In this document: in pieces, positions 1-64,000 of the stretch | Layout of the letters: every line of letters begins with the position of its first letter | How positions within the stretch are numbered: the stretch's first letter is position 1 | NCBI GenBank assembly: GCA_033856415.1 | Contig: JAWVFA010000045.1 | Coordinates: forward strand, 33,162 to 97,161 | Length of the DNA stretch: 64,000 bases | Reading direction: 5' to 3' | From: Solirubrobacterales bacterium | GTDB lineage: Bacteria; Actinomycetota; Thermoleophilia; Solirubrobacterales; 70-9 | Made by a program: the position numbers and the translations under genes | Notes under the pieces: generated by a model | Told to the model about the DNA's origin: nothing | The model's input: the letters and a program-made list of their open reading frames with translations, nothing else | Database searches by the model: none

Positions 1-1048
<1,048 letters not shown>

Positions 1049-1049
<1 letters not shown>

Positions 1050-2473
1050 CAGAACTCAGGCCCCGCCGCGGCGGCGTCCTCGAACGGCGGCGCTTCGCCG
1101 GCGGGCTGCTCGATTGGCGGTTCTTGATGCGCGTGGTCGGCGAATTTGGGATAGCGGTCGAGGAAGACCAGCTTTCTGGTCCCGATCGGGCCGTTCCTAT
1201 GCTTGGCGATGATCAGGTCGGCAAGGCCGTCGGGCTCCTCGTCGGGATCGCGGTAATAGTCCTCCCGGTAGAGGAAGGCGACGACGTCGGCGTCCTGCTC
1301 GATCTGTCCCGACTCGCGCAGGTCGGAGAGCTGGGGCTTTGGCGGCGTCCGCTGCTCGGGGGCGCGGGAGAGCTGTGAGATCGCAACTACAGGGACCTCG
1401 AGCTCGCGGGCGAGGATCTTTAGCCCGCGGCTGATCTGGCCGACCTGCTCTACCCGGTTGGCCCGGTGGTCGTCGGAGCGCATCAGCTGGATGTAGTCGA
1501 GGATGATCAGGCCGAGGCCGCCCCGTTCCTGTTCTTGGGCGTGGAGCCGGCGGGCCTTTGCCCGCAGGTCGAGAATTCCCAAATCGGAGGAGTCGTCGAA
1601 CCACAGCGGCGCCTCTTCCAGCTCGTTGCAGGCACGCAGGACTTTCGGCCAGTCGCGTTTGGAGACCTGGCCCTTGCGCAGTTTGTCGCCGGAGATCCGC
1701 GCTCGGCAAGCGATGAACCTCTGCGCCAACTCGACCTCGGACATCTCGAGGGAGAAGAAAGCGACAGCCTGCTGCTTCTTCACCGCGACGTTTTCGGCGA
1801 TGTTGGCGACCAGCGCGCTCTTGCCCATCGCCGGACGAGCGGCGACGATGATCAGGTTGCCGGGCTGGAAGCCACCGGTTACCGCGTCGACGTCTCGGAA
1901 GCCGGAGGGGGTCCCGGTCAGTTCGAGCTCGCCGGTGGAGAGCTTCTCCAGGCGATCGACCTCGTCGTGGAGGATCTCGCCGAGCAGTTTGAAGTCGCTC
2001 GCCTGCTCTTTGTGGGCTACCTCGAAGAGCAGTTTCTCGGCTCGCTCGGAAAGCTCCCGCGGTTCGCCGTCGCGATCGTTGACCCAGCCCTGAATTTCCT
2101 GTCCCGCACCGAGCAAGCGGCGCAGCAGCGAGTTCTGCTGAACGATCTCCGCGTAGTGCTTGGCGTTGGCTGCCGCGGGCACCTTGGCTGCCAGCTCGGA
2201 GACGTAGTGCCGGCCGCCGGCCTCGTCGCTCTTGTTGCGCTGGGAGAGCGCCTCGCTGACGCTCAGCTCGTCGACCGGCTTCGAAGCGGCGTAGAGGTCG
2301 TGGACGACCTCGAAGATCAGCCGGTGCTTGTCGAGGTAGAAATCTGCAGCGTTCAGCTTCACCTCGTCGATCACCCGCGTCAGGGTCGTCTCGGCGACCA
2401 GCATCGCTCCCAGCACCGACTCCTCGGCCTCGATGTTCTGCGGGGGGACGTGGGTCGTTGGGGGCTGCGGCAT
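1049..2473 (-). CDS. dnaB: Replicative DNA helicase DnaB
   Basis: 474 aa. N-terminus is PPQNIEAEESVLGAML, Walker A is ARPAMGKSAL, and the C-terminal RecA-like motifs are present (IILDYIQLM, ISQLSR). Confidence 0.95.
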
Positions 2474-2608
2474 CGTTCTCAGTAAAGGCGGCTCGGCGGC
2501 GGAACCGGGGCGGCTCGGACCTCCGCCTCAAGCAAACCAGAGGAGGCGCCGGCCCACGTGCGGCTTCCGTGCAAAAGCCGTCAAAAAGAATTCACAGACG
2601 GGAGACGT

Positions 2609-3211
2609 TTATGCGGCAGTTCCGAAGGAGAGCTGGTGGTGGTGACCGAGAGGGATGAGGCCCTCCTGCTCTTGGCGGCGCTCCCCCCGCCGGAGCATGC
2701 GCAGAGTGAGGATCGCGATGCTGAGGATCGCGGTGGCGCCGAGGCTGAGCTGAACGCTGAGCAGGCCTTCGCGGCTCCAGTAGACGTCGCGCAGATCGAG
2801 AAGGAGCGCCGCCTCGTCGAAGGTGAGGCCGAAGCCGGCTCCCATCGGCACCGCCAGCCACTGCTCGAGCTCGTCGTCGTCGGTGAGGAGGGCGGCGGTT
2901 CCCGAGCCGAAAGCGAGCAGGATGCCGGGCACGAAGTGGTGGATGTGGCGGCCGCCGATGCTGACGTTGCGAAAGGGGCCGCGCCCGTCCCGGATTGCCA
3001 AGGTCGAGAGGCGCACCAAGGCGAATGAGCCGAGGAAGCCGCCGAGGAGGTTGAAGAGGACCGTTTCGTAGCGCGGCGCCTCTTCGTAGCCGCGGACGGC
3101 CACTCCGACCGTGTCGGCGGCGGCGGCGGGAGCAGATTCGAGGAGAGCTTCGGGATCGTGCGCCTCACTGGCCCGGCGGGCGAACATGCGGCTGAACTGG
3201 CCGACCATCAC
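2609..3211 (-). CDS. Hypothetical integral membrane protein
   Basis: 200-aa ORF with several hydrophobic segments, lying between rplI and dnaB on the same strand. I recognise no family. The start codon is uncertain. Confidence 0.5.
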   Translation of the reverse strand: MMVGQFSRMFARRASEAHDPEALLESAPAAAADTVGVAVRGYEEAPRYETVLFNLLGGFLGSFALVRLSTLAIRDGRGPFRNVSIGGRHIHHFVPGILLAFGSGTAALLTDDDELEQWLAVPMGAGFGLTFDEAALLLDLRDVYWSREGLLSVQLSLGATAILSIAILTLRMLRRGERRQEQEGLIPLGHHHQLSFGTAA

Positions 3212-3300
3212 CGCTCCCGCGGCACCCAGGGCAACCGTGGCGAGGCCGACCGTCGCCCGCTCGGAGCGAACCCAGCCGGACCTGCGACGACGAAGGAGGA

Positions 3301-3753
3301 CTAGTTCTCCTCGCTGATGATGGTCTTCACGGCCGCGACGGTCCCGTCGGCGAGCTCGATCTCGACCATGAAGGTGCCGAGTTCCCGCAGTGGCTGCTCA
3401 AGGCGGACTTTGCGTTTCTCGATCCGCAGGTCCCGTGCCTCGCGCAGCGCGTCGGTGATCTCCTTCGGGCCGACCGAGCCGAACAGCTTGCCGTCCTCGC
3501 CGGCGCGCTGGTGGATCGTCAGCACGGTCTTGGAGAGCAGGCCGGCGGCTTCGGCTTCGCGCTCCGCCCGCGCTTTGGCAGCCCGCTCGGCGGCCTCCAT
3601 GCGACGCTGCGCTTCCTCCAGCGCCCCCGCCGTCGCCGCCTGGGCGAGCTTGCGTGGGATCAGGTAGTTGCGCAGGTAACCGGGGGCGACGTCGACGACG
3701 TGGCCGCGCTCGCCGAGGGACTCGACGTCCTGCAACAGGATTGCCTGCGCCAT
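3301..3753 (-). CDS. rplI: 50S ribosomal protein L9
   Basis: [37 protein letters not shown] is the typical L9 N-terminal domain. The gene sits in the conserved rpsF-ssb-rpsR-rplI order. Confidence 0.93.
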   Translation of the reverse strand: MAQAILLQDVESLGERGHVVDVAPGYLRNYLIPRKLAQAATAGALEEAQRRMEAAERAAKARAEREAEAAGLLSKTVLTIHQRAGEDGKLFGSVGPKEITDALREARDLRIEKRKVRLEQPLRELGTFMVEIELADGTVAAVKTIISEEN

Positions 3754-4028
3754 CAGCGCTCTCCGACGTAGGGAAGCAGGGCGATTTCGCGCGCCCGCTT
3801 CACCGCCACCGAGAGCTGTCGCTGGTGGCGGCGGGAAAGTCCGGTGACCCGCCGCCCGCGCGTCTTCCCCTTGTCGGAGAGGAAGCGTCGCAGCAGGTTC
3901 AGGTCCTTGTAGTCGACGACCTCGGAGTTGACCCGGGTGTACTTACGCGGGCGCGCACGGTCGGCGCCGCGCCTACCGCCGCGCCGGGCGCTGCCGCGTG
4001 AAGAAGAAGTCTCGTTTGCTCTGGCCAT
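3753..4028 (-). CDS. rpsR: 30S ribosomal protein S18
   Basis: The S18 signature is present: [50 protein letters not shown]. Confidence 0.93.
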
Positions 4029-4087
4029 CGGCGGAGCATGCTACAGAGCGCCGCATCGCGGCGCTCTGTAGGGCAGCAGACGAGGGA

Positions 4088-4567
4088 TCAGAAAGGTATG
4101 TCGTCTTCCTGGCCGGTAGAAGCAGGCGCGAAATCGCTGTTGTCGGCGGGGACATCGCTCTGGGGAGGGGCGAAGCCGCCACCGCCCCCGTTGTCGTTGC
4201 CGCCACCGCCGGCCCCATCGCGGGAACCGAGGAACTGGACCGTGTTGGCGACGATGCGGACGGCCTGCCGTTTGCCGCTGCCGTCTTTGGCCTCCCACTC
4301 GCTCCAGTCGAGGCGGCCTTCCACCGCGACCGGACGCCCCTTGCTCAAGTAGTTGGCGCAGTTCTCGCCCTGGGCGCCCCAGACCGTGACGTCGAAGTAG
4401 TTGGCCTTATCGACCCAGTTGCCGCTCTGGTCTTTGCGGCGGCTGTTGACCGCGACCCGCAGGTCGCAGACGGCCGTTCCGCCGCCGGTATGGCGCAGCT
4501 CCGGGTCACGGGTCAGGTTCCCGGTGATCACCACCACGTTCACGTTCGAAGCTGCCAATTCACTCAC
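4088..4567 (-). CDS. ssb: Single-stranded DNA-binding protein
   Basis: OB-fold N-terminus (NVVVITGNLTRDPELRH), a Gly-rich linker, and the acidic C-terminal tip DDIPF. Confidence 0.93.
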   Translation of the reverse strand: MSELAASNVNVVVITGNLTRDPELRHTGGGTAVCDLRVAVNSRRKDQSGNWVDKANYFDVTVWGAQGENCANYLSKGRPVAVEGRLDWSEWEAKDGSGKRQAVRIVANTVQFLGSRDGAGGGGNDNGGGGGFAPPQSDVPADNSDFAPASTGQEDDIPF

Positions 4568-4671
4568 TCCTCTGGGATTCGCTTGTCTGGTTCCAGTCTA
4601 AGGAGGCAGTCGGCTCTACTCGCCCCCCGCGGAGCAGGGGTTCCCGCAAACAGCGGCAGCCGCTCGGCGCG

Positions 4672-5076
4672 CTACTCGTCGGAATCGTCGAAGGAGTCGC
4701 CGCGATCCTCGCGGGCTCCCTGCGCGCTGCGCTCCCGCGGCCCGGGGGCGGCGGTCACGGCGGGCGGAACGATCGTCGGCGCGTCGGGATCGACTTTGAA
4801 GATGCGGAAGCGCAGGACGCCGTCGGCGATCTTCAGGTTGTGGTCGAGCGAGTCGAGCAGCTCGCTGGAGGCCTCGAATCGCATCCAGCGGTAATCCGCC
4901 TCGGTGCGATGGTCGATCTCGTAGGCCATCTTCCGCAGGCCCCAGGAGTTCTCCTGTTTGAGGCTTCCCGAGCCCTCGATTTGCCCACGCGCATCCTGCG
5001 CCAGCGTGTCGCGGGCAGGCGCATCCAGTTGGGGGTCCAGCATCAGGACCAGCTCGTATTCGCGTGGTGCGGGCAA
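4672..5076 (-). CDS. rpsF: 30S ribosomal protein S6
   Basis: REYELVLMLDP...WGLRKMAYEI...ADYRWMRF matches the S6 family, and the gene context fits. Confidence 0.92.
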   Translation of the reverse strand: MPAPREYELVLMLDPQLDAPARDTLAQDARGQIEGSGSLKQENSWGLRKMAYEIDHRTEADYRWMRFEASSELLDSLDHNLKIADGVLRFRIFKVDPDAPTIVPPAVTAAPGPRERSAQGAREDRGDSFDDSDE

Positions 5077-5102
5077 AACGGCGAAGGACTATAGCGGCGG
5101 GA

Positions 5103-5534
5103 TCAGTGCGGCGCGAACTCCTCCGATCCGTCGCCTGGAGGGAGAGGGGGCGGCGGAGGCGGGACAGGCATCGGTGGGGAAGGCGGTTCGGAAGGGACGG
5201 CGGGTGGCGGAGCGGGCAGAGCGGGGGACTCCGCCGCGCGCGATCGACGATGACGCTTGGGCTGCGGCTTGCTGGCGATCACGACTTCGCCCGGGCCGAC
5301 TTCGCCGCCTGCCGGGCGTCTTTTGACGGGTCGGTCGGGAAGAGGGGGATCGTTGGGCTCGGGGGCCGCAGGCTCTGCTGCCGGGATCGTCCGCGGCAGC
5401 CCCACGTCGGAGGCCAGCGGTGGCGGTTCGGGTGGGCGCAGGAAGTGGGGCAAGGCCTGCAGCGCGAGGAGGGCGAGGACGGCGACCGCCGTCAACTTCG
5501 CCATCCCGGCCCAGCGAACTCGAACTCTGTGCAC
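5103..5534 (-). CDS. Proline-rich secreted or membrane-anchored hypothetical protein
   Basis: Signal/anchor segment MAKLTAVAVLALLALQAL followed by low-complexity Pro-rich sequence. The real start is probably the internal Met near 5504. Confidence 0.4.
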   Translation of the reverse strand: MHRVRVRWAGMAKLTAVAVLALLALQALPHFLRPPEPPPLASDVGLPRTIPAAEPAAPEPNDPPLPDRPVKRRPAGGEVGPGEVVIASKPQPKRHRRSRAAESPALPAPPPAVPSEPPSPPMPVPPPPPPLPPGDGSEEFAPH

Positions 5535-5571
5535 CTCCGCTTAAGGAACGGCGGTGAACGGTTCGCCCCCC

Positions 5572-7032
5572 TCAGGCCGCGGAGCGCGCCGCTTCGATGT
5601 CCCGCAGCTGGTCGTCGACCCAGTCGCCTGGGTTGCGGGAGAAGATGATCTCCCGCAGGCCCTCCGCCCAGCGGTGCTTCAGCTCGGGGTCCATCGTCAG
5701 CGCTCGGTGGATCGCGTCGGCCTGCTCCTGGATGTCGAAGGGATTGACCGAGATCACGTAGTCGAACAGCTCATAGTGCGAGCCGGTGTTCTCCGAGAGC
5801 ATCAAGACCCCGTCGCGGGTGTTCACCGCCGGCGCCTCCTTGGCGACGAGGTTCATCCCGTCGAAGAGCGAGTTGACCATCAGCAGGTCGAAGTGCTTGT
5901 AACGGGCGACTGCGTCGTAGAAGTTCTCGTAGATCTTCAGGTCGATCGGCATCCAGTCGGTGGTTCCGTGGCGGTGGTTGACGACGGCGACGAGGGCCTC
6001 GATCCGCTCCAGGTACTCGGCGTACTCGGGCACGTCCTGCCGCGAGGGCTGCAGGTGGGCGATGAAGGTGACCTTTTCGCGGAACTCGGGGTGCTGGGTG
6101 AGGAAGGTGTCGAAAGCCGTGAAGCCACGCAGCACGTTCTTCGAGAGGTCGGCTCGGTCGACGCGGATGATCAGGTGCTGGCGCCGTCGCTCGAGCACCT
6201 CCCGCTCGGCCTCGGTTACCTCGGGCGAGGCGGCCGCCCGCTCCAGCCGTTGTGCGTCGATCCCAAGCGGGTAGGCCCGGGCGATGGTCTTGCCGCCCTG
6301 GTGGCGTACCTCCGCCGCGTGGTAGTCGACCTCGACCCCGTCCAGCAGCTCGTCGCAGCAGCGGAGGAAGTTGATGCAGTAGGCGTGGGTGTGGAAGCCG
6401 ATGATGTCGTTGGCGAGCATCCCCTCGTAGATCGCCCCGCGCACCCGCGTCGGCAGGATCCGCCAGCTATCGGGCTGCGACCAGGGGATGTGGACGAAGT
6501 GGTGGAGGAAGGCGTCGGGACGCTCGGCGCGGATCATTCCCGGCGCGGTGTAGAGGTGGTAGTCGTGCAGCATCACCAGCGGGTCCTTTTGCCCATCGAT
6601 CTCGGCGAGCACCGCCTGCGCGATGTCCTTGTTGACCGTCTGGTAGCCGTAGTCCCAGGCGTCGATCTCCTGCTGGCGGATGTCCGGCGCGTTGGAGATG
6701 TCCCAGAGGTAGTGCTGGATGAACCAGAGGATCGGGTTGGCGATCACGTTGTAGAAGCGGTCGTAGGCCTCGGGGTCGCTGCCCACGAGCCGCACCCGGT
6801 ACTCGATCCCGTCCAGCTCCTGCTTGATCGGCCCGCCGGCCTCGTTCGACACCACTTCGTCCTCGTCGGTCATCGCCGAGGCGATCCAAAGCGCGTCGCG
6901 GTGGGAAACGAGGCCGGAGAGGGCGGTGACGAGCCCGCCGCCGCCGCGCCGGACGGTCCGTTGCCCGTTCTCGTCGAGCTCGAACTGGGCCGGGCCCCGG
7001 TTCGAGACGATGATCAGCGGCGAGGAGCTCAC
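5572..7032 (-). CDS. otsA: Alpha,alpha-trehalose-phosphate synthase (GT20)
   Basis: LIIVSNRGP...GGGLVTAL...LWFIQHYLW...HDYHL are hallmark OtsA motifs. Length is 486 aa. Confidence 0.9.
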   Translation of the reverse strand: MSSSPLIIVSNRGPAQFELDENGQRTVRRGGGGLVTALSGLVSHRDALWIASAMTDEDEVVSNEAGGPIKQELDGIEYRVRLVGSDPEAYDRFYNVIANPILWFIQHYLWDISNAPDIRQQEIDAWDYGYQTVNKDIAQAVLAEIDGQKDPLVMLHDYHLYTAPGMIRAERPDAFLHHFVHIPWSQPDSWRILPTRVRGAIYEGMLANDIIGFHTHAYCINFLRCCDELLDGVEVDYHAAEVRHQGGKTIARAYPLGIDAQRLERAAASPEVTEAEREVLERRRQHLIIRVDRADLSKNVLRGFTAFDTFLTQHPEFREKVTFIAHLQPSRQDVPEYAEYLERIEALVAVVNHRHGTTDWMPIDLKIYENFYDAVARYKHFDLLMVNSLFDGMNLVAKEAPAVNTRDGVLMLSENTGSHYELFDYVISVNPFDIQEQADAIHRALTMDPELKHRWAEGLREIIFSRNPGDWVDDQLRDIEAARSAA

Positions 7033-7078
7033 GCCGCAGAGACTAAGGGGTACCGACTATGGGGTACCGAGGTGGTGC

Positions 7079-8443
7079 TCAGCCGTCAAGGTCGGTGAAC
7101 AGCTGGAGCCAATCGCGCAGCAGGCGCGGGGTGAGGAACATCCGCCGGGCGTGCTCCTTGCCCTCCCGACCGAGCTGCTTGCCCAGGCCAGGGTCGCGGA
7201 GGATCTCCAGGCAGCGCTCCGCGCACTGCGTGGGTGAGTTGACGAGGTAACCGCTGACTCCATCCTCGATCTGCAGCGGAATGCCGCCGACGTTGCCGGC
7301 CACGGTCGGCCGGCCCTTCCAGAGCGCCTCGGTGACGGTCAGGCCGAAGCCCTCGCGGATCGACTTCTGCAGGCAGATGTCCGACTGCGACTGGAAGGCG
7401 TTGACCTCGATCGCGCCGACGTTGTTGAGGTTGCTGAGGATTTTGATGTCCTCGTCGCCATCGGCGTATTCGAAGGTCTTCTGAAAGTACTCCATGCCCT
7501 CGGGGTCGTCGGTGGCCATCGAGCCGACCATCGCCAGCTGCGTCGCCGGCGCCTGCTCGGTGACCTCGCGGTAAGCGTCGATGACGCCGATCGGATCCTT
7601 CCAGGGGTCGAAGCGGGAGACCTGGGTGATCAGGGGCCGGTCGACGTCGATCCCGAACTGGCGGCAGACGAAGGCCGCGTCCTCGGGCGAGAAAGCCATG
7701 TTCTTCGGCGAGAGCGGGTCGATCGCCGGCGGCACGATCCGCACCTCCTCGCGGTGCTTGCCCATCCCGTCGGGAACGTACTTCTCCATGTGCCAGACGC
7801 TGGCGTCGTACTCTTCGATCATCGGCAGCAGGCGCGCGATCGGCGCCGGGTTCGGCGTCGAGAGGTCGATGTGGCAGCGCCAGACCCACTTGTCGCCCTT
7901 CGCCTTCGCGCCGCGGAGCAGGCCGATCGGCTGCGGGTCGTGGACGATCACCACGTCCCACTCGCCCTGCAGGCCCTCGGCGTTGATCTGGTTGATCTCG
8001 TCGAAGATCTCCCACTGCTCGTCGCTCAGCGTCTCCTCGGCGCCCTGCAGCGAGTTGTGAAGGAGCTTGGTCGCGTTGTAGAACTCTTCTTTGCCGAAGA
8101 TCACGTGCCAGTGCGCGTCGACGCCGACGTCGCGCATCAGCGGCACCAGCGTGTAGAGGATCTCTGAGACGCCGCCGCCGAAAGCGGTGGCGCTGACGTG
8201 CAGCACCCGCTTCCCCTTCAGGGGCTCCGCGAGCTGGCGGATCTGCTCCGTCAGGTCTTTGCCGACGATGTGGGTGTAGTCGGCGAGGGTCTTGTGGCCG
8301 AGGGCGACTTCCTGAAGCAAGGCTGGAGTTCTACACCGATAGGCGGCGACACGGCGTCCAGCCGCCGCGTTGCGTCTAGTTGGACGGCGGGTTGTCGGGC
8401 CGCTTGCCGAGGGTGACCTCGACCTGCTGGCGCTCGTTGTCAC
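7079..8443 (-). CDS. treT: GT4 glycosyltransferase, TreT-like trehalose synthase
   Basis: HVSATAFGGGVSEILYTLVPLMRDVGVDAHWHVIFGKEEFYNATKLLHNSLQG closely resembles the archaeal/bacterial TreT N-terminus as I recall it. The C-terminal part has the GT-B fold. The start is uncertain: the annotated start overlaps the htrA 3' end by 68 nt, and a TTG at 8320 is an alternative. Confidence 0.65.
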   Translation of the reverse strand: MTTSASRSRSPSASGPTTRRPTRRNAAAGRRVAAYRCRTPALLQEVALGHKTLADYTHIVGKDLTEQIRQLAEPLKGKRVLHVSATAFGGGVSEILYTLVPLMRDVGVDAHWHVIFGKEEFYNATKLLHNSLQGAEETLSDEQWEIFDEINQINAEGLQGEWDVVIVHDPQPIGLLRGAKAKGDKWVWRCHIDLSTPNPAPIARLLPMIEEYDASVWHMEKYVPDGMGKHREEVRIVPPAIDPLSPKNMAFSPEDAAFVCRQFGIDVDRPLITQVSRFDPWKDPIGVIDAYREVTEQAPATQLAMVGSMATDDPEGMEYFQKTFEYADGDEDIKILSNLNNVGAIEVNAFQSQSDICLQKSIREGFGLTVTEALWKGRPTVAGNVGGIPLQIEDGVSGYLVNSPTQCAERCLEILRDPGLGKQLGREGKEHARRMFLTPRLLRDWLQLFTDLDG

Positions 8444-9521
8444 GGAGGATCGTCAGCGTCGCGGTTTCCCCTGGTTGGCGGTCGGCGATCGCTTCGGCCA
8501 GGTCGTCGGGGGTGACGATGTCACGCCCATCGACCTGCAGGATGACGTCACCGCCGGTTCTGTAGCGGCCGGCCTGGAAGGGGAGTTTGTCGCTCCCTCC
8601 CCGGATTCCGGCCTCCTCCGCCGGGCCGTCGGAGGAGACCTCGGCGACGAGACCGCCGAAGTCGGTGTCGAGGCCGAGCTTGCGGGCCAGCTGCGGGTAG
8701 AGAGGCTGGCTGGAGACCCCGATGTAGGCGTATTCGGCTTCGCCGTCCTCGCGCAGCTGGGCGATCGAGCGCTTGACGGCCGAGACCGGGACCGCGAACC
8801 CGACGCCGTCGTTGGCGCCGGAGTTGGTCTCGATCTGCTGGTTGATCCCGACCACGCGGGCGCCGGCGTCGAGCAGCGGCCCGCCCGAGTTGCCCGGGTT
8901 GATCGAGGCGTCGGTCTGGACTGCCCCGGAGATTTCGAATTGGGTCAGCGACTGGACCGCGCGGTCGGTCGCGGAGACGACGCCGACCGAGAGCGATTGC
9001 TGCTCGCCGAACGGGCTGCCGATCGCCGCCACCGGCTGCCCCACCCGCAGGTCACGGTCGTCCCCCAGGCTCAGCGGGTGCAGATCAAAGCCGTTGGGCT
9101 CGATCTGGAGGAGCGCGACGTCGACGAAGGGGTCGAAGCCAACGATCTCGGCGGGCACCACGTTGCGATCCGGAAACTCGATGTAGACCTGCTCGGCCGG
9201 CTCGCGGTCGCCACTCGATTCGTCGGTGATGACATGGGCGTTGGTGACGATCTCGCCTTTGGCGTTGAGCACGAACCCCGATCCTTCTGCGGCGCCTGAG
9301 CCGAAGACCGAGCGGATGGTCACCACTCCCGGCGACGCCTCCTCGTAAACGCGGGTGGCGTCGAAGCCCGGGCTCGAGGCCTGGATGACAACTTCCGGCT
9401 CGGCGGCGGTCGTCACCTGTGCGGGCGATCCGCCCGTCGAGCTCGAGCTTTCCCCCTCCGATCCGCAACCAGCGAGAAGGCCCAGGCAGAGCAAGGCGAG
9501 GAGGATCGGGGAGGACTTCAC
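8376..9521 (-). CDS. htrA: HtrA/DegP-family serine protease with C-terminal PDZ domain (lipoprotein)
   Basis: Lipobox LLAGCGS, TNAHV (His), GNSGGPLL (Ser), and a PDZ-like C-terminus. Confidence 0.85.
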   Translation of the reverse strand: MKSSPILLALLCLGLLAGCGSEGESSSSTGGSPAQVTTAAEPEVVIQASSPGFDATRVYEEASPGVVTIRSVFGSGAAEGSGFVLNAKGEIVTNAHVITDESSGDREPAEQVYIEFPDRNVVPAEIVGFDPFVDVALLQIEPNGFDLHPLSLGDDRDLRVGQPVAAIGSPFGEQQSLSVGVVSATDRAVQSLTQFEISGAVQTDASINPGNSGGPLLDAGARVVGINQQIETNSGANDGVGFAVPVSAVKRSIAQLREDGEAEYAYIGVSSQPLYPQLARKLGLDTDFGGLVAEVSSDGPAEEAGIRGGSDKLPFQAGRYRTGGDVILQVDGRDIVTPDDLAEAIADRQPGETATLTILRDNERQQVEVTLGKRPDNPPSN

Positions 9522-10582
9522 ATGCTCGCCCTGACCGGGGTGCGGGTGGAGCGCGGGGAGGCCACCGGGGGGGCGCCGGGGGGCAGGTCCAGGGTGAAGG
9601 CGGTGAAGCGGCGACTGGAGCTGATCGTGATCTCGCCCTTCATCCGCTGGGCGAGCTCGGTCGCGATCGCCAGTCCCAAGCCGGACCCGCCCGCTTTGTC
9701 GGCCGTGTAGAAGCGCTCGAAGATCCGCTTCTGCACGCGCTGCGGAATCCCCGATCCCGCGTCGGAGACGGTCAGCTCGGCACGGCCGTTGGCGGAATAG
9801 GTGGTCACGGTGACGTCGGTTCTCTCCGGGGTATGGGTGAGGGCGTTGTCGAGCAGGATACGGATGACCTGACGCACCCGATCGGGGTCGCCGAGGGCGA
9901 TGGCGGGCTGCTCCGGCGTGCGCAGCTGCAGGCGCGAGCCCCGCAGTTCGGCGCGGGCGCCAAACTCCCTGGTGACCTCGCGGGCAAGCGCGGTGAGGTC
10001 GACGGCACTCGCCCGCATCACCACTGCGCCGGCGTCGAGCTGGGAGAGATCGAGGAGGTCAGTAGTCAGTTTGGTCAGACGCTCGACCTGCTGGCGCATA
10101 GTGCGGACGAACTCCGCCCGCTCCTCCGGGCTCGGGTCCTCGTCTTCGAGCAACTCGACGAAACCGCCGAGGCTGAAGATCGGGGTGCGCAGCTCGTGCG
10201 AGGCGTTGGCGATGAACTGCTTGCGGGCGCTGTCGAGCTCGGCCAAGCGCCGCTGCATCTCGTTGAAGGTGCGGGCGACGGGTCTCAGGGGGCCGACCGA
10301 GGCGACCGGGATCTTCGTTTCGAAGTTTCCGTCAGCGACTTTGCGGGCGGCCTCTTGGAGCCGCCTAAGGTTGTTGGCGTAGGTCCGGACGTAGCTTCGG
10401 GCGATCAGGATCTCGAGCAGAAGCACGATCGCGCCGCCGATCAGGATCTGGGCCTTGACCGCTCCGTCATGGATGGCGGCCATCCCGATCGCGACCGTGT
10501 AGAGGTAGACGATCGCGGCGGTTGCAGCCGCGATCGTGATCGTAATTCGACCGCTGCCGAACGAAGGCCTGAGACGTCGCAT
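9518..10582 (-). CDS. Sensor histidine kinase (two TM segments + HAMP + HisKA + HATPase)
   Basis: H-box SHELRTPI, N-box LLDNALTHT, G-box DAGSGIP...GGSGLGLAI. I placed the start at the internal ATG at 10582, 6 nt after the response-regulator stop. The longer track ORF extends into the regulator gene. Confidence 0.85.
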   Translation of the reverse strand: MRRLRPSFGSGRITITIAAATAAIVYLYTVAIGMAAIHDGAVKAQILIGGAIVLLLEILIARSYVRTYANNLRRLQEAARKVADGNFETKIPVASVGPLRPVARTFNEMQRRLAELDSARKQFIANASHELRTPIFSLGGFVELLEDEDPSPEERAEFVRTMRQQVERLTKLTTDLLDLSQLDAGAVVMRASAVDLTALAREVTREFGARAELRGSRLQLRTPEQPAIALGDPDRVRQVIRILLDNALTHTPERTDVTVTTYSANGRAELTVSDAGSGIPQRVQKRIFERFYTADKAGGSGLGLAIATELAQRMKGEITISSSRRFTAFTLDLPPGAPPVASPRSTRTPVRASM

Positions 10583-10587
10583 CGCGG

Positions 10588-11283
10588 TTACTCCCGGAAG
10601 CGGTATCCCACCCCGCGCACGGTGAACAGGTACTCCGGCTCTTTCGGGTCCCGCTCCAGCTTCTCGCGCAGGTGACGGATGTGGACGTCGACGGTGCGCG
10701 GATCGCGATAGTCGGAGTCCCCCCAGACGTGCTCGAGCAGCGTCTCGCGGGTGAGCACCCGGCCCGGCGAGCGGGCCAGCGCGCCGAGGATTTCGAACTC
10801 GACGTAGGTGACCCGGACTTCCTCGCCGTCCAGGGTCACCATGCGGCGGTCGAAGTCGATCGTCAGCTCTCCACACTCGATCGCCCCGTCCTCGCTCGTC
10901 TCGCCGCCCATCCGCGAGCGGCGCAGCGCCGCTTTCACGCGGCTGCGGAACTCGCGCATCGAGAAAGGCTTGGTGATGTAGTCGTCGGCGCCGACCTCGA
11001 GCCCGGCGACCTTGTCGGTCTCGCTGCCTTTGGCGGTCAGCATGATGATCGGCACCTGACTGCGCGAGCGCAGCTGGCGGCAGACTTCGACCCCGCCCAT
11101 CTGGGGCAGCATCAGGTCGAGGATGACGAGGTCGAAGCGCCCTTCCTCGAAGCGCCTCAGCGCTTCTGAGCCGTCGAGCGCGGAGGTGACGTGGTAGCCG
11201 TCCTTGCGCAGCGGATAGCTGAGCAGGGTCTGGATCGACTGCTCGTCGTCGACCAGGAGGATGCGGGCGGATCCGTTAGGCAC
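10588..11283 (-). CDS. OmpR/PhoB-family response regulator
   Basis: Receiver domain ILLVDDE...DLVILDLMLP...MLTAK, plus a winged-helix C-terminus YLFTVRGVGYRF. I prefer the GTG start at 11283; the TTG at 11334 is also possible. Confidence 0.88.
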   Translation of the reverse strand: MPNGSARILLVDDEQSIQTLLSYPLRKDGYHVTSALDGSEALRRFEEGRFDLVILDLMLPQMGGVEVCRQLRSRSQVPIIMLTAKGSETDKVAGLEVGADDYITKPFSMREFRSRVKAALRRSRMGGETSEDGAIECGELTIDFDRRMVTLDGEEVRVTYVEFEILGALARSPGRVLTRETLLEHVWGDSDYRDPRTVDVHIRHLREKLERDPKEPEYLFTVRGVGYRFRE

Positions 11284-11364
11284 AACCCCACAGGGTAGTA
11301 ACCGCCTCAGTTTGGACGCATGTGCGAGTACCAAGAACTAAGGATCTGGGTATCGACGCCGATA

Positions 11365-11562
11365 ATGACCGCGAAGGCCATGCAGCCCCAGGAAATCAAA
11401 TCCCTCGTTGAATCCGGCACGTATAGACCGGACCCGGCGCAGGTCGCGATGGCGATGCTCAGCCGTCGCGGCATCCGCGAGCTCCTGACCGGGATCCACG
11501 CGACGGCGCCGCGAAATGGTCATAACCCGGGGCCTCCAGCCGTCCGCCCCCGGGCAGCCTGA
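11365..11562 (+). CDS. Possible small FlgM-like (anti-sigma-28 family) protein
   Basis: QEIKSLVESGTYRPDPAQVAMAMLS resembles the conserved C-terminal helix region of FlgM. The ORF is short and its tail overlaps the thiL 3' end convergently. Confidence 0.3.
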   Translation: MTAKAMQPQEIKSLVESGTYRPDPAQVAMAMLSRRGIRELLTGIHATAPRNGHNPGPPAVRPRAA

Positions 11563-12490
11563 TTTCGACCCCTTCTCCGTCTGCCACCTGCCCGACCACG
11601 GTGAGGCTCGACTCCCCGGCTGCCGCGACTCCCGCCGAGGCGTCTGCGAGCGCGTCGGACGGCAACGTGGCGAGGAGCTCGTAGTCCTCGCCGCCCGACG
11701 CGGCGAGCCACAGAGGGTCTAGCCCAGCCGCGGTGGCGATCTCGGCTACCCCGGTGGTCAGCGGCAACGAGCTCGACTCGATCTCAAGGGCGACGCCGCT
11801 CGCCGCGGCGAGGTGACCCGCGTCGCCCGCGAGGCCGTCGCTGAGGTCGATCATCGCGCGGGCGCCCGCAGCCGCCAGGGCACGACCGGTCAGGAGTCGC
11901 GGTGAGGGGTCGAGCTGACGCGTGCGGAGTTCATTGGCGACGCTCGTCGGAACCGCCGTCGCGAGTTCTGGGTCGTCGAGCAGGAGCCGGCCCGCCGCCG
12001 CACCGCCGATCTCCCCGGTGAGCACGACGACGTCGCCGGGCCGGGCGCCTCCGCGGCTGACGAGCTGCTCTGGTTTTTGCGCGTGGCCGACGACCGTTAC
12101 CGCCAGGATAAGAACCGGTGCCCGGGTCAGGTCTCCCCCGGCGAGGGTGGTACCCGTCTCCGCCGCGAGCTCGAGCATTCCGTCGAGCAAGGTGAGGAAT
12201 TCGTCCTCGCCGAGGTCGCCGGGGGCGCCAAGGGCGACGTAGGCCTCGCCTGCTTCGCCGCCCATCGCGGCGAGATCGGAGAGCGCGGTGGCGATAGCCT
12301 TGCGACCGATCGTCTCCAACCCGGCCTCGCCGCGGCGGAAGTGAACCCCCTCGACTATGGCGTCGACTGAGGTCGCCGTGGCCCCGCCGGGAACCGTGAC
12401 GGCGGCGTCGTCGCCGCTGCCGAGCTCGAGCCTCGATCCGCCCGCCGGCAGACGCTCGCGCAGCTTCGCCAGCAACTCGAACTCGCCCAT
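11459..12490 (-). CDS. thiL: Thiamine-monophosphate kinase
   Basis: MGEFELLAKLRERL...GDDAAV...VEGVHF...AIATALSDLAAMG...GYDHF is the ThiL pattern. The start is the internal ATG at 12490. Confidence 0.88.
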   Translation of the reverse strand: MGEFELLAKLRERLPAGGSRLELGSGDDAAVTVPGGATATSVDAIVEGVHFRRGEAGLETIGRKAIATALSDLAAMGGEAGEAYVALGAPGDLGEDEFLTLLDGMLELAAETGTTLAGGDLTRAPVLILAVTVVGHAQKPEQLVSRGGARPGDVVVLTGEIGGAAAGRLLLDDPELATAVPTSVANELRTRQLDPSPRLLTGRALAAAGARAMIDLSDGLAGDAGHLAAASGVALEIESSSLPLTTGVAEIATAAGLDPLWLAASGGEDYELLATLPSDALADASAGVAAAGESSLTVVGQVADGEGVEIRLPGGGRLEAPGYDHFAAPSRGSRSGARGCRDG

Positions 12491-12514
12491 CACCCGACTA
12501 TTCCAGACACTAAG

Positions 12515-13588
12515 GTGCGAACGGACGTGGAGAGCCGCCAACCATTCCTGCACCGGGTAGGCGAGGCTGGGTCGCGGGTCGGCAAAAAGCCGCCCCGCAG
12601 CCGCAAAGTTCGTCTCGCCCTCCAGATCGGCCTCGCCGTCTTGATCTTCGGCTTCCTCGTTCTCACGGTCATCGACCAGTGGTCGGAGATCCAGGACGAG
12701 GGCGTGCACTTCCACGTCGGCTGGCTGGTCCCGGCGATCGTCATCCTCCCCTTCTTCTTCGTCCTCAGCGCCTACGGCTGGGATCTGACCCTGCGGTTCC
12801 TGGGCTACCGGATCGGGTTCGGCCGGGCGCAGGTCGCCTGGGGACAGCCGCTGCTGGCGCGCTACGTGCCCGGCAGCGTCCTCTACGTGCTGGGGCGGCT
12901 TCTGCTCTCCGAGCGGGCAGGAATCCCGCGGCGGATCACGATCACGAGCATCGTCTATGAACAGGCCGTCTCGGCGACCTCAGCGATCGTCGTCGCCTCT
13001 TACTTCATCATCAAGCACCCGGACCTCCAGGGCGAGCCATGGCGCTGGGGGGTGCTGCTGTTGATCCCGGCGGCGATCGTCGTCCTGCATCCGAGGATCT
13101 TCGGTCCCCTCGCCAACTGGGCCCTGCGCAAGTTCGGGCGCGAGCCCCTCCCCGTCTTCGTTCCCCTGCACGGCATTCTCGCCCTGATCGCCTTCTACAT
13201 GTTGAACTGGGTCGTGATCGCCCTCGGCCTCTACTGCGTGGCGCGCTCGGTCACCTTCATCCCCTTCGAAGACGTCCTCCTGGTCGGCGCCGCGCAGGCG
13301 ATCGGCTACGTCGCAGCCCTGGTGACGCTGATCGCGCCAGCGGGTCTCGGCGTCAAGGACGCCGCCTTCGCCTGGGCGATGAAGTCGGCCCTGCCGAGTA
13401 AGAGCTTCGCCCTCGGGTCGCTGATCGCGATCGCCGTGCGCGGGGTGCTGACGCTGGCCGAATTGATCTACGTCGGCGGGGTGACCGCGCTGGGGCGGCG
13501 CGAGGGTTGGAGCATCGACACCGGGATCCTGCATCCGTCCGCTGAGGAGGAAGAGGCGGAGCGGCAAGGCGCGGCGCAGTCGAGCTGA
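12515..13588 (+). CDS. UPF0104 / lysyl-PG-synthase-TM-region-like (flippase-like) membrane protein
   Basis: 357 aa and polytopic. The pattern of a basic N-terminus followed by 7-8 TM helices is typical of the family as I recall it. Confidence 0.55.
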   Translation: MRTDVESRQPFLHRVGEAGSRVGKKPPRSRKVRLALQIGLAVLIFGFLVLTVIDQWSEIQDEGVHFHVGWLVPAIVILPFFFVLSAYGWDLTLRFLGYRIGFGRAQVAWGQPLLARYVPGSVLYVLGRLLLSERAGIPRRITITSIVYEQAVSATSAIVVASYFIIKHPDLQGEPWRWGVLLLIPAAIVVLHPRIFGPLANWALRKFGREPLPVFVPLHGILALIAFYMLNWVVIALGLYCVARSVTFIPFEDVLLVGAAQAIGYVAALVTLIAPAGLGVKDAAFAWAMKSALPSKSFALGSLIAIAVRGVLTLAELIYVGGVTALGRREGWSIDTGILHPSAEEEEAERQGAAQSS

Positions 13589-13600
13589 GGGACTGGTGGG

Positions 13601-13620
13601 GGAGGGGTCCGACCCCCTCC
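13601..13620. repeat. GC-rich palindromic unit GGAGGGGTCCGACCCCCTCC (left copy)
   Basis: This is the exact reverse complement of 13693..13712. Each copy can also fold on itself. It lies between convergent gene ends. Confidence 0.8.
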
Positions 13621-13692
13621 TCTCTCAACTGGCTCGGGTGGTTCGTGGATAGCCGGTCCGAGGTTCGCTCGACCGAGAAGTACAAGCCGTTC

Positions 13693-13712
13693 GGAGGGGG
13701 TCGGACCCCTCC
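13693..13712. repeat. GC-rich palindromic unit GGAGGGGGTCGGACCCCTCC (right, inverted copy)
   Basis: This is the exact reverse complement of 13601..13620. Confidence 0.8.
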
Positions 13713-13730
13713 TGCGACCGTGGCTATCTC

Positions 13731-14837
13731 TCAGAGCGGGATGCGGGCGCCGAGCTGGTAGGCGGTGACGGAGAGGGTCAGTAGCTGGAGCGGGCGGTCT
13801 CTGGAGATCGCTGCCAGGGGGAGGAGCCAGATTAGGTACCAGGGGAGGAGCCAGGCCGTGGCGAGGAGGAGGGCGAGGTTGGCCCAGGCGGAGGCGCGGA
13901 CCCAGTCGCCGCCACGCCAGGTCCAGGCGAGGAGGTGGGCAATCGCGGCGAGGAAGACGATCGCGGCGACGAGGCGGGTCGCGTCTGGGTCAAGGCTGGT
14001 CAGGCGGGCCGCCAGGAGCGGGATGCTCATGTAGCTGGTCCGGCTCTGGTTCTCACCGGCGAGGCCGAACCCGTGCAGCCAATCCCATCCGAACGCGAGC
14101 CAGGCCGCCAGCGCAATGGCCGCCCCCGCGCCGAGCGCTCCGGCTAGAAATCCGCCGACGGGACGAAAAGCGGTTGTTGTAAACGCTTTTCGTCCCGTCG
14201 GCGCCGAGCCGCGTGCGCCGAGGAGGGCAAAGGGGGCTATGAGGGCGGCGGAGGCCTTGGTGGCGACCGCGGCGGCGAGGGCGAAGCCGCCCGAGAGCTC
14301 GCGGGCGCTGAGGAGGGCAGCGACAGCGAGCATTGCCAGCAGCATCGTCAGGCCGTCGTTGTGGGCGCCGCCGACGACGTGGACGAGGACGAGCGGGTTG
14401 AGGGCGACGAAGGCGGCCGCGCGCAGCGGGTCGACGCCGCGCCAGGCGGCGAGGCGGGAGACGAGGGCGGCGATTCCCAGGACCGAGAGCGCTGCGACCG
14501 CCTTCAGCACCGCCACCGCGACGCCGACCGGGAGCCAGGCGAGCGGGTAGGTCGCGAGGGTGAAGAGCGGCCCGTAGGCGCTGGTCGCTTCGGTCCAGGT
14601 GACGTTGGCGTAGGCCGGATCCGCGGGCGCCGCCAGGGGCGGGTGAACGTAGGGATCGAGTCCGTGCCGGACCCCGAGCCGGGCGTAGTCGACGTAGCTG
14701 TAGACGTCGTGGGAGAGGAGGACGGGGGCGATGGCGAAGGCGCTGACGAGCGCGACGATCGCGCCCCAGACGACCCGCTTACCGAGTCGCGGCGCAAGGG
14801 CAAGGACCCCGAGGTAGCCGGCGAACCCGGCCCACAT
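13731..14837 (-). CDS. GT-C type polytopic membrane glycosyl/mannosyl-transferase (DUF2029/GT87-like)
   Basis: The SHDVYSYVDYARLG motif near the first loop and about 10 TM helices resemble MptB/PimE-like polyprenol-phosphate-sugar dependent transferases. Confidence 0.55.
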   Translation of the reverse strand: MWAGFAGYLGVLALAPRLGKRVVWGAIVALVSAFAIAPVLLSHDVYSYVDYARLGVRHGLDPYVHPPLAAPADPAYANVTWTEATSAYGPLFTLATYPLAWLPVGVAVAVLKAVAALSVLGIAALVSRLAAWRGVDPLRAAAFVALNPLVLVHVVGGAHNDGLTMLLAMLAVAALLSARELSGGFALAAAVATKASAALIAPFALLGARGSAPTGRKAFTTTAFRPVGGFLAGALGAGAAIALAAWLAFGWDWLHGFGLAGENQSRTSYMSIPLLAARLTSLDPDATRLVAAIVFLAAIAHLLAWTWRGGDWVRASAWANLALLLATAWLLPWYLIWLLPLAAISRDRPLQLLTLSVTAYQLGARIPL

Positions 14838-14869
14838 CAGGGCGAAGGCGAGCCCGGGATCGATTGCGC

Positions 14870-17008
14870 CTACCCGCCCCCGTTATCGCCGCCGCCGGCC
14901 TCCTGCGAGGGCGAGGGCGGCGGTGCCGGCGTGGGGTACGGTTCCTGCCCCGCCCCCGGTGCGTAGGCGTTCGGGTCGTAGCCGCCGACCGCGGCGCTTC
15001 CGGGCGGCGGCGACTCGTTGCCTTCCCCGCCGCTGCTACTACCCCCGCCGAGACTGCCGTCGTCGCTTGGGCTCGAGCTCGCGTAGCGCCCGTAGAACGG
15101 GGCCCAGCTGATTTGCCGGCTCGGTTCCTCGAACTCCTCGCAGGGCACACCCGCGCCGGTGTAGAGCGAGTGCCAGATTTCGGCTGGGAAGGTGCCGCCG
15201 AAGACCGTCCTGCCGTGGACGCTCGACATCGAGATGTCGTTCGACTCCGGGTAGCCGACCCAGACCACGGTCGCCAGGTTGGGTTGGTAGCCGGCGAACC
15301 AGGCGTCGGTGTATTCGTCGGTGGTGCCGGTCTTCCCGGCCTGCCCGGCGCAGCCGGTGTAGGCGGCGGTTCCGGTGCCTTCGGTGATGTTGTCGTGCAG
15401 GAGCCGGGTCACCTCCCAGGCGACCGCCGGCGAGACCACCTTCTGCGGCTTCGAGGCTTCGGGATGGTCGACGTGGCCGTTGGGGAAGACGACCTTGGCG
15501 ACGGCGACCGGCTTGCGGTGCTGGCCGCCGTCGGCGAGGGTCGCGTAGGCGCTCGACATCTCCAGCGGCGAAACGCCGATCCGCAACCCGCCGATCCCCT
15601 CGGCCGGGATCCCGTCGAGCGGCGAGACGATCCCCATCTGGTGCGCGGTCGCCGCCACTGCCGCCGGGCCGACGTCGAGGTCGAGCTGGGCGAAGACGGT
15701 GTTGTCGGAGGCGACCGTCGCCTGCTGCAGGTTGACCGTCCCCAGATAGCCTTCGTCGGCGGTGTGCACCGTCCAGTGCCCCCACTGCGGCAGGTAGAGG
15801 TCGAGCGGTTTCGAGGTGTAGTAGGTCGAGTAGGGGTCGATTCCCTGACGGATCGCCGTCGTCAGGACGAAGGTCTTGAAGGTCGAGCCGGGCTGGCGGT
15901 GACCCTGGGCGGCAAGGTTGAACTTGCTCGCTTCGTAGTTGGAGCTCGAGACCATCGCTCGGATGTGGCCGTTGCGGGGGTCGATCGAGACGAGCGCCGC
16001 AGAGGGGTCGGTCGAGTAGGGCAGCGCCGAGCGCATCGCTTCTAGGCCGACTTCCTGCAGCTCCGGCTCGATCGTGGTCTGGACCTCGAGCCCGCCGCGG
16101 CGCACGGTGTTCGCTCCGTACTCCTCGATCAGCCTGTTTTCGACGTAGTCGAAGAAGTAGGGCTCGCGGTGCTCGAAGTAGCCCTCGTCGAGGTTCACCC
16201 GCAGGCCGCTTGCCATCACCGCCCGCGCCCGCTCCTCGCTGACGTACCCGAGCTTGGCCATCTGGCGGAGGACCTGGTCGCGGCGGGCCCTCGCCGCCTT
16301 CGGCGCCAGCAGCGGGTTGTATTCGGAGGGCGCCTGCGGCAGCCCCGCTAGCAGCGCCGCTTCGGGCAGCTTCAGCTGAGAGACCGGCTTCGAGAAGAAG
16401 ATCTTGGCGGCGGCGCCGACCCCGACCGCGGTTGTCCCTTCCACCGTCCCGTATGAGGCGACGTTCAGGTAGGAGCCGAGGATTTCCTTGCGGCTGTGAT
16501 GTTCGGCGTACTCGATCGCCAGTTGCGCCTCTTCGATCTTTCGCTCCAGCGTCCGCTGCGGGTTGTCGATGCAGAGGTTGCGGACCAGCTGCTGGGTGAT
16601 CGTCGAGCCGCCCTCGACCGCTTCGCCCGCTTCCAGGTCTTTGACCGCGGCGCGCAGGATTCCCTCGTAGTCGAGCCCGTCGTGCTGGTAGAAGCGCTGG
16701 TCCTCGATCGCGACCGTCGCCAGCTGGACGCTCTTCGGGACGCGGTCGATCGAGACCAACGAGCGGACCTGCGGCGAGGCCACGGTTCCCAGCTTCGACC
16801 CGTCGGCGGCGTAGATCACCGTGTTGCCGCCCTTGTCGATCGGTTTGCAGGTCGCCAGCGAGGGGGCGTCGGCGGCGACGTCGAGGACCCACGAGGTGAC
16901 GGCGATGACGGCGATCGCGAGCACGGCGAAGACGCCGCCGAAGACGATCATGAGCTTGGCGCCGATCCCCCCATGACGGCGCTGACGTCGCCGAGTGCGC
17001 TGCGTCAT
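14870..17008 (-). CDS. Class A penicillin-binding protein (transglycosylase + transpeptidase)
   Basis: GT51 motifs are AIEDQRFYQHDG and GGSTITQQL. Transpeptidase motifs are SxxK (STFK), SDN and KTGT. The C-terminal tail is rich in Gly, Ser and Pro. Confidence 0.9.
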   Translation of the reverse strand: MTQRTRRRQRRHGGIGAKLMIVFGGVFAVLAIAVIAVTSWVLDVAADAPSLATCKPIDKGGNTVIYAADGSKLGTVASPQVRSLVSIDRVPKSVQLATVAIEDQRFYQHDGLDYEGILRAAVKDLEAGEAVEGGSTITQQLVRNLCIDNPQRTLERKIEEAQLAIEYAEHHSRKEILGSYLNVASYGTVEGTTAVGVGAAAKIFFSKPVSQLKLPEAALLAGLPQAPSEYNPLLAPKAARARRDQVLRQMAKLGYVSEERARAVMASGLRVNLDEGYFEHREPYFFDYVENRLIEEYGANTVRRGGLEVQTTIEPELQEVGLEAMRSALPYSTDPSAALVSIDPRNGHIRAMVSSSNYEASKFNLAAQGHRQPGSTFKTFVLTTAIRQGIDPYSTYYTSKPLDLYLPQWGHWTVHTADEGYLGTVNLQQATVASDNTVFAQLDLDVGPAAVAATAHQMGIVSPLDGIPAEGIGGLRIGVSPLEMSSAYATLADGGQHRKPVAVAKVVFPNGHVDHPEASKPQKVVSPAVAWEVTRLLHDNITEGTGTAAYTGCAGQAGKTGTTDEYTDAWFAGYQPNLATVVWVGYPESNDISMSSVHGRTVFGGTFPAEIWHSLYTGAGVPCEEFEEPSRQISWAPFYGRYASSSPSDDGSLGGGSSSGGEGNESPPPGSAAVGGYDPNAYAPGAGQEPYPTPAPPPSPSQEAGGGDNGGG

Positions 17009-17038
17009 CGCAAAAAGGGTACTTCGCGCCCGTTGCCG

Positions 17039-17455
17039 TCAGGCGACGGTGTCTTCGGTCGAATGGTTGTGGACGATCCCTTCGGTCAGGAGCTGGTTGG
17101 GGATCACCACGGAGCTGCCGTCGCCGGGGTCGACGTAGGTGTAGGAGAGGGTGATGTCGGTGACCCGGCCCTCGCGCTCTTCGAAGCTGACCCGGTCGCC
17201 GATCCGGATCGGCTGCGAGATGGCGATCTGGACTCCGGCGATCATGTTGGCGAGGGTCCGCTGCGCGGCGAAGCCGACGACCGCGACGACGAGCGCGGTG
17301 GAGGCGAGGACGCCGGTCGCCAGCTCCTTCAGCTCGGTGAACTGACTCAGCGCCAGCATCGCGGCGATCAGGAAGACGACGAGGAAAGCGAGGCGGCGGA
17401 GGATGCGCAGCCGGGTCCGAGTCGAGCGTGAGACCTGTGAGACTGCGGGCGACAT
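17039..17455 (-). CDS. Small MscS-family mechanosensitive channel-like protein
   Basis: GFAAQRTLANMIAGVQIAISQPIRIGDRV...GRVTDITLSYT is the MscS TM3/beta-domain signature. I chose the internal ATG at 17455; the upstream part of the track ORF looks non-coding. Confidence 0.6.
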   Translation of the reverse strand: MSPAVSQVSRSTRTRLRILRRLAFLVVFLIAAMLALSQFTELKELATGVLASTALVVAVVGFAAQRTLANMIAGVQIAISQPIRIGDRVSFEEREGRVTDITLSYTYVDPGDGSSVVIPNQLLTEGIVHNHSTEDTVA

Positions 17456-18161
17456 GGAGAGCAACCTAGCCACCGCGCCTGTCGAAGCGGCCGCCGGGCG
17501 AGATTTTCCGCCGTCTAACTGGGGGCCTTCGGGGGCGCTGCTGGGCGCAGTGCTGGCCATTGTCGTCGGCCTCATCCTCGGCCTGCCGGCGATCGCCTTC
17601 ACCGATTCGGCGGGTGATCTGACGACCGCCGGCAACGTGATTGCCCAGGTCGGCCTCGTCCTCGGCCTCCTCGGGGTGCCGCTCGCGGTTGCCCACTCTC
17701 GCGGGGCGCGCACGCTGGCGGAGTGTCTGTGGAGATTGGGGGTGCAGCCGTTCCGGCCCTCGGCCCTGAAGTGGATGGCCGCATCCGTGGGCGCCTATCT
17801 CGCTTTCGCGTTCGCCTACTCCGTTCTCATCCTCGAACCCGAACAGGAAGACATCGCCGAAAGCTTCGGGCCGATTCCGATTCAGGTCCTGCTGGTTGTC
17901 CTCGGCGCCGCGATCGCCGAGGAGATCTGTTTCCGCGGGATGCTCTTTGGCGGTCTGCGCGAGCGCCTGCCGAAGGTTCCGGCGGCCCTGATCGCTGGCA
18001 CGGTGTTCGGCCTCCTGCATGCCTTCACCGGCCTCAGCGCGGTGCCGCCGCTGATCGGCTTCGGCTTTGTCTTATGCCTGCTCTACGAGAAAACCGGCTC
18101 GATCGTCCCGGGGATGCTGTTGCACGCCCTGAACAACTCTGTCGCCCTCCTCGCTCAGTAG
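17454..18161 (+). CDS. CPBP (CAAX/Abi) family intramembrane metalloprotease
   Basis: Motifs EEICFRG, FGLLH and HALNN are present. The start could be the ATG at 17454 or the ATG at 17403. Confidence 0.8.
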   Translation: MESNLATAPVEAAAGRDFPPSNWGPSGALLGAVLAIVVGLILGLPAIAFTDSAGDLTTAGNVIAQVGLVLGLLGVPLAVAHSRGARTLAECLWRLGVQPFRPSALKWMAASVGAYLAFAFAYSVLILEPEQEDIAESFGPIPIQVLLVVLGAAIAEEICFRGMLFGGLRERLPKVPAALIAGTVFGLLHAFTGLSAVPPLIGFGFVLCLLYEKTGSIVPGMLLHALNNSVALLAQ

Positions 18162-18171
18162 GATTCCGCGC

Positions 18172-19134
18172 GTGAATCGCCACCTCGTGTCCCTGCTCGC
18201 AGTCGCCTGCGCCTTCATGCTGCCGGCGACCGCGGTCGCTGCCCCGAAGCCGAAGCCCGCGCCGACCCCGGTTCCCGAGGCGACGGTGAAGGTCAAGGTC
18301 GGAAACTTGAAGAAGGGCCGCGCCGAAATCATGCAGACGGTTCCCGTCAGCGGGACTCTCGCGCCCTTCGTCGCCGGCGAGAAGGTCAAAGTCACCTTCT
18401 ACCTCGACGGGAAGATCATCTTCAGCCGCAACCTGTCGGTGCGGAAGTCCGGTGGCAAGGGCGTCTTCAAGACCAGCATCGAGGTGCGCGAGGACGGTAA
18501 GTACGCCGTCGCCGCCAAGCATGTGGCGACGCCCGACCTGGGTCCCGACAGCACCGTCCGCAAGAGCTGGAAGGTGAGCTACCCGGCGCTGCACCAGGGC
18601 CAATGCGGCGACGTCGTCGTCGGCTTCAAGAAGGCGATGCGGAAGATGGGCTACATAGCCAACGACGGCCGCTGCTTCGGCGGCAAGACCGCGCGTGGCG
18701 TCCTCGCCTACCGCAAAGTCAACGACATGACCCGAAGCATGCGGGCCGGTGCCGGACTGGTGAAGAAAGCCTTCGCCGGCAAGGGCGGCTACGAGGTTCG
18801 CCATCCGGGCGCCGGCGAGCATGTCGAGGCCCCGCTCTCCAAGCAGGTCCTGGTCTTCGCCAAGGGCGACAAGGCTTTCGCCATCTACCCGATCTCCTCC
18901 GGCAAGTACTCGACCCCCACCGTCACCGGCCACTACGAGTTCATCCGCCAGGAACCGGGCTACAACTCGCACGGGATGTACTACTCGTTCTACTTCTACG
19001 GCGGCTACGCCGTCCACGGCTACGAATCGGTGCCGGACTACCCGGCAAGCCATGGCTGCCTGCGGACCTTCATCGCCGACCAGCCCGAGATCTACAATCG
19101 CATCTTCTTCGGCGAGGACATCTTCATCTGGTGA
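18172..19134 (+). CDS. L,D-transpeptidase (YkuD) with peptidoglycan-binding domain
   Basis: Signal peptide, a PG_binding-like segment (GDVVVGFKKAMRKMGY), and the YkuD catalytic motif HGY...SHGCLR. Confidence 0.85.
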   Translation: MNRHLVSLLAVACAFMLPATAVAAPKPKPAPTPVPEATVKVKVGNLKKGRAEIMQTVPVSGTLAPFVAGEKVKVTFYLDGKIIFSRNLSVRKSGGKGVFKTSIEVREDGKYAVAAKHVATPDLGPDSTVRKSWKVSYPALHQGQCGDVVVGFKKAMRKMGYIANDGRCFGGKTARGVLAYRKVNDMTRSMRAGAGLVKKAFAGKGGYEVRHPGAGEHVEAPLSKQVLVFAKGDKAFAIYPISSGKYSTPTVTGHYEFIRQEPGYNSHGMYYSFYFYGGYAVHGYESVPDYPASHGCLRTFIADQPEIYNRIFFGEDIFIW

Positions 19135-19700
19135 GTGCGGATCTGGCTGGCGCCAAGGCGACGCTGCTTTCGGAGTTGAAGGAGCACTCGCTGATCCTTG
19201 GGGAAGTCACGCTTGCCAGTGGGGCTGTCGCTCAGTACTACGTCGACGCGCGCCGGACTTTGATGCGGCCCGCTGCGTTTCGGGCGACTGGGGAGTTGAT
19301 CGCCGCGGCGGCTAGGGAGCTTGGGGCCGAGGCGGTCGGCGGTCCCGCAACCGCGGCGATTCCGCCGGCATGTGCAGCGATCGCGGTTCCCGCAGGGCAG
19401 GACCTGGTCGCGTTCTTCGTCCGCGGGTCGCGCAAGGAGCATGGGTTGCAGAGGTGGGTCGAGGGACCCGTCGAAGCCGGGACCCGCTGCCTCGTCGTCG
19501 AGGACACGGTGACCACCGGCGGCTCTACCGCGACCGCGATCGAGCGAGTCCGGGAAGAGGGGCTCGCGGTTGCCGGCGTCGTCGCTGTCGTCGACCGGCT
19601 GGCCGGCGGCGCCGCGAAGATCGAAGCGGCCGCGGACGCCCCGTACCGGGCGTTGGTGACGATCGACGAGATCTATCCGGACCGCCCCGACCGCGGCTGA
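19131..19700 (+). CDS. pyrE: Orotate phosphoribosyltransferase
   Basis: TLASGAVAQYYVD plus the PRPP-binding loop CLVVEDTVTTGGS. The GTG start overlaps the upstream stop (GTGA). Confidence 0.88.
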   Translation: MSADLAGAKATLLSELKEHSLILGEVTLASGAVAQYYVDARRTLMRPAAFRATGELIAAAARELGAEAVGGPATAAIPPACAAIAVPAGQDLVAFFVRGSRKEHGLQRWVEGPVEAGTRCLVVEDTVTTGGSTATAIERVREEGLAVAGVVAVVDRLAGGAAKIEAAADAPYRALVTIDEIYPDRPDRG

Positions 19701-20182
19701 TGGACCCGGACGGCGCCGAGATCCGCGTCGTCGGCTGCCTGGTCGAGAAGCAGAAGACGACGCCCGACGCTTACCCGCTCTCGCTCAATGCGTTGCGGCT
19801 CGCCTGCAACCAGTCGACCAACCGCGACCCGGTTGTCGCCTATGACGAGGAGACGGTCAGCGCCGCGCTTCGCCGGCTCGCACAGCGCGGCTGGACCCGC
19901 CTAGCCAGCGGCGCCGGCAGCCGCGCCCGCAAGTACCGACACCTGCTGCCCGAGGCGCTGGACCTGAAGGACGGGGAATTGGCGCTGCTCGCGGTGCTGA
20001 TGCTGCGCGGGTCGCAGACGCCGGGAGAGCTGAAGCAGCGCAGCGAGCGCCTGCACGGCTTCGGAGATCTCGCGACTGTGCAGGAGACTCTGGAGCGACT
20101 GCTCGGGCGCGAACTGGTCATCCGCCAACCGCGGCGCCCAGGACAGAAGGAGGCGCGCTACGAGCAGGTGCTCGGCGGCTAG
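19700..20182 (+). CDS. DUF480 / YceH-family protein
   Basis: VVGCLVEKQKTTPDAYPLSLNALRLACNQSTNRDPV is the characteristic YceH N-terminus. The ATG overlaps the pyrE stop (TGATG). Confidence 0.75.
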   Translation: MDPDGAEIRVVGCLVEKQKTTPDAYPLSLNALRLACNQSTNRDPVVAYDEETVSAALRRLAQRGWTRLASGAGSRARKYRHLLPEALDLKDGELALLAVLMLRGSQTPGELKQRSERLHGFGDLATVQETLERLLGRELVIRQPRRPGQKEARYEQVLGG

Positions 20183-21942
20183 CTGCGGATCCCGAGGACG
20201 GCGATCCGCCGGCCGCCGGGGATCGCCACCACGACGTGAGTCTTCAGCCAGCCACGTTGGCGCAGCAGGGTGCGGCCGCCGGCGCTGAGCGGGACCCGAT
20301 AGGTGTGGGCTTGGCCACCGGTGAGGCGGAAGGGGATACGACCGATCATCCGTTGCACCGGCCGGGTGCGAGCCCCGGTCCGGGAGTGGTTGACGATCCG
20401 GAAGCGCGAGCGAAGGACGATCTGGCCTGGACAGTCGGTCCCCGCCGGCCAGAGGCAGGCGACCCGCACCCGCACCTTGTTGGCATCCGCTTTGAGGTTG
20501 GAGAGCCGCAGCGCGACCGGGATCGTCGCCCCCTTGCAGCCGAGCAGGCGGTCTTCGCCGGAGGCGATGTTGAGCGCGTAGGCGCAGACCCGCTGTCGGC
20601 CGGACTTGATCGTCGGCAGGCTGAGGTCGAAGCCGTGGCGGGAACCTGCTTCGGGGAATTCCTGGGCGACGTCGCGGCGGGAGCGCGTGGCGACGGTGCC
20701 GAGCTCATAGATGGCGACCCCCGGCGTGTCCACCTTGCCGCCGACCGAGAGGCGGATCGCCAGCGGTTCGGTGGGAGCGTTGGGGTCGAAGGCCCAGCCG
20801 CGGACGCGGACCTGTCCCGGCGCGGGCGACTGCGCGAGGTCGAGGTAGCCGACCGGGTTGTCGCCCGCGACCAGGGTGGCGGAGCCCACCGTCTCGCCGT
20901 CGACGTAGTTGTTGTCGATGTTGATCGTGATCCCGCCGTAGGTCTCGTTGTGGCCGCCGCGGTACTGGTGGATGCGCCGGTGTGGGCTCCAGGCGCTCGC
21001 CGGCACCACCGGGTCGGCGGTGTTCTGCTGGCCGTTCCAGTTGGCAATCCAGAGGTCGTCGGGGAGGACGTAGCCGGTGCCGATCTGGCCGGCCAGGTCC
21101 TCGATCCCCGAAGCGCTGCTGCTGTAGACGCCGGAGACGTAGCCGAGCGCGTGCAGCTTTTCGGTCCAGGCCTCGAGGAAGGCGAGAGTCGCCGCGGTGG
21201 CGCTCGAGGTCTGACTGTAGGACTCCATGTCGAAGTAGATCGGGCTGCCGGGACCCATCGCGACCGCGCCCGCTTCTTCGACCGCGTCGACTGCCGCTGC
21301 GACACCCTGCGCGGTCGCCTGGCTGGTGGTCAGCTTGGCGCAGCTGGAGCAGGCGCTGGTCGGCGCCTGCAGCCCGACGTAGGTTGGGATCAGGTGCCAG
21401 CCGGCTTCGGTCTGCGCGGCCACCCAGTCCGCCGTCAGGTTCGGCTGCGAGCAGGCCCGGTTGACGCCGCCGATGTAGACGCCGACGGCGCGGTAGGGCG
21501 AGTCCTCCCAGGCAGCCATCGAGCGCGACGAAGGCGCCGTGCAGGCATCGAAGCCAAGGCCGGTGAAGACCGATCCGCCGGCGGAAGCCGTGGCGCGCCG
21601 CGCCAGCGGGGGCAGGGCGGAGGCGCCAGCGGCTTGGGGTTCGACGAGTATCGCCCGCTGCCGCCCGATCGCCTCGGCGGGGCAGCGCTGCTGCGAGGAA
21701 GGCGTGCCTAGGTACACGGCCCGGCGATCGAGCCGCACGCAAATTTGCGGGTCGTCGGCAAGGCGAAAGACGGGCCAGCCCGTGGGCACGCGCACAGCGC
21801 GGCCGTCGAAGTGGACGGTGCGCGCCGCAGCTCCCGTCGCCAGCGCGCCGCAGAGCATTAGCGTCGCGAGCAGGGCAGCCAGCCCCACCGCGACCGGGAA
21901 GGTCGGGCGGCGGATCACGATCAGCACTCTCGGTAAAACCAC
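20179..21942 (-). CDS. Secreted protein with a DUF1906 (Rv2525c-like glycoside-hydrolase-like) domain plus uncharacterised C-terminal domains
   Basis: Signal peptide. GLGFDACTAPSSRSMAAW...YRAVGVYIGG...GWHLIPTYVGLQAP matches DUF1906 as I recall it. Confidence 0.6.
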   Translation of the reverse strand: MVLPRVLIVIRRPTFPVAVGLAALLATLMLCGALATGAAARTVHFDGRAVRVPTGWPVFRLADDPQICVRLDRRAVYLGTPSSQQRCPAEAIGRQRAILVEPQAAGASALPPLARRATASAGGSVFTGLGFDACTAPSSRSMAAWEDSPYRAVGVYIGGVNRACSQPNLTADWVAAQTEAGWHLIPTYVGLQAPTSACSSCAKLTTSQATAQGVAAAVDAVEEAGAVAMGPGSPIYFDMESYSQTSSATAATLAFLEAWTEKLHALGYVSGVYSSSASGIEDLAGQIGTGYVLPDDLWIANWNGQQNTADPVVPASAWSPHRRIHQYRGGHNETYGGITINIDNNYVDGETVGSATLVAGDNPVGYLDLAQSPAPGQVRVRGWAFDPNAPTEPLAIRLSVGGKVDTPGVAIYELGTVATRSRRDVAQEFPEAGSRHGFDLSLPTIKSGRQRVCAYALNIASGEDRLLGCKGATIPVALRLSNLKADANKVRVRVACLWPAGTDCPGQIVLRSRFRIVNHSRTGARTRPVQRMIGRIPFRLTGGQAHTYRVPLSAGGRTLLRQRGWLKTHVVVAIPGGRRIAVLGIRS

Positions 21943-21996
21943 CCCGGCCGGTCAAAAGTCGCGGCCCCGCGGGCAAAACCCTGCAGTCTCGGCGAG

Positions 21997-22040
21997 TGCC
22001 CCGAGCTGGATTCGAACCAGCGGCCTATCCCTTAGGAGGG
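21997..22040. repeat. Partial tRNA-Arg copy (3' 44 nt); att-type direct repeat
   Basis: TGCCCCGAGCTGGATTCGAACCAGCGGCCTATCCCTTAGGAGGG is identical to 25368..25411, which spans the anticodon loop to the 3' end of the intact tRNA. Confidence 0.9.
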
Positions 22041-22202
22041 AGTGTTTGTCAAGCCCCCTGCTTGGCTTAAACGCGGGGTTTCGGCTTGAACCTTCGGTTT
22101 CGCAGGAGGACAGGAGCGGACCCTTGGGGACTCGAGCGGGCAAATCTGTCCCCACCCTCGTCCCTACCAGTCAGCCGCGAATCATGGCGGCAGGGGGTGG
22201 CG

Positions 22203-23153
22203 CTAGTCCTCGAGCTCGGACGCGCGCATCCGCAGCCATTTGTCGAAGTCGGGGTCCTCGAGCATCTCGCTGGGTAGCTTCCGATCCTGGACGAAACGGC
22301 TCTTGAACCTCGCATACAGACCAGCCGCGTCGGTCACGCCTTCCCGCTTCGCCCGATCGTTAGCGACCCCGATGATTCCTCCGAAGCTCTGCTGGATGCT
22401 TTGGACGCTGAGGTTGGGCGTTGCATGGCGTTCCGCCAACTCGCGTAGCACCTCTCTCGCATCTCCCGCGACCGCCGAAATAGTCCCCTCTGCCGTTCGG
22501 AAGCTCCACCAAGTGATCGTCCTGGTGCCCATTTGCACTTTCTCCACTTGACTCGCGAACCGATCCAACCGTTCACGGCGCAGCTTCTCTCCTCTTTTTG
22601 GAACTTCACTGGAGGTGAGATCGGACTGCCCACTGATCAGAACCTCCCCGGCAGGGTCGGTGACCGCGTAAACATGTCCACCAGGCAGAGCCTCTGCGAG
22701 CCGAAAGCAGGCGACCCAGGTCGAGACCCCGGCTGCCAGTACCGCCTTGGTCAGAGGACCCATTTGATCATCTGAGCGAGCCGTCACTAGATCCCTCAAC
22801 CAAGCTCCGGGAACGAGCAGCTCTGCGGCAAATCGATTGGCCTCAGGCTCGTCTGCCCGGGCGGACCAATCCCCTTCGTGCGTATCGCAGACGAAGTTTC
22901 CGATGTGCCATGGCAGCAGTATGTGCCCCAACTCGTGAGCGAGCGTGAATCGCTGACGAGTCTCGTGCTGAGTGTCGTCGATCAGAACCAGCGGCCGCCG
23001 TCGGTCCAACCCCACGACCAAGCCGTCGCACTGCGTCGGGATATTGTCGACCTCAACCTCGGCGAACTCCCGTGCAAGTCCCCAAACGTCGACCGGCGGG
23101 TTAAGGGCGTACTTGTTGACCAGCCGCTCCGCGGCCTTTGCCTCTCGTCTCAA
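22203..23153 (-). CDS. ImmA/IrrE-family (DUF955, COG2856) Zn-metallopeptidase fused to a ~180-aa unknown C-terminal domain
   Basis: HELGH (HEXXH) followed by EPEANRFAAELLVP, the standard ImmA/IrrE motif pair. The TTG start overlaps the upstream stop (TTGA). Confidence 0.8.
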   Translation of the reverse strand: MRREAKAAERLVNKYALNPPVDVWGLAREFAEVEVDNIPTQCDGLVVGLDRRRPLVLIDDTQHETRQRFTLAHELGHILLPWHIGNFVCDTHEGDWSARADEPEANRFAAELLVPGAWLRDLVTARSDDQMGPLTKAVLAAGVSTWVACFRLAEALPGGHVYAVTDPAGEVLISGQSDLTSSEVPKRGEKLRRERLDRFASQVEKVQMGTRTITWWSFRTAEGTISAVAGDAREVLRELAERHATPNLSVQSIQQSFGGIIGVANDRAKREGVTDAAGLYARFKSRFVQDRKLPSEMLEDPDFDKWLRMRASELED

Positions 23154-23476
23154 TCGGCTTGAAGGCGTCCGGTGCGCTGCAACCAGCGCCGCACCTTCTC
23201 GGCCTCCTGCTGGCCGAGCCCACGCGCTGCCACAAGCTGCTCGTCGGAGCGCTGGATCAAGTTCTCGACCGGTTCATCGAGCTCATGCGCCGCAAGGATG
23301 AACCGCAAAGAGGTCGGCTGCTCCACGTAGAGGTCGTACTCCCCCCGGGTCATCCCAAGGAAATCCGCGATCGACGTCTCTGACGATTCAGAGCTGTGCC
23401 AGTGCTCTATGTAGTCCTCGATCTCGGTCCAGAGCGCATCTCCGGAGAGGACATCTTGAACGTAGTTCTCAGACAT
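23150..23476 (-). CDS. Acidic 108-aa protein; candidate immunity/antitoxin partner, possibly HTH-like
   Basis: A strong SD (GGGAGG) lies 7 nt upstream of the ATG. The ATG sits inside the last codons of the toxin gene (ATGTCTGA overlap). The protein is rich in Asp and Glu. I recognise no family. Confidence 0.6.
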   Translation of the reverse strand: MSENYVQDVLSGDALWTEIEDYIEHWHSSESSETSIADFLGMTRGEYDLYVEQPTSLRFILAAHELDEPVENLIQRSDEQLVAARGLGQQEAEKVRRWLQRTGRLQAD

Positions 23477-23657
23477 CGATTCGCCTCCCTTTAACGGGAT
23501 CTTTCTCCTTCACGCCGGTGGTCGCATTGAGCGTGCCGAGATGCCAGCCGCGCCGATCGTAGACCTCGATCTCGCCATGAAGCTCGTCCCACTCGTAGTA
23601 GCGGTCGCCGTCCTCGTTGCGCCAGCGCTGTACGCCGCGACGCGAGACCTTGACCAT
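23469..23657 (-). CDS. Stand-alone colicin-E3-like cytotoxic rRNase domain protein (62 aa from the ATG; 92 aa if the TTG at 23747 is used)
   Basis: RWRNEDGDRYYEWDELHGEIEVYDRRGWHLGTLNATTGVKEKDPVKGRRI aligns with the colicin E3 C-terminus RWTGDKGRKIYEWDSQHGELEGYRASDGQHLGSFDPKTGNQLKGPDPKRNI (recalled from memory). The Asp/His/Glu residues of the YEWD-xx-HGE motif are conserved. Confidence 0.7.
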   Translation of the reverse strand: MVKVSRRGVQRWRNEDGDRYYEWDELHGEIEVYDRRGWHLGTLNATTGVKEKDPVKGRRIDV

Positions 23658-23706
23658 CTGATCGAGAAAGCAGGGACTTGGACGCGGCACGGACGGCAGC
23701 GTAACC

Positions 23707-23736
23707 TTGCATGTCTTTTTGAGTCCCAAACATAAT
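23707..23736 (+). promoter_or_regulatory. Candidate sigma-70-type promoter for the 23750 ORF
   Basis: TTGCAT, 18-nt spacer, CATAAT, ending 13 nt before the ATG, inside a locally AT-rich divergent intergenic region. CATAAT...ATTATG also forms a 6-bp inverted repeat here. Confidence 0.35.
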
Positions 23737-23749
23737 CTAAGACGCAATT

Positions 23750-24274
23750 ATGAACATAGATCCAGACAGTATTCGTCTTGTTGGCGAGGCGGACCTCCTT
23801 GAGCTCGCGCATGTTGGCCGGGGCGCATGGAACGGCTGGATCAAGAATGGCCACGTCAGCCCTTCCGCGACCGGTCTGTATGCAGAGCACGACGTGATCC
23901 AAGTCACCGTGCTCAAGCTCCTCGGCGACTCGCTGCCGATGTCGAAGGCGGCGATTGCCTGGCGAGACTGTGAAGCCGCCGTGATTCAGTGCTGTGCCAA
24001 CCGGGGGCTCGAGGATGAGGATCCCGTCGATCTAGTGGTCGATCTTCAAACGCTCGCCGCCCATCTCGCTGAGGGATCCAGGGACCTTTTCAACAAGATC
24101 CACCGTCCCGTTCCGGGTCCGCGCGGACACCTAGTCATACCCCTGTCGGCAGTCGTGCAGGAGGCACGGGCCAGCTTCTGGCGACGGGCGCGACCGGCAT
24201 CGGATTTCGCCACCGACAAGCGCCGCAAGCCCGCTGCCCGCCGCAGTTCTGCCGGCGCTCCCCGCCGCGCTTGA
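23750..24274 (+). CDS. Hypothetical protein (possible excisionase/MerR-like N-terminal HTH, basic tail)
   Basis: 174-aa ORF with an ATG start, divergent from the toxin operon. The N-terminal LVGEADLLELAHVGRGAWNGWIKNGHV looks HTH-like; this is a weak call. Confidence 0.5.
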   Translation: MNIDPDSIRLVGEADLLELAHVGRGAWNGWIKNGHVSPSATGLYAEHDVIQVTVLKLLGDSLPMSKAAIAWRDCEAAVIQCCANRGLEDEDPVDLVVDLQTLAAHLAEGSRDLFNKIHRPVPGPRGHLVIPLSAVVQEARASFWRRARPASDFATDKRRKPAARRSSAGAPRRA

Positions 24275-24382
24275 TTTCCTCGACCAACTCGGACTAGAAG
24301 CGACGATCAACGTCGTAGCGCCACACGCTGAGTCCGCGCATGCCAACCCGCTACGTCCTCTTCTGTTCCTACGGTTCTTTAA

Positions 24383-25231
24383 GTGCAGCGTAAAGATCTG
24401 ATCGTCGGTGAGCAGTACCTCGTCGTGCGTGGTCACCGCACGCGACGAGTGACCCTGCTCGATAAAGAATCAGCAGCGATAACCCCTGGATATGTCGAAG
24501 TCGAATTTCGTGAAGGAGCTAAGGCGGGAGAAAAGGCGCAGGTGTTTTGCGGCTCTATAAACCCGCTGCCAGGCAAGGTCTCCGCGGCTCGCAAGCGACC
24601 CCCGAAAAAGGCAAAGCGGGCACTTTGGCTCATCGCCCCCGATGATTGGGAGCCACGGCCGGGCGAGACTGTGACGTGGAGCAAAACCGGCGATATCCGC
24701 CTTGATGTGCTCACCTACGACTCCGCCGCCAAAGTGGCAGTAGTCCAGGGCAGAATTTTCGGTGTCCTGGAGGAGTACCAGGCTCCTCGAATCGAGTTGG
24801 CTCCCGTCGTGCGGCAACAAGAGAGCTTCGAGGGTGAGGGAGACGCGGCAGAAGAACAGTACGAGGAGGATTTGGTCGCGGATCCTGCACCCCGAGAGCC
24901 TGCCGGGGTCGTGGCGATCAAGCACGACGATCTCATCGATCGTCTGACCTTCTCGCCGAAATGCATCGATTTCTATCGACGCCGCTTCGCGAAGGGCGTC
25001 TCTATGGCTGAGGCTGATCGCCGACTCCGACGTGAGTTGTGCGAAGCGGAGATGGTCAGGCCGAGGGCGACCGGTGATTACCTTCGATTTCGCCGGCGCG
25101 GGCGCTTTGACGTGATCCTCAAAAAACGGCCGGTGGTGGAGGATCCCTCAACCACCTACATCACTTCGCTTTATCTGCCCACGCATAGGGCCAGGTCCAA
25201 GCGGGCGAAGAAGACGAAGCAGGCCGCTTAG
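24383..25231 (+). CDS. Hypothetical protein, 282 aa, no recognisable family
   Basis: GTG start. Contains basic patches (KRPPKKAKR and the C-terminal RSKRAKKTKQAA). It is followed by a hairpin terminator. Confidence 0.5.
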   Translation: MQRKDLIVGEQYLVVRGHRTRRVTLLDKESAAITPGYVEVEFREGAKAGEKAQVFCGSINPLPGKVSAARKRPPKKAKRALWLIAPDDWEPRPGETVTWSKTGDIRLDVLTYDSAAKVAVVQGRIFGVLEEYQAPRIELAPVVRQQESFEGEGDAAEEQYEEDLVADPAPREPAGVVAIKHDDLIDRLTFSPKCIDFYRRRFAKGVSMAEADRRLRRELCEAEMVRPRATGDYLRFRRRGRFDVILKKRPVVEDPSTTYITSLYLPTHRARSKRAKKTKQAA

Positions 25232-25240
25232 AAGTCGAGA

Positions 25241-25273
25241 GGACTGAAGGAGCCACCTTCAGTCCTTCGTTCG
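25241..25273 (+). terminator. Hairpin terminator after the 24383 ORF
   Basis: GGACTGAAGG-agcca-CCTTCAGTCC followed by TTCGTTCGG. Confidence 0.45.
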
Positions 25274-25367
25274 GTAGAGCTACCCCTGTGACGCATCGAG
25301 CCAAGGTAGGGACAGAAGTGTCGAAGTCGGGGAGGCGGCTATTTGGCTCTGCGAGCAGTTCTGAAAA

Positions 25368-25441
25368 TGCCCCGAGCTGGATTCGAACCAGCGGCCTATC
25401 CCTTAGGAGGGGATCGCTCTATCCATCTGAGCTATCGGGGC
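25368..25441 (-). tRNA. tRNA-Arg (anticodon CCT)
   Basis: The reverse complement is GCCCCGATAGCTCAGATGGATAGAGCGATCCCCTCCTAAGGGATAGGCCGCTGGTTCGAATCCAGCTCGGGGCA. It forms a full cloverleaf with a 7-bp acceptor stem and a GTTCGAATC T-loop. CCA is not encoded. Confidence 0.95.
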
Positions 25442-25597
25442 GGGAGTTGAATTCTCGCTTAGTTGGCCAAGGCTTGTCGAAGTTGGCCCGAAGTGCGCGC
25501 CACGGGTGCGGCCTGGCCCGGCAGGATCGCTTGCATGAAGACTGCAGAGGTATTCGACATGTCCGCAACACGGGATAATGTGCTGCACATGTCCAAG

Positions 25598-25822
25598 ATG
25601 ATTCAGATCAGGAACGTGCCCGACGACCTGCATCGGGCACTGAAGATGCGGGCGGCGGCGGCGGGGATGAGCATGTCCGACTACATCAAGCGCGAGCTCG
25701 ATCTGCGGACCCGCAAGTCGACGATCCGGGAGATCGCCGCGAGAAGGGACGCGCGAGGGAGTAAGTCGACCGGCACCACTCAGCAGACGGTCGACATCAT
25801 CCGCGAAGCGCGAGGTGACTGA
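25598..25822 (+). CDS. vapB: VapB/FitA-like antitoxin (ribbon-helix-helix type)
   Basis: MIQIRNVPDDLHRALKMRAAAAGMSMSDYIKREL is a typical FitA/VapB-type N-terminus. The gene lies directly upstream of a PIN gene. An alternative start is at 25589. Confidence 0.75.
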   Translation: MIQIRNVPDDLHRALKMRAAAAGMSMSDYIKRELDLRTRKSTIREIAARRDARGSKSTGTTQQTVDIIREARGD

Positions 25823-26221
25823 ATGGCGGTCGTCGACGCTTCCGTGGTGGTCGAGTTCCTCGGTGGGGATGAGCACACGCTTGCACTCGATCAGCGATTG
25901 GAGGCCGAAGAACACATCCTCTGGGCTCCGCATCTGATCGACGCCGAGGTTGGGCATGCCCTGCGCCGCAAGGTGCGTTTGGGGCAGATGGATGCCGAGA
26001 CCGCGGCGGAGGCCCTCTGGGAGATCAACGAGCTGCCGCTGCGTCGCATCGAGCACGAACATCTGGTCCACATCGCCTGGGACCTGCGCGACAACTTCAG
26101 CTTCTATGACAGCCTCTACATCGCCCTTGCCCTGGTGCTCGGCGAACCGCTGCTCACCTTCGACGCGCGGCTGGCGCGTTCGGGCGTCGACGTCCCCGTC
26201 GAGGTCCTCGGTCAGGCGTAG
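25823..26221 (+). CDS. vapC: PIN-domain ribonuclease toxin VapC
   Basis: MAVVDASVVVEFL (Asp5)...FYDSLYIALA...LLTFDARL are the conserved PIN acidic residues. The ATG immediately follows the vapB stop. Confidence 0.85.
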   Translation: MAVVDASVVVEFLGGDEHTLALDQRLEAEEHILWAPHLIDAEVGHALRRKVRLGQMDAETAAEALWEINELPLRRIEHEHLVHIAWDLRDNFSFYDSLYIALALVLGEPLLTFDARLARSGVDVPVEVLGQA

Positions 26222-26838
26222 AGAGTCTCGGAGGCGAGCTCGTCGGCGCGACGGCTCCAGAGCTTGACTTCCATGAAGATCTCGTCGCCGTAGCCCTCGA
26301 GCGCGTCAAGCGCGATCAGGGTGAAGCGGCCCTGGGAGATCAGCTCCTGGTCGACGGTCTCGGTCTCCAGCACGGCGGTGGCGGCGACGGCGCCGCGGAC
26401 CAGGGGCCTGCCCCAGACGAGGGTGACCGCTCCGGCGCGGCCGTTCTCCCCGCGCCAGCGGCCAACGACGTCGTCGTTGAGGTCGATGCGCCAGTCCGGG
26501 TTGTCGGCGGCGAGGATGTCGGTGAAGTCGGCCTTGGCGGCGAAGTCGGCCGGCTCGCCCTCCAGCGGCTGCACGTAGGAGACATGCCCGAACAGCTCCA
26601 GGCGTCCCTCCTCACTCTCCGTGTGGGCAGAGCAGGGGATCCAAACACGGCCGCCCCAGGCGCGCTCGGGAAACCAGTCGACCTCGGCCGGCACCTCGGC
26701 GCCGGCCGGCAGGTCTTCGATCGCCGCGACAGCTTTGGCGAACTCCTCGCGCAGTCGCTCGGCGAAGCGCCCGTGCGGGATCCCCTCTTGGGTCGTGTCG
26801 GCGATGAAGCGCGGGATCGGTCGCGGGGTCGGTTGCAT
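26212..26838 (-). CDS. Hypothetical protein (208 aa) translationally coupled to galT
   Basis: The internal ATG at 26838 overlaps the galT stop (TAATG). The upstream part of the track ORF overlaps galT in another frame. I recognise no family. Confidence 0.5.
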   Translation of the reverse strand: MQPTPRPIPRFIADTTQEGIPHGRFAERLREEFAKAVAAIEDLPAGAEVPAEVDWFPERAWGGRVWIPCSAHTESEEGRLELFGHVSYVQPLEGEPADFAAKADFTDILAADNPDWRIDLNDDVVGRWRGENGRAGAVTLVWGRPLVRGAVAATAVLETETVDQELISQGRFTLIALDALEGYGDEIFMEVKLWSRRADELASETLYA

Positions 26839-27911
26839 TAGAGGCGCTCCCTCAGGTCGGCAGCCGCCCGCTCCGGCGGGTAGACGTTGATGTCGACGCC
26901 GGTGCCGAGCTCGAAGCCGGCCTTGATCGTCAGGCGGGGGGCCATGTCGACGTGCCAGTGGAACTGCTCGGCGCCGCGGGGGGCGGTGCGGATCCAGAGG
27001 TTCAGCTCCGGCGGGCCATCGAAGAGTTTGGCGAGGACGCGCATCGCGGTATGGATCATCGCCGCCCCGGACTCGTCCTCCTCGAAGCGCCCTGTCTCCC
27101 GGCGCGGGATCACCCGCAGCTCGAACGGGGAGCGGGAGGCCCAAGGGCAGACCAGCGCCGCCTCGTCGTCGATCGCAACCAGCCGCTCCTTGCGCCGAAC
27201 CTCCTCGACGAGGACGTCGCTCAAGAGACCACCGCCGGCGGTGCGTTCGCCGTAAGCGCCGACCCGCTCGCGCTCGCGGGCGACCGCCGTGGGGACGAAC
27301 GGGAGCGCGTAGAGCTGTGCGTGCGTGTGCTCGAGCGAGGCCCCGGCGCCGCCGCCCTCGTTGACGATCAGCTGCAGGTACGAAGCCTCGGAGTGTGCCC
27401 GCATCCGCTCGCGCCAGGTGGCGATCGCTGCGGCGAACTGCTCGTCGGAGAGCTCGGCCATCGCCGTCACGTGCTGCGGCCCGTTGATCAGCACCTCGTG
27501 GGCACCCTTGGCCGGGCGCGAGGAGAAGAGGTCGGGTTCGCCGGCCCGTTTGGTGGCCAGCAACGGGTCGCCGGCGCTGGCGAAAGCACCCGGGTCAGCG
27601 GCGGGACTGCTCGCAGTCGCTTTGGTCGCCTCCTGGTTGACCAAGGCGCCTTCCGCCGTCCCGAGCGCCGGATAGAGGTTGGGGACGACCCGCGTGGTCC
27701 AGCCGGGCCCGTCGGGCTCGCCGCCATCCGGGCGCGTCGCGTAGAGCTCGGACGGGGTGCGGTCCTCGCGCCCCTCGCAGAAGGGGCAGTTATCGGCACC
27801 TTTCGGCTCGCTCGGGCGGGCCGAGAAGCTGTCCGGGCGCGCGGCCCGGCCGGGGGCGAGGATCGTCCTCAGCCCCGACAGCTGGTCGATGCGTATCTCG
27901 GGCGCGCTCAG
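26838..27911 (-). CDS. galT: Galactose-1-phosphate uridylyltransferase (HIT superfamily)
   Basis: Reading upstream of the track ORF in the same frame gives [21 protein letters not shown]...CPFCEGRE...VVPNLYPA, followed by the HxHxQ-type motif LEHTHAQL. No ATG, GTG or TTG lies upstream of 27644, so the start is uncertain; the CTG at 27911 overlaps the SPFH stop. Confidence 0.8.
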
Positions 27912-28792
27912 GAGCGGGAGGGGGGGAGGTCGCCGACGTCGGGATCGTCGTCCGCCGCCGGCTCCGGGGGCGTGGGCGGTGGCGGTGGGGAGGCCGGCGG
28001 CCGGGGCGGCCGCTCGGTGCCCGCGGCGCGCGCCGCCGAGCCTTTGCCGACGAAGGGCTCGAGCACGTCCATCGGCAGCGGGAAGACCACGGTCGTGTTC
28101 TGGTTGGTGCCGATTTCGAGCAGCGTCTGCAGGTAGCGGAGCTGCAGCGAAGCTGGGTTGGTGCTGATGATGTCGGCGGCGTCGGTGAGCTTCTGCGCCG
28201 CCTGGAACTCGCCCTCGGAGTTGATGATCTTCGCCCGCCGCTCGCGCTCGGCCTCGGCCTGGCGCGCCATCGCCCGCTGCATCTGCTCGGGGATCTCGAC
28301 GTCCTTGATCTCGACCGCGGTGACCTTCACGCCCCAGGGCTCGGTCGACTCGTCGATGATCTTCTGCAGCTCTTCGTTGAGGCGCTCGCGATCGGCCAGC
28401 AGCTGGTCGAGCTCGGCCTTGCCGAGCACCGAACGCAGCGCCGTCTGCGAGATCTGCGAGGTCGCGATCAGGTAGTTCTCGACCTCGACCACCGCCCGGT
28501 TGGAGTCGACGACGCGGAAGTAGGCGACGGCGTTGACGCGGCAGGGGACGTTGTCGCGGGTGATCACCTCCTGCGGCGGGATGTTGAGGGTGACCGTCCG
28601 CAGGTCGACCTTGACCATGCGATCGACCAGCGGGATCAGCAGGATCAGACCCGGCCCCTTCTGCGCGATCAGGCGCCCGAGCCGGAAGATCACCCCGCGC
28701 TCGTACTCGCGCAGGATCCGCACCGAGGAGCCGAGCGCGATCGCCCCGAAGAACAGGAGGACGAGGAAGATTCCTGCGACGACGTCCATCAA
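27908..28792 (-). CDS. SPFH/band-7 (stomatin-like) protein
   Basis: [17 protein letters not shown]...QEVITRDNV...YFRV...AERERRA is the classic stomatin/PHB domain. The C-terminus is Pro-rich. Confidence 0.9.
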
Positions 28793-29268
28793 CCGACTCC
28801 TTCGCTCGCGTTGACCGGGGTCTGCGGATCCGGGCTCACGACCAGCGTCAGCCCGTCGACCGCCTCGACCTTGACTCTATCCCCAAGTCCGATCGGGCTC
28901 GCACCATCGGCCAGCCGCGCGCTCCAGATCGTGCCCCCGAGCCAAACCCTGCCGTCGGGGTCGATCGTGCTGCGCGCCTCGGCGCTGGCGCCGACCATCT
29001 CCTCGGTCCCGGTTCGCACGCTCTCGTTGCGATGGGCGGCGAGGACTTTGCGGGTGACGAAGTAGAAGGTGATCCCGGAGATGACGCCGAGGGCGATCAG
29101 CGCCCCGCCGGCGAAGTCGGCGAAGTCGCTGTCGGAGTTGAAGGCGACGATGCCGGCGACCGACAACCCAGCCACCCCGAGCAAGGCGAGAACCCCGCCG
29201 GTCGGCAGCAGCAGCTCGGCGAGGAGCAGGCCGACCCCGATCGCTGCGATGACGACGAACGCTTCCAT
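28789..29268 (-). CDS. NfeD-family membrane protein
   Basis: Three TM helices plus a C-terminal OB-like domain ([14 protein letters not shown]...[16 protein letters not shown]). It overlaps the SPFH gene by 4 nt, which is the usual NfeD-stomatin pairing. Confidence 0.8.
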
Positions 29269-29277
29269 CGCTTCGGA

Positions 29278-29859
29278 TTATCCGCCCTGGACGGCGTAGC
29301 GGCGAACGTCGGCTTCGAGTTCGGACTCGTCGCGGTAGGGGCCCTGTTTGAGGAAGACGAGCTTTCCGGCCCGGTCGTAGAAGGCGGTATCCGGGAGGCC
29401 GCCATAGCCGCCGAAGGAATCGAGGATTGCTTTGTCGGGATCGGTGTAGCTCGGATACGGCACCGGCTCCTCCGCGAGGAAGGTGGCGGCGGCGTCGCTG
29501 GAGTCTTCGGAGTTGACGCCGAGGAAGGCGACCTTCTTGCCGTAGCGGGCCGAGAGTTGCTGGAGGACCGGGAACTCCTGGCGGCAGGGGAGGCACCAGG
29601 AGCCCCAGACGTTGGCGACGACCGGGTAGCCGCGCAGCGCTTCGATCCGCTTTTCGTAGGCATCGGTGCCGCCGTCGAGCAGCTTGTTCGCCTGCTTGTG
29701 CAGGGCGGCGAGCGGGGGTGGGGAGCCGGCGAGCGCCTTCGCATAGTCGGGGTGGGGACCGCCGTAGTCGCCCCCCTCGGAGCCCCCGCAGCCGCTGCCC
29801 ACGAGTACCGCCAGGGCCAGCGCCCCTACCGCAATGAGTGGTCTCAATCGCCCAGGCAT
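29278..29859 (-). CDS. TlpA/ResA-like thiol-disulfide oxidoreductase lipoprotein
   Basis: Lipobox VGSGCGG and thioredoxin motif WGSWCLPCRQEFP. The start is the ATG at 29859; the longer track ORF upstream of that is antisense to the helicase. Confidence 0.85.
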   Translation of the reverse strand: MPGRLRPLIAVGALALAVLVGSGCGGSEGGDYGGPHPDYAKALAGSPPPLAALHKQANKLLDGGTDAYEKRIEALRGYPVVANVWGSWCLPCRQEFPVLQQLSARYGKKVAFLGVNSEDSSDAAATFLAEEPVPYPSYTDPDKAILDSFGGYGGLPDTAFYDRAGKLVFLKQGPYRDESELEADVRRYAVQGG

Positions 29860-30013
29860 CCGCTCAGCGGGTACAATACGTACGTTCGGTTCGCGGCTCG
29901 CGGATCGCACTGAGTAGTCGGGGGGAGACGCCAGTCGAGCCCCGCAGCCTCGTTCACTTGTCCCAGCTGCACCTCTGTGTTGTGCGGTGGGACGGAATTC
30001 CCGGAAGCCTTCT

Positions 30014-32626
30014 ATGGCCAAGACCAGCGACGTTGCCGCAGACGCGGCAGTTCCTTCAAGCGCCGACATCGAGCGTGCGGTGGCGTTCGCCCGCGAGCCC
30101 TTCCTGCTCGACGGCGAGGGGCCCGAAGCACTGGCGCCGGGAACGGCGCGGCGACGGGCTCTCGACGCATCGCTGAAGGAGCTCGACGAGGGTGCCGAGT
30201 ACCCCTCGATCCAGTGGCGCCGGGACTTCTCCCTGCTGCTTGGACTGGAGCGCTTCCTCGCCGACGAACCGCCGAAGCTGCGCGACGGGGCCGAACTCAA
30301 CCCGCACCAGGTCGACGCTCTCTCCGGGACGCTCGCCGAGCTGATGGGCCAGCAGCAGACCGCCAGCGCCATCGAGGTGGAGAACGGCAACGGCGACTCC
30401 AGCGGCGCCGCCGCCGAGCCCGCCGCCGAGGCGGATGCGGCCGTCGACGAGGACGAAGACGAGGTCGATCCCGACGAGGAGCCGCAGGACTGGGAAGAAC
30501 AGCTTGCCGAGGAGGACGAGGAGGTCGTCGAGGAGGCGCCCGAGGACCCCGGCGCCGAGCGCCGCTTCTGGTTCGAGCACGCGACCGGGGCCGGCAAGAC
30601 GGTCGCCGCCGTCGGCTTCATCGAGGCGACCAAGACCGGCGGCGTCCTGATCCTCACCCACCGCCGCAACCTCGTCGACCAGTTCATCGGCGAGATCTCC
30701 GATCGCGGCTACAAAGAGCGCCTGCGGCCGCCGCTGATGGACAGCCGCGACGACCCCGACGGCCCGGTCACGGTCGAGACCTACCAGTGGTTCGTCCGCA
30801 ACCACAAGAAAATCTCCGATGCGTACTCGATCGTCATCTGCGACGAGGCGCACACCGCGCTGGGGGAGAAAACCAGCGCCTGCATCCGGCAGTGGAACGG
30901 CCCCGTCTACATCGGCATGACTGCGACCGGGGCGCTGATCGCGCGCCACGTCGCCGACCTCTTCCCGACCCAGACCTCGCGCTTTGACCTCGCCCAGGCC
31001 GCGCGCCGCGGCGTCATCGCGCCGCTGCGGTGCCTGCGGATCCCCCCGGGCCCGGGGGTGCGGACGATCGCCAAGGTGCCGCTGCGCAAAGGCGAGGTCG
31101 ACCAGGACTTCGACCAGGAGGAGCTGGCCGCCCTGCTCGACCAGGAGCCCTTCAACGTCGCGATCGCCGACCTCTACCGCTCCCGCTTCCGCAAGATCCC
31201 CGGCGTCGTCTACACCGCTGGCGTCCAGCACGCGAAGAACGTCGCCAAAGCCTTCCGCGACGCCGGTATCAACGCCCAGGCGGTCTCAGGCGAAACGCCG
31301 AAGCGGGAACTGGCCGAGATCCTCGCCGGCTTCGAGCGCGGCACCGTCGACGTGCTCTGCAACGCGATGCTGCTGGCCGAGGGCTGGAACAGCCCGCGGG
31401 CGACGATCTGCATGCACCTGGCGCCGACTGCCTCGCGGCGGATCTACCAGCAGCGGGTCGGCCGCGTCACCCGGCGGGCGCCGGGCAAGGAGGCCGGGAT
31501 CGTCCTCGACTTCGTCCACCCGGCGACGACCCACGACGAGACGATCATCACCCTGCACAGCCTGCTCGACCGCGACGTCTACCGCGGCGGCGCGATCGTC
31601 GTCGGGCCGGTGCGGCGCGGGCGCGGGCGCAAGGTTCGGGTCGAGCGGCGGATCGTCCCGGTCTCCGACGTCGAGCAGAAACGGATGGAGGTGCTGGAAC
31701 GGGAGATCTGGCGGATCGCGGTCGAGAACCTCGATTACCCCGAGCAGCACGCCTGGGCGGCGCTGGCCGGGGCCCGGGTCAATACCCAGGGCTGGCGGCG
31801 GGCGCGGGCGATGCTGCAGAACGACCGCACCAAGGAGCTGCGTCGCCGCTTCCTGCTCACCTGCGTGCAGCGCAACCGCAACGCGCAGCTGCGGCTGAAA
31901 GCGCTGAGCGAGATCGCCGACCTCAGTGACCCCGACGCTTTCGACGACGCGATCGACATCGTCGGCACCTGGAGTCGCGAGGACAAACGGGCGGGGACGA
32001 AGACGCTGCTGCAGGCGCTGGTCGACAAGCGGATTGGCCGCCGCGATCAAGCGCAGGCCTGGGTCTGGCGGCTCGCCTCCTACACCCGCGAACTGCACGA
32101 GGAGTACGCGGTCCAGCGCTGGCGGGAGACGAAGCGGCTTTTGGGACTGCTGGTCAACTCCTCCGGCCGGGCGCACGGGCGCAACGCGCGCCGGCTCGTC
32201 CACGCGGCGCGCAAACAGGACCGGCGGCTGGCGGTGGCGCTGCTGGCCGCGGCGGTCTCCCACACCCCCGAGGGTGAGGAGGTGCTGCGCGGGGCACGGA
32301 TGCGGATGGCGCGGAAACCCTCGGCGGTGGCGCGCGAGCTGCTTAAGAACTTCCCCAAAGGTGGCAAGCGCCGCCGCAAGCGGAAACGCAAAGAGGGTCA
32401 GAACGGGCAGGGCGAGAATGGCGGCCCGCCCGAGGCGGCGGCCAACGGCAAGGCCAAGAAGAACGGCGACGCAGCAGCTAGACCCGCGCGTAAATCGCGG
32501 CGGCGAAAGAAAGCCGAGTCAGAAGCGGGTGAGGTGGACCTCACCGGCGCCGACGGCGACGCGGTCCCCGCCGGGGGTGACGACGACGAGGTAGCCCCGG
32601 TCGTCGATGCCGTCGGCGACGCCTGA
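30014..32626 (+). CDS. SF2 DEAD/DEAH-box (ResIII-type) helicase with a long C-terminal extension and Lys/Arg-rich tail
   Basis: Motif I is TGAGKT, motif II is ICDEAH, motif III is MTAT, and motif VI is QQRVGRVTR. The linker is acidic and the tail is KRRRKRKRK. Confidence 0.8.
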   Translation: MAKTSDVAADAAVPSSADIERAVAFAREPFLLDGEGPEALAPGTARRRALDASLKELDEGAEYPSIQWRRDFSLLLGLERFLADEPPKLRDGAELNPHQVDALSGTLAELMGQQQTASAIEVENGNGDSSGAAAEPAAEADAAVDEDEDEVDPDEEPQDWEEQLAEEDEEVVEEAPEDPGAERRFWFEHATGAGKTVAAVGFIEATKTGGVLILTHRRNLVDQFIGEISDRGYKERLRPPLMDSRDDPDGPVTVETYQWFVRNHKKISDAYSIVICDEAHTALGEKTSACIRQWNGPVYIGMTATGALIARHVADLFPTQTSRFDLAQAARRGVIAPLRCLRIPPGPGVRTIAKVPLRKGEVDQDFDQEELAALLDQEPFNVAIADLYRSRFRKIPGVVYTAGVQHAKNVAKAFRDAGINAQAVSGETPKRELAEILAGFERGTVDVLCNAMLLAEGWNSPRATICMHLAPTASRRIYQQRVGRVTRRAPGKEAGIVLDFVHPATTHDETIITLHSLLDRDVYRGGAIVVGPVRRGRGRKVRVERRIVPVSDVEQKRMEVLEREIWRIAVENLDYPEQHAWAALAGARVNTQGWRRARAMLQNDRTKELRRRFLLTCVQRNRNAQLRLKALSEIADLSDPDAFDDAIDIVGTWSREDKRAGTKTLLQALVDKRIGRRDQAQAWVWRLASYTRELHEEYAVQRWRETKRLLGLLVNSSGRAHGRNARRLVHAARKQDRRLAVALLAAAVSHTPEGEEVLRGARMRMARKPSAVARELLKNFPKGGKRRRKRKRKEGQNGQGENGGPPEAAANGKAKKNGDAAARPARKSRRRKKAESEAGEVDLTGADGDAVPAGGDDDEVAPVVDAVGDA

Positions 32627-33307
32627 GCCTCCCTCCCAGGCGACCTCCCGGCCCCGCAGCGCGTCGCGTTGACGCCAGGCGGCGAGGACCTCGGTTGGCT
32701 CCGCCTTGATCCATTTGTCCAGGCGCTGGTTGAGGGGACCCAGGAGAGGGGGTCCGGCGGACAACAGCGGGGAGGGTCCGGCGGACCCCCTCTCCTGGGT
32801 CCGTCGATCCGCGGTGAAGATCGAGGTGGCACGACCCTGTAGTTCGGCTGGGAACTCGTGGTCCTCGATGTAGAGGTTGAGGCCGATGCCGATTACGGCC
32901 CAGCCATCTTGGGGCCTTGCCTCGATCAGCACTCCTGCGAGCTTGCGGCCTTTTACGTGGATGTCGTTTGGCCACTTGACCTTGCAGTCGAGGTCGGGCC
33001 GCAGCTGCTCCGCTGCCTCGCAGACGGCTAGGGGGACAGCTAGGGGGAGCATGGTGTGGTGCTCCTCGAGGGGACGGACGATTGCGGAGTAGAGGAGGGC
33101 TTTGTCAGGCGGGGCGGTCCAGGTGCGGCCCTGCCGGCCGCGGCCGGCCGTCTGCTCGCTCGCGGTGACGACGGTTCCGTGCGGGGCGCCTGCCGCCCCA
33201 AGCTCACGAGCCCGCGTGTTGGTCGAGTCGGTCGAACGGAAGTGCCGATGCGGCGAACCAAACTGCCGAGTTGCCTCTTTGTCACGCATAGCGAGACAAA
33301 CCGGCAA
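32519..33307 (-). CDS. birA: Biotin-[acetyl-CoA-carboxylase] ligase (class I, no HTH)
   Basis: GRGRQGRTW, KWPNDI, and the C-terminal SH3-like domain (GIDDRGYLVV...GEV). Confidence 0.85.
   Translation of the reverse strand: MPVCLAMRDKEATRQFGSPHRHFRSTDSTNTRARELGAAGAPHGTVVTASEQTAGRGRQGRTWTAPPDKALLYSAIVRPLEEHHTMLPLAVPLAVCEAAEQLRPDLDCKVKWPNDIHVKGRKLAGVLIEARPQDGWAVIGIGLNLYIEDHEFPAELQGRATSIFTADRRTQERGSAGPSPLLSAGPPLLGPLNQRLDKWIKAEPTEVLAAWRQRDALRGREVAWEGGSGVADGIDDRGYLVVVTPGGDRVAVGAGEVHLTRF
32736..32802. repeat. Palindromic element: 20-bp perfect stem with a loop containing CAACAGCGGGGAGGG, inside birA
   Basis: GGACCCAGGAGAGGGGGTCC (32736-55) is the exact reverse complement of 32783-32802. The 15-nt loop core is identical to the reverse complement of the loop at 54601-54615. 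Confidence 0.85.
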
Positions 33308-33308
33308 C

Positions 33309-34826
33309 TCAGCCTGGGGGTCTGCCGGCGGCGTCGGCTAGAAGGGCGGCTAGGAGGCCGTCGATGTCGTGGCGCTCGGCCTCCACGTCGACTTCGAGGC
33401 CGCGGGCGCGGACGGTCTCGCTGGTGATCGGGCCGATCGAGACGATGCGGGCCGCGCTGGGGAAGCGGTCGCCGAGGGCCTCGCTGAGATTGGTGACGGT
33501 CGAAGAAGAGGTGAAGGTGACGTAGTCGGCGTTTTGGGCTGCCTCGACCTCGTCGTCCTGCGGCTGCTCTCGCACGGTCTCGTAGAGGGTGACGACGTCG
33601 ACCTCGGCCCCGCGCTCGCGCAGGGCGTCGGGGAGGACGTCGCGGGCCTCGGCGGCGCGGGCGACGAGGACGCGGGTTGCGGCGACCTCTTCGTCCTCCA
33701 GCGCCTCGATCAGGCCCTCGGCGACAAACCGCTCCGGGACCACGTCGGCGAGGACACCGCGCTCCGCCAGCGCCCGCGCCGTTCCCGGGCCGATCGCGGC
33801 CACGGTGACGCCGGCCATCGCCCGCGCGTCGAGCCCGGCGGCTTCCATCGCCTCGAAGAGGAGGCGGACGCCATTGGGGCTGGTGAGGCAGATCAGGTCA
33901 TAGACAGCCACGGCGCCGGCGATGCGCTTCACCTCCGCACTGTCGATCCGCGGCTCGATGCGGATCGCCGGCAGCTCGACCACCTCCGCCCCAAGCGAGC
34001 GCAGAGTGGCGGCAAGGCCGCTGGCCTGGGCGCGGGCGCGGGTGACGACCACGCGCCGGCCATGGAGCGGGCGGCGCTCCAGCCAGGCGAGGTCCTCGCG
34101 GCGGTTGGCGACCTCGCCGACGACGATCAGAGCCGGGGCCTTCACGGCCTCGCGCTCGACCGCTTCGGCGATCGTCCCCAGCGTCGCCGCGACGGTCCGC
34201 TGTCCCGGCCAGGTGCCGCGTTCGATCGCCGCGGCGGGCTCGCCGGGGTCGCGCCCAGCGGCGATCAGCGAGCCGGCGTTCTGGGCCAGCCGTTTGACGC
34301 CCATGTAGAAGACGAGGGTGCCGGGAAAGCGGGCCAGCGCCTCCCATTCGAGCGCGCTCTCCTCCTTCTCGGGGTCCTCGTGGCCGGTGACGAAGGCGAC
34401 GGCCGAGGCGTCGTCGCGGTGGGTGACGGGGATGCCGGCGTAAGCGGTGGCGGCGACGCCGGCGGTCACCCCCGGCACCACCTCGAAATCGATTCCCGCC
34501 TCGCGCAGCGCTTCCCCCTCCTCGCCGCCGCGGCCGAAGACGAACGGATCGCCGCCCTTGAGCCGGACGACGCCTTTACCGGCGCGCGCGGCCTCGACCA
34601 GCCGCTCGCCGATCTCCTCCTGCGGCACCGATGGGACTCCCGGCTGCTTGCCGACATAGACGAGCTCGGCGTCGGAGCGGGCGCCGTCGAGCGCGCCGGG
34701 CGGGATCAGGCGGTCGTAGAAGACCGCGTCCGCGGTGGCGATTAGCTCCAGCGAGCGCGCCGTCATCAGCCCGGGATCGCCGGGCCCCGCGCCGACGAGG
34801 TAGACGATTCCGCCTCGCGCGCTCAC
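33309..34826 (-). CDS. cobA: Uroporphyrinogen-III C-methyltransferase fused to uroporphyrinogen-III synthase
   Basis: The N-terminus [15 protein letters not shown] is the SUMT motif. The C-terminal half ([33 protein letters not shown]) is HemD-like. The GTG start overlaps the hemC stop (GTGA). Confidence 0.88.
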
Positions 34827-35692
34827 GCCATCCCCTCGGCGCGGTCGAGGATCTCGCGGGCGCCGGCGCCGAGCAGGCGCTGGACGAGTTCCGCGCCGGC
34901 GAGCGTCGGTTGTTCGTCGTCGCCATCGTGGCGATCGCGCACCCACTCGCTGCCGTCGGGCAGTCCGACGAAGGCTTCGATGAAGATTCGCCCGTTTTCG
35001 ACGCGGGCGTGGGCGCCGAGTGGGCTGGAACAGGTCGCGTCGAGCAGGGCGACGACGGTGCGCTCGGCGGTCAGCTCTCGCATTGCCTTCAGGTCGTTGA
35101 CCGCGGCGGTCGCCTCGCTCGTCACCTCGTCGCCGGCCCGTACCTGCAGCGCCAGGGCGCCCTGGCCCGCGGCCGGAACCATCACGTCGACCGGGATCGC
35201 GAAACCGATCTCCTCCTCGCGGCCGAGCCGACGGAGGCCAGCGGCGGCGAGCACGATCGCGTCCAGTTCACCGTCGGCGAGCTTGCGCAGCCGCGTGTCG
35301 ACGTTGCCGTGCAGCTCCTCGACTCGCAGGTCCGGTCGCGCGGCCAGCAGCTGGGCGCGGCGGCGCAGGCTTGCGGTCCCGACCCGTGCCCCCTCGGGCA
35401 CCTCCTCCAGCGACCCCCCGGCGCCGATCCAGACGTCGGCCGGATCCTCGCGCTTGGGGACGGCGGCGATCTCCAGGTCCACGGGCATCTCCCCGGGAAG
35501 ATCCTTCGCCGAATGGACGCCGATCTCGGCCCCGCCCTGCAGCAGTACCCGCTCGACTCCGCGCACGAAGCGCGACTTGTCGCCTGGCTCGCCATCGGAG
35601 CTCGCCTCGACAAGCTCCGCCCCGCCAAGCCGATCGCCCACCCAGCGCGCCTGGGTCAACGCCAAGGCGCTGCCGCGCGTAGCGATCCGCAT
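34823..35692 (-). CDS. hemC: Hydroxymethylbilane synthase (porphobilinogen deaminase)
   Basis: MRIATRGSALALTQA...HSAKDLP...RGNVDTRL. Confidence 0.92.
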   Translation of the reverse strand: MRIATRGSALALTQARWVGDRLGGAELVEASSDGEPGDKSRFVRGVERVLLQGGAEIGVHSAKDLPGEMPVDLEIAAVPKREDPADVWIGAGGSLEEVPEGARVGTASLRRRAQLLAARPDLRVEELHGNVDTRLRKLADGELDAIVLAAAGLRRLGREEEIGFAIPVDVMVPAAGQGALALQVRAGDEVTSEATAAVNDLKAMRELTAERTVVALLDATCSSPLGAHARVENGRIFIEAFVGLPDGSEWVRDRHDGDDEQPTLAGAELVQRLLGAGAREILDRAEGMA

Positions 35693-35695
35693 CGC

Positions 35696-37027
35696 TCAGT
35701 CCTTGCGGCGGCGCAGCTCGGTGACGTTGTCGCGGCGTCCCTCGCCCTCCGGCTCGGTCTCGACATCGAGACCGAAGAGCTCGCGAAGGGCGCTGAGGTA
35801 GTGGTAGGCCTCGTCGGAGCCCGCTGAGCGGCGGATCCGCAGCGTCGGCTCGTGCAGGAGCCGCGAGGCGATCGCCTTCGCCATCGTCTCCAGCCGCTCG
35901 CGGTCGGCCTCGCTCAGGCTCTCCCAGCGGCCGGCGTTCTCAGCCAGGACCCGGCGCACGACCTCGTCGCCACGCTCGCGCAGGGCGCTGATCGTCGGCA
36001 CCACCTCCAGCGAGCCGAGCCAGCGCTCGAAGCGGTCGAGCTCGGCGTCGACGATCCGCTCGGCCCTGGCCGCCTCCGCCTCTCGACCGCCTTGGTTGCG
36101 TTCGACGATCTGTTGGACGTCGTCGATGTCGTGGACGCTGACGCCGGCGATCTCTCGGCAGGCGGGCTCGATGTCACGCGGTACCGCCAGGTCGATCGCC
36201 AACAGCGGCCGGTCGGGCCGCTGCGCCATCACGTGCTCGAGCCCGTCGCGCTCGACGATGTGGTGCGGCGAGTTGGTCGCCGAGACGACGATGTCAGCGC
36301 TTGTCAACTGCTCGGGCAGCTCGTCGAAGCGGACCGCGGTGCCGTCGAAGCGCTGGGCGAGGCCGATCGCGCGGTCGTAGTGGCGATTGGCGACGAAGAC
36401 GGTGGCGACGCCGCGGGCGACCAGCGCCTTGGCGACCAGCTCGGCGGTCTCGCCGGCACCGACGACGAGCACCCGCTTGGCGGAGAGGTCGCCGATCGCC
36501 CGCCGCGCGAGCTCGACCGCGACCGAGGGAATCGAGACGCCCTTCTCGCTGATTCCGGTCTCCTCGCGGGCGCGCCCGCCGGCGGTCAGCGCGCCGCGGA
36601 AGAGTCGGTTGAGGATCGGGCCGGTCGCACCCTCGACCAGCGCCAGCTCGTAGGCGCGTTTGACCTGACCCTGGATCTCGGCCTCGCCGAGGATCATCGA
36701 GTCGAGCCCCGCGGTCACCTGCAGCAGGTGGCGGGCGGCGTCGCCGGCGCGCAGCGAGTAGAGGTGGCCGAGCAGCTCGGTCGGTCGGATCTCCGCCTGC
36801 CGGGTGAGGACGCCGAGCGCGGTCGACTCGGCCTCGACCGGGTCGGAGACGATCAGGTAGAGCTCGGTGCGGTTGCAGGTCGAGATCGCCGCCGCCTCGT
36901 GGATGCCGCTTGCAGAGGTCAGCTCGGCCAGGGCGCTGACCGCGCGGCCCTCGGTCAGCGAGAGGCGCTCGCGCAGGTCCAGCGGTGCGGTCTTGTGGGA
37001 GACGCCGAGGGCGAGAAGCTCGGCCAT
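35696..37027 (-). CDS. hemA: Glutamyl-tRNA reductase
   Basis: GVSHKTAP...STCNRTELY...ILGEAEIQGQVK...VVGAGETA. Confidence 0.92.
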   Translation of the reverse strand: MAELLALGVSHKTAPLDLRERLSLTEGRAVSALAELTSASGIHEAAAISTCNRTELYLIVSDPVEAESTALGVLTRQAEIRPTELLGHLYSLRAGDAARHLLQVTAGLDSMILGEAEIQGQVKRAYELALVEGATGPILNRLFRGALTAGGRAREETGISEKGVSIPSVAVELARRAIGDLSAKRVLVVGAGETAELVAKALVARGVATVFVANRHYDRAIGLAQRFDGTAVRFDELPEQLTSADIVVSATNSPHHIVERDGLEHVMAQRPDRPLLAIDLAVPRDIEPACREIAGVSVHDIDDVQQIVERNQGGREAEAARAERIVDAELDRFERWLGSLEVVPTISALRERGDEVVRRVLAENAGRWESLSEADRERLETMAKAIASRLLHEPTLRIRRSAGSDEAYHYLSALRELFGLDVETEPEGEGRRDNVTELRRRKD

Positions 37028-37233
37028 CAGGCGCTCACCTCCTCGCGTCGCTCGGCTTTGCGGTCCTCGGCGATCGCCGCGACCTCGCGCAGCTCGCGCT
37101 CAATCCGTTGCAGTTTCGCCGCCATGATCGCGACATAGACGACGAGGAGCACAACGAAGACGACGTAGGCGCCGGCAACGTACTTGCCAGCCTCGTCAAG
37201 GGGCAGCGCGGGGGCGGCAAAGAGGAGCTCCAT
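37027..37233 (-). CDS. ccmD: Small single-TM protein at the CcmD position (heme exporter protein D-like)
   Basis: 68 aa with one TM segment (GAYVVFVVLLVVYVAIMAA) and a charged tail. The ATG overlaps the ccmC stop and its own stop overlaps the hemA ATG. Confidence 0.5.
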   Translation of the reverse strand: MELLFAAPALPLDEAGKYVAGAYVVFVVLLVVYVAIMAAKLQRIERELREVAAIAEDRKAERREEVSA

Positions 37234-37955
37234 CAGCCCACCTCCGGCGCGATTCGGGAGCTGCCGCCGGAGACCGGCGCGTCGAGGGCGCGGCGCAGGC
37301 GCTTGACCTGGCCCGAGGCGCTCTTCGCGGTCAGCTCGAATTTGACCAGCGTCGTCCACAGCAGCGCGACTGCCGCCAGCGAGCAGAGGAAGGTCAGCAT
37401 CATCTCGCCGGGCAGGCCGCCGTTGGGGGTGGCGAAGGTGCGCGGGTGGACGAGGCTCTGGGCCATTCGCACGGCCATGAAGTTGAGCGGCACGAAGGCA
37501 CCGGCGGTGACGGCGAAGACCGAGGCGTAGCGGGCCTGGCGGTCGCGGTCCTCGATCGCGTAGCGGAAGGGGTAGTAGGTCGCGTAGAGGAGGAAAACGA
37601 TCAGGAAGCTGACCAGCGTCGGCTCGTCCCAGACCCACCAGTGGCCCCACGAAGCCTTGGCCCAGATCGCGCCGGTGATCAGGACCGCCACTCCGAAGAT
37701 CACCGAGATGTGGATCGCGACGTACGAATACGCGTCCCACTTGCGGTTGTCGGTGCGCAGGTGGGCGATCGCGAAGATGCCGCCGACGATGAAGCCGACC
37801 AGCGCCACCATCGCCAGGGGCACGTGGATGTAGAAGATCTTCTGGATGAAGCCCTGGTCGGCGTCGAGGGGCGCGTAGAAGAAGACCAGCGAGAGCGACA
37901 GGGCGAGCATCGCCACGGTGGCGATCGAAAGGGGTCTGAGTCCTTTGCCGTACAT
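37233..37955 (-). CDS. ccmC: Heme exporter protein C
   Basis: Trp-rich heme-handling motif WGHWWVWDEP and about 6 TM helices. Confidence 0.88.
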   Translation of the reverse strand: MYGKGLRPLSIATVAMLALSLSLVFFYAPLDADQGFIQKIFYIHVPLAMVALVGFIVGGIFAIAHLRTDNRKWDAYSYVAIHISVIFGVAVLITGAIWAKASWGHWWVWDEPTLVSFLIVFLLYATYYPFRYAIEDRDRQARYASVFAVTAGAFVPLNFMAVRMAQSLVHPRTFATPNGGLPGEMMLTFLCSLAAVALLWTTLVKFELTAKSASGQVKRLRRALDAPVSGGSSRIAPEVG

Positions 37956-37985
37956 GCCAGAAAGGTGGGGAAGGGCGATTCCCGG

Positions 37986-38666
37986 TCAGTCCTCGAGGAG
38001 GAAATCGAATACCGCGTAGCCGACCAGGCCGAAGATCAGATCGTATAGACCGAGGACCATCAGCCAGGTGCCGAAGCGGTCGTAAGAGGGGCCGCCCAGG
38101 GAAAGCAGCGGCTCGGTGGCGCCGGTCGCGGCGATCATCAGCGGCACCGCGAGGGGCAGGAGGACGAGCGGGACCAGCAGGTCGCGGGCGCGCGAGTTGA
38201 CCGCCATCGAGGAGATCAGCGTGCCGGTGGCGGCGAGGCCGAGGTCGGCGAGCAGGAGGACCGCGACCAGCGGCCCGAGCCCGGCGGCGTCGTCGAGGAA
38301 GAAGATCGCGAAGATCGGCACGGCGACCAGCTCCAGCGCCAGCAGGTAGACGACGAGGGCCGCGACCTTGGCCGCGAAGAGAACGGTGCGGTCGATCGGG
38401 GCGAGGCGGATCGCGTCGAAACCGCCCTCCTCGCGCTCGGCGACGAAGAGGCGGTTGATGCCGAGCACCGCGGCGAAGAGCAGCGTCGCCCAGAGCACCC
38501 CGGAGGCGAGGCTGCCGGAGAGGCTGGTGCGGTCGAGGCCGAAGCGGAAGACGACGAAGGTGGTGACGGCGAAGAGCGCCATTGCCGGCAGGGATTGCAG
38601 GGTGCGGAGCTCCGAGCGGAGATCCTTGGCGAGGATCGCCGCGAAGGCGGCGCGGGAGGGGGTCAC
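37986..38666 (-). CDS. ccmB: Heme exporter protein B
   Basis: 226-aa polytopic protein between ccmA and ccmC. Has the FxxDxxDGSL-like segment (EREEGGFDAIRLAP). Confidence 0.8.
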   Translation of the reverse strand: MTPSRAAFAAILAKDLRSELRTLQSLPAMALFAVTTFVVFRFGLDRTSLSGSLASGVLWATLLFAAVLGINRLFVAEREEGGFDAIRLAPIDRTVLFAAKVAALVVYLLALELVAVPIFAIFFLDDAAGLGPLVAVLLLADLGLAATGTLISSMAVNSRARDLLVPLVLLPLAVPLMIAATGATEPLLSLGGPSYDRFGTWLMVLGLYDLIFGLVGYAVFDFLLED

Positions 38667-39373
38667 GAGACCACCGCCGCCTCGCCGATCCCGAGTCGCA
38701 AGACCTGGTCGGCCTCCGGAACGTGGCGCTCGGGGTCGTGGGTGACGACCACTCGGGTGCGCCCGGCGCCGGCGCCGATCAGCTCGCGCGCCCGCTCGCG
38801 TCCCTCGGCGTCGAGGTTGGAGTCGGGCTCGTCGAGCAGCACCAGCTCGGGCTGGTGGAGGACGCAGCGGCAGATCGAGAGCCGCTGGCGCATCCCGGCA
38901 GAGAGCTCGGCGACCCGCTCGTCGGCGCGGCGCTCCATCCCGACCGCTCGCAGCAGCCCCTCGATCCGCGTCTCGGCCGTGTCCCGCTCGATCCCATATA
39001 GCCGCGCCTGGAACCGCAGGTTCTCGCGGCCGCTGAGGTCGCGGTAGAGGAGCGGCTCGTGGCCGAGGTAGCCGATCCGACCGCGCAGTTTCCAGGCTTC
39101 ACCTGGCAGCGAGCAGCCGAGCACGGACACCTCGCCGCCGCTCGGCCGCAGCAGCGTCGCCAGGATCCGCAGGAGAGTCGTCTTCCCGGCGCCGTTAGGG
39201 CCGAGGACGACCAGCGATGATCCCGCCGGCAGCTCGAAGCCGACGCCGTCGAGGGCGGGACGGTCGCCATAGTCGCGCCGCAGCCCGGCGACGGCGATCG
39301 CGGGCCCGGCCTTCTCCTGCGCGAGGGGCATTGAGGGGGATTCTGAACCGTCCCGGTTGGATCGCGGGTTCAT
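38663..39373 (-). CDS. ccmA: Heme exporter ABC ATPase
   Basis: Walker A is GPNGAGKTT, the signature is LSAGMRQR, and Walker B is LVLLDEP. It overlaps ccmB by 4 nt. Confidence 0.85.
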   Translation of the reverse strand: MNPRSNRDGSESPSMPLAQEKAGPAIAVAGLRRDYGDRPALDGVGFELPAGSSLVVLGPNGAGKTTLLRILATLLRPSGGEVSVLGCSLPGEAWKLRGRIGYLGHEPLLYRDLSGRENLRFQARLYGIERDTAETRIEGLLRAVGMERRADERVAELSAGMRQRLSICRCVLHQPELVLLDEPDSNLDAEGRERARELIGAGAGRTRVVVTHDPERHVPEADQVLRLGIGEAAVVS

Positions 39374-39430
39374 CGCGTAGGCTGCCGCGGCAATTTCGCC
39401 TGGGGCGGAAGCCCCTCACAAGGAGGATCG

Positions 39431-39577
39431 ATGAGAAGAACCAGTCAGGTGGCCGCGCTCGCCGCTGCCATTGCCGCAGCGGCGGCATCCGCCGTCACCG
39501 CCGACGGGCCCGGTGAGACCGTGAAGGTCAAATCGACGGTCACGATCGGCGCGACCGGCTACCTCGCCGGCGGCTGA
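39431..39577 (+). CDS. Unannotated small ORF (48 aa) with a Sec-type signal peptide
   Basis: AAGGAGG lies 5 nt upstream of the ATG. The product is MRRTSQVAALAAAIAAAAASAVTA/DGPGETVKVKSTVTIGATGYLAGG. It is below the 60-aa cut-off of the ORF track. Confidence 0.4.
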   Translation: MRRTSQVAALAAAIAAAAASAVTADGPGETVKVKSTVTIGATGYLAGG

Positions 39578-39588
39578 ATCTCGGCGGG

Positions 39589-41190
39589 CTAGCGACGCTT
39601 CTGCAGGGTGCGGCGCCCGACCTTCAACAACGGGCCCGCGCCCTCGCGCAGCGCTTTGGCGCGGACCTCGCCCTTGCCGTAGAGGATCTTCGCCGAGGCT
39701 TTGACAGCCTCGCCCAGAGTCTGGTCGTAGGGGTGCCACCAGAAATCGCGGGTGAGGCCCGGCTCCCAGGCGTTCATCTTGATGTTGACGCACTCGTAGA
39801 AGCCGAATTTGGAGTGCGAGCGGCCGAGGCCGGAGTCCTTGACCCCGCCCCAGGCGCACTGGCAGGCGCCGTGGCTGAAGGAGTGGTCGTTGACCCAGAC
39901 CATCCCCGACTCGATGCGGCGGGCGATGCGGGCGCCCCGCTGGCGGTCCTTGGTCCAGACCGAGGCGCCGAGGCCGAACTCGGAGTCGTTGGCGAGGTCG
40001 ATCGCCTCCTGCTCGGAGTCGACGACGACGATCGGCAGGACGGGGCCGAAGATCTCCTCGCGCATGATCCGCATCTCGTGGGTGACCCCGGTGAGGACGG
40101 TCGGGGCGACGAACTTGCCGGACAGGCCGGGAACGTCGGTCGGGCCGCCGCAGCGCTTGGTTGCGCCGGCGGCAACCGAGTCCTCGATCAGGTCGCAGAC
40201 GATCTCGTACTGGTCGTCTGAGGTCATCGGCCCGATCGCCGTGTCCCAGTCGAGTGGGTTCCCCAGCGCCAGCTTCTCGGCCTCGCGGACGACGCCCTCG
40301 ACGAAGCGGTCGGCGACGTCGCGCATCACGTAGACACGCTCGATCCCCGAGCAGGTCTGGCCGGCGTTGGCGAAACCGCCCCATACCGCGCCGGAGATCG
40401 CGTTGTCGAGGTCCGCGTCTGAGCAGACGATCATCGGGTCCTTGCCGCCGAGCTCGAGGACCGAGCCCTTGAGGTCCGCGGCGCAGACCTCGCCGACCTT
40501 GCGGCCGACGTCGACCGAGCCGGTGAAAAAGACCTTGCCGACGCTGGAGCGGCAGAGAGCGTCGCCGATCCGCCCGCCGCCATGGACGACGCGGATCAGG
40601 CCCTCGGGCAGGCCGCCCTTCTCGAACACCTGGCGGATCCGCTCGCCGAGCAGCGGCGTCAGGCTGGCCGGCTTGAGGACCACCCCGTTGCCCGCCATCA
40701 GCGCGATCGCAACCTCGCCGAAGGGAATCGACCACGGGTAGTTCCATGGCGCGATTACGCCGACGACGCCGATCGGCTCGTAGGAGAAGCGGCCTTTCTT
40801 GGAGAGGGTGAAGGCCTGGTTCATCGGCACCTTCTCGTCAGCGAGGATCTTCGGCCCCGCCTTCGCGCACCAGTGCAGCGCGTCGACCGTCGGCAGCAGC
40901 TCCATCGTGTAGGCCTCGGTCAGCGGCTTGCCCTGCTCTTCGCTCAGCAGCTTGGCGATCTCGTCGATGTCGTCGAGCAGCGCGTCCGCGGCGCGCTTCA
41001 TGTAGCTCGCCCGCGTCTTCGCCGGCAGCTCGGCCCAAGCGGGCTGGATCCGGGCCACGTCGTCGACCACTCCCTGCACTTCCTCGGGGACGATCGTCGG
41101 CACCGTGCCGATCGGCTCGCCGGTCGCCGTGTTGAACGACTCCAGGGTCGAAGTGGGCTGGGACGTCTGAACTGCCGTTGCGCTCTCCAT
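39589..41190 (-). CDS. NAD(P)-dependent aldehyde dehydrogenase
   Basis: 533 aa with VVGVIAPWNYP, the catalytic region GQTCSGIERVYV, and the EEIFGPVLP motif. Confidence 0.9.
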   Translation of the reverse strand: MESATAVQTSQPTSTLESFNTATGEPIGTVPTIVPEEVQGVVDDVARIQPAWAELPAKTRASYMKRAADALLDDIDEIAKLLSEEQGKPLTEAYTMELLPTVDALHWCAKAGPKILADEKVPMNQAFTLSKKGRFSYEPIGVVGVIAPWNYPWSIPFGEVAIALMAGNGVVLKPASLTPLLGERIRQVFEKGGLPEGLIRVVHGGGRIGDALCRSSVGKVFFTGSVDVGRKVGEVCAADLKGSVLELGGKDPMIVCSDADLDNAISGAVWGGFANAGQTCSGIERVYVMRDVADRFVEGVVREAEKLALGNPLDWDTAIGPMTSDDQYEIVCDLIEDSVAAGATKRCGGPTDVPGLSGKFVAPTVLTGVTHEMRIMREEIFGPVLPIVVVDSEQEAIDLANDSEFGLGASVWTKDRQRGARIARRIESGMVWVNDHSFSHGACQCAWGGVKDSGLGRSHSKFGFYECVNIKMNAWEPGLTRDFWWHPYDQTLGEAVKASAKILYGKGEVRAKALREGAGPLLKVGRRTLQKRR

Positions 41191-42536
41191 ACTCCGATTC
41201 TACGGTGGCCGATCAACTCTTCGATACGGGCGAGGCGGGGACGCCGGAGCCGCAGGGACCGCCGCCGGGTGCCCCGCTTGCCGTTCGCATGCGCCCCCGC
41301 ACGCTCGACGAGATGATCGGGCAGGAGCACGTCCTCGGCGAGGGCTCGGCGCTGCGCAGCGCGATCGAGAGCGGAAAGCCCCACAGCGCGATCCTCTACG
41401 GGCCGCCCGGGGCGGGGAAGACGACGCTGGCGCGGATCGCCGCGGCGGGGGCGGAAGGCGCCTTCGAGGAGGAGTCGGCGGTCAACGCCGGCAAAGCCGA
41501 GATCCGGGCGGTGATCGAGCGGGCGCGTGAGCGGCGGCGGGCAAACGGCCGCCCGACGATCCTCTTCCTCGACGAGATCCACCGCTTCAACAAGGCCCAG
41601 CAGGATGCGCTGCTGCCGGCGGTCGAGGAAGGGCTGCTGACGCTGATCGGGGCGACCACCGAGAACCCCTACTTCGAGGTCAACTCGGCCTTGCTCTCAC
41701 GGGCGCAGATCTACGAGCTGCGGCCCCTGGAGCCGGCCCAGGTGGAAGAGCTGCTGCGGCGGGCGCTGGCCGACCCCGATCGGGGCATCGCCGACCCGCC
41801 GACCGTTACCCCCGAGGCGCTGGAGATGCTGGCGACGCGGAGCGGCGGCGACGCCCGGGTCGCGCTCTCGGCGCTGGAGCGGTCGGTCGAGCGAGCCGAC
41901 GGCGAGGTCGGCGTTGCAGCGGTCGAGGACGCACTGCAGCGCAAGGCGATCGACTACGACCGCCAGGGCGACCGCCATTACGACTTCGTCTCCGCCTGGA
42001 TCAAGGCGACCCGCGGCTCCGACGTCGACGCTTCGCTCTACTACCTGGCCGTGATGCTCGAGGGCGGCGAGGACCCGCGCTTCATCGCCAGGCGGATGGT
42101 GATCCTCGCCTCAGAGGACGTCGGCAACGCCGACCCGCAGGCGCTGCTCGTCACCGACGCCGCCGCCCGGGCGGTCGATCGCGTCGGCTTGCCCGAGTGC
42201 GCCCTCAACCTCGCCCAGGCGACCGTCTACCTCGCCTTGGCGCCGAAGTCCAATGCCTCCTACAGAGCCCTCTCCGCGGCACGCGCCGAGGTCCGCGCCA
42301 ACGGGGCCAAGACCCCGCCCGACAACCTGCGCGACGCGCACTACCCGGGTGCCGCCGCGCTCGGGCGCGGCGAGGGATACCGCTACGCCCACGACGAGCC
42401 GGAAGCAGTCGGCGACCAGCCGCTGATGCCGGAGGAGCTACGCGGCCGCCGCTTCTACGAGCCGACCGACCGGGGCTTCGAGCAGACCCTTGCCGAGCGG
42501 CTCGCGGCGTTAAGGGAAAAATTAGACAGCACGTAA
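41178..42536 (+). CDS. rarA: Replication-associated recombination protein A (MgsA/RarA AAA+ ATPase)
   Basis: [18 protein letters not shown]...[13 protein letters not shown]...[15 protein letters not shown]...YDFVSAWIK. The start is TTG 41178 or GTG 41205. Confidence 0.9.
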
Positions 42537-42612
42537 AACCAGCGCGCAACTTCCCGGTCCGCATGGGGTTTCTAGGGGCGGCTCACCAAGCTAAGCCAGG
42601 GAGAGCCGACAT

Positions 42613-42655
42613 CCGGCCGGAGGCCTGGACTGGGGGGCTCCGGCCGGACCTTTAA
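42613..42655 (+). terminator. GC hairpin downstream of rarA
   Basis: CCGGCCGGAG, 15-nt loop, CTCCGGCCGG, followed by ACCTTTAAAT. Confidence 0.4.
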
Positions 42656-42666
42656 ATAGGGGGAAC

Positions 42667-42708
42667 GAGGGCGTCGAGAGGACTGGGCTCGACGCCCTCC
42701 ATTTGTTT
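42667..42708 (+). terminator. Rho-independent terminator candidate downstream of rarA
   Basis: 12-bp perfect stem GAGGGCGTCGAG/CTCGACGCCCTC followed by CATTTGTTTGG. Confidence 0.55.
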
Positions 42709-42719
42709 GGCGTTCGTCC

Positions 42720-43574
42720 TTGGGACGGATATGCCGGTCCAGGGACGAACACCGGATCGCCTATCTTGGGTTGGTGGCCTCCGAGCAGTCGCAAAAGCTC
42801 CGCCTCGGCGGGATGGCGCTCCGCAACGGTCTGCTGATCCACGGCCCGACCCACTGGGCGGCGGCGGTGCGGACCAAGGACGGATCGCTCGAAGTCGCCT
42901 CCGAGCGCAAGCCGGAGCTGGCGCCGGGCCTCGTCGCGAAACTGCCCGGCATGCGCGGCCCGGTGAAACTGGCCGAGGCGCTGTTGGTCCTGCCCCTCGT
43001 CCGGCGGCGCATGCCGGCGGCGCGGCTGCCGTTCGAGGACGCCCGTGTCCTAGCCGCGGTTGCGGCGACCCTCGCCACCACCTCGCTGCTGCGCCGGCGG
43101 GTGCGAGCCGGCGCGCTGCGGGAGGGCATCGCGCAGGCGATCGGCGCCGTGCCGGCGCTGGTGGCGCTGAGCGACCGCGACCTCGCCGCCTACCACGGCG
43201 TCGAGCACAAGGCGATCGCCGCTTACGAGCGCGGTACCGACGACGTCGCCGCGGTGCCGAAGGAGCACGACCGCTGCGGTTCCAACCTGATCGTGCCGAT
43301 GATGATGCTCTCGGCCGGTGGCACGCTTCTGCTGGAGCGGATCGTCGAGAGCCCGAGCCCCGCTGCGCGGGCAGGCGTCGGCCTCGGTGGCGCTTCCTTA
43401 GCCGTCGAGATGTTCGCCTGGAGCGACCGCCACCACGGCGAGCCGCTCGCCGAGGCCTTCCACACCCCCGGCCGCGAGATCCAGCGCCTGGTCGCGACCA
43501 AGGAGCCGACGCCCGAGCAGCTCGAGGTCGGGGTCGCCGCCCTGGAGGAGATCCTTCGGGCCGAGGCCGCATAG
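42720..43574 (+). CDS. DUF1385-family protein
   Basis: LGGMALRNGLLIHGP...YHGVEHKAIAAYE...EHDRCGSNL is the conserved DUF1385 pattern (GG.A...GV......YHGAEHK...HPRCGT). Confidence 0.75.
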   Translation: MGRICRSRDEHRIAYLGLVASEQSQKLRLGGMALRNGLLIHGPTHWAAAVRTKDGSLEVASERKPELAPGLVAKLPGMRGPVKLAEALLVLPLVRRRMPAARLPFEDARVLAAVAATLATTSLLRRRVRAGALREGIAQAIGAVPALVALSDRDLAAYHGVEHKAIAAYERGTDDVAAVPKEHDRCGSNLIVPMMMLSAGGTLLLERIVESPSPAARAGVGLGGASLAVEMFAWSDRHHGEPLAEAFHTPGREIQRLVATKEPTPEQLEVGVAALEEILRAEAA

Positions 43575-43585
43575 ACTTCGCGCCC

Positions 43586-43996
43586 TTGTTCGGAAGGATC
43601 GACCACATCGGAGTCGCCGTCGAGGACATCGACGCCGCGATCGCCCTCTACCGCGACGGCTTCGAGATGGAGCTGGCCCACCGCGAGACGGTGGAGTCCC
43701 AGGGGGTCGAGGCGGTCCTGCTCGACGTCGGCGACGGGCACGTCGAGCTGCTGGCGCCGCTGGGCCCGGACACGCCCGTCGGCAAGTACATGGCGAAGAA
43801 CGGAGCGGGCCTGCACCACGTCGCCTACGCGGTCGACGACATCGACGCGGCCCTGGTGAGCATCGCCGCCGCCGGCATCGGGCTGATCGACTCCGAGCCG
43901 CGGGTCGGGATCCGCGGCAGTCGCGTCGCCTTCCTTCACCCTCGCTCCACCGGCGGGGTACTGACCGAGATCGTCGAACCCGCGGGAGGGCACTGA
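43586..43996 (+). CDS. mce: Methylmalonyl-CoA epimerase (VOC superfamily)
   Basis: IDHIGVAVEDIDAAIALY...VELLAPLGPDTPVGKYMAKNGAGLHHVAY...FLHPRSTGGVLTEIVE. I chose the TTG start at 43586. Confidence 0.85.
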   Translation: MFGRIDHIGVAVEDIDAAIALYRDGFEMELAHRETVESQGVEAVLLDVGDGHVELLAPLGPDTPVGKYMAKNGAGLHHVAYAVDDIDAALVSIAAAGIGLIDSEPRVGIRGSRVAFLHPRSTGGVLTEIVEPAGGH

Positions 43997-44217
43997 TGGC
44001 TGAGGCGCAACGAGTCGAGATCGGCTTCGAGGGCGGCCAGGTGATCTCCACCCGGCTCGGCGACGAGGACCTGAAGGACCTCCGCGCCCGGCTCGAGCAG
44101 GGCGGCTGGCACGACCTCCACACCGAGGAGGGGACGATCGCCCTCTACCTCGGCAAGGTCCAGTTCCTCCGAATCGGGTCCGGCGAGCACCGGGTCGGCT
44201 TCGGCCTCGGCGCCTAG
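43996..44217 (+). CDS. Small conserved protein, DUF3107-like
   Basis: 73 aa. The ATG overlaps the mce stop (TGATG). The pattern (VEIGFEGGQVIS...LYLGKVQFLRIG) is reminiscent of actinobacterial DUF3107. Confidence 0.45.
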   Translation: MAEAQRVEIGFEGGQVISTRLGDEDLKDLRARLEQGGWHDLHTEEGTIALYLGKVQFLRIGSGEHRVGFGLGA

Positions 44218-44221
44218 GCCG

Positions 44222-44833
44222 ATGCGCCCGCGACACCTACTCGGGGCGGCCGCGGCGGCGACGCTGGCGGCAGCGCTCTGGTGGCGCAAGAACCCCTCTG
44301 CCTGCCCTTACGGACAGCGGTTCTGGGTCGAAGCCCCGCACCCGATCATCACCCGCGAGCGGCTGCGCTCGGTGCTGCGCCCGCAACCGGGCGAGCGCCT
44401 GCTGGAGATCGGCGTCGGCACCGGCTACTACAGCTGCGACCTCGCCGAATGGGTCGCTCCCGGAGGGACCCTGGAGCTGTTCGACCTGCAGCAGGAGTTC
44501 CTCGACCACGTGATGAGCGCCGCCGGCGAGCGCGGGCTCTCCAATCTGGTGCCGACCCAGGGCGACGCGACGCGACTCCCCTATGAAGGTGGCTCCGTCG
44601 ACGGCGTCGTCCTCACCGCGGTGCTCGGTGAGATCCCGGACACCGGTGCGGCGCTGCGCGAGATCCGCCGCGTCCTCAAGCCCGGCGGCCGGCTCGTCGT
44701 CGGCGAGCTCTTTGGCGATCCCCACTTCACCACCCGCGCCAGCCTGGAGCGGATGGGAGCGGAAGCCGGCCTAACTGTGGGAGAGCGATCGGGCAACTGG
44801 TTCGGTTACTTCGCGCGCCTCGACCCCAGCTGA
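44222..44833 (+). CDS. Class I SAM-dependent methyltransferase
   Basis: Motif I is LLEIGVGTGYY, and post-I/II motifs are present (LELFDLQ, LKPGGRLVV). Confidence 0.8.
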   Translation: MRPRHLLGAAAAATLAAALWWRKNPSACPYGQRFWVEAPHPIITRERLRSVLRPQPGERLLEIGVGTGYYSCDLAEWVAPGGTLELFDLQQEFLDHVMSAAGERGLSNLVPTQGDATRLPYEGGSVDGVVLTAVLGEIPDTGAALREIRRVLKPGGRLVVGELFGDPHFTTRASLERMGAEAGLTVGERSGNWFGYFARLDPS

Positions 44834-46395
44834 AGCCGGTCGTGCCAGAGCGCCGTGCGCGCGGCGTTGCCTCCGGGTCCCCCGTGCAACCCGCCGCCGG
44901 GATGGGCTGAGGAGGAGGCGAGGTAGAGGCCCCGGATCGGCGTCGTCGGCCGGCCAAGACCGGGGAAGGGACGGAAGATCGCCTGCTGGTAGAGCTGGGC
45001 GGTGCCGCCGTTGATTGCGCCGCCGACCAGGTTGCGGTTGTGGCGCTCGAGGTAGAGCGGCGTCTGGACCTGGCGCTTGAGGATCCGCTGGCGGAAGCCT
45101 GGCGCCAGCCGCTCGACCTCTTCCTCCATGCGGTCGGCAAAGCGCTCGCCCTCCTCCTCGCGGCTCCAGTCGCCGCTGAGCTCTCCGGCGGCGTCCCGGA
45201 CCGGGTTCTGCGGCACGTGGGTGTAAGCCCAGGCGGTCTCGGTGCCCTCGGGGCAGCGAGAGGGGTCGACCATCGAGTACTGGCCGAGGACGAGGAAGGG
45301 CCGGTCGGGGATCGCACTCGCCGCCAGCTGGGTCGTCGCCTGGGTCAGCCCGTCCATGCCTTCGGCGACGTGGACCGTGCTCGCCCGCCGGGCGTCGGCG
45401 GCGCTCCAGGGGATCGGCTCGCGCAGGGCCCAGTTCACCTTGAAGGTCGAGTTGTCGTACTGGTAGCGGCGGCCGACCGCGTCGCGGATCCGCTCCGGGA
45501 CCAACTCCGGCGGCAGCATCTTCAGGAACAGCGCCGGCGCGCCGCAGTCGGCGAGGATCGCCCGCCGCGCCTCGAAGCGCCGGCCGTCGGCTGCGAGGGC
45601 GGCCCGGGCGCGCCGCCCCCGTACCTCGATCCGCTCGATCGGCGTCCCGCAGATCACCTCGCCGCCGCGCTCGCCCAACCGCTGCACTAACGCGCGGGTG
45701 ATTTCGCCCGCTCCCCCCTCCGGCACCGGGTAGCCGTGCTGCTGCCCCAGCCCGCAGAGAATCCAGCCGAACATGCCGCCGCCCGAGCTCTCCGGGGTCA
45801 GGTCGGCGTGCAGGGCGTTGCCGGCGATCAACCAGCCGCCCCCCTCGCCGCGGAAGCTCTCCTCCGCCATCCGCCGCGCCGGTAGCAGCGAGAAGCGGGC
45901 GAAGTCGGCGAGCCCGCGCGGGCCGAGCGCGCTCAGCATCCCGGCCGCCGGCCGAATCGGCGGCAACGGCGTCAGCAGCGCGCCGACCAGGTGCGGCCCG
46001 ACCCGGCGCCAGAGGTCGAAGAGTCGGCGCCAGGCATCGCCGTCCCCCGGCGCGAAGGCATCGAGTGAGGCGCAGGTCTCCTCCAGGTCCATCGAGAGCA
46101 GGGCGCAGCGTCCGTCGGGGTGGGGATGGGCGACGACGCCGCGGGAGCTGAGCCAGTTGACGCCGTAGCCCTCGAGTTCGAGCGGAGCGATATGGCGGGA
46201 GGCGAGGGTGAGCGGGTAGAAGGCGCTGTAGAGGTCGTGGACGAAGCCCTGCTCCGTAACTTCGCCGCTGCGGACGGCGCCCCCCGGTTCCGGCTGCTCC
46301 TCGCAGACGACCACCTTCCAGCCGCGGTCGGCAAGGTGGTTTGCCGCCACCAGGCCATTCGGCCCGGCGCCGATCACGACGGCGTCGGCGCGCAT
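44806..46395 (-). CDS. Phytoene-desaturase-family (CrtI-like) FAD/NAD(P)-dependent oxidoreductase
   Basis: N-terminal dinucleotide fold DAVVIGAGPNGLVAANHLADRGWKVVVCEEQPEPGG. Length is 529 aa. Confidence 0.8.
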   Translation of the reverse strand: MRADAVVIGAGPNGLVAANHLADRGWKVVVCEEQPEPGGAVRSGEVTEQGFVHDLYSAFYPLTLASRHIAPLELEGYGVNWLSSRGVVAHPHPDGRCALLSMDLEETCASLDAFAPGDGDAWRRLFDLWRRVGPHLVGALLTPLPPIRPAAGMLSALGPRGLADFARFSLLPARRMAEESFRGEGGGWLIAGNALHADLTPESSGGGMFGWILCGLGQQHGYPVPEGGAGEITRALVQRLGERGGEVICGTPIERIEVRGRRARAALAADGRRFEARRAILADCGAPALFLKMLPPELVPERIRDAVGRRYQYDNSTFKVNWALREPIPWSAADARRASTVHVAEGMDGLTQATTQLAASAIPDRPFLVLGQYSMVDPSRCPEGTETAWAYTHVPQNPVRDAAGELSGDWSREEEGERFADRMEEEVERLAPGFRQRILKRQVQTPLYLERHNRNLVGGAINGGTAQLYQQAIFRPFPGLGRPTTPIRGLYLASSSAHPGGGLHGGPGGNAARTALWHDRLQLGSRRAK

Positions 46396-46396
46396 C

Positions 46397-47797
46397 TCAG
46401 CCTCGCCCGATGGCGCGGCGCATCCCGTCCCAGGCGCCGAGCGCCTTGACCGCGACGCTGGGACGGCCGCCGAACCCGCCCTCGGTCTCCCCAGCGCCTT
46501 TTCCGCCCCGCAGGCCGCCCTCGCCCGCGGGGCGGTCGCCGGCGGTGTGCTCGAGCCGGGCCAGCGTCTGCATCGCCCGCTTCCCAGCGCTGCCGAAGAT
46601 GGAGTAGAAGAGGACCTGGGCCCGAGCGAGCCCTCCCGCGGTGAGTTCGTCGCGGGGGTGGCGAATCGTGCTCAGCACTGCCTCGGCGACGGACTGCGGC
46701 GAGTAGACGGCGGGGTGCGGGGGTTCAGGGGGCAGCAGCCCGGTCGAGCTTTCGAGGTTGTTCCAGAGCGGGGTGTCGACGGCGCCGGGGTTGACCAGGG
46801 ACAGCGTCACCGAGGAGCCGCCCTCCGCGAGCTCGATGCGGACGGTGTCGAGAAAGCCGACCAAGCCGTGCTTGGAGGCGGTGTAGGCGGCCATCCCGGG
46901 GAGGGGCATCCGGGCGGCGATCGAGCCGACCGCCACCACCGCGCCGCGCGAGCGCTCGAGGTGCGGGAGCGCCTCGCGGATCGTGGCGATCGTCCCTCCG
47001 AGCACCGTCTCGATCGTCGCCTCGAAGTCCGCGGCGTCGGTCTCGGTGAAACGACCGAAGGACAGGCTCGCCGCCGAGGTGACAAGGACGTCGAGCCCGC
47101 CCAGCTCCGCTACCGCCCTCTCCATCCCGGCGGCGAGCGCCTCGCGGTCGGTGACGTCGGCGGCGACGGTGACCGCTTCGGCCCCGTACTCGGCGAGCTC
47201 TCGTTTCGCCGCGCCAAGGCCGAGCTCGTTGCGCGCGAGGAGGGCGATCTCCGCACCTTCGCGCGCCAGCGCCTCGGCGACGGCGAGGCCGATACCGCTG
47301 CTGCCGCCGGTGATCAGGACCCGCTGCCCGGCGAGAGAGCGCTCGGCGATCGGGTCCCCCTCGGGCACTCCTTCCACAACCCGCTTCAGCCGTGCCAGCG
47401 CCTCGGCGTTGCGCAGTCGCAGGGCGGTGTCGGCAAGGGGGTTGCCGGCGACGAGGGAGGTGAGCCGGTCGCCCGGGACCTCCTCCATCGTCAGCTCGGT
47501 CCCGCCGGCGCTCCCCGCCAGGTCGATTGCGATCGTCGCCGTCCCCAGTGGCCGCGCCTTCGCCTTCAGCACGATCCGGCGAGGTGGCTCGATCTCCGTC
47601 ACCTCGGTGTGGTCCTTCAATCCCACCGGCCAGGATCCGACTTTGTGGTGGAAGCGCGAGCCAACTGCCGGGAAGTCCTCGTCGCTATCGCGAATTCCTG
47701 CCGCCCCGACCACCCATCGCGGGTAGCAATCCGGATTGGAGAGGACCGCGAAGACCTCCTGCGGCGAAGCGTGGATGTGGACTCGATTACGCGCCAT
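46397..47797 (-). CDS. SRPBCC (polyketide-cyclase-like) domain fused to a short-chain dehydrogenase/reductase
   Basis: The N-terminus IHASPQEVFAVLSNPDCYPRWV is SRPBCC-like. The SDR part has TGGSSGIG and YTASKHG (YxxxK). Confidence 0.8.
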   Translation of the reverse strand: MARNRVHIHASPQEVFAVLSNPDCYPRWVVGAAGIRDSDEDFPAVGSRFHHKVGSWPVGLKDHTEVTEIEPPRRIVLKAKARPLGTATIAIDLAGSAGGTELTMEEVPGDRLTSLVAGNPLADTALRLRNAEALARLKRVVEGVPEGDPIAERSLAGQRVLITGGSSGIGLAVAEALAREGAEIALLARNELGLGAAKRELAEYGAEAVTVAADVTDREALAAGMERAVAELGGLDVLVTSAASLSFGRFTETDAADFEATIETVLGGTIATIREALPHLERSRGAVVAVGSIAARMPLPGMAAYTASKHGLVGFLDTVRIELAEGGSSVTLSLVNPGAVDTPLWNNLESSTGLLPPEPPHPAVYSPQSVAEAVLSTIRHPRDELTAGGLARAQVLFYSIFGSAGKRAMQTLARLEHTAGDRPAGEGGLRGGKGAGETEGGFGGRPSVAVKALGAWDGMRRAIGRG

Positions 47798-47972
47798 CGC
47801 CGTCCTCGGCCAGGGCGTCGACCACGAGCATTTGGACGCCCTCAGCGCGGGTCTGCCAGTACCGGTCCTCCTCCTTCATCAGCAGCTTCAGCCCGAGGTC
47901 GCGGTAGAAGCGCGCCAAGCCCTCGACGTCATCGGCCTCGAGCACCAGCTCGCAGATTCCAGCCACGGTCAT
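47787..47972 (-). CDS. Short VOC-like half-domain ORF (possibly a gene remnant)
   Basis: 61 aa. ICELVLEADDVEGLARFYRDLGL resembles the first beta-alpha-beta module of glyoxalase/VOC proteins. Confidence 0.3.
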   Translation of the reverse strand: MTVAGICELVLEADDVEGLARFYRDLGLKLLMKEEDRYWQTRAEGVQMLVVDALAEDGDGA

Positions 47973-48047
47973 AGTCGTGTGTCCCCGCTTCCCCCGCGGT
48001 TCAAGCCTTTCCCGAGTGACGAGAGCGGCCGAAACGCCCGACGAGAT

Positions 48048-48413
48048 CTAGCGGGGCGCGTAGCGCTTGTGGAGCATCAGGGCGTTGCCGGCGGGATCCG
48101 CGAACGGGGCCATGTGGCAGACCCCCGTGTCCAGCGTGTCGGCGCTGAACCCGACGCCCTTCCCTTCGAGCTCTGAGCGGGCGGCTTCGACATCCTCGAC
48201 GTGGAGGGCGATCGGGTGCCCGCTTGGCTCGAAATCCCGGCCGATGGCGGACGCTTCGACGACCTGCAGGGTGAGGCTGCCGGTCTCGAACTCGCCACCG
48301 GGGATTTTCCCGTAGTCAAGGTGCTCGAGGCCGAGAACGTCTCGGTAGAAGCCCACGGCGGCGTCGTAGTCGTCGACGAAGACCACCGCGAAGTCGACGC
48401 CGCTTACCTTCAC
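48048..48413 (-). CDS. VOC (glyoxalase/bleomycin-resistance) family protein
   Basis: VDFAVVFVDDYDAAVGFYRDVLGL...IALHVEDVEAARSELEGKGV...FADPAGNALML. The GTG start overlaps the upstream stop (GTGA). Confidence 0.75.
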   Translation of the reverse strand: MKVSGVDFAVVFVDDYDAAVGFYRDVLGLEHLDYGKIPGGEFETGSLTLQVVEASAIGRDFEPSGHPIALHVEDVEAARSELEGKGVGFSADTLDTGVCHMAPFADPAGNALMLHKRYAPR

Positions 48414-49219
48414 GATCCCGCTCTCGCTGCGCGGGCGATGTAGACGCCCTTGGCGTGGGCTATCTCGTCGAGCGGCTGCTTCGGGATCGCGTCGTGGTGG
48501 TGTCCGAACACGTCGAGGCACTCTAACCCGGCCGCCTCCAGCGCGGCCCGCACCTCGCTCTCGGGGAAGTGGCGCTCGCGGTGCAGCTCGGGAGGGATCG
48601 GCGGCCCCGCCGAGTCGTTCAGCGGCTCGACCTCGAAGCTCGCTTCGGAGATCGTGCCGGGCTCGGCGTCAGGGCTGCTCAATCCCTTCCAGATCATCCG
48701 CCTTCCGTCGCGCTCCACGACCACTTCTTCGGCGAAGAAGTTGCGATAGGCCTCGAGCGTGTTGACGTCGAACATCAGCAATCCGCCTGGGGCGAGGTTG
48801 CGACGCATGCCGGTCAGCGCTTGTTCGAGTTCCTCGGTGCCGAGCAGGTAGTTGACGGCGTCGTCGAGGCAGAAGACGACGTCGAACTCGCCGAAGACTG
48901 GCAGCTCGCGCATGTCGGCGACGGAGAGCTGGACTCGATCGCCGACCTTTTCGCGGGCGATCGCGACCATCGCGGGAGAGATGTCGCAGGCGGTCACCTG
49001 CCAACCTCGCTCGAGCATCGGGATGAAGCTCTTGCCGGTTCCGCAGGCAACGTCGAGCAGGCGCTTGCCGGAAATGCCGTGCTTTTCCAGCTTCGGCATC
49101 AGCATGCCGAGCCAGAGCTCGTAGTCGTGGTGGGCGGTGAAATCGTCGTAGACGGGGGCGATCGCCTGGTAGGCGATCTCGGCCCAGCGCGGCGGTTCTC
49201 CCCCTGGTTCCCCGGTCAC
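48410..49219 (-). CDS. Class I SAM-dependent methyltransferase
   Basis: LLDVACGTGKSFIPM (motif I), ACDISPAMV, and LAPGGLLMFD. Confidence 0.85.
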   Translation of the reverse strand: MTGEPGGEPPRWAEIAYQAIAPVYDDFTAHHDYELWLGMLMPKLEKHGISGKRLLDVACGTGKSFIPMLERGWQVTACDISPAMVAIAREKVGDRVQLSVADMRELPVFGEFDVVFCLDDAVNYLLGTEELEQALTGMRRNLAPGGLLMFDVNTLEAYRNFFAEEVVVERDGRRMIWKGLSSPDAEPGTISEASFEVEPLNDSAGPPIPPELHRERHFPESEVRAALEAAGLECLDVFGHHHDAIPKQPLDEIAHAKGVYIARAARAGS

Positions 49220-49292
49220 GTTTGAGAAGACCTGCGCAAGTTCAGGACAGTTTCCGTTTCAGAAGTGGCAATTTCATGCACCGCTTATGTAG

Positions 49293-49814
49293 GTTCGTTC
49301 AATCAGCACTCCGATAGGGCATCGCCGCGGGAACGACGATGGTTGGGAGTGGGGTGAGGCACAGAGGGTCTGTCTTCGACTGGCGTATCGCTACGCGAGC
49401 AATCCGGGCGAGGCCGAAGACATAGCTCAGGATGCCTTGCTCCGGGCCTGGCGTCGGCGCTCGACCCTGCGCGATCCCGCCAGCCGCAACTACTGGCTGG
49501 CGACGATCGTCCGCAACGAGGCCTTCCGCGAGCACGCCCGGGTGCGGCCCGATCCGACAGCCAAAATCGAGTTCCGGGAGGGGGCCGAGGACGAGGCGGT
49601 GCTGGCGGCGGTCGAGCTCGCCGACCTCCACGCTGCGCTCGAGCTGCTCAGCGATCGCGACCGGCGACTGCTGGAGATGAAATACGAGGAGGACCTGACG
49701 CAAGGAATGATCGCCCGGCGCCTTGGGATCCCGGAGGGGACCGTGAAGGTGCGGCTGCACCGCGCCCGTAACAAGCTGCGACTGCTGTACGCCGGGGCGA
49801 GCACCGCGGGCTGA
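49293..49814 (+). CDS. ECF-type sigma-70 family factor with no canonical start codon for region 2 (possibly a pseudogene or unusual start)
   Basis: In-frame translation gives RLAYRYASNPGEAEDIAQDALLRAW (region 2.1/2.2), NYWLATIVRNEAF (2.3/2.4), and LSDRDRRLLEMKYEEDLTQGMIARRLGIPEGTVKVRLHRARNKL (region 4). The first ATG/GTG/TTG in frame is the TTG at 49437, which falls after region 2.2. Confidence 0.6.
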   Translation, partial: VRSISTPIGHRRGNDDGWEWGEAQRVCLRLAYRYASNPGEAEDIAQDALLRAWRRRSTLRDPASRNYWLATIVRNEAFREHARVRPDPTAKIEFREGAEDEAVLAAVELADLHAALELLSDRDRRLLEMKYEEDLTQGMIARRLGIPEGTVKVRLHRARNKLRLLYAGASTAG

Positions 49815-49867
49815 ACTTCGGACCGCTGTACAACGACCGCCCGGCGGGTCGCGGCGAACATCCCTGC

Positions 49868-50635
49868 ATGGAGATGGCAGACCGTCAGATCGTCGCCTTC
49901 GGCGGTGGCGGCTTCTCGATGGAGTCGGGCAACCCCCTGCTCGACGACTACGTACTCGGGCTGACGAAGGCCGAGCGGCCGCGGGCCTGCTTCCTGCCCT
50001 CCGCCAGCGGCGACGCCGACCACTACATCGTCCGCTTCTATCGCGCCTTCTCCGCCCACCGCTGCGAGCCCACCCATATCTCGCTCTTCCGCCGCGAGCA
50101 AGGGCCGAGCGACCTGCGCCGCCATCTCCTCTCCCAGGACTTGATCTACGTCGGCGGCGGCAGCGTCGTCAGCCTGCTCGGGGTATGGCGCGCCCACGGG
50201 ATCGATTCGATCCTGCGCGAGGCATGGGAATCGGGAGTGGTCCTCTGCGGCCTCTCGGCTGGCTCGCTCTGCTGGTTTGCGGAAGCGGTGAGCGGCTTTC
50301 ACGGCGAGCCGAAACGGCTGCGCGGTCTCGGTCTCCTGCCGTTCAGCAACTGCGTGCATTACGAGCGGGGATCGAAGCGGGGGGAGGCCTACCACTGCTT
50401 CTTGCGCGAAGGGATGTGCGGTGGCTATGCGGCCGAGGACGGCGCGGCCCTCCACTTCCGGGGCGAGGAACTGAGCCGGGTTGTCGCCTCGCGCCCGCAG
50501 GCCCGCGGCTACCGGCTGGACGTAGCCGGCTCGCGAGTGGTGGAGATGCGGATCGCGACCACCTTCCTAGGCGATCGCGATGCGCCACCCGCCGCGCCGT
50601 TGCCGGAGGCGCTCTCGACCGCGCCCGCCGCCTGA
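49868..50635 (+). CDS. Peptidase S51 (dipeptidase E / cyanophycinase-like) family protein
   Basis: IVAFGGGGF...FLPSASGD...IYVGGGS...GLSAGSLCWF (Ser nucleophile context)...VHY. Confidence 0.8.
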   Translation: MEMADRQIVAFGGGGFSMESGNPLLDDYVLGLTKAERPRACFLPSASGDADHYIVRFYRAFSAHRCEPTHISLFRREQGPSDLRRHLLSQDLIYVGGGSVVSLLGVWRAHGIDSILREAWESGVVLCGLSAGSLCWFAEAVSGFHGEPKRLRGLGLLPFSNCVHYERGSKRGEAYHCFLREGMCGGYAAEDGAALHFRGEELSRVVASRPQARGYRLDVAGSRVVEMRIATTFLGDRDAPPAAPLPEALSTAPAA

Positions 50636-51459
50636 TGGCAGCCGAGGGGGGGCTTGCAACGGCAACGCCGGTACGGAGAATCCTCGCCCTGGGCGGGCAC
50701 GAGTTCAGCTCTCGCCCGCCGGACCGGGCGGTGTGCGAGCTGCTCTTGCGATTGGCCGGTGAAAAGGGTGGCGAGCGACCGCGGATTTGCATCCTCCCCA
50801 CCGCTAGCGGCGATACCTCCGACCAGATCGCCAGCTTCTACTCGTCCTTCGGCCAGCGGCACTGCGAGCCCTCCGACGTCTCGCTTTTCCGCCTCGGCCG
50901 GCGACCGATGGAGCTGCGCGACCATCTCCTCTCCCAAGACTTGATTTACGTCGGCGGCGGCAGCCTCCTCAACCTGCTGGCCGTCTGGGAGGCGCATGAC
51001 ATCGCTTCGATGCTCAGCCTCGCCTGGCGCCAGGGCATCGTCCTCGCCGGCCAGAGCGCCGGGGCGATGTGCTGGTTCGAGGCCGGGATCACGAAGTCGT
51101 CGGGAAGGCCGCTGGCCGCCGCCGGCCTTGGCCTCCTGGCCGGCAGCCTCTGCGTCCACTACAACAACGAACCCGAGCGCCGCGCCGCCTACCTCGACGC
51201 GGTGGGCGAGGGGATGCCGGCAGGCTACGGGCTCGACGACTACGCCGGCCTCCTCTGGGAGGGAGAGGGAGCCCCCTCGGCGCTTACCGCTAGGCGCGGC
51301 GCCCGCGCCTACAGGGTCAGTACTCGGGAAGGGAAGGTCGCCGAGTCCCCGCTCCCGGCCCGCTTCCTTCCCGCCCCTGCCCCAGCTGCCCTGCGCGAGG
51401 ACATCGCCGAGTTCCGGCGGATCAAGACGATGCGCAAGCGGGCGGGGTGGCTTGGTTAG
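50635..51459 (+). CDS. Peptidase S51 family protein, tandem paralog
   Basis: ILALGGHEF...ILPTASGD...IYVGGGS...GQSAGAMCWF...VHY. The ATG overlaps the upstream stop (TGATG). Confidence 0.8.
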   Translation: MAAEGGLATATPVRRILALGGHEFSSRPPDRAVCELLLRLAGEKGGERPRICILPTASGDTSDQIASFYSSFGQRHCEPSDVSLFRLGRRPMELRDHLLSQDLIYVGGGSLLNLLAVWEAHDIASMLSLAWRQGIVLAGQSAGAMCWFEAGITKSSGRPLAAAGLGLLAGSLCVHYNNEPERRAAYLDAVGEGMPAGYGLDDYAGLLWEGEGAPSALTARRGARAYRVSTREGKVAESPLPARFLPAPAPAALREDIAEFRRIKTMRKRAGWLG

Positions 51460-51702
51460 AAGAATTCTTACGTACCAAAATCAGACCGGAAGGTGTAAGG
51501 TAGACATCGAAGCACGAGTGACTTCTTACCCGTGCGGAAGGTTGGCGAACTGTAATTTGCAGGGCTTTTTTCGAGCCTAGTGCACAAGTAAGGCTGTGTA
51601 TATGAGGGCGCAAGCGAGGGTCCTTGAAGCTTGGGGAGAAGCGGCAAATGATGCCCGTGTAATTTTGTCCGCGCTCTCCTCATCCATCCCACTCATCTCG
51701 CA

Positions 51703-52659
51703 GTGGCTGGGAAGCCCGTGAAACGCGCCGGGGCAGTCGCGCTTTCCCTGCTCTCGGCGCCGCTGAACGTCCATCTGCTCAAAGCGCTCGAGGACGGGCC
51801 CCTTCCCCTGATCGACCTGCGACGCTCGGTCGGTTCGCCGCCACAGAGCACGATGAGGGTCTACTCGCGGACACTCGTCGACCTCGGCACGCTCGAACGG
51901 CAGCGACAGGCGGCGTTCCCCGGCACGGTCGAGTACGGGAGCACCGACGCCGGCAAGGCGCTGCTCGGAATCGGCGCGATTCTCGAGAACTGGTTGCGCG
52001 AAGCGCCTTCGGGCCCCGTCGCCCTCGGCAGCACCGCCAGCAAGAGCGCGACCAAGGCGCTGGTCGAGGGATGGTCGACGAACATCATCCGGGCGCTCGC
52101 CGCGAAACCACTCTCCCTCACCGACCTGAACCGGCTGATCCCGCGGATCAGCTACCCCTCGCTCGAGCGGCGGCTGGGTGCCCTGCGCCTTGCGGACCTG
52201 GTCGAACCATTTTCCGGGGACGGGCGGGGCACGCCGTACCGGGCTACGCCGTGGCTGCGGCGAGCTATCGTCCCCCTCACCGCGGGTGCATGGTGGGAGC
52301 GGCGGTACCTCGCCGAGCCCCCGACGATCGGCCGGCTCGACGTGGAGGCCACCTTCCTGCTTGCGATCCCGTTGGTTGAGCTGCCCTCTGGGCTGAGCGG
52401 CAAGTGCCGTCTCGCCGTCGAGATCCAGGGGGGCTCCTCGCCGGTCTTCGCCGGCGTGTTGATCTGCATCGAGGACGGCAAAGTCGTCTCCTGCTCCTCA
52501 CGGCTCGAAGGAGAGGCGGACGGTTGGGCCTCGGGAAGTGCCGGTAGCTGGATGCGGCGGATGAGCGGCCGGGATGGCGACCTCGAAGTCGGCGGCGACG
52601 CCGAGCTCGTGCGCGAGATCGTCGATTCGATTCGCAAGAGCGCGCCGGTCAAGGTCTAG
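51703..52659 (+). CDS. Putative transcriptional regulator with two HxlR-like winged-helix domains and a C-terminal SCP2-like domain
   Basis: Two repeats of a wHTH-like pattern (LLKALEDGPLPLIDLRRSV... and IIRALAAKPLSLTDLNRLI...SLERRLGALRLADLV). GTG start. This is a weak family call. Confidence 0.45.
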   Translation: MAGKPVKRAGAVALSLLSAPLNVHLLKALEDGPLPLIDLRRSVGSPPQSTMRVYSRTLVDLGTLERQRQAAFPGTVEYGSTDAGKALLGIGAILENWLREAPSGPVALGSTASKSATKALVEGWSTNIIRALAAKPLSLTDLNRLIPRISYPSLERRLGALRLADLVEPFSGDGRGTPYRATPWLRRAIVPLTAGAWWERRYLAEPPTIGRLDVEATFLLAIPLVELPSGLSGKCRLAVEIQGGSSPVFAGVLICIEDGKVVSCSSRLEGEADGWASGSAGSWMRRMSGRDGDLEVGGDAELVREIVDSIRKSAPVKV

Positions 52660-52880
52660 CGGCTGCGGGTTGCCCGCGCCGTAGTTTGGCGCATCTCCAG
52701 AGTTGCGCACGCGGCGGCCTGCTTATGCGTGTGTGCAGGTAAAAAGGCCGCCCCAGCAGCCAAATAGGTACTGCAAGAGTCTCCTACACACCGTCTTGTT
52801 GAGTGGCGGGCAAAAGAGGGGGACGCTTCCCGCGGGTACAACAAGGAAGGTGGACGAGAGACCATCTTCCCTCCTTGGAG

Positions 52881-52920
52881 AAAGACGTCCACGTCGTGGA
52901 CGTCTTTCTTTTGCCCTTTT
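52881..52920. terminator. Bidirectional intrinsic terminator (ferritin 3' end and plus-strand transcript)
   Basis: AAAGACGTCCAC-gtc-GTGGACGTCTTT followed by CTTTTGCCCTTTT on the plus strand. It lies 17 nt downstream of the ferritin stop on the minus strand, where an A-rich tract precedes it. Confidence 0.6.
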
Positions 52921-52923
52921 CCC

Positions 52924-53454
52924 TTAGCCCTTGTCGGCTGGCGGCGGGGCGGTCGGGTCCGAGCTCTCGTCCCCGAGTTTCTCCCGGGCGATGTAGTCCT
53001 CGGCCAACAGCAGGTTCTCGCGCGAGCGCTCGACCACGTTGAGGAGGTCGCCCATCAGCGCCACCTCCTCCACCTGCTCCTTGACGAACCACTGCAGGAA
53101 CTGCTCGGCGCGGTAGTCCTTCAGCTCCCGGGCGAGCTCGAAGAGGGCGAAGATCTCATCGCTGACCCGGCGCTCCTGCTCGAGCGCCATTCGCACCGGA
53201 GCGCTGCCGTCGGCGAAGCTGGTCTGCTGCGCCTTGATGTCCGGGATCCGGACCTCCTCGCCGACGTCGAGCAGGTAGCGGATCATGATCATCGCGTGCT
53301 CCCGCTCCTCGACCGCCTGGCGGTAGAAGAAGGCGGCGAGGCGGGGCAGCGTCTCGGCGTCGTAGTAGACGGCGGCGGCGATGTACTGCTGGTGGGCGGC
53401 GAACTCGTTGGCGATCTGCTCGTTGAGTGCGTCGGCGAAAGACTGGTCAGGCAT
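52924..53454 (-). CDS. Ferritin (non-heme, Ftn-type)
   Basis: LNEQIANEFAAHQQYIAAAVYY...AVEEREHAMIMIRYL...EQVEEVA are the ferroxidase-centre residues of the ferritin-like four-helix bundle. Confidence 0.88.
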   Translation of the reverse strand: MPDQSFADALNEQIANEFAAHQQYIAAAVYYDAETLPRLAAFFYRQAVEEREHAMIMIRYLLDVGEEVRIPDIKAQQTSFADGSAPVRMALEQERRVSDEIFALFELARELKDYRAEQFLQWFVKEQVEEVALMGDLLNVVERSRENLLLAEDYIAREKLGDESSDPTAPPPADKG

Positions 53455-53483
53455 CTCGGCTCCTTCTCGGGGGTGCCCTCAAC

Positions 53484-54563
53484 CTAAAGCTTCCAGCGGA
53501 AGCCGATCTCCTCGATCGCCGGCTCGAGTGGGCTGCTCGGCAGCCCCGGCTTAGTCGCCTGAGCGGGGTCGTTGTAGCCGCCGGGGGCGACGTCGTTGGG
53601 GGTGTCGGGGTGGAAGATCGAGGCGAGATACTGGATCTGGCCGCGCCCCTGGCCTAGCTCGGTCTGGCCCCCGCCATAGGCGCCGATCCCGCGCTCGGAG
53701 CAGTAGTCGTAGGCGGCGAAGAGGTTGCGGATCGGGCCGAACCGGGAGGGCTTGACATTGACCGTCTTCGGCGGCGACCACGGCATCGCCTCGATGTCGG
53801 CGATCGAGTGGATCGGCGCGTCCCAGGTGACCCGCTCGGACACCGGATTAAGAAGAGGTCTGGTCTCGGGCGTTACGTCTGGGTCCTCGAGCCAGGCCTC
53901 GGGGAAGGTCTCGATCAGCTTCGCGTAGAGCTCGGGATCGGTCTCGACGTCGACCGGGGTGCCTTTGTAGTAGCCCTTGAGGTCGAGCGAGTCGACCGCG
54001 CCCGTCGCCGCCAGGGCCTCGATCAGCTCGTCGTCCCAGTCGTTGGCGGGGTCGAGCTTGAAGCGCAGCGTCGGGTAGACCGCGAGGCGGGCGAGCAGCG
54101 GCTCGATCGAGGAGCGCTCGCCCTCTTCGAAGCCGGCGAGGCGCATCGAGTTGACGAAGTTCACCGGTTGCGGGTCGCGGCCAAGGGCGGCGGCGAGGTT
54201 GGTGCCGGCCTGGCGCAGCGCCAGGTCCAGCGCCGCCGACTCGAACGCCCAGCGGCGGTAGTCGACCGAGACCTCCCCGCGCTCCGGCGGGCCGGCGGGG
54301 AAGAGGTCGATGTCGTCGAGCCGGTCGGAGAGCTCGGCGAAGGTCGAGCTGCCGGCCAGTCCCTCCGGCGGGCCGTGGCTTTGCTGGCCGATGTGGTCGA
54401 CCGCGTCGTAGACCACGTCCTCGCCGATCCCCTCGTGGCCTCCGCCGCGCAACTTGACGATCGTCGTCAGCCGTTCGAAGGAGCCCGCGGTGATTTCGAG
54501 CCCCTCGAACTCACAACTCTCAATCTCTAGCGGTAGGTCCGCGATCGCATCGAAGCTGGCCAC
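53484..54563 (-). CDS. Enolase-superfamily (mandelate racemase/muconate-lactonizing-like) protein
   Basis: The barrel-domain pattern is present: LRFKLDP (metal Asp), WLEDP (metal Glu), NVKPSRFG...GAYGGGQTELGQG. The specific function is unknown. Confidence 0.5.
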   Translation of the reverse strand: MASFDAIADLPLEIESCEFEGLEITAGSFERLTTIVKLRGGGHEGIGEDVVYDAVDHIGQQSHGPPEGLAGSSTFAELSDRLDDIDLFPAGPPERGEVSVDYRRWAFESAALDLALRQAGTNLAAALGRDPQPVNFVNSMRLAGFEEGERSSIEPLLARLAVYPTLRFKLDPANDWDDELIEALAATGAVDSLDLKGYYKGTPVDVETDPELYAKLIETFPEAWLEDPDVTPETRPLLNPVSERVTWDAPIHSIADIEAMPWSPPKTVNVKPSRFGPIRNLFAAYDYCSERGIGAYGGGQTELGQGRGQIQYLASIFHPDTPNDVAPGGYNDPAQATKPGLPSSPLEPAIEEIGFRWKL

Positions 54564-54575
54564 GCTTGGAGCCTA

Positions 54576-54640
54576 GAGGAGTCGGGCGAGGGTCTCCGGA
54601 CCCTCCCCGCTGTTGTCCGGAGACCCTCGCCCGACTCCTC
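54576..54640. repeat. Palindromic element: 25-bp perfect stem with 15-nt loop CCCTCCCCGCTGTTG
   Basis: GAGGAGTCGGGCGAGGGTCTCCGGA (54576-54600) is the exact reverse complement of 54616-54640. The loop is the reverse complement of the loop core of the birA element. The right arm touches the decarboxylase stop codon. Confidence 0.85.
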
Positions 54641-56108
54641 AACGCGTCACTCGAAGAGTCTTCAGCTCCCGGTCCGAGCTCCCGCGGACATAGCCGCCAT
54701 GCGCCACGCTTTCGCGGATGAACTCGAGCGTCTCCGCCGTCAGTCGCTCGCCGGGGAGGACGTTGGGGATCCCGGGCGGGTAGGCGGCGAGCCCCTCGGC
54801 GGCGATCCGGCCCGCGGCGCTCTCGAAGGGGACGACTTCCTGGGGCCCGAGGAAGGCTTCCCGCGGGGTCAGCACCAGCTCGCCCCAGGGCGGCGCCGGC
54901 GCCAGCTTCTCGTCCGGCTCTCCCGGCGTTTCCTCCAGCTCCGTGACCGCCGTGCGCAATCCGGCGACGAGCCGCTCGCCCGCCGCCTCGGTCGGCTCGC
55001 CGACGCCGAAGATGGCGACGACCACGTTGCCCGAGTAGAGCTCGAGGTCGATCTCCGAGACGTGGAAGGCGGCTTTCCAGAGGCGCTGGGCGCTGGAGCC
55101 GGTTCCCCGCACGTCGATCCCGAGCCGCATCGGGTCCCAGCCGGCGACCCCGGGCCGGCCGACCATCCGCTCGTCGAGAACGTCGAGGCCGGGGATCCCG
55201 CGGATCTGCTCACGGATCCCGGCCAGCGCCTCGAGCGCTTCGCCGAGCATCTCCTCGCCGTGGACCGAGACCTGGCGGCGGGCGGCGTCGAGCGAGCCGG
55301 AGAGCAGGCCGCTGGGGCTGGTGGTCTCGACCAGGCTGACGCAGCGGTCGACGACGGCGTCGTCGATGCGGCCGCCGCGTCCGACGTGCAGCATCGCCGC
55401 CTGGGTAAGGCTGCCGACGATCTTGTGGGTCGAGGAGGTGACGAGGTCGGCGCCGGACTCCAGGGCGGCCGTCGGCAGGCCGGGGTGGAAGTGGAGGTGC
55501 GCGCCCCAGGCCTCGTCTACCACCAGGGGCACGCCGCGCGAGTGCGCCACCTCGACCAGGGCCGCGACGTCGGCGCAAGCGCCGAAGTAGGTCGGCGAGA
55601 CGACCAGCGCAGCCACCGCCTCCGGCGTCTCGTCGAGCGCCGCCGCCAGCGAGTCCGGCGTCAGGCCGTGGGCGATGCCCAGCTCGGGGTCGAGCTCGGG
55701 GGCGACGAAGGTCGGCCGCATGCCGCTGAGGACCAGCCCGTCGATCACCGAGGAGTGGACGTTGCGCTGGACCACGACGCGGTCGCCGCCGTGGGCGAGC
55801 GCCATCATCGTCGCGTGGTTTCCCTGTGAGGCGCCGTTGATCAGGAACCAGGTGCGGCCGGCGCCCCAGGCATCGGCGGCGAGCTGCTGCGCTTCCTGGA
55901 AGGGGGTCGGTTCGGGACCGACGTCGACGCCCTCGGTGACCGAAGGAATGTCGTTGCGCAGCCCCGCCTCGCCGACCAGCTCGACCATCGCCGGGTCGGC
56001 GCCGAGGCCGCCCTTGTGGCCCGGGACCTGGAAGCGACCGGGGTCGAGCTTCGCGTAGGCCAGCAGGGCGTTGACGTAAGGAGTGGAGTCCTGACCATCT
56101 CCTGGCAT
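54639..56108 (-). CDS. Orn/Lys/Arg decarboxylase family PLP enzyme (biosynthetic arginine/lysine decarboxylase type)
   Basis: FQVPGHKGG...NGASQGNH...SSTHKIVGSLTQAAMLH (PLP Lys). Length is 489 aa. Confidence 0.85.
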   Translation of the reverse strand: MPGDGQDSTPYVNALLAYAKLDPGRFQVPGHKGGLGADPAMVELVGEAGLRNDIPSVTEGVDVGPEPTPFQEAQQLAADAWGAGRTWFLINGASQGNHATMMALAHGGDRVVVQRNVHSSVIDGLVLSGMRPTFVAPELDPELGIAHGLTPDSLAAALDETPEAVAALVVSPTYFGACADVAALVEVAHSRGVPLVVDEAWGAHLHFHPGLPTAALESGADLVTSSTHKIVGSLTQAAMLHVGRGGRIDDAVVDRCVSLVETTSPSGLLSGSLDAARRQVSVHGEEMLGEALEALAGIREQIRGIPGLDVLDERMVGRPGVAGWDPMRLGIDVRGTGSSAQRLWKAAFHVSEIDLELYSGNVVVAIFGVGEPTEAAGERLVAGLRTAVTELEETPGEPDEKLAPAPPWGELVLTPREAFLGPQEVVPFESAAGRIAAEGLAAYPPGIPNVLPGERLTAETLEFIRESVAHGGYVRGSSDRELKTLRVTR

Positions 56109-56203
56109 CGGGTCGAGTCTACGGGTCGCGTTCGGGGCGGTTGGACAAATTTGCCGCCGATCTTTGGACAGAGCCGACGAGCGCGTTGCTGGAGAATCCA
56201 GGG

Positions 56204-57604
56204 ATGAAGCACACGCGCCTGGGCTACTGGGTCGAGGAGGCGGGGGAGGTCGAGCCCCGCCCCGCTCTGAGCGACGACCGCGAAGCGGACGTCCTGGTCG
56301 CCGGCGGCGGCTACACCGGGCTGTGGACCGCCTGGTACGCGAAGCAGCTTGACCCCGGGGCGCGGGTCGTCCTGCTCGAGGCCGAACCGCTCTGCGGCCG
56401 CGGCCCGAGCGGCCGCAACGGCGGCTTCTGCAACGCGATGTGGTTTTCGCTCGCCTCGATGCGTGAGCGCTGGGGCGACGCGGCGGCGCTGGCGACGGCG
56501 CGGGCGGCCGAGGAGGCGGTGGCCCGGATCGGCGCCTTCTGCGAAGAGCACGAGGTCGATGCCTGGTTCCGTCCCGCTGGCTACGTGCAGGTCTCGACCA
56601 CGCCGGCGCACGACGGATCCTGGGAGCGCGCAGTGCGCGCCTGCGCCGAGCTCGGTGTGCCGGAGATGCTGCAGCCGCTGAGCGCGGCGGAGGTGGCCGA
56701 GCGCTGCAGCTCGCCGGCCTTCCGCGCCGGTGTCGTCTCGCCGACCTCGGCGACGATACAGCCGGCTCGCCTCGCTCTCGGCTTGCGCAGTCAGCTGCTC
56801 GCGGCCGGGGTCGAGATCTTCGAGTCCTCGCCGGTGCGCTCGTTCCGCGAGGCCGGCGACGGGGTCGAGGTAAGGACCCCCGCCGGTTCGGTGCGCGCCG
56901 GCCGCGGCGTGCTGGCGATCGGCGCCGCCGCCAAGGCTCGCCGTGGCCCGCTGCGCGGCCGCCTCACCGTTGCCTCCTCGCACATCGTCCTCACCGAGCC
57001 GGTGCCCGACGTGCTCGAGCGGATCGGCTGGACCGGCGGCGACTGCATTACCGATTCGCGCTCGCTGCTCCACTACTTCCGCACCACCCGCGAGGGCCGC
57101 ATCGCCTTCGGCTGGGGCGGCGGCCGGATCGCGGCCGGCGCTCGCACCCACGGCCGCTCCGAGGTCGACGCCGCGGTGGTCGCCGCCGCGACCGAGCACC
57201 TCTACGACTACTTCCCGGCCCTCCGCGGCCGCCGCATTACCCACGCCTGGGGCGGCCCGATCGACGCCTCCCCGACCCACCTTCCCGCCGTCCACTCCCT
57301 GAAGGGGGGCCGCGCCTGGGTCGCCGCCGGCTACACCGGCAACGGCGTCGGCCCGAGCAACATGGTCGGCCGCACCCTCGCCTCGCTTTCGTTGGGCCGC
57401 GACGACGAGTACGCCCACCTCGCAATCGTCGACCCCAAATCCCCCCGCGTCCCACCCGAGCCCTTGCACTGGATTGGCGGCGAGGCGATCCGCCTCGGCA
57501 TCCTCAGGAAGGAGGAAGCCGAGATGACGGGCCGTCAGCCCGGCCGCATCGCCTCAGCCGTGGCCAAGGTCCCAGAGCTGCTCGGCTTCCACATCGGTCG
57601 CTGA
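56204..57604 (+). CDS. FAD-dependent oxidoreductase (DAO family; gamma-glutamylputrescine-oxidase-like)
   Basis: DVLVAGGGYTGLWTAWYA...GRNGGF. The start is the ATG at 56204, preceded by GGAGAA. Confidence 0.85.
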   Translation: MKHTRLGYWVEEAGEVEPRPALSDDREADVLVAGGGYTGLWTAWYAKQLDPGARVVLLEAEPLCGRGPSGRNGGFCNAMWFSLASMRERWGDAAALATARAAEEAVARIGAFCEEHEVDAWFRPAGYVQVSTTPAHDGSWERAVRACAELGVPEMLQPLSAAEVAERCSSPAFRAGVVSPTSATIQPARLALGLRSQLLAAGVEIFESSPVRSFREAGDGVEVRTPAGSVRAGRGVLAIGAAAKARRGPLRGRLTVASSHIVLTEPVPDVLERIGWTGGDCITDSRSLLHYFRTTREGRIAFGWGGGRIAAGARTHGRSEVDAAVVAAATEHLYDYFPALRGRRITHAWGGPIDASPTHLPAVHSLKGGRAWVAAGYTGNGVGPSNMVGRTLASLSLGRDDEYAHLAIVDPKSPRVPPEPLHWIGGEAIRLGILRKEEAEMTGRQPGRIASAVAKVPELLGFHIGR

Positions 57605-57605
57605 C

Positions 57606-58487
57606 TCAGGTAGCGGCGGATGCGCCCGCCGGAACGGCGATCCCCGTCTCCTGCTCCGGCCGCACGCTGGCCATCTTTTCCGCCCGGCGCTGCTGCCAGG
57701 TGGCGAGACCCATCGCGGCGACCGTGACGCTGAAGAGCATCATCGCGATCACGTTGACTTCGACCGGGATGCCGCGCTGGGCGGCGCCGAAGATGTAGAG
57801 GGGAAAGGTGACCGTGGTCCCCGAGTTGAAGTTGGAGATCACGAAGTCGTCGATCGAGAGGGCGAAGGCGAGCATCGCCGCGCCGAAGATGCCGGGCATG
57901 ATCAGCGGCAGGGTGACGAGGCGGAAGGTCTGGAAGGCGCTCGCCCCGAGATCCTTTGCCGCCTCCTCGAGGTTGCGGTCGAAGCCGATCAGCCGCGAGC
58001 GGACGACGACGACGACGAAGCTGATGCAGAACATCACGTGGGCGATCAGCAGCGTTTCGAAGCCGAGCGAGAAGGTGCCGAGCAGGAGGAAGAAGGAGAG
58101 CAGCGCCGCACCCATTACCACCTCAGGCGTCGCCATCGGAATCACGATCAGGAAGTTCGCCGCGCGCCGGCCGAGGAAGTTGTGGCGGACCAGCGCCAGC
58201 GCCATCATCGTTCCCACGATCGTCGAGATCGCCGTCGCCAGCACCGCCAGTTTGAGGCTGGTCAGCAGCGCTTCGTTCAGTTCGGGCCGGCTGAAGGCGT
58301 GGGCCCAGTGGTCGAGGGTGAAGCCAACCCAAGTGTAGTTGTAACGGCCTTGCGGGTCGTTGAAGGAGAAGAGCAGGATGACTGCGATCGGCAGCAGCAG
58401 GTAGACGACGACCAGCGCCGCGACGATGTTGACCGCGTGCTCGCGCAGCCAACGCCAAGCGCGGGAAAGTCCGCTCTCGCCGCTCAC
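57606..58487 (-). CDS. potC: Spermidine/putrescine ABC transporter permease
   Basis: Has the EAA loop (EEAAKDLGASAFQTFRLVTLP) and 6 TM helices. The GTG start overlaps the potB stop (GTGA). The longer track ORF is an out-of-frame extension across potB. Confidence 0.88.
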   Translation of the reverse strand: MSGESGLSRAWRWLREHAVNIVAALVVVYLLLPIAVILLFSFNDPQGRYNYTWVGFTLDHWAHAFSRPELNEALLTSLKLAVLATAISTIVGTMMALALVRHNFLGRRAANFLIVIPMATPEVVMGAALLSFFLLLGTFSLGFETLLIAHVMFCISFVVVVVRSRLIGFDRNLEEAAKDLGASAFQTFRLVTLPLIMPGIFGAAMLAFALSIDDFVISNFNSGTTVTFPLYIFGAAQRGIPVEVNVIAMMLFSVTVAAMGLATWQQRRAEKMASVRPEQETGIAVPAGASAAT

Positions 58488-59335
58488 CGCGCGGCCTCCT
58501 CGCCCATCAGCGCCTCGGACCCGGCGAAGCGGATGTAGACGAAGACGGCGATCATGATCAGGGCCATCAGCACGAAGGAGAGGGCCGCCGCCGAGGGGTA
58601 ATCGGCCTGGCTCAGATAGAGGGACTGGATCACGTTGCCGATCATCCGGTTGCCTGCGCCGCCGAGGAATTGGGCGTTGACGTAATCGCCCGCGGCGGGG
58701 ATGAAGGTCAGCAGCGTCCCGGCCACGATCCCCGGTGCCGAGAGCGGCAGCGTCACCCGCACGAAGCTCTGCGCCGCCGAGCTGTAGAGGTCCTTTGCCG
58801 CCTCGATCAGCCGCACGTCGATCCGCTCGAGGCTGGCGTAGATCGGCAGGATCATGAAGGGCAGGAAGTTGTAGGTGAGCCCGGCGATTACCGCGCCGCT
58901 GGTGGCGAGGACGTGACCGCTCGGCGCTAGGCCGATGGCGTGGAGGAATTCGGTGACCGGACTTTCGTCGGAGAGGATCGTCTCCCAGGCGATCGTCCGG
59001 ATCAGGTAGGTGGTGAAGAAAGGGGCGACCACCGCGAACAGCATCAGGTTGCGCCAGCGGCCGGCCTTGAAGGCGATCGCGTAGGCGAGCGGGTAGGCGA
59101 TTACGAGGGCCAGCAGAGTCGCCGCGCCGGCGTAGACGAAGGAGCGCACGAACTGGGTGTCGTATTCCGACAGCGCTTCCTTGTAGTTGTCCCAATGCCA
59201 GTTGAATTCGAGCGCGCCGACGAAGCCCGACTCCAGCGAGAGTTTCGCCATGTAGTAGAGCGGGATGACGAAGAAGATGAGCAGCCAGGCCGTCCCCGGT
59301 GCCAGCAGGAAGTAGGGGATGGCCCGGCGCTTCAT
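58484..59335 (-). CDS. potB: Spermidine/putrescine ABC transporter permease
   Basis: EAA loop IEAAKDLYSSAAQSFVRVTLP. Length is 283 aa. Confidence 0.88.
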   Translation of the reverse strand: MKRRAIPYFLLAPGTAWLLIFFVIPLYYMAKLSLESGFVGALEFNWHWDNYKEALSEYDTQFVRSFVYAGAATLLALVIAYPLAYAIAFKAGRWRNLMLFAVVAPFFTTYLIRTIAWETILSDESPVTEFLHAIGLAPSGHVLATSGAVIAGLTYNFLPFMILPIYASLERIDVRLIEAAKDLYSSAAQSFVRVTLPLSAPGIVAGTLLTFIPAAGDYVNAQFLGGAGNRMIGNVIQSLYLSQADYPSAAALSFVLMALIMIAVFVYIRFAGSEALMGEEAAR

Positions 59336-59339
59336 CGGA

Positions 59340-60506
59340 TCAGCCGTTCAAAACCGCGTCGAAGGCCTTGATTACCTTCTGTTCTTCTTCTTCGCTTTCA
59401 AACACCGGCGTCGCCGAGCACTTCTTGGTGAAGGAGGAGCTCGGGAAGATCAGCTGGTTGCTCGCTAGTTCCGGATCGCGCTTGGCGAGTACTTCTTTCA
59501 CGCCTTCGACCGGCGTCACGTAGTTGACGTATTCGGCGATGTTGGCCTGGACTTCGGGTTCGTAGACGAAGTTCATGAAGGCCTCGGCCGCGGTCGGGTT
59601 CGGGGCCCCGATCGGGATCACCATGTCTTCGGACCAGAGCATGCAGCCCTCGGTCGGCATCCGCCATTCGAGGTTCGGGTTGTCCGCCTGCAACTGCACC
59701 GCATCGCCCGACCAGCCGATCACCGCGACGACGTTGCCGCTGGTCAGATCGCTCTGGTAGTCGTTGCCGGTGAAGCGCCGGACCTGACCCGATTCGGCCG
59801 CGCCCTTGATTTTGTCGATCGCCTTCATCCAGTCTGCTTCGGTTGCTTCGTCGGGATCGACCCCTTCGCACTTCATCACCAGCGGCACCGTTTCCCGGAC
59901 TTCGTTGAGGAAGTCCACTTTGCCCTTGTATTTCGGGTCGAACAGGTCACAGATCGAGCGAACGTCGGGCGCGGTTTCTTTGTTGACGATGACCCCGGTC
60001 ATCCCGCTCTGCCACGGGACGGTCCAGTCGCGGTTGGGGTCAAAGCTCGGGTGCTGAAGGCTGGCGACGAGGTTCTTTTCGACTTCCGGCAGTCCCGCTT
60101 TGTCGAATTCCTGCAGGTAGCCGAGCTTGTGCATTTTCACGACCTGGTAGTCGGCGAGGACGAAGATGCTGCGCCCACCCGATTCCCCCTGCTGCAGAAG
60201 CGGCTGCATCTTGTTGAAGAATTCTTCGTTGGAGTTGATGTCCTCGATGTACTTGACCTTCACTCCGCTGGCTTTTTCAAAGTCCGGGACGGTCTTCTTG
60301 TCGATGTAGAGCGGCCAGTTCGAGATCGTCAGATCACCCGAAGCCTTGCCTTCGAGCTTCACTTTCTGGGCTTCCTTTTCGCTGCCGCCTTCGATCCCGC
60401 CACCGCCGCCACCGCAGGCAGCGAGCCCGAGGGCGAGCACCGCCGCGGCGATCAGGACGGCGAGGATCGCCGGGTTCCTGCGTGGGTCCTTCTCGCTGCT
60501 CACCAT
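59340..60506 (-). CDS. potD: Spermidine/putrescine-binding lipoprotein
   Basis: Lipobox LGLAACGG and a PotD/PotF-type SBP body (ISNWPLYID...WSGD). The start is the ATG at 60506, preceded by GGGAGG. Confidence 0.88.
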   Translation of the reverse strand: MVSSEKDPRRNPAILAVLIAAAVLALGLAACGGGGGGIEGGSEKEAQKVKLEGKASGDLTISNWPLYIDKKTVPDFEKASGVKVKYIEDINSNEEFFNKMQPLLQQGESGGRSIFVLADYQVVKMHKLGYLQEFDKAGLPEVEKNLVASLQHPSFDPNRDWTVPWQSGMTGVIVNKETAPDVRSICDLFDPKYKGKVDFLNEVRETVPLVMKCEGVDPDEATEADWMKAIDKIKGAAESGQVRRFTGNDYQSDLTSGNVVAVIGWSGDAVQLQADNPNLEWRMPTEGCMLWSEDMVIPIGAPNPTAAEAFMNFVYEPEVQANIAEYVNYVTPVEGVKEVLAKRDPELASNQLIFPSSSFTKKCSATPVFESEEEEQKVIKAFDAVLNG

Positions 60507-60513
60507 CTGTGGT

Positions 60514-61692
60514 TCAACCTCCCTGGCTCGTTTCCAGTTGCGACTGGTCGGCGGCGCTGTCGCCGTCGGTACTTCCCGCGGGCGCGCCGTTCGGCGACTC
60601 GCGGACAAGGTGCATGTGCTCGGGCTCCCAGACGAGGGCGACTCGGGCGCCGCCGCCCGGTAGCTGCTGGCGCTCGGCCTCGTCGGCGTTGGGGACGAGG
60701 ACGGTCATCCGCACGCCCTTGCCGAGGTCGACCGCGATCTGGGTCGCGGTGCCGAGGTAGAGCGAGCTGGCGACGACCCCCTCGACGCGGGGGTGGTCGG
60801 CGCGTCCGTCGCCATCTTCGCCCAGCTCGACCTGCAGCTTCTCCGGCCGCACCACCGCGTGGCAGCGGTCGCCGGTTGAGAACCCGTCGGTTGGTGCCGC
60901 AATCGTCGTGCCCTCGTCGAGCTTCACCTCCTGGCTGCCGGTCACGGTCGCCGGCATCAGGTTGGAGACGCCGATGAAGCCGGCGACGAAGGTGGTCGCC
61001 GGGCGGTCGTAGACGGCCTCGGGGACGGCGATCTGTTCGACCCGGCCGCGGTTCATCACCGCGATCCGGTCGCTCATCGTCAGCGCCTCCTCCTGGTCGT
61101 GGGTGACGTAGACGAAGGTGATGCCGACGTCGCGCTGGATCCGCTTCAGCTCGACCTGCAGTTCCTTGCGCAGCTTCAGATCGAGGGCCCCGAGCGGCTC
61201 GTCGAGCAGCAGCACCTTCGGCAGGTTGACCAGCGCTCGCGCCAGCGCGACCCGCTGCTGCATCCCGCCGGAGAGCTGCGAGGGTCGCCGGTTGGCCTCC
61301 GTGGCCAGCCCGACTCGCTCGAGCTCGGCCTTGACCCGCTCGGCGATCTCGTCCTTGCCGACCTTCTTGCGCTTCAGCCCGAAGGCCACGTTTGCCTCGA
61401 CGCTGAGGTGCGGGAAGAGCGCGTAGCTCTGGAAGACGGTGTTGGTCGGGCGCTTGTGCGGCGGCAGCTGTGCCACGTCCTCGCCCTCGATCCGGATCTC
61501 GCCGCCGGTCGGACGCTCGAAGCCGGCGATCATCCGCAGAGTCGTCGTCTTGCCGCAGCCGCTTGGCCCCAGCAAGGTGAAGAACTCCCCGCGTCCCAGC
61601 TCCAAGCTCAGGTCGTCGACTGCGACAAAGCCGTCGAAGCGTTTGGTCACGCTTCGCAGCTCGACGCTGGGGGTATCTCCGTGGGCGTCCAT
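60514..61692 (-). CDS. potA: Spermidine/putrescine ABC transporter ATPase
   Basis: GPSGCGKTT, LSGGMQQRVALARAL, LLLDEP, and a TOBE-like C-terminus. The start is the internal ATG at 61692. Confidence 0.9.
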   Translation of the reverse strand: MDAHGDTPSVELRSVTKRFDGFVAVDDLSLELGRGEFFTLLGPSGCGKTTTLRMIAGFERPTGGEIRIEGEDVAQLPPHKRPTNTVFQSYALFPHLSVEANVAFGLKRKKVGKDEIAERVKAELERVGLATEANRRPSQLSGGMQQRVALARALVNLPKVLLLDEPLGALDLKLRKELQVELKRIQRDVGITFVYVTHDQEEALTMSDRIAVMNRGRVEQIAVPEAVYDRPATTFVAGFIGVSNLMPATVTGSQEVKLDEGTTIAAPTDGFSTGDRCHAVVRPEKLQVELGEDGDGRADHPRVEGVVASSLYLGTATQIAVDLGKGVRMTVLVPNADEAERQQLPGGGARVALVWEPEHMHLVRESPNGAPAGSTDGDSAADQSQLETSQGG

Positions 61693-61810
61693 CAGTCCTA
61701 TCCGGGCCTCCTGTAGGTGGCCAGCCACTACCCGAATGTGCGGCTGTCTATCAGCGACGGTAAGCCCCGGTGGAAGGGCGCGCAAGGGGCAAATGTCCTA
61801 AAAGCACAGG

Positions 61811-61840
61811 AGCGACTTGTACACCACGTACAAGCTCGCT
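61811..61840. promoter_or_regulatory. Candidate operator palindrome in the potA / aminotransferase divergent region
   Basis: AGCGACTTGTAC-accac-GTACAAGCTCGCT has a perfect 7-bp core (CTTGTAC/GTACAAG). It lies in a locally lower-GC 236-bp divergent intergenic region. Confidence 0.3.
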
Positions 61841-61928
61841 TCCCGTCCTTGACCCAAAGACCACTTGCGAATGTTGGATTCTCGCTCTAGCTTTGTCCAT
61901 AACGTCGTAATCCGAGGAGGAGGGCCTT

Positions 61929-63353
61929 ATGGCCACCGCGTCGCAAGCTCCCGCAGGTACCGATCTCCAGCAGTTGGCTCGCCGGCACCTCTGGATGCAC
62001 TTTTCGAGGATGGGCGCCTACGGGCCCGACCACGAGGTGCCGATCATCACCCGGGCCGAGGGCTGCTACGTCTACGACGAACACGGCAACCGCTACCTCG
62101 ACGGCCTCTCCGGCCTCTTCTGCGTCAACGCCGGCCACGGCCGCACCGAGTACGGCGAGGCGGCAGCGCGCCAGGTCGAAGAGCTCGACTTCTACACGCT
62201 CTGGAGCTACGCCCACCCCCGGGCGATCGAACTGGCGGCGCGGATCGCCTCGCTTGCCCCCGGCGACCTCAATCGCGTCTTCTTCACCTCCGGCGGCTCG
62301 GAGGCGGTCGAGTCGGCGCTGAAGCTCTCCCGCAACTACCACCGCATGCACGGCAAAGGCCAGAAGCACAAGGTGATCGCCCGCGAGGTTGCCTACCACG
62401 GCACCTCCTTCGGGGCTCTCTCGGCCACCGGCATCACCGAGCTCCGCAGCCAGTTCGAGCCGCTGACGCCGGGCGGCTGCCATGTCCCCAACACCAACAT
62501 CTACCGCTGGCCCGACAACAAGGACCCGCTCTGGGTGGCGGACGCAATCGAGGAGCGGATCGTCTTCGAGGGACCGGAGACGGTCGCGGCGGTGATTCTC
62601 GAGCCGGTGCAGAACGCCGGCGGCTGCTTCGTCCCGCCCGACGGCTACTTCCAGCGGGTACGCGAGATCTGCGATCAGTACGACGTGCTGATGATCTCCG
62701 ACGAGGTGATCTGCGCCTGGGGTCGCCTTGGCCACTACTTCGGCTGCGAACGCTTCGACTACGTGCCGGACATGATCACCGTCGCCAAGGCGCTGACCTC
62801 GGCCTACGCGCCGATGGGCGGTGTGATCGCTTCCGACAAGGTCGCCGAGCCGTTCATGGAGGGAGACGCCTCCTTCGCCCACGGCTTCACCTTCGCCGGT
62901 CACCCGATCGCCGCGGCGATCGCGATGGCCAACCTCGACGTCTACGAGCGCGAGGACCTCTGCGGCCACGTGCTGGCCAAGGAGGGCGAGTTCCGCGGGA
63001 TGCTGGAGACGCTGCACGACCTGCCGATCGTCGGTGACGTGCGCGGCGCCGGCTACTTCCACGCGGTCGAGCTGGTCAAAGACAAGGAGACGAAAGAGAG
63101 CTTCAACGACGAGGAGTCCGAGAAGCTGCTGCGTGGCTTCCTCTCCGGCGAGCTCTACAAGCGTGGGTTGATCTGCCGCGCCGACGATCGCGGCGACCCG
63201 GTCGTGCAGCTGGCGCCGCCGCTGATCGCCGACACCGAGCAGTTCGAAGAAATCCATGACGTCCTCCGCGCGGTGCTCACGGAGGCCTGGGACCAGATGG
63301 TCCGCGGGGCTCCCGCCCAGCCAGCGCGAACCGATCGCCTCCGCCGAAACTAA
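61929..63353 (+). CDS. Class-III (omega) aminotransferase, putrescine/GABA/beta-alanine-pyruvate type
   Basis: LWMHFS...YLDGLSGLFCVNAGHG...FFTSGGSEAVESALK...DEVICAWGRLG...VAKALTSAY (PLP Lys). Confidence 0.9.
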   Translation: MATASQAPAGTDLQQLARRHLWMHFSRMGAYGPDHEVPIITRAEGCYVYDEHGNRYLDGLSGLFCVNAGHGRTEYGEAAARQVEELDFYTLWSYAHPRAIELAARIASLAPGDLNRVFFTSGGSEAVESALKLSRNYHRMHGKGQKHKVIAREVAYHGTSFGALSATGITELRSQFEPLTPGGCHVPNTNIYRWPDNKDPLWVADAIEERIVFEGPETVAAVILEPVQNAGGCFVPPDGYFQRVREICDQYDVLMISDEVICAWGRLGHYFGCERFDYVPDMITVAKALTSAYAPMGGVIASDKVAEPFMEGDASFAHGFTFAGHPIAAAIAMANLDVYEREDLCGHVLAKEGEFRGMLETLHDLPIVGDVRGAGYFHAVELVKDKETKESFNDEESEKLLRGFLSGELYKRGLICRADDRGDPVVQLAPPLIADTEQFEEIHDVLRAVLTEAWDQMVRGAPAQPARTDRLRRN

Positions 63354-63362
63354 GGGGCCACG

Positions 63363-64000
63363 GTGCTCACCGTTCAAAGCCTGCTCGACGAGCTCGACCT
63401 CGAGCTGGGGGCTGGTGCGGACGCGGCCGCGGCGCCGGTGCGCTGGGTCCACATCTCCGAGCTCGAGGACCCGACGCCGTGGCTCTCGGGCGGCGAGCTG
63501 ATGCTGACCACGGGGATCCCGCTCGACAGCGCCGCCAAGCAGCGTGCCTTCATCCGCATCCTCGCCGACCGCAACCTGGCCGGGCTCGGGTTCGGCACCG
63601 GCTTCAACCACAAATCGCTGCCCAAGGCGCTGGTCGACGAGGCCGAGAAGCGGGAATTCCCGCTCTTCGAGGTGCCCTACTCGGTGCCGTTCATCGCGAT
63701 CACCGAGAAGGCCTTCGCTCGCCTAGTCAACGAGCAGTACGAGGTCCTGCAGCGGGGGATCGCGGTCCAGCGCCGGCTCGAGCGGCTGGTCCTCGAGGAG
63801 CGGGGGCTGGAGGAAATCGCCGCCACCGTCGCCTCCGCGGTCGGCGGCACCGTCGCGGTCCTCGACGCGCGCGGCGAGCGGCTCGCCGGCAAGGGCTTCC
63901 GCCGCCAGCTCTCCGCCGAGGCGATCGCCGCGATCCGCAAGGAAGCGCTGAGCCACGCCGGCGACGGGCACCCCTTCGTCCCCTCCCACCCGAACGTCGC
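63363..64000 (+). CDS. PucR-family transcriptional regulator, N-terminal part (runs off the window)
   Basis: The GTG at 63363 is followed by an open frame to the window edge: LTVQSLLDELDLELGAG...VRWVHISELEDPTPWLSGGELMLTTG...LAGLGFGTG...FPLFEVPYSVPFI. This is the typical PucR/PutR N-terminal domain. Confidence 0.75.
   Translation, partial: MLTVQSLLDELDLELGAGADAAAAPVRWVHISELEDPTPWLSGGELMLTTGIPLDSAAKQRAFIRILADRNLAGLGFGTGFNHKSLPKALVDEAEKREFPLFEVPYSVPFIAITEKAFARLVNEQYEVLQRGIAVQRRLERLVLEERGLEEIAATVASAVGGTVAVLDARGERLAGKGFRRQLSAEAIAAIRKEALSHAGDGHPFVPSHPNV

Follow-up and report, generated by a model that had tools for sequence, protein, structure and literature searches.

The island and its genes

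The window, that is, the whole stretch of 64,000 nucleotides that was analysed, carries three overlapping genes on the reverse strand. The first (23469..23690, GTG start at 23690, TGA stop at 23471-23469; start taken from the family alignment) encodes a 73-aa ColE3-type rRNase domain and is referred to here as the toxin gene. The second (gene 2, 23150..23476) codes for an acidic (pI 4.4), all-alpha protein of 108 aa, a candidate antitoxin, and its ATG overlaps the toxin stop, with 8 nt shared. The third (gene 3, 22203..23153) begins with TTG in a 4-nt overlap with the gene-2 stop and encodes a 316-aa Zn-metalloprotease of the M78 (IrrE/ImmA/CapP-like) type.

These genes lie on an inserted island (22041..25367; 3.37 kb with the repeat) whose GC content of 58-63% is low compared with about 70-72% in the flanks. 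The integration target is a tRNA-Arg(CCT) gene on the reverse strand (25368..25441; ARAGORN; Rfam tRNA, 70 bits), and the island boundaries are marked by a 44-nt direct repeat. One copy is the 3' 44 nt of the tRNA gene (25368-25411), and the distal copy (21997..22040) is a duplicate of this part. The repeat is perfect and was found only twice in the window and never in shuffled sequences. When relatives were searched for empty sites, the first pattern gave no match and a shorter flank recovered three contigs. At the empty sites (including those of L087 and L088) the nucleotide equivalent to window position 22040 is joined directly to that of 25368, which proves the insertion.

The island also contains two forward-strand genes. 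The divergent gene p174 (23750..24274; 174 aa) is part of the minimal island, as it is kept upstream of the toxin in L001-L004 (E about 1e-49) and in L083; it had no match in Pfam, NCBIfam, PADLOC, PHROGs or PDB. The other gene, p282 (24383..25231; 282 aa), has no family assignment and is absent from L083, a close relative with an otherwise identical island of 2.53 kb. No integrase could be recognised in the window island or in the 6.45-kb island of L002. A second island was located at a tRNA-Val gene. Scanning the window island for promoters and terminators gave nothing above shuffled expectation, and the Rfam scan returned only the tRNA. RM or GmrSD genes adjoin the cassette in some loci; the rest of its neighbourhood is not conserved, and many loci adjoin housekeeping genes.

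A stand-alone relative of the colicin E3 rRNase domain

A previous sequence-only reading of this DNA had assigned a reverse-strand ORF, 23469..23747, to the colicin E3 type. The ORF is present in the window and ends with the sequence quoted there, and the ColE3 C-terminus given there agrees with the PDB ColE3 alignment. Both the Pfam search and structure prediction bore out the assignment. The ORF matched PF09000 ('Cytotoxic') with 47.1 bits (E=3.2e-12; cutoff 22), covering profile positions 30-79 of 80, and a phmmer search of PDB sequences identified the ColE3 chains 1e44_B, 4udm_B, 4v5k_AY, 1jch_A and 2b5u_A (E=2e-7 to 6e-6), with an alignment that spans ColE3 residues 496 to 546. The AlphaFold2 model of the 73-aa protein has six strands (pLDDT 95.2, pTM 0.82). 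When it was compared with PDB using Foldseek, the significant matches were ColE3 rRNase structures only (top five, probability 1.00, TM 0.64-0.72), and the next match had E=0.7. This alignment comprises 82 columns against the 96-aa ColE3 domain; the N-terminal 20 residues of the toxin are family-specific. Taken together, the Pfam, PDB sequence and Foldseek matches place the similarity far above chance. The toxin ORF is a real stand-alone relative of the colicin E3 rRNase domain. A PADLOC scan of the toxin gave an NsnC match (E=0.0017) that is too weak for use.

Alignment to ColE3 identified D35, H38, E42 and R69 as the catalytic equivalents in the 73-aa toxin, corresponding to ColE3 D510, H513, E517 and R545, together with H50, which aligns to the second His found throughout the fold. 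The roles of these ColE3 residues belong in part to the general ColE3 literature. The catalytic columns are kept in 139-147 of about 150 cluster representatives. Thus the Asp, His and Glu noted in the first reading are indeed retained, but the Glu of 'HGE' is not the catalytic one: ColE3 E517 aligns with the second Glu in HGEIE, which is E42. Colicin E3 cuts 16S rRNA between A1493 and G1494. The toxin presumably also targets the decoding centre of 16S rRNA and would cleave it; its substrate specificity might, however, differ from that of ColE3, because the PF09000 match is limited to part of the profile. Residue roles in the ColE3 fold have been described previously (PMC3482391).

Conservation in the family begins at PRPSPCFLDQ, upstream of ATG 23657, and the homologues are mostly 73-78 aa long. 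The start is therefore most likely GTG 23690-23688, giving 73 aa, and the two codons considered before, ATG 23657 and TTG 23747, are both unlikely. The Shine-Dalgarno (SD) sequence preceding this GTG is weak and lies 14 nt off, so the start codon is assigned by homology only. A practical point is that gene callers shorten or lengthen the gene (62, 73, 86, 90 or 92 aa). Such disagreement, and the weak SD, might indicate a mis-called ORF or a non-functional remnant. We regard this as barely credible in view of the strong conservation across phyla, the near-invariant catalytic residues, the high-confidence fold and the conserved operon.

In 80 of 80 related loci, distributed over at least eight phyla, the toxin is bounded by in-frame stops as a short ORF. 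From stop to stop it has 92 codons here and 75-253 codons in the related loci, with the exception of one cut-down copy (L069, 40 codons), and the conserved portion is ~73 aa. No translocation, receptor-binding or secretion domain was found at the toxin N-terminus. The short, stop-bounded ORFs and the lack of a delivery domain agree with the initial proposal that the toxin is stand-alone. Where databases are concerned, the statement that known members are confined to the C-termini of large secreted toxins is outdated, as hundreds of short PF09000 proteins exist and carry an NCBI name ("colicin E3/pyocin S6 family cytotoxin"). Our profile search yielded 415 PF09000 clusters at E<=1e-10 from many phyla, nearly all of them short (mostly 48-130 aa); the same domain also stands at the C-terminus of a small number of long proteins (1877, 1078 and 709 aa). 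The PF09000 matches on plasmids belong to other subfamilies.

The partner gene and the M78 protease gene

By phmmer, 78 of the 80 related loci have a gene-2 homologue immediately after the toxin, most commonly with the 8-nt overlap seen here (41 of 75 loci). In the window, the SD of gene 2, AAGGGAGG (23484..23491, reverse strand; read from the sequence), is located 7 nt before the gene-2 ATG and is built from the conserved K-G-R codons of the toxin. Twenty-two loci have the toxin and gene 2 alone, followed by housekeeping genes, which identifies the pair as the minimal unit. Toxin and gene 2 are thus two small, co-directional, overlapping genes kept as a pair, a trait of type II toxin-antitoxin (TA) systems. 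Another such trait, patchy distribution on mobile DNA, is seen in the tRNA islands with empty sites and in phage homologues. Median pI values are 9.4 for the toxin core and 4.6 for gene 2, so that a basic protein is paired with an acidic one.

The AF2 model of gene 2 (pLDDT 80) has eight helices and a linker (residues 71-90) of low confidence, which contains the invariant or near-invariant A83-A84-R85. No match to gene 2 was found in Pfam, NCBIfam or PADLOC, and none of 42 family members matched Pfam. PDB sequence searches and Foldseek searches of PDB and BFVD folds were also negative. With regard to an HTH, there was no significant family or fold match, only sub-threshold hits to HHH_2, AntA and MerR-DNA-bind, each in 1-3 of the 42 members; a known protease-substrate domain was not found either. 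The absence of Pfam, NCBIfam, PADLOC, PDB and fold matches and the all-alpha structure rule out an Im3-like (Imm-Cloacin) or Imm45 immunity protein. This family has at least 410 members in databases, every one of them named 'hypothetical', and neither a Pfam nor an NCBIfam model exists for it. Gene 2 is a new, previously unannotated family, and we infer that its product neutralises the toxin.

It could be argued that the pair is an orphan bacteriocin or polymorphic-toxin cassette. A displaced toxin tip would then have been retained, along with its immunity gene, as material for recombination into a large secreted toxin, or would be exported through an unrecognised route, and its target would be competitors and not its own cell. 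The PF09000 members characterised so far are without exception delivered toxins (PMC9990079, PMC3482391), stand-alone toxin cassettes are described as a known trait of polymorphic toxin loci (PMC3482391), and the long proteins mentioned above do end in this domain. However, an Rhs-, CdiA- or LXG-sized ORF ending at or just upstream of the toxin was found in 0 of 80 loci, a conserved N-terminus and start position are peculiar to the toxin family, and the all-alpha partner is neither Imm-Cloacin (Im3) nor a member of any detected immunity family. The M78 protease and the location in prophage immunity regions are typical of TA or defence systems, and many loci lie beside housekeeping genes. A displaced tip is, thus, very improbable.

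Gene 3 matched Pfam Peptidase_M78 (E=6e-15) and has HELGH at residues 73-77; its C-terminal half is without family assignment. Among PADLOC models, capP was the best (E=1e-25), followed by RmrA models (E=1e-8 to 1e-10) whose matches are confined to the protease core (about residues 41-126). The PDB matches included IrrE (9e-8) and CapP (7t5t; 6e-5), and no HTH fused to the M78 protein was found with Pfam. In 54 of 76 loci, distant phyla among them, the M78 gene directly follows gene 2, often with overlapping codons. As ~29% of the loci lack it, the protease is not essential to the module. Gene-2 forms without the C-terminal tail occur in none of 54 loci with M78 versus 7 of 21 without it (Fisher p=6e-5, without phylogenetic correction).

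It is conceivable that toxin and gene 2 do no more than serve the island as a two-gene addiction module, and that M78 is an unrelated neighbour or an ImmA-like excision control. An integrase-less island would gain from post-segregational killing, and ImmA-type proteases classically control mobile elements (PMC2701414). However, M78 keeps its place directly after gene 2 in distant phyla and in phages when other neighbours are unconserved, and the gene-2 tail co-varies with it; such an arrangement is therefore unlikely. The three genes might also be wired as in RosmerTA, for which ImmA-domain antitoxins have been validated (PMC10440598). The M78 protein would then be the antitoxin or sensor, like RmrA, and gene 2 an adaptor or transcription factor. 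The PADLOC RmrA matches are in line with this, and the gene-2 stretch L..FLGMT..EY.LWV is helix-turn-helix-like and could be a degenerate DNA-binding motif. Yet the 22 loci beside housekeeping genes have toxin and gene 2 without M78, whereas toxin and M78 without gene 2 were seen only in the atypical L078. In addition, the RmrA match is restricted to the protease core, capP scores best, and the M78 protein has no fused HTH. We consider Rosmer-type wiring distinctly unlikely.

Possible function and comparison with known systems

Overlapping gene 2, the M78 gene and the tRNA island were all missed in the sequence-only reading and are the decisive evidence for the TA-like context that it had suggested. 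In our assessment, there is a fair probability that the three genes constitute a TA-like cassette whose protease frees the rRNase when the cell is stressed or attacked by phage. At 73 aa, the toxin has the fold and active site of the ColE3 rRNase in miniature, and it would be a cytoplasmic enzyme that acts on the cell's own ribosomes. Gene 2 would be translationally coupled to it through the 8-nt overlap and the strong SD within the last toxin codons, and its N-terminal domain (~70 aa) may bind the toxin and neutralise it. By analogy with IrrE-DdrO, ImmA-ImmR and CapP-CapH, a stress signal (DNA damage or phage infection) might cause the M78 protease to cut gene 2; the cut would probably fall within the conserved, flexible A-A-R linker that precedes the C-terminal helix. 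Cleavage would free the rRNase and lead to growth arrest or abortive infection. We infer both this proteolytic triggering and this biological role. Since the cassette resides on a 3.4-kb integrase-less tRNA-Arg insertion, it may also stabilise the island.

A more far-reaching proposal is a protease-gated suicide system, widespread and undescribed, in which an IrrE/CapP-like metalloprotease responds to DNA damage or phage infection by cutting a new all-alpha antitoxin, and the minimal ColE3-type rRNase hits the ribosomes of its own cell. It would include, as one joint claim, the 2.5-6.5-kb integrase-less mini-islands in tRNA genes and the immunity regions of temperate actinophages. This proposal is possible, and we advance it only tentatively. 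ColE3-type rRNases feature in textbooks as weapons against competitors. If the proposal is true, a ColE3 enzyme trimmed to 73 residues would be widely used inside cells as a TA or defence effector. The cassette would provide a tractable three-protein system in which an IrrE/ImmA/CapP-type protease gates a toxin directly and not via a repressor, and such cassettes would be a natural endogenous source of the ribosome damage that is repaired by RtcB2-PrfH.

The same triad was found in Gordonia phage Phabuloso (gp52-gp51-gp50), between the immunity repressor and the integrase, and also in phages LitninMcQueen and Kamaru. Phabuloso gp52 has a PF09000 domain at its C-terminus, gp50 is a metalloprotease, and the N-terminus of gp51, whose gene overlaps that of gp52 by 8 nt, corresponds to the N-terminal domain of gene 2 (hhalign, 99.2%, E=2.5e-19). 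The three families, the gene order and the 8-nt overlap are, thus, the same as in the cassette. The phage toxin differs in ~110 additional N-terminal residues, the partner in ~215 additional C-terminal residues, and the protease has only 140 aa. The depositors labelled gp52 and gp51 toxin and antitoxin; the labels 'HicA-like' and 'HicB-like' given to phage homologues were not reproduced by Pfam and PDB sequence searches.

Compared with the rRNase domains of ColE3, cloacin DF13 and pyocin S6 (PF09000; Tox-ColE3, Zhang et al. 2012), the toxin has the same fold and the same Asp, His, Glu, Arg and second His. In contrast to ColE3-type colicins, it has neither translocation or receptor domains nor a secretion-associated N-terminus, its length of 73 aa falls ~20 residues short of the 96-aa E3 domain, and it begins with a P-x-P-x-P-[CS]-F-L-D of its own. 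Neither Im3 (Imm-Cloacin) nor Imm45 is related to the cassette partner, which is all-alpha. The cassette is also chromosomal or phage-borne and occurs in both Gram-positive and Gram-negative phyla, unlike nuclease colicins. PF09000 proteins distant from ColE3 ('E3L', Tian et al. 2022) are toxic in the E. coli cytoplasm and cut 16S rRNA like ColE3 (PMC9304027). They were used as tools, with no description of gene context (PMC9304027), and may lie outside the short subfamily. Ribosome inactivation through a cut in 16S rRNA is also known for chromosomal TA toxins, M. tuberculosis RelE1 and RelS-RelI (PMC12620021, PMC13284704). However, RelE1 and RelS have RelE/BECR, RNase T1-like folds and act at the anti-SD, and in both respects differ from the ColE3-type toxin. 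No E3-type TA or defence system was found in the non-subscription literature searched, and the widespread three-gene cassette is apparently undescribed.

A three-component system of a COG2856 protease, an antitoxin and a toxin was predicted in 2009 by Makarova et al. (PMC2701414). Like the cassette, RosmerTA (RmrT/RmrA) and COG2856 TA systems have an ImmA/IrrE protease in the toxin operon, commonly a toxin-first gene order, and prophage or defence contexts. The cassette, however, encodes its protease separately, as a third protein that has no HTH fused to it; its middle component is new and non-Xre, and its toxin is of the ColE3 type and not RelE, PIN or membrane-active. RosmerTA and COG2856 TA systems combine the protease with an Xre-type HTH, either in one protein or as a pair; neither gene 2 nor the M78 protein showed an HTH. 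CapP-CapH, IrrE-DdrO and ImmA-ImmR have a protease core homologous to that of gene 3 and a small partner encoded alongside. The CapH arrangement, an HTH repressor divergent from the defence operon, was not found here, as the cassette partner is encoded within the operon, after the toxin gene. Whereas the substrates of CapP, IrrE and ImmA are HTH repressors that control transcription, the cassette partner has no detectable HTH and is co-translated with the toxin, which implies direct neutralisation.

A stand-alone ColE3-type rRNase family

A delivery-less colicin E3-type ribosome-inactivating domain had been proposed by the sequence-only reading in the minus-strand ORF 23469..23747. The ORF is present with the C-terminal peptide then quoted, and the ColE3 sequence then given for comparison agrees with that in PDB. 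Pfam PF09000 (Cytotoxic, the ColE3 rRNase domain) matched it with E=3.2e-12 and 47.1 bits (curated cutoff 22) over profile positions 30-79 of 80. The only PDB sequences matched by phmmer were ColE3 chains (1e44_B, 4udm_B, 4v5k_AY, 1jch_A and 2b5u_A; E=2e-7 to 6e-6), with the toxin aligned to ColE3 residues 496 to 546. An AlphaFold2 model based on an alignment of 26 homologues (pLDDT 95.2, pTM 0.82) consists of six strands and one short helix, and Foldseek paired it with five ColE3 rRNase entries of PDB (probability 1.00, TM 0.64-0.72), all other entries having E>=0.7. The proposed domain is therefore backed by all these searches, and the relationship to ColE3 is confirmed well above chance level.

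By alignment, toxin D35, H38, E42 and R69 (73-aa numbering) correspond to ColE3 D510, H513, E517 and R545, and H50 to a second histidine that is conserved throughout the ColE3-type fold (Zhang et al., PMC3482391). Among the best 150 of 1570 matches, all representatives from an unbiased profile search, these columns contained D in 147/151, H in 147/150, E in 147/149, the second H in 140/146 and R in 139/149.

In the alignment of relatives, the conserved region starts at P-R-P-S-P-C-F-L-D, a motif located upstream of ATG 23657, which argues against this previously considered start. Across 80 loci from species-representative genomes, the conserved part begins 0-4 residues ahead of the motif, and the in-frame stop-to-stop ORF has 75-253 codons in 79 of them (the exception, L069, is a truncated copy of 40 codons). 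The GTG at 23690-23688 coincides with the conserved start position and yields a 73-aa product (23469..23690). This start was assigned by homology because the sole SD-like element before it, AAGG, lies 14 nt upstream. The public JGI call on the same contig (62 aa from ATG 23657) loses the conserved N-terminal 11 residues; gene calls for relatives range from 62 to 92 aa.

Members of this domain had been thought to occur only at the ends of large toxins, which holds for characterised members but not for databases, where many short PF09000 proteins are found. All 30 close database relatives of the toxin contain PF09000 and have 61-143 aa (mostly 73-78 aa); one is named 'colicin E3/pyocin S6 family cytotoxin [Solirubrobacterales bacterium]' at NCBI. 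When a profile was run against 1.84 billion cluster representatives, 1570 matched at E<=1e-3, 415 of them at E<=1e-10; 124 of the best 150 of these 1570 are <=135 aa, and a handful are long with a C-terminal domain. When one genome per species was scanned for the toxin motif, 156 genomes had it, among them members of Actinomycetota, Planctomycetota, Verrucomicrobiota, Pseudomonadota, Bacillota, Bacteroidota, Cyanobacteria and Spirochaetia. Thus, short stand-alone E3-type proteins are a large family already present in databases.

The top-scoring representative (P0152, 2081 aa) matches toxin-profile positions 17-37, the R-W-R..D-G..L-Y-E-W-D hairpin, 29 times over and is probably a repeat protein, not a toxin. 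On a Bosea sp. plasmid (NZ_AP022849.1; L086, 2794-3410), a 121-aa protein with a full-length PF09000 match is followed by an 84-aa hypothetical protein, and on Bacillus plasmids (H5-H20) a short PF09000 protein is annotated as 'SAR2788 family putative toxin'. The partners of these plasmid proteins differ from gene 2, the candidate antitoxin of the window, which suggests several independent stand-alone E3 lineages.

The partner gene and the M78 protease

Gene 2 (23150..23476, minus strand) encodes 108 aa. From its ATG to the toxin stop the two genes share 8 nt, and the gene-2 SD, AAGGGAGG, is made by the toxin's final codons AAA-GGG-AGG, 7 nt upstream of the ATG. A homologue is found immediately 3' of the toxin in 78/80 loci (phmmer and positions), and the 8-nt overlap is the most frequent layout (41/75 loci). 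Gene 2 is acidic (pI 4.4, family median 4.6), and the toxin core family is basic (median 9.4). At 23425-23462, the 5' end of gene 2 includes an imperfect palindrome of 24 nt (75% complementary).

Neither gene 2 nor 42 diverse members of its family matched Pfam, NCBIfam or PADLOC; a profile search found at least 410 proteins, and all named ones are 'hypothetical protein'. The AlphaFold2 model is all-alpha (pLDDT 80, pTM 0.70), with a confident domain (residues 1-70) joined to a C-terminal helix by a low-confidence linker (71-90) in which A83-A84-R85 are conserved. It had no significant resemblance to PDB or BFVD entries; with no family match either, an Im3-like immunity protein was ruled out.

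Gene 3 (22203..23153, minus strand; 316 aa) shares its first 4 nt with the end of gene 2. It encodes a metalloprotease of the M78 family (Pfam E=6e-15), in which HELGH occupies residues 73-77. The nearest relatives of this protease are capP in PADLOC (1e-25), RmrA (1e-8 to 1e-10) and, in PDB, IrrE (3dte, 9e-8) and CapP (7t5t, 6e-5). Of the 76 loci having enough sequence, 54 have an M78 homologue next after gene 2; the remaining 22 have toxin and gene 2 only, then unrelated genes, e.g., trpS or hisS. Gene-2 forms that lack the C-terminal tail (73-93 aa) occurred in 0/54 loci with M78 versus 7/21 without it (p=6e-5, kinship of loci ignored).

Island and phage contexts

The cassette lies in a 3.37-kb low-GC insertion (22041-25367) at the 3' end of tRNA-Arg(CCT) (25368..25441, minus strand). 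It is bracketed by two identical 44-nt direct repeats (21997-22040 and 25368-25411), which duplicate the 3' part of this tRNA, and GC is 58-63% between the repeats and about 70-72% in the flanks. Metagenome contigs L087 and L088 represent empty sites, aligning to 17988-22040 and, from the next base, to the block from 25368. In the close relative L083, the same repeats enclose an island of 2.53 kb whose only genes are p174, toxin, gene 2 and M78, and in L002, a Solirubrobacterales MAG, a related toxin-gene 2-M78 cassette occupies a 6.45-kb island flanked on both sides by perfect 44-nt copies of the tRNA-Val 3' end (1296-1339 and 7747-7790). Four other ORFs of the L002 island (360, 450, 267 and 205 aa) had no Pfam match, and no integrase was recognisable in the window, L083 or L002 islands.

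The divergent p174 (23750-24274, plus strand; 174 aa), 59 nt from the toxin start, is kept with the cassette in Solirubrobacterales-type islands (L001-L004, L083). It matched nothing in the family and structure libraries searched and might regulate the island or contribute to its mobility. p282 (24383-25231, plus strand; 282 aa), adjoining the tRNA, had no homologue in any library searched and is missing from the otherwise identical L083 island. Immediately beyond the tRNA is a VapBC-like pair (FitA-like RHH antitoxin, 25463-25822; PIN-domain toxin, 25823-26221; both plus strand), which we place outside the island because it occurs in occupied-site and empty-site relatives alike.

Full-length homologues were also found in Gordonia phages Phabuloso, LitninMcQueen and Kamaru and in one gut phage contig. 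In Phabuloso (ON526981.1; L085, 2713-4538), the cassette genes are flanked by an immunity repressor and an integrase: gp52 (168 aa) has PF09000 at residues 113-166 (E=4.8e-13), gp51 (284 aa; 8-nt overlap with gp52) begins with the gene-2 domain (hhalign 99.2%, E=2.5e-19, columns 1-69), and gp50 (140 aa) is a metalloprotease with a weak M78 match. Compared with the bacterial cassette, the phage toxin has an additional N-terminal domain and the phage antitoxin an additional C-terminal region. In the deposited annotation, gp52 is the 'HicA-like' toxin and gp51 the 'HicB-like' antitoxin of a pair; Pfam and PDB sequence searches did not bear out these family labels, and if they are right, the pair would be a doubled toxin and a doubled antitoxin. 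The unit kept between phage and bacteria is the E3 domain plus the ~70-aa gene-2 N-terminal domain, which therefore points to the latter as the predicted toxin-specific neutraliser.

Proposed mechanism and comparison with known systems

The ColE3 fold and active site, stand-alone architecture, conserved and translationally coupled partner, frequent third-gene protease and mobile, phage-associated context are established. Expression in E. coli of four PF09000 proteins only distantly related to ColE3 proved toxic, and these proteins cut where ColE3 does (PMC9304027). ImmA, IrrE and CapP-type proteases cut a small partner protein upon a stress signal (PMC2701414; PMC10440598), and in RosmerTA, ImmA-domain proteins serve as antitoxins (PMC10440598). 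We infer all functional steps of the cassette: gene 2 would bind and neutralise the rRNase, the gene-3 protease would cut this partner, with the A-A-R linker as the probable site, and this cleavage would release the toxin and arrest translation. The host or the island might gain from this through abortive infection, through island addiction or through both. Restriction-modification or GmrSD genes adjoin the cassette in some loci, and these neighbours, together with the prophage location, weakly favour a defence role.

A literature search with partial coverage found no paper on an E3-type TA or on the gene-2 partner family. By the PF09000 membership tests applied, the toxin belongs to this family, but it differs from colicins and polymorphic toxins in having neither a delivery part nor an Im3- or Imm45-type immunity gene. 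The predicted working of the cassette is similar to that of type II and Rosmer-type TA systems. The COG2856/Rosmer antitoxin is defined by an Xre HTH, which the window cassette lacks; here the roles are divided between two proteins.
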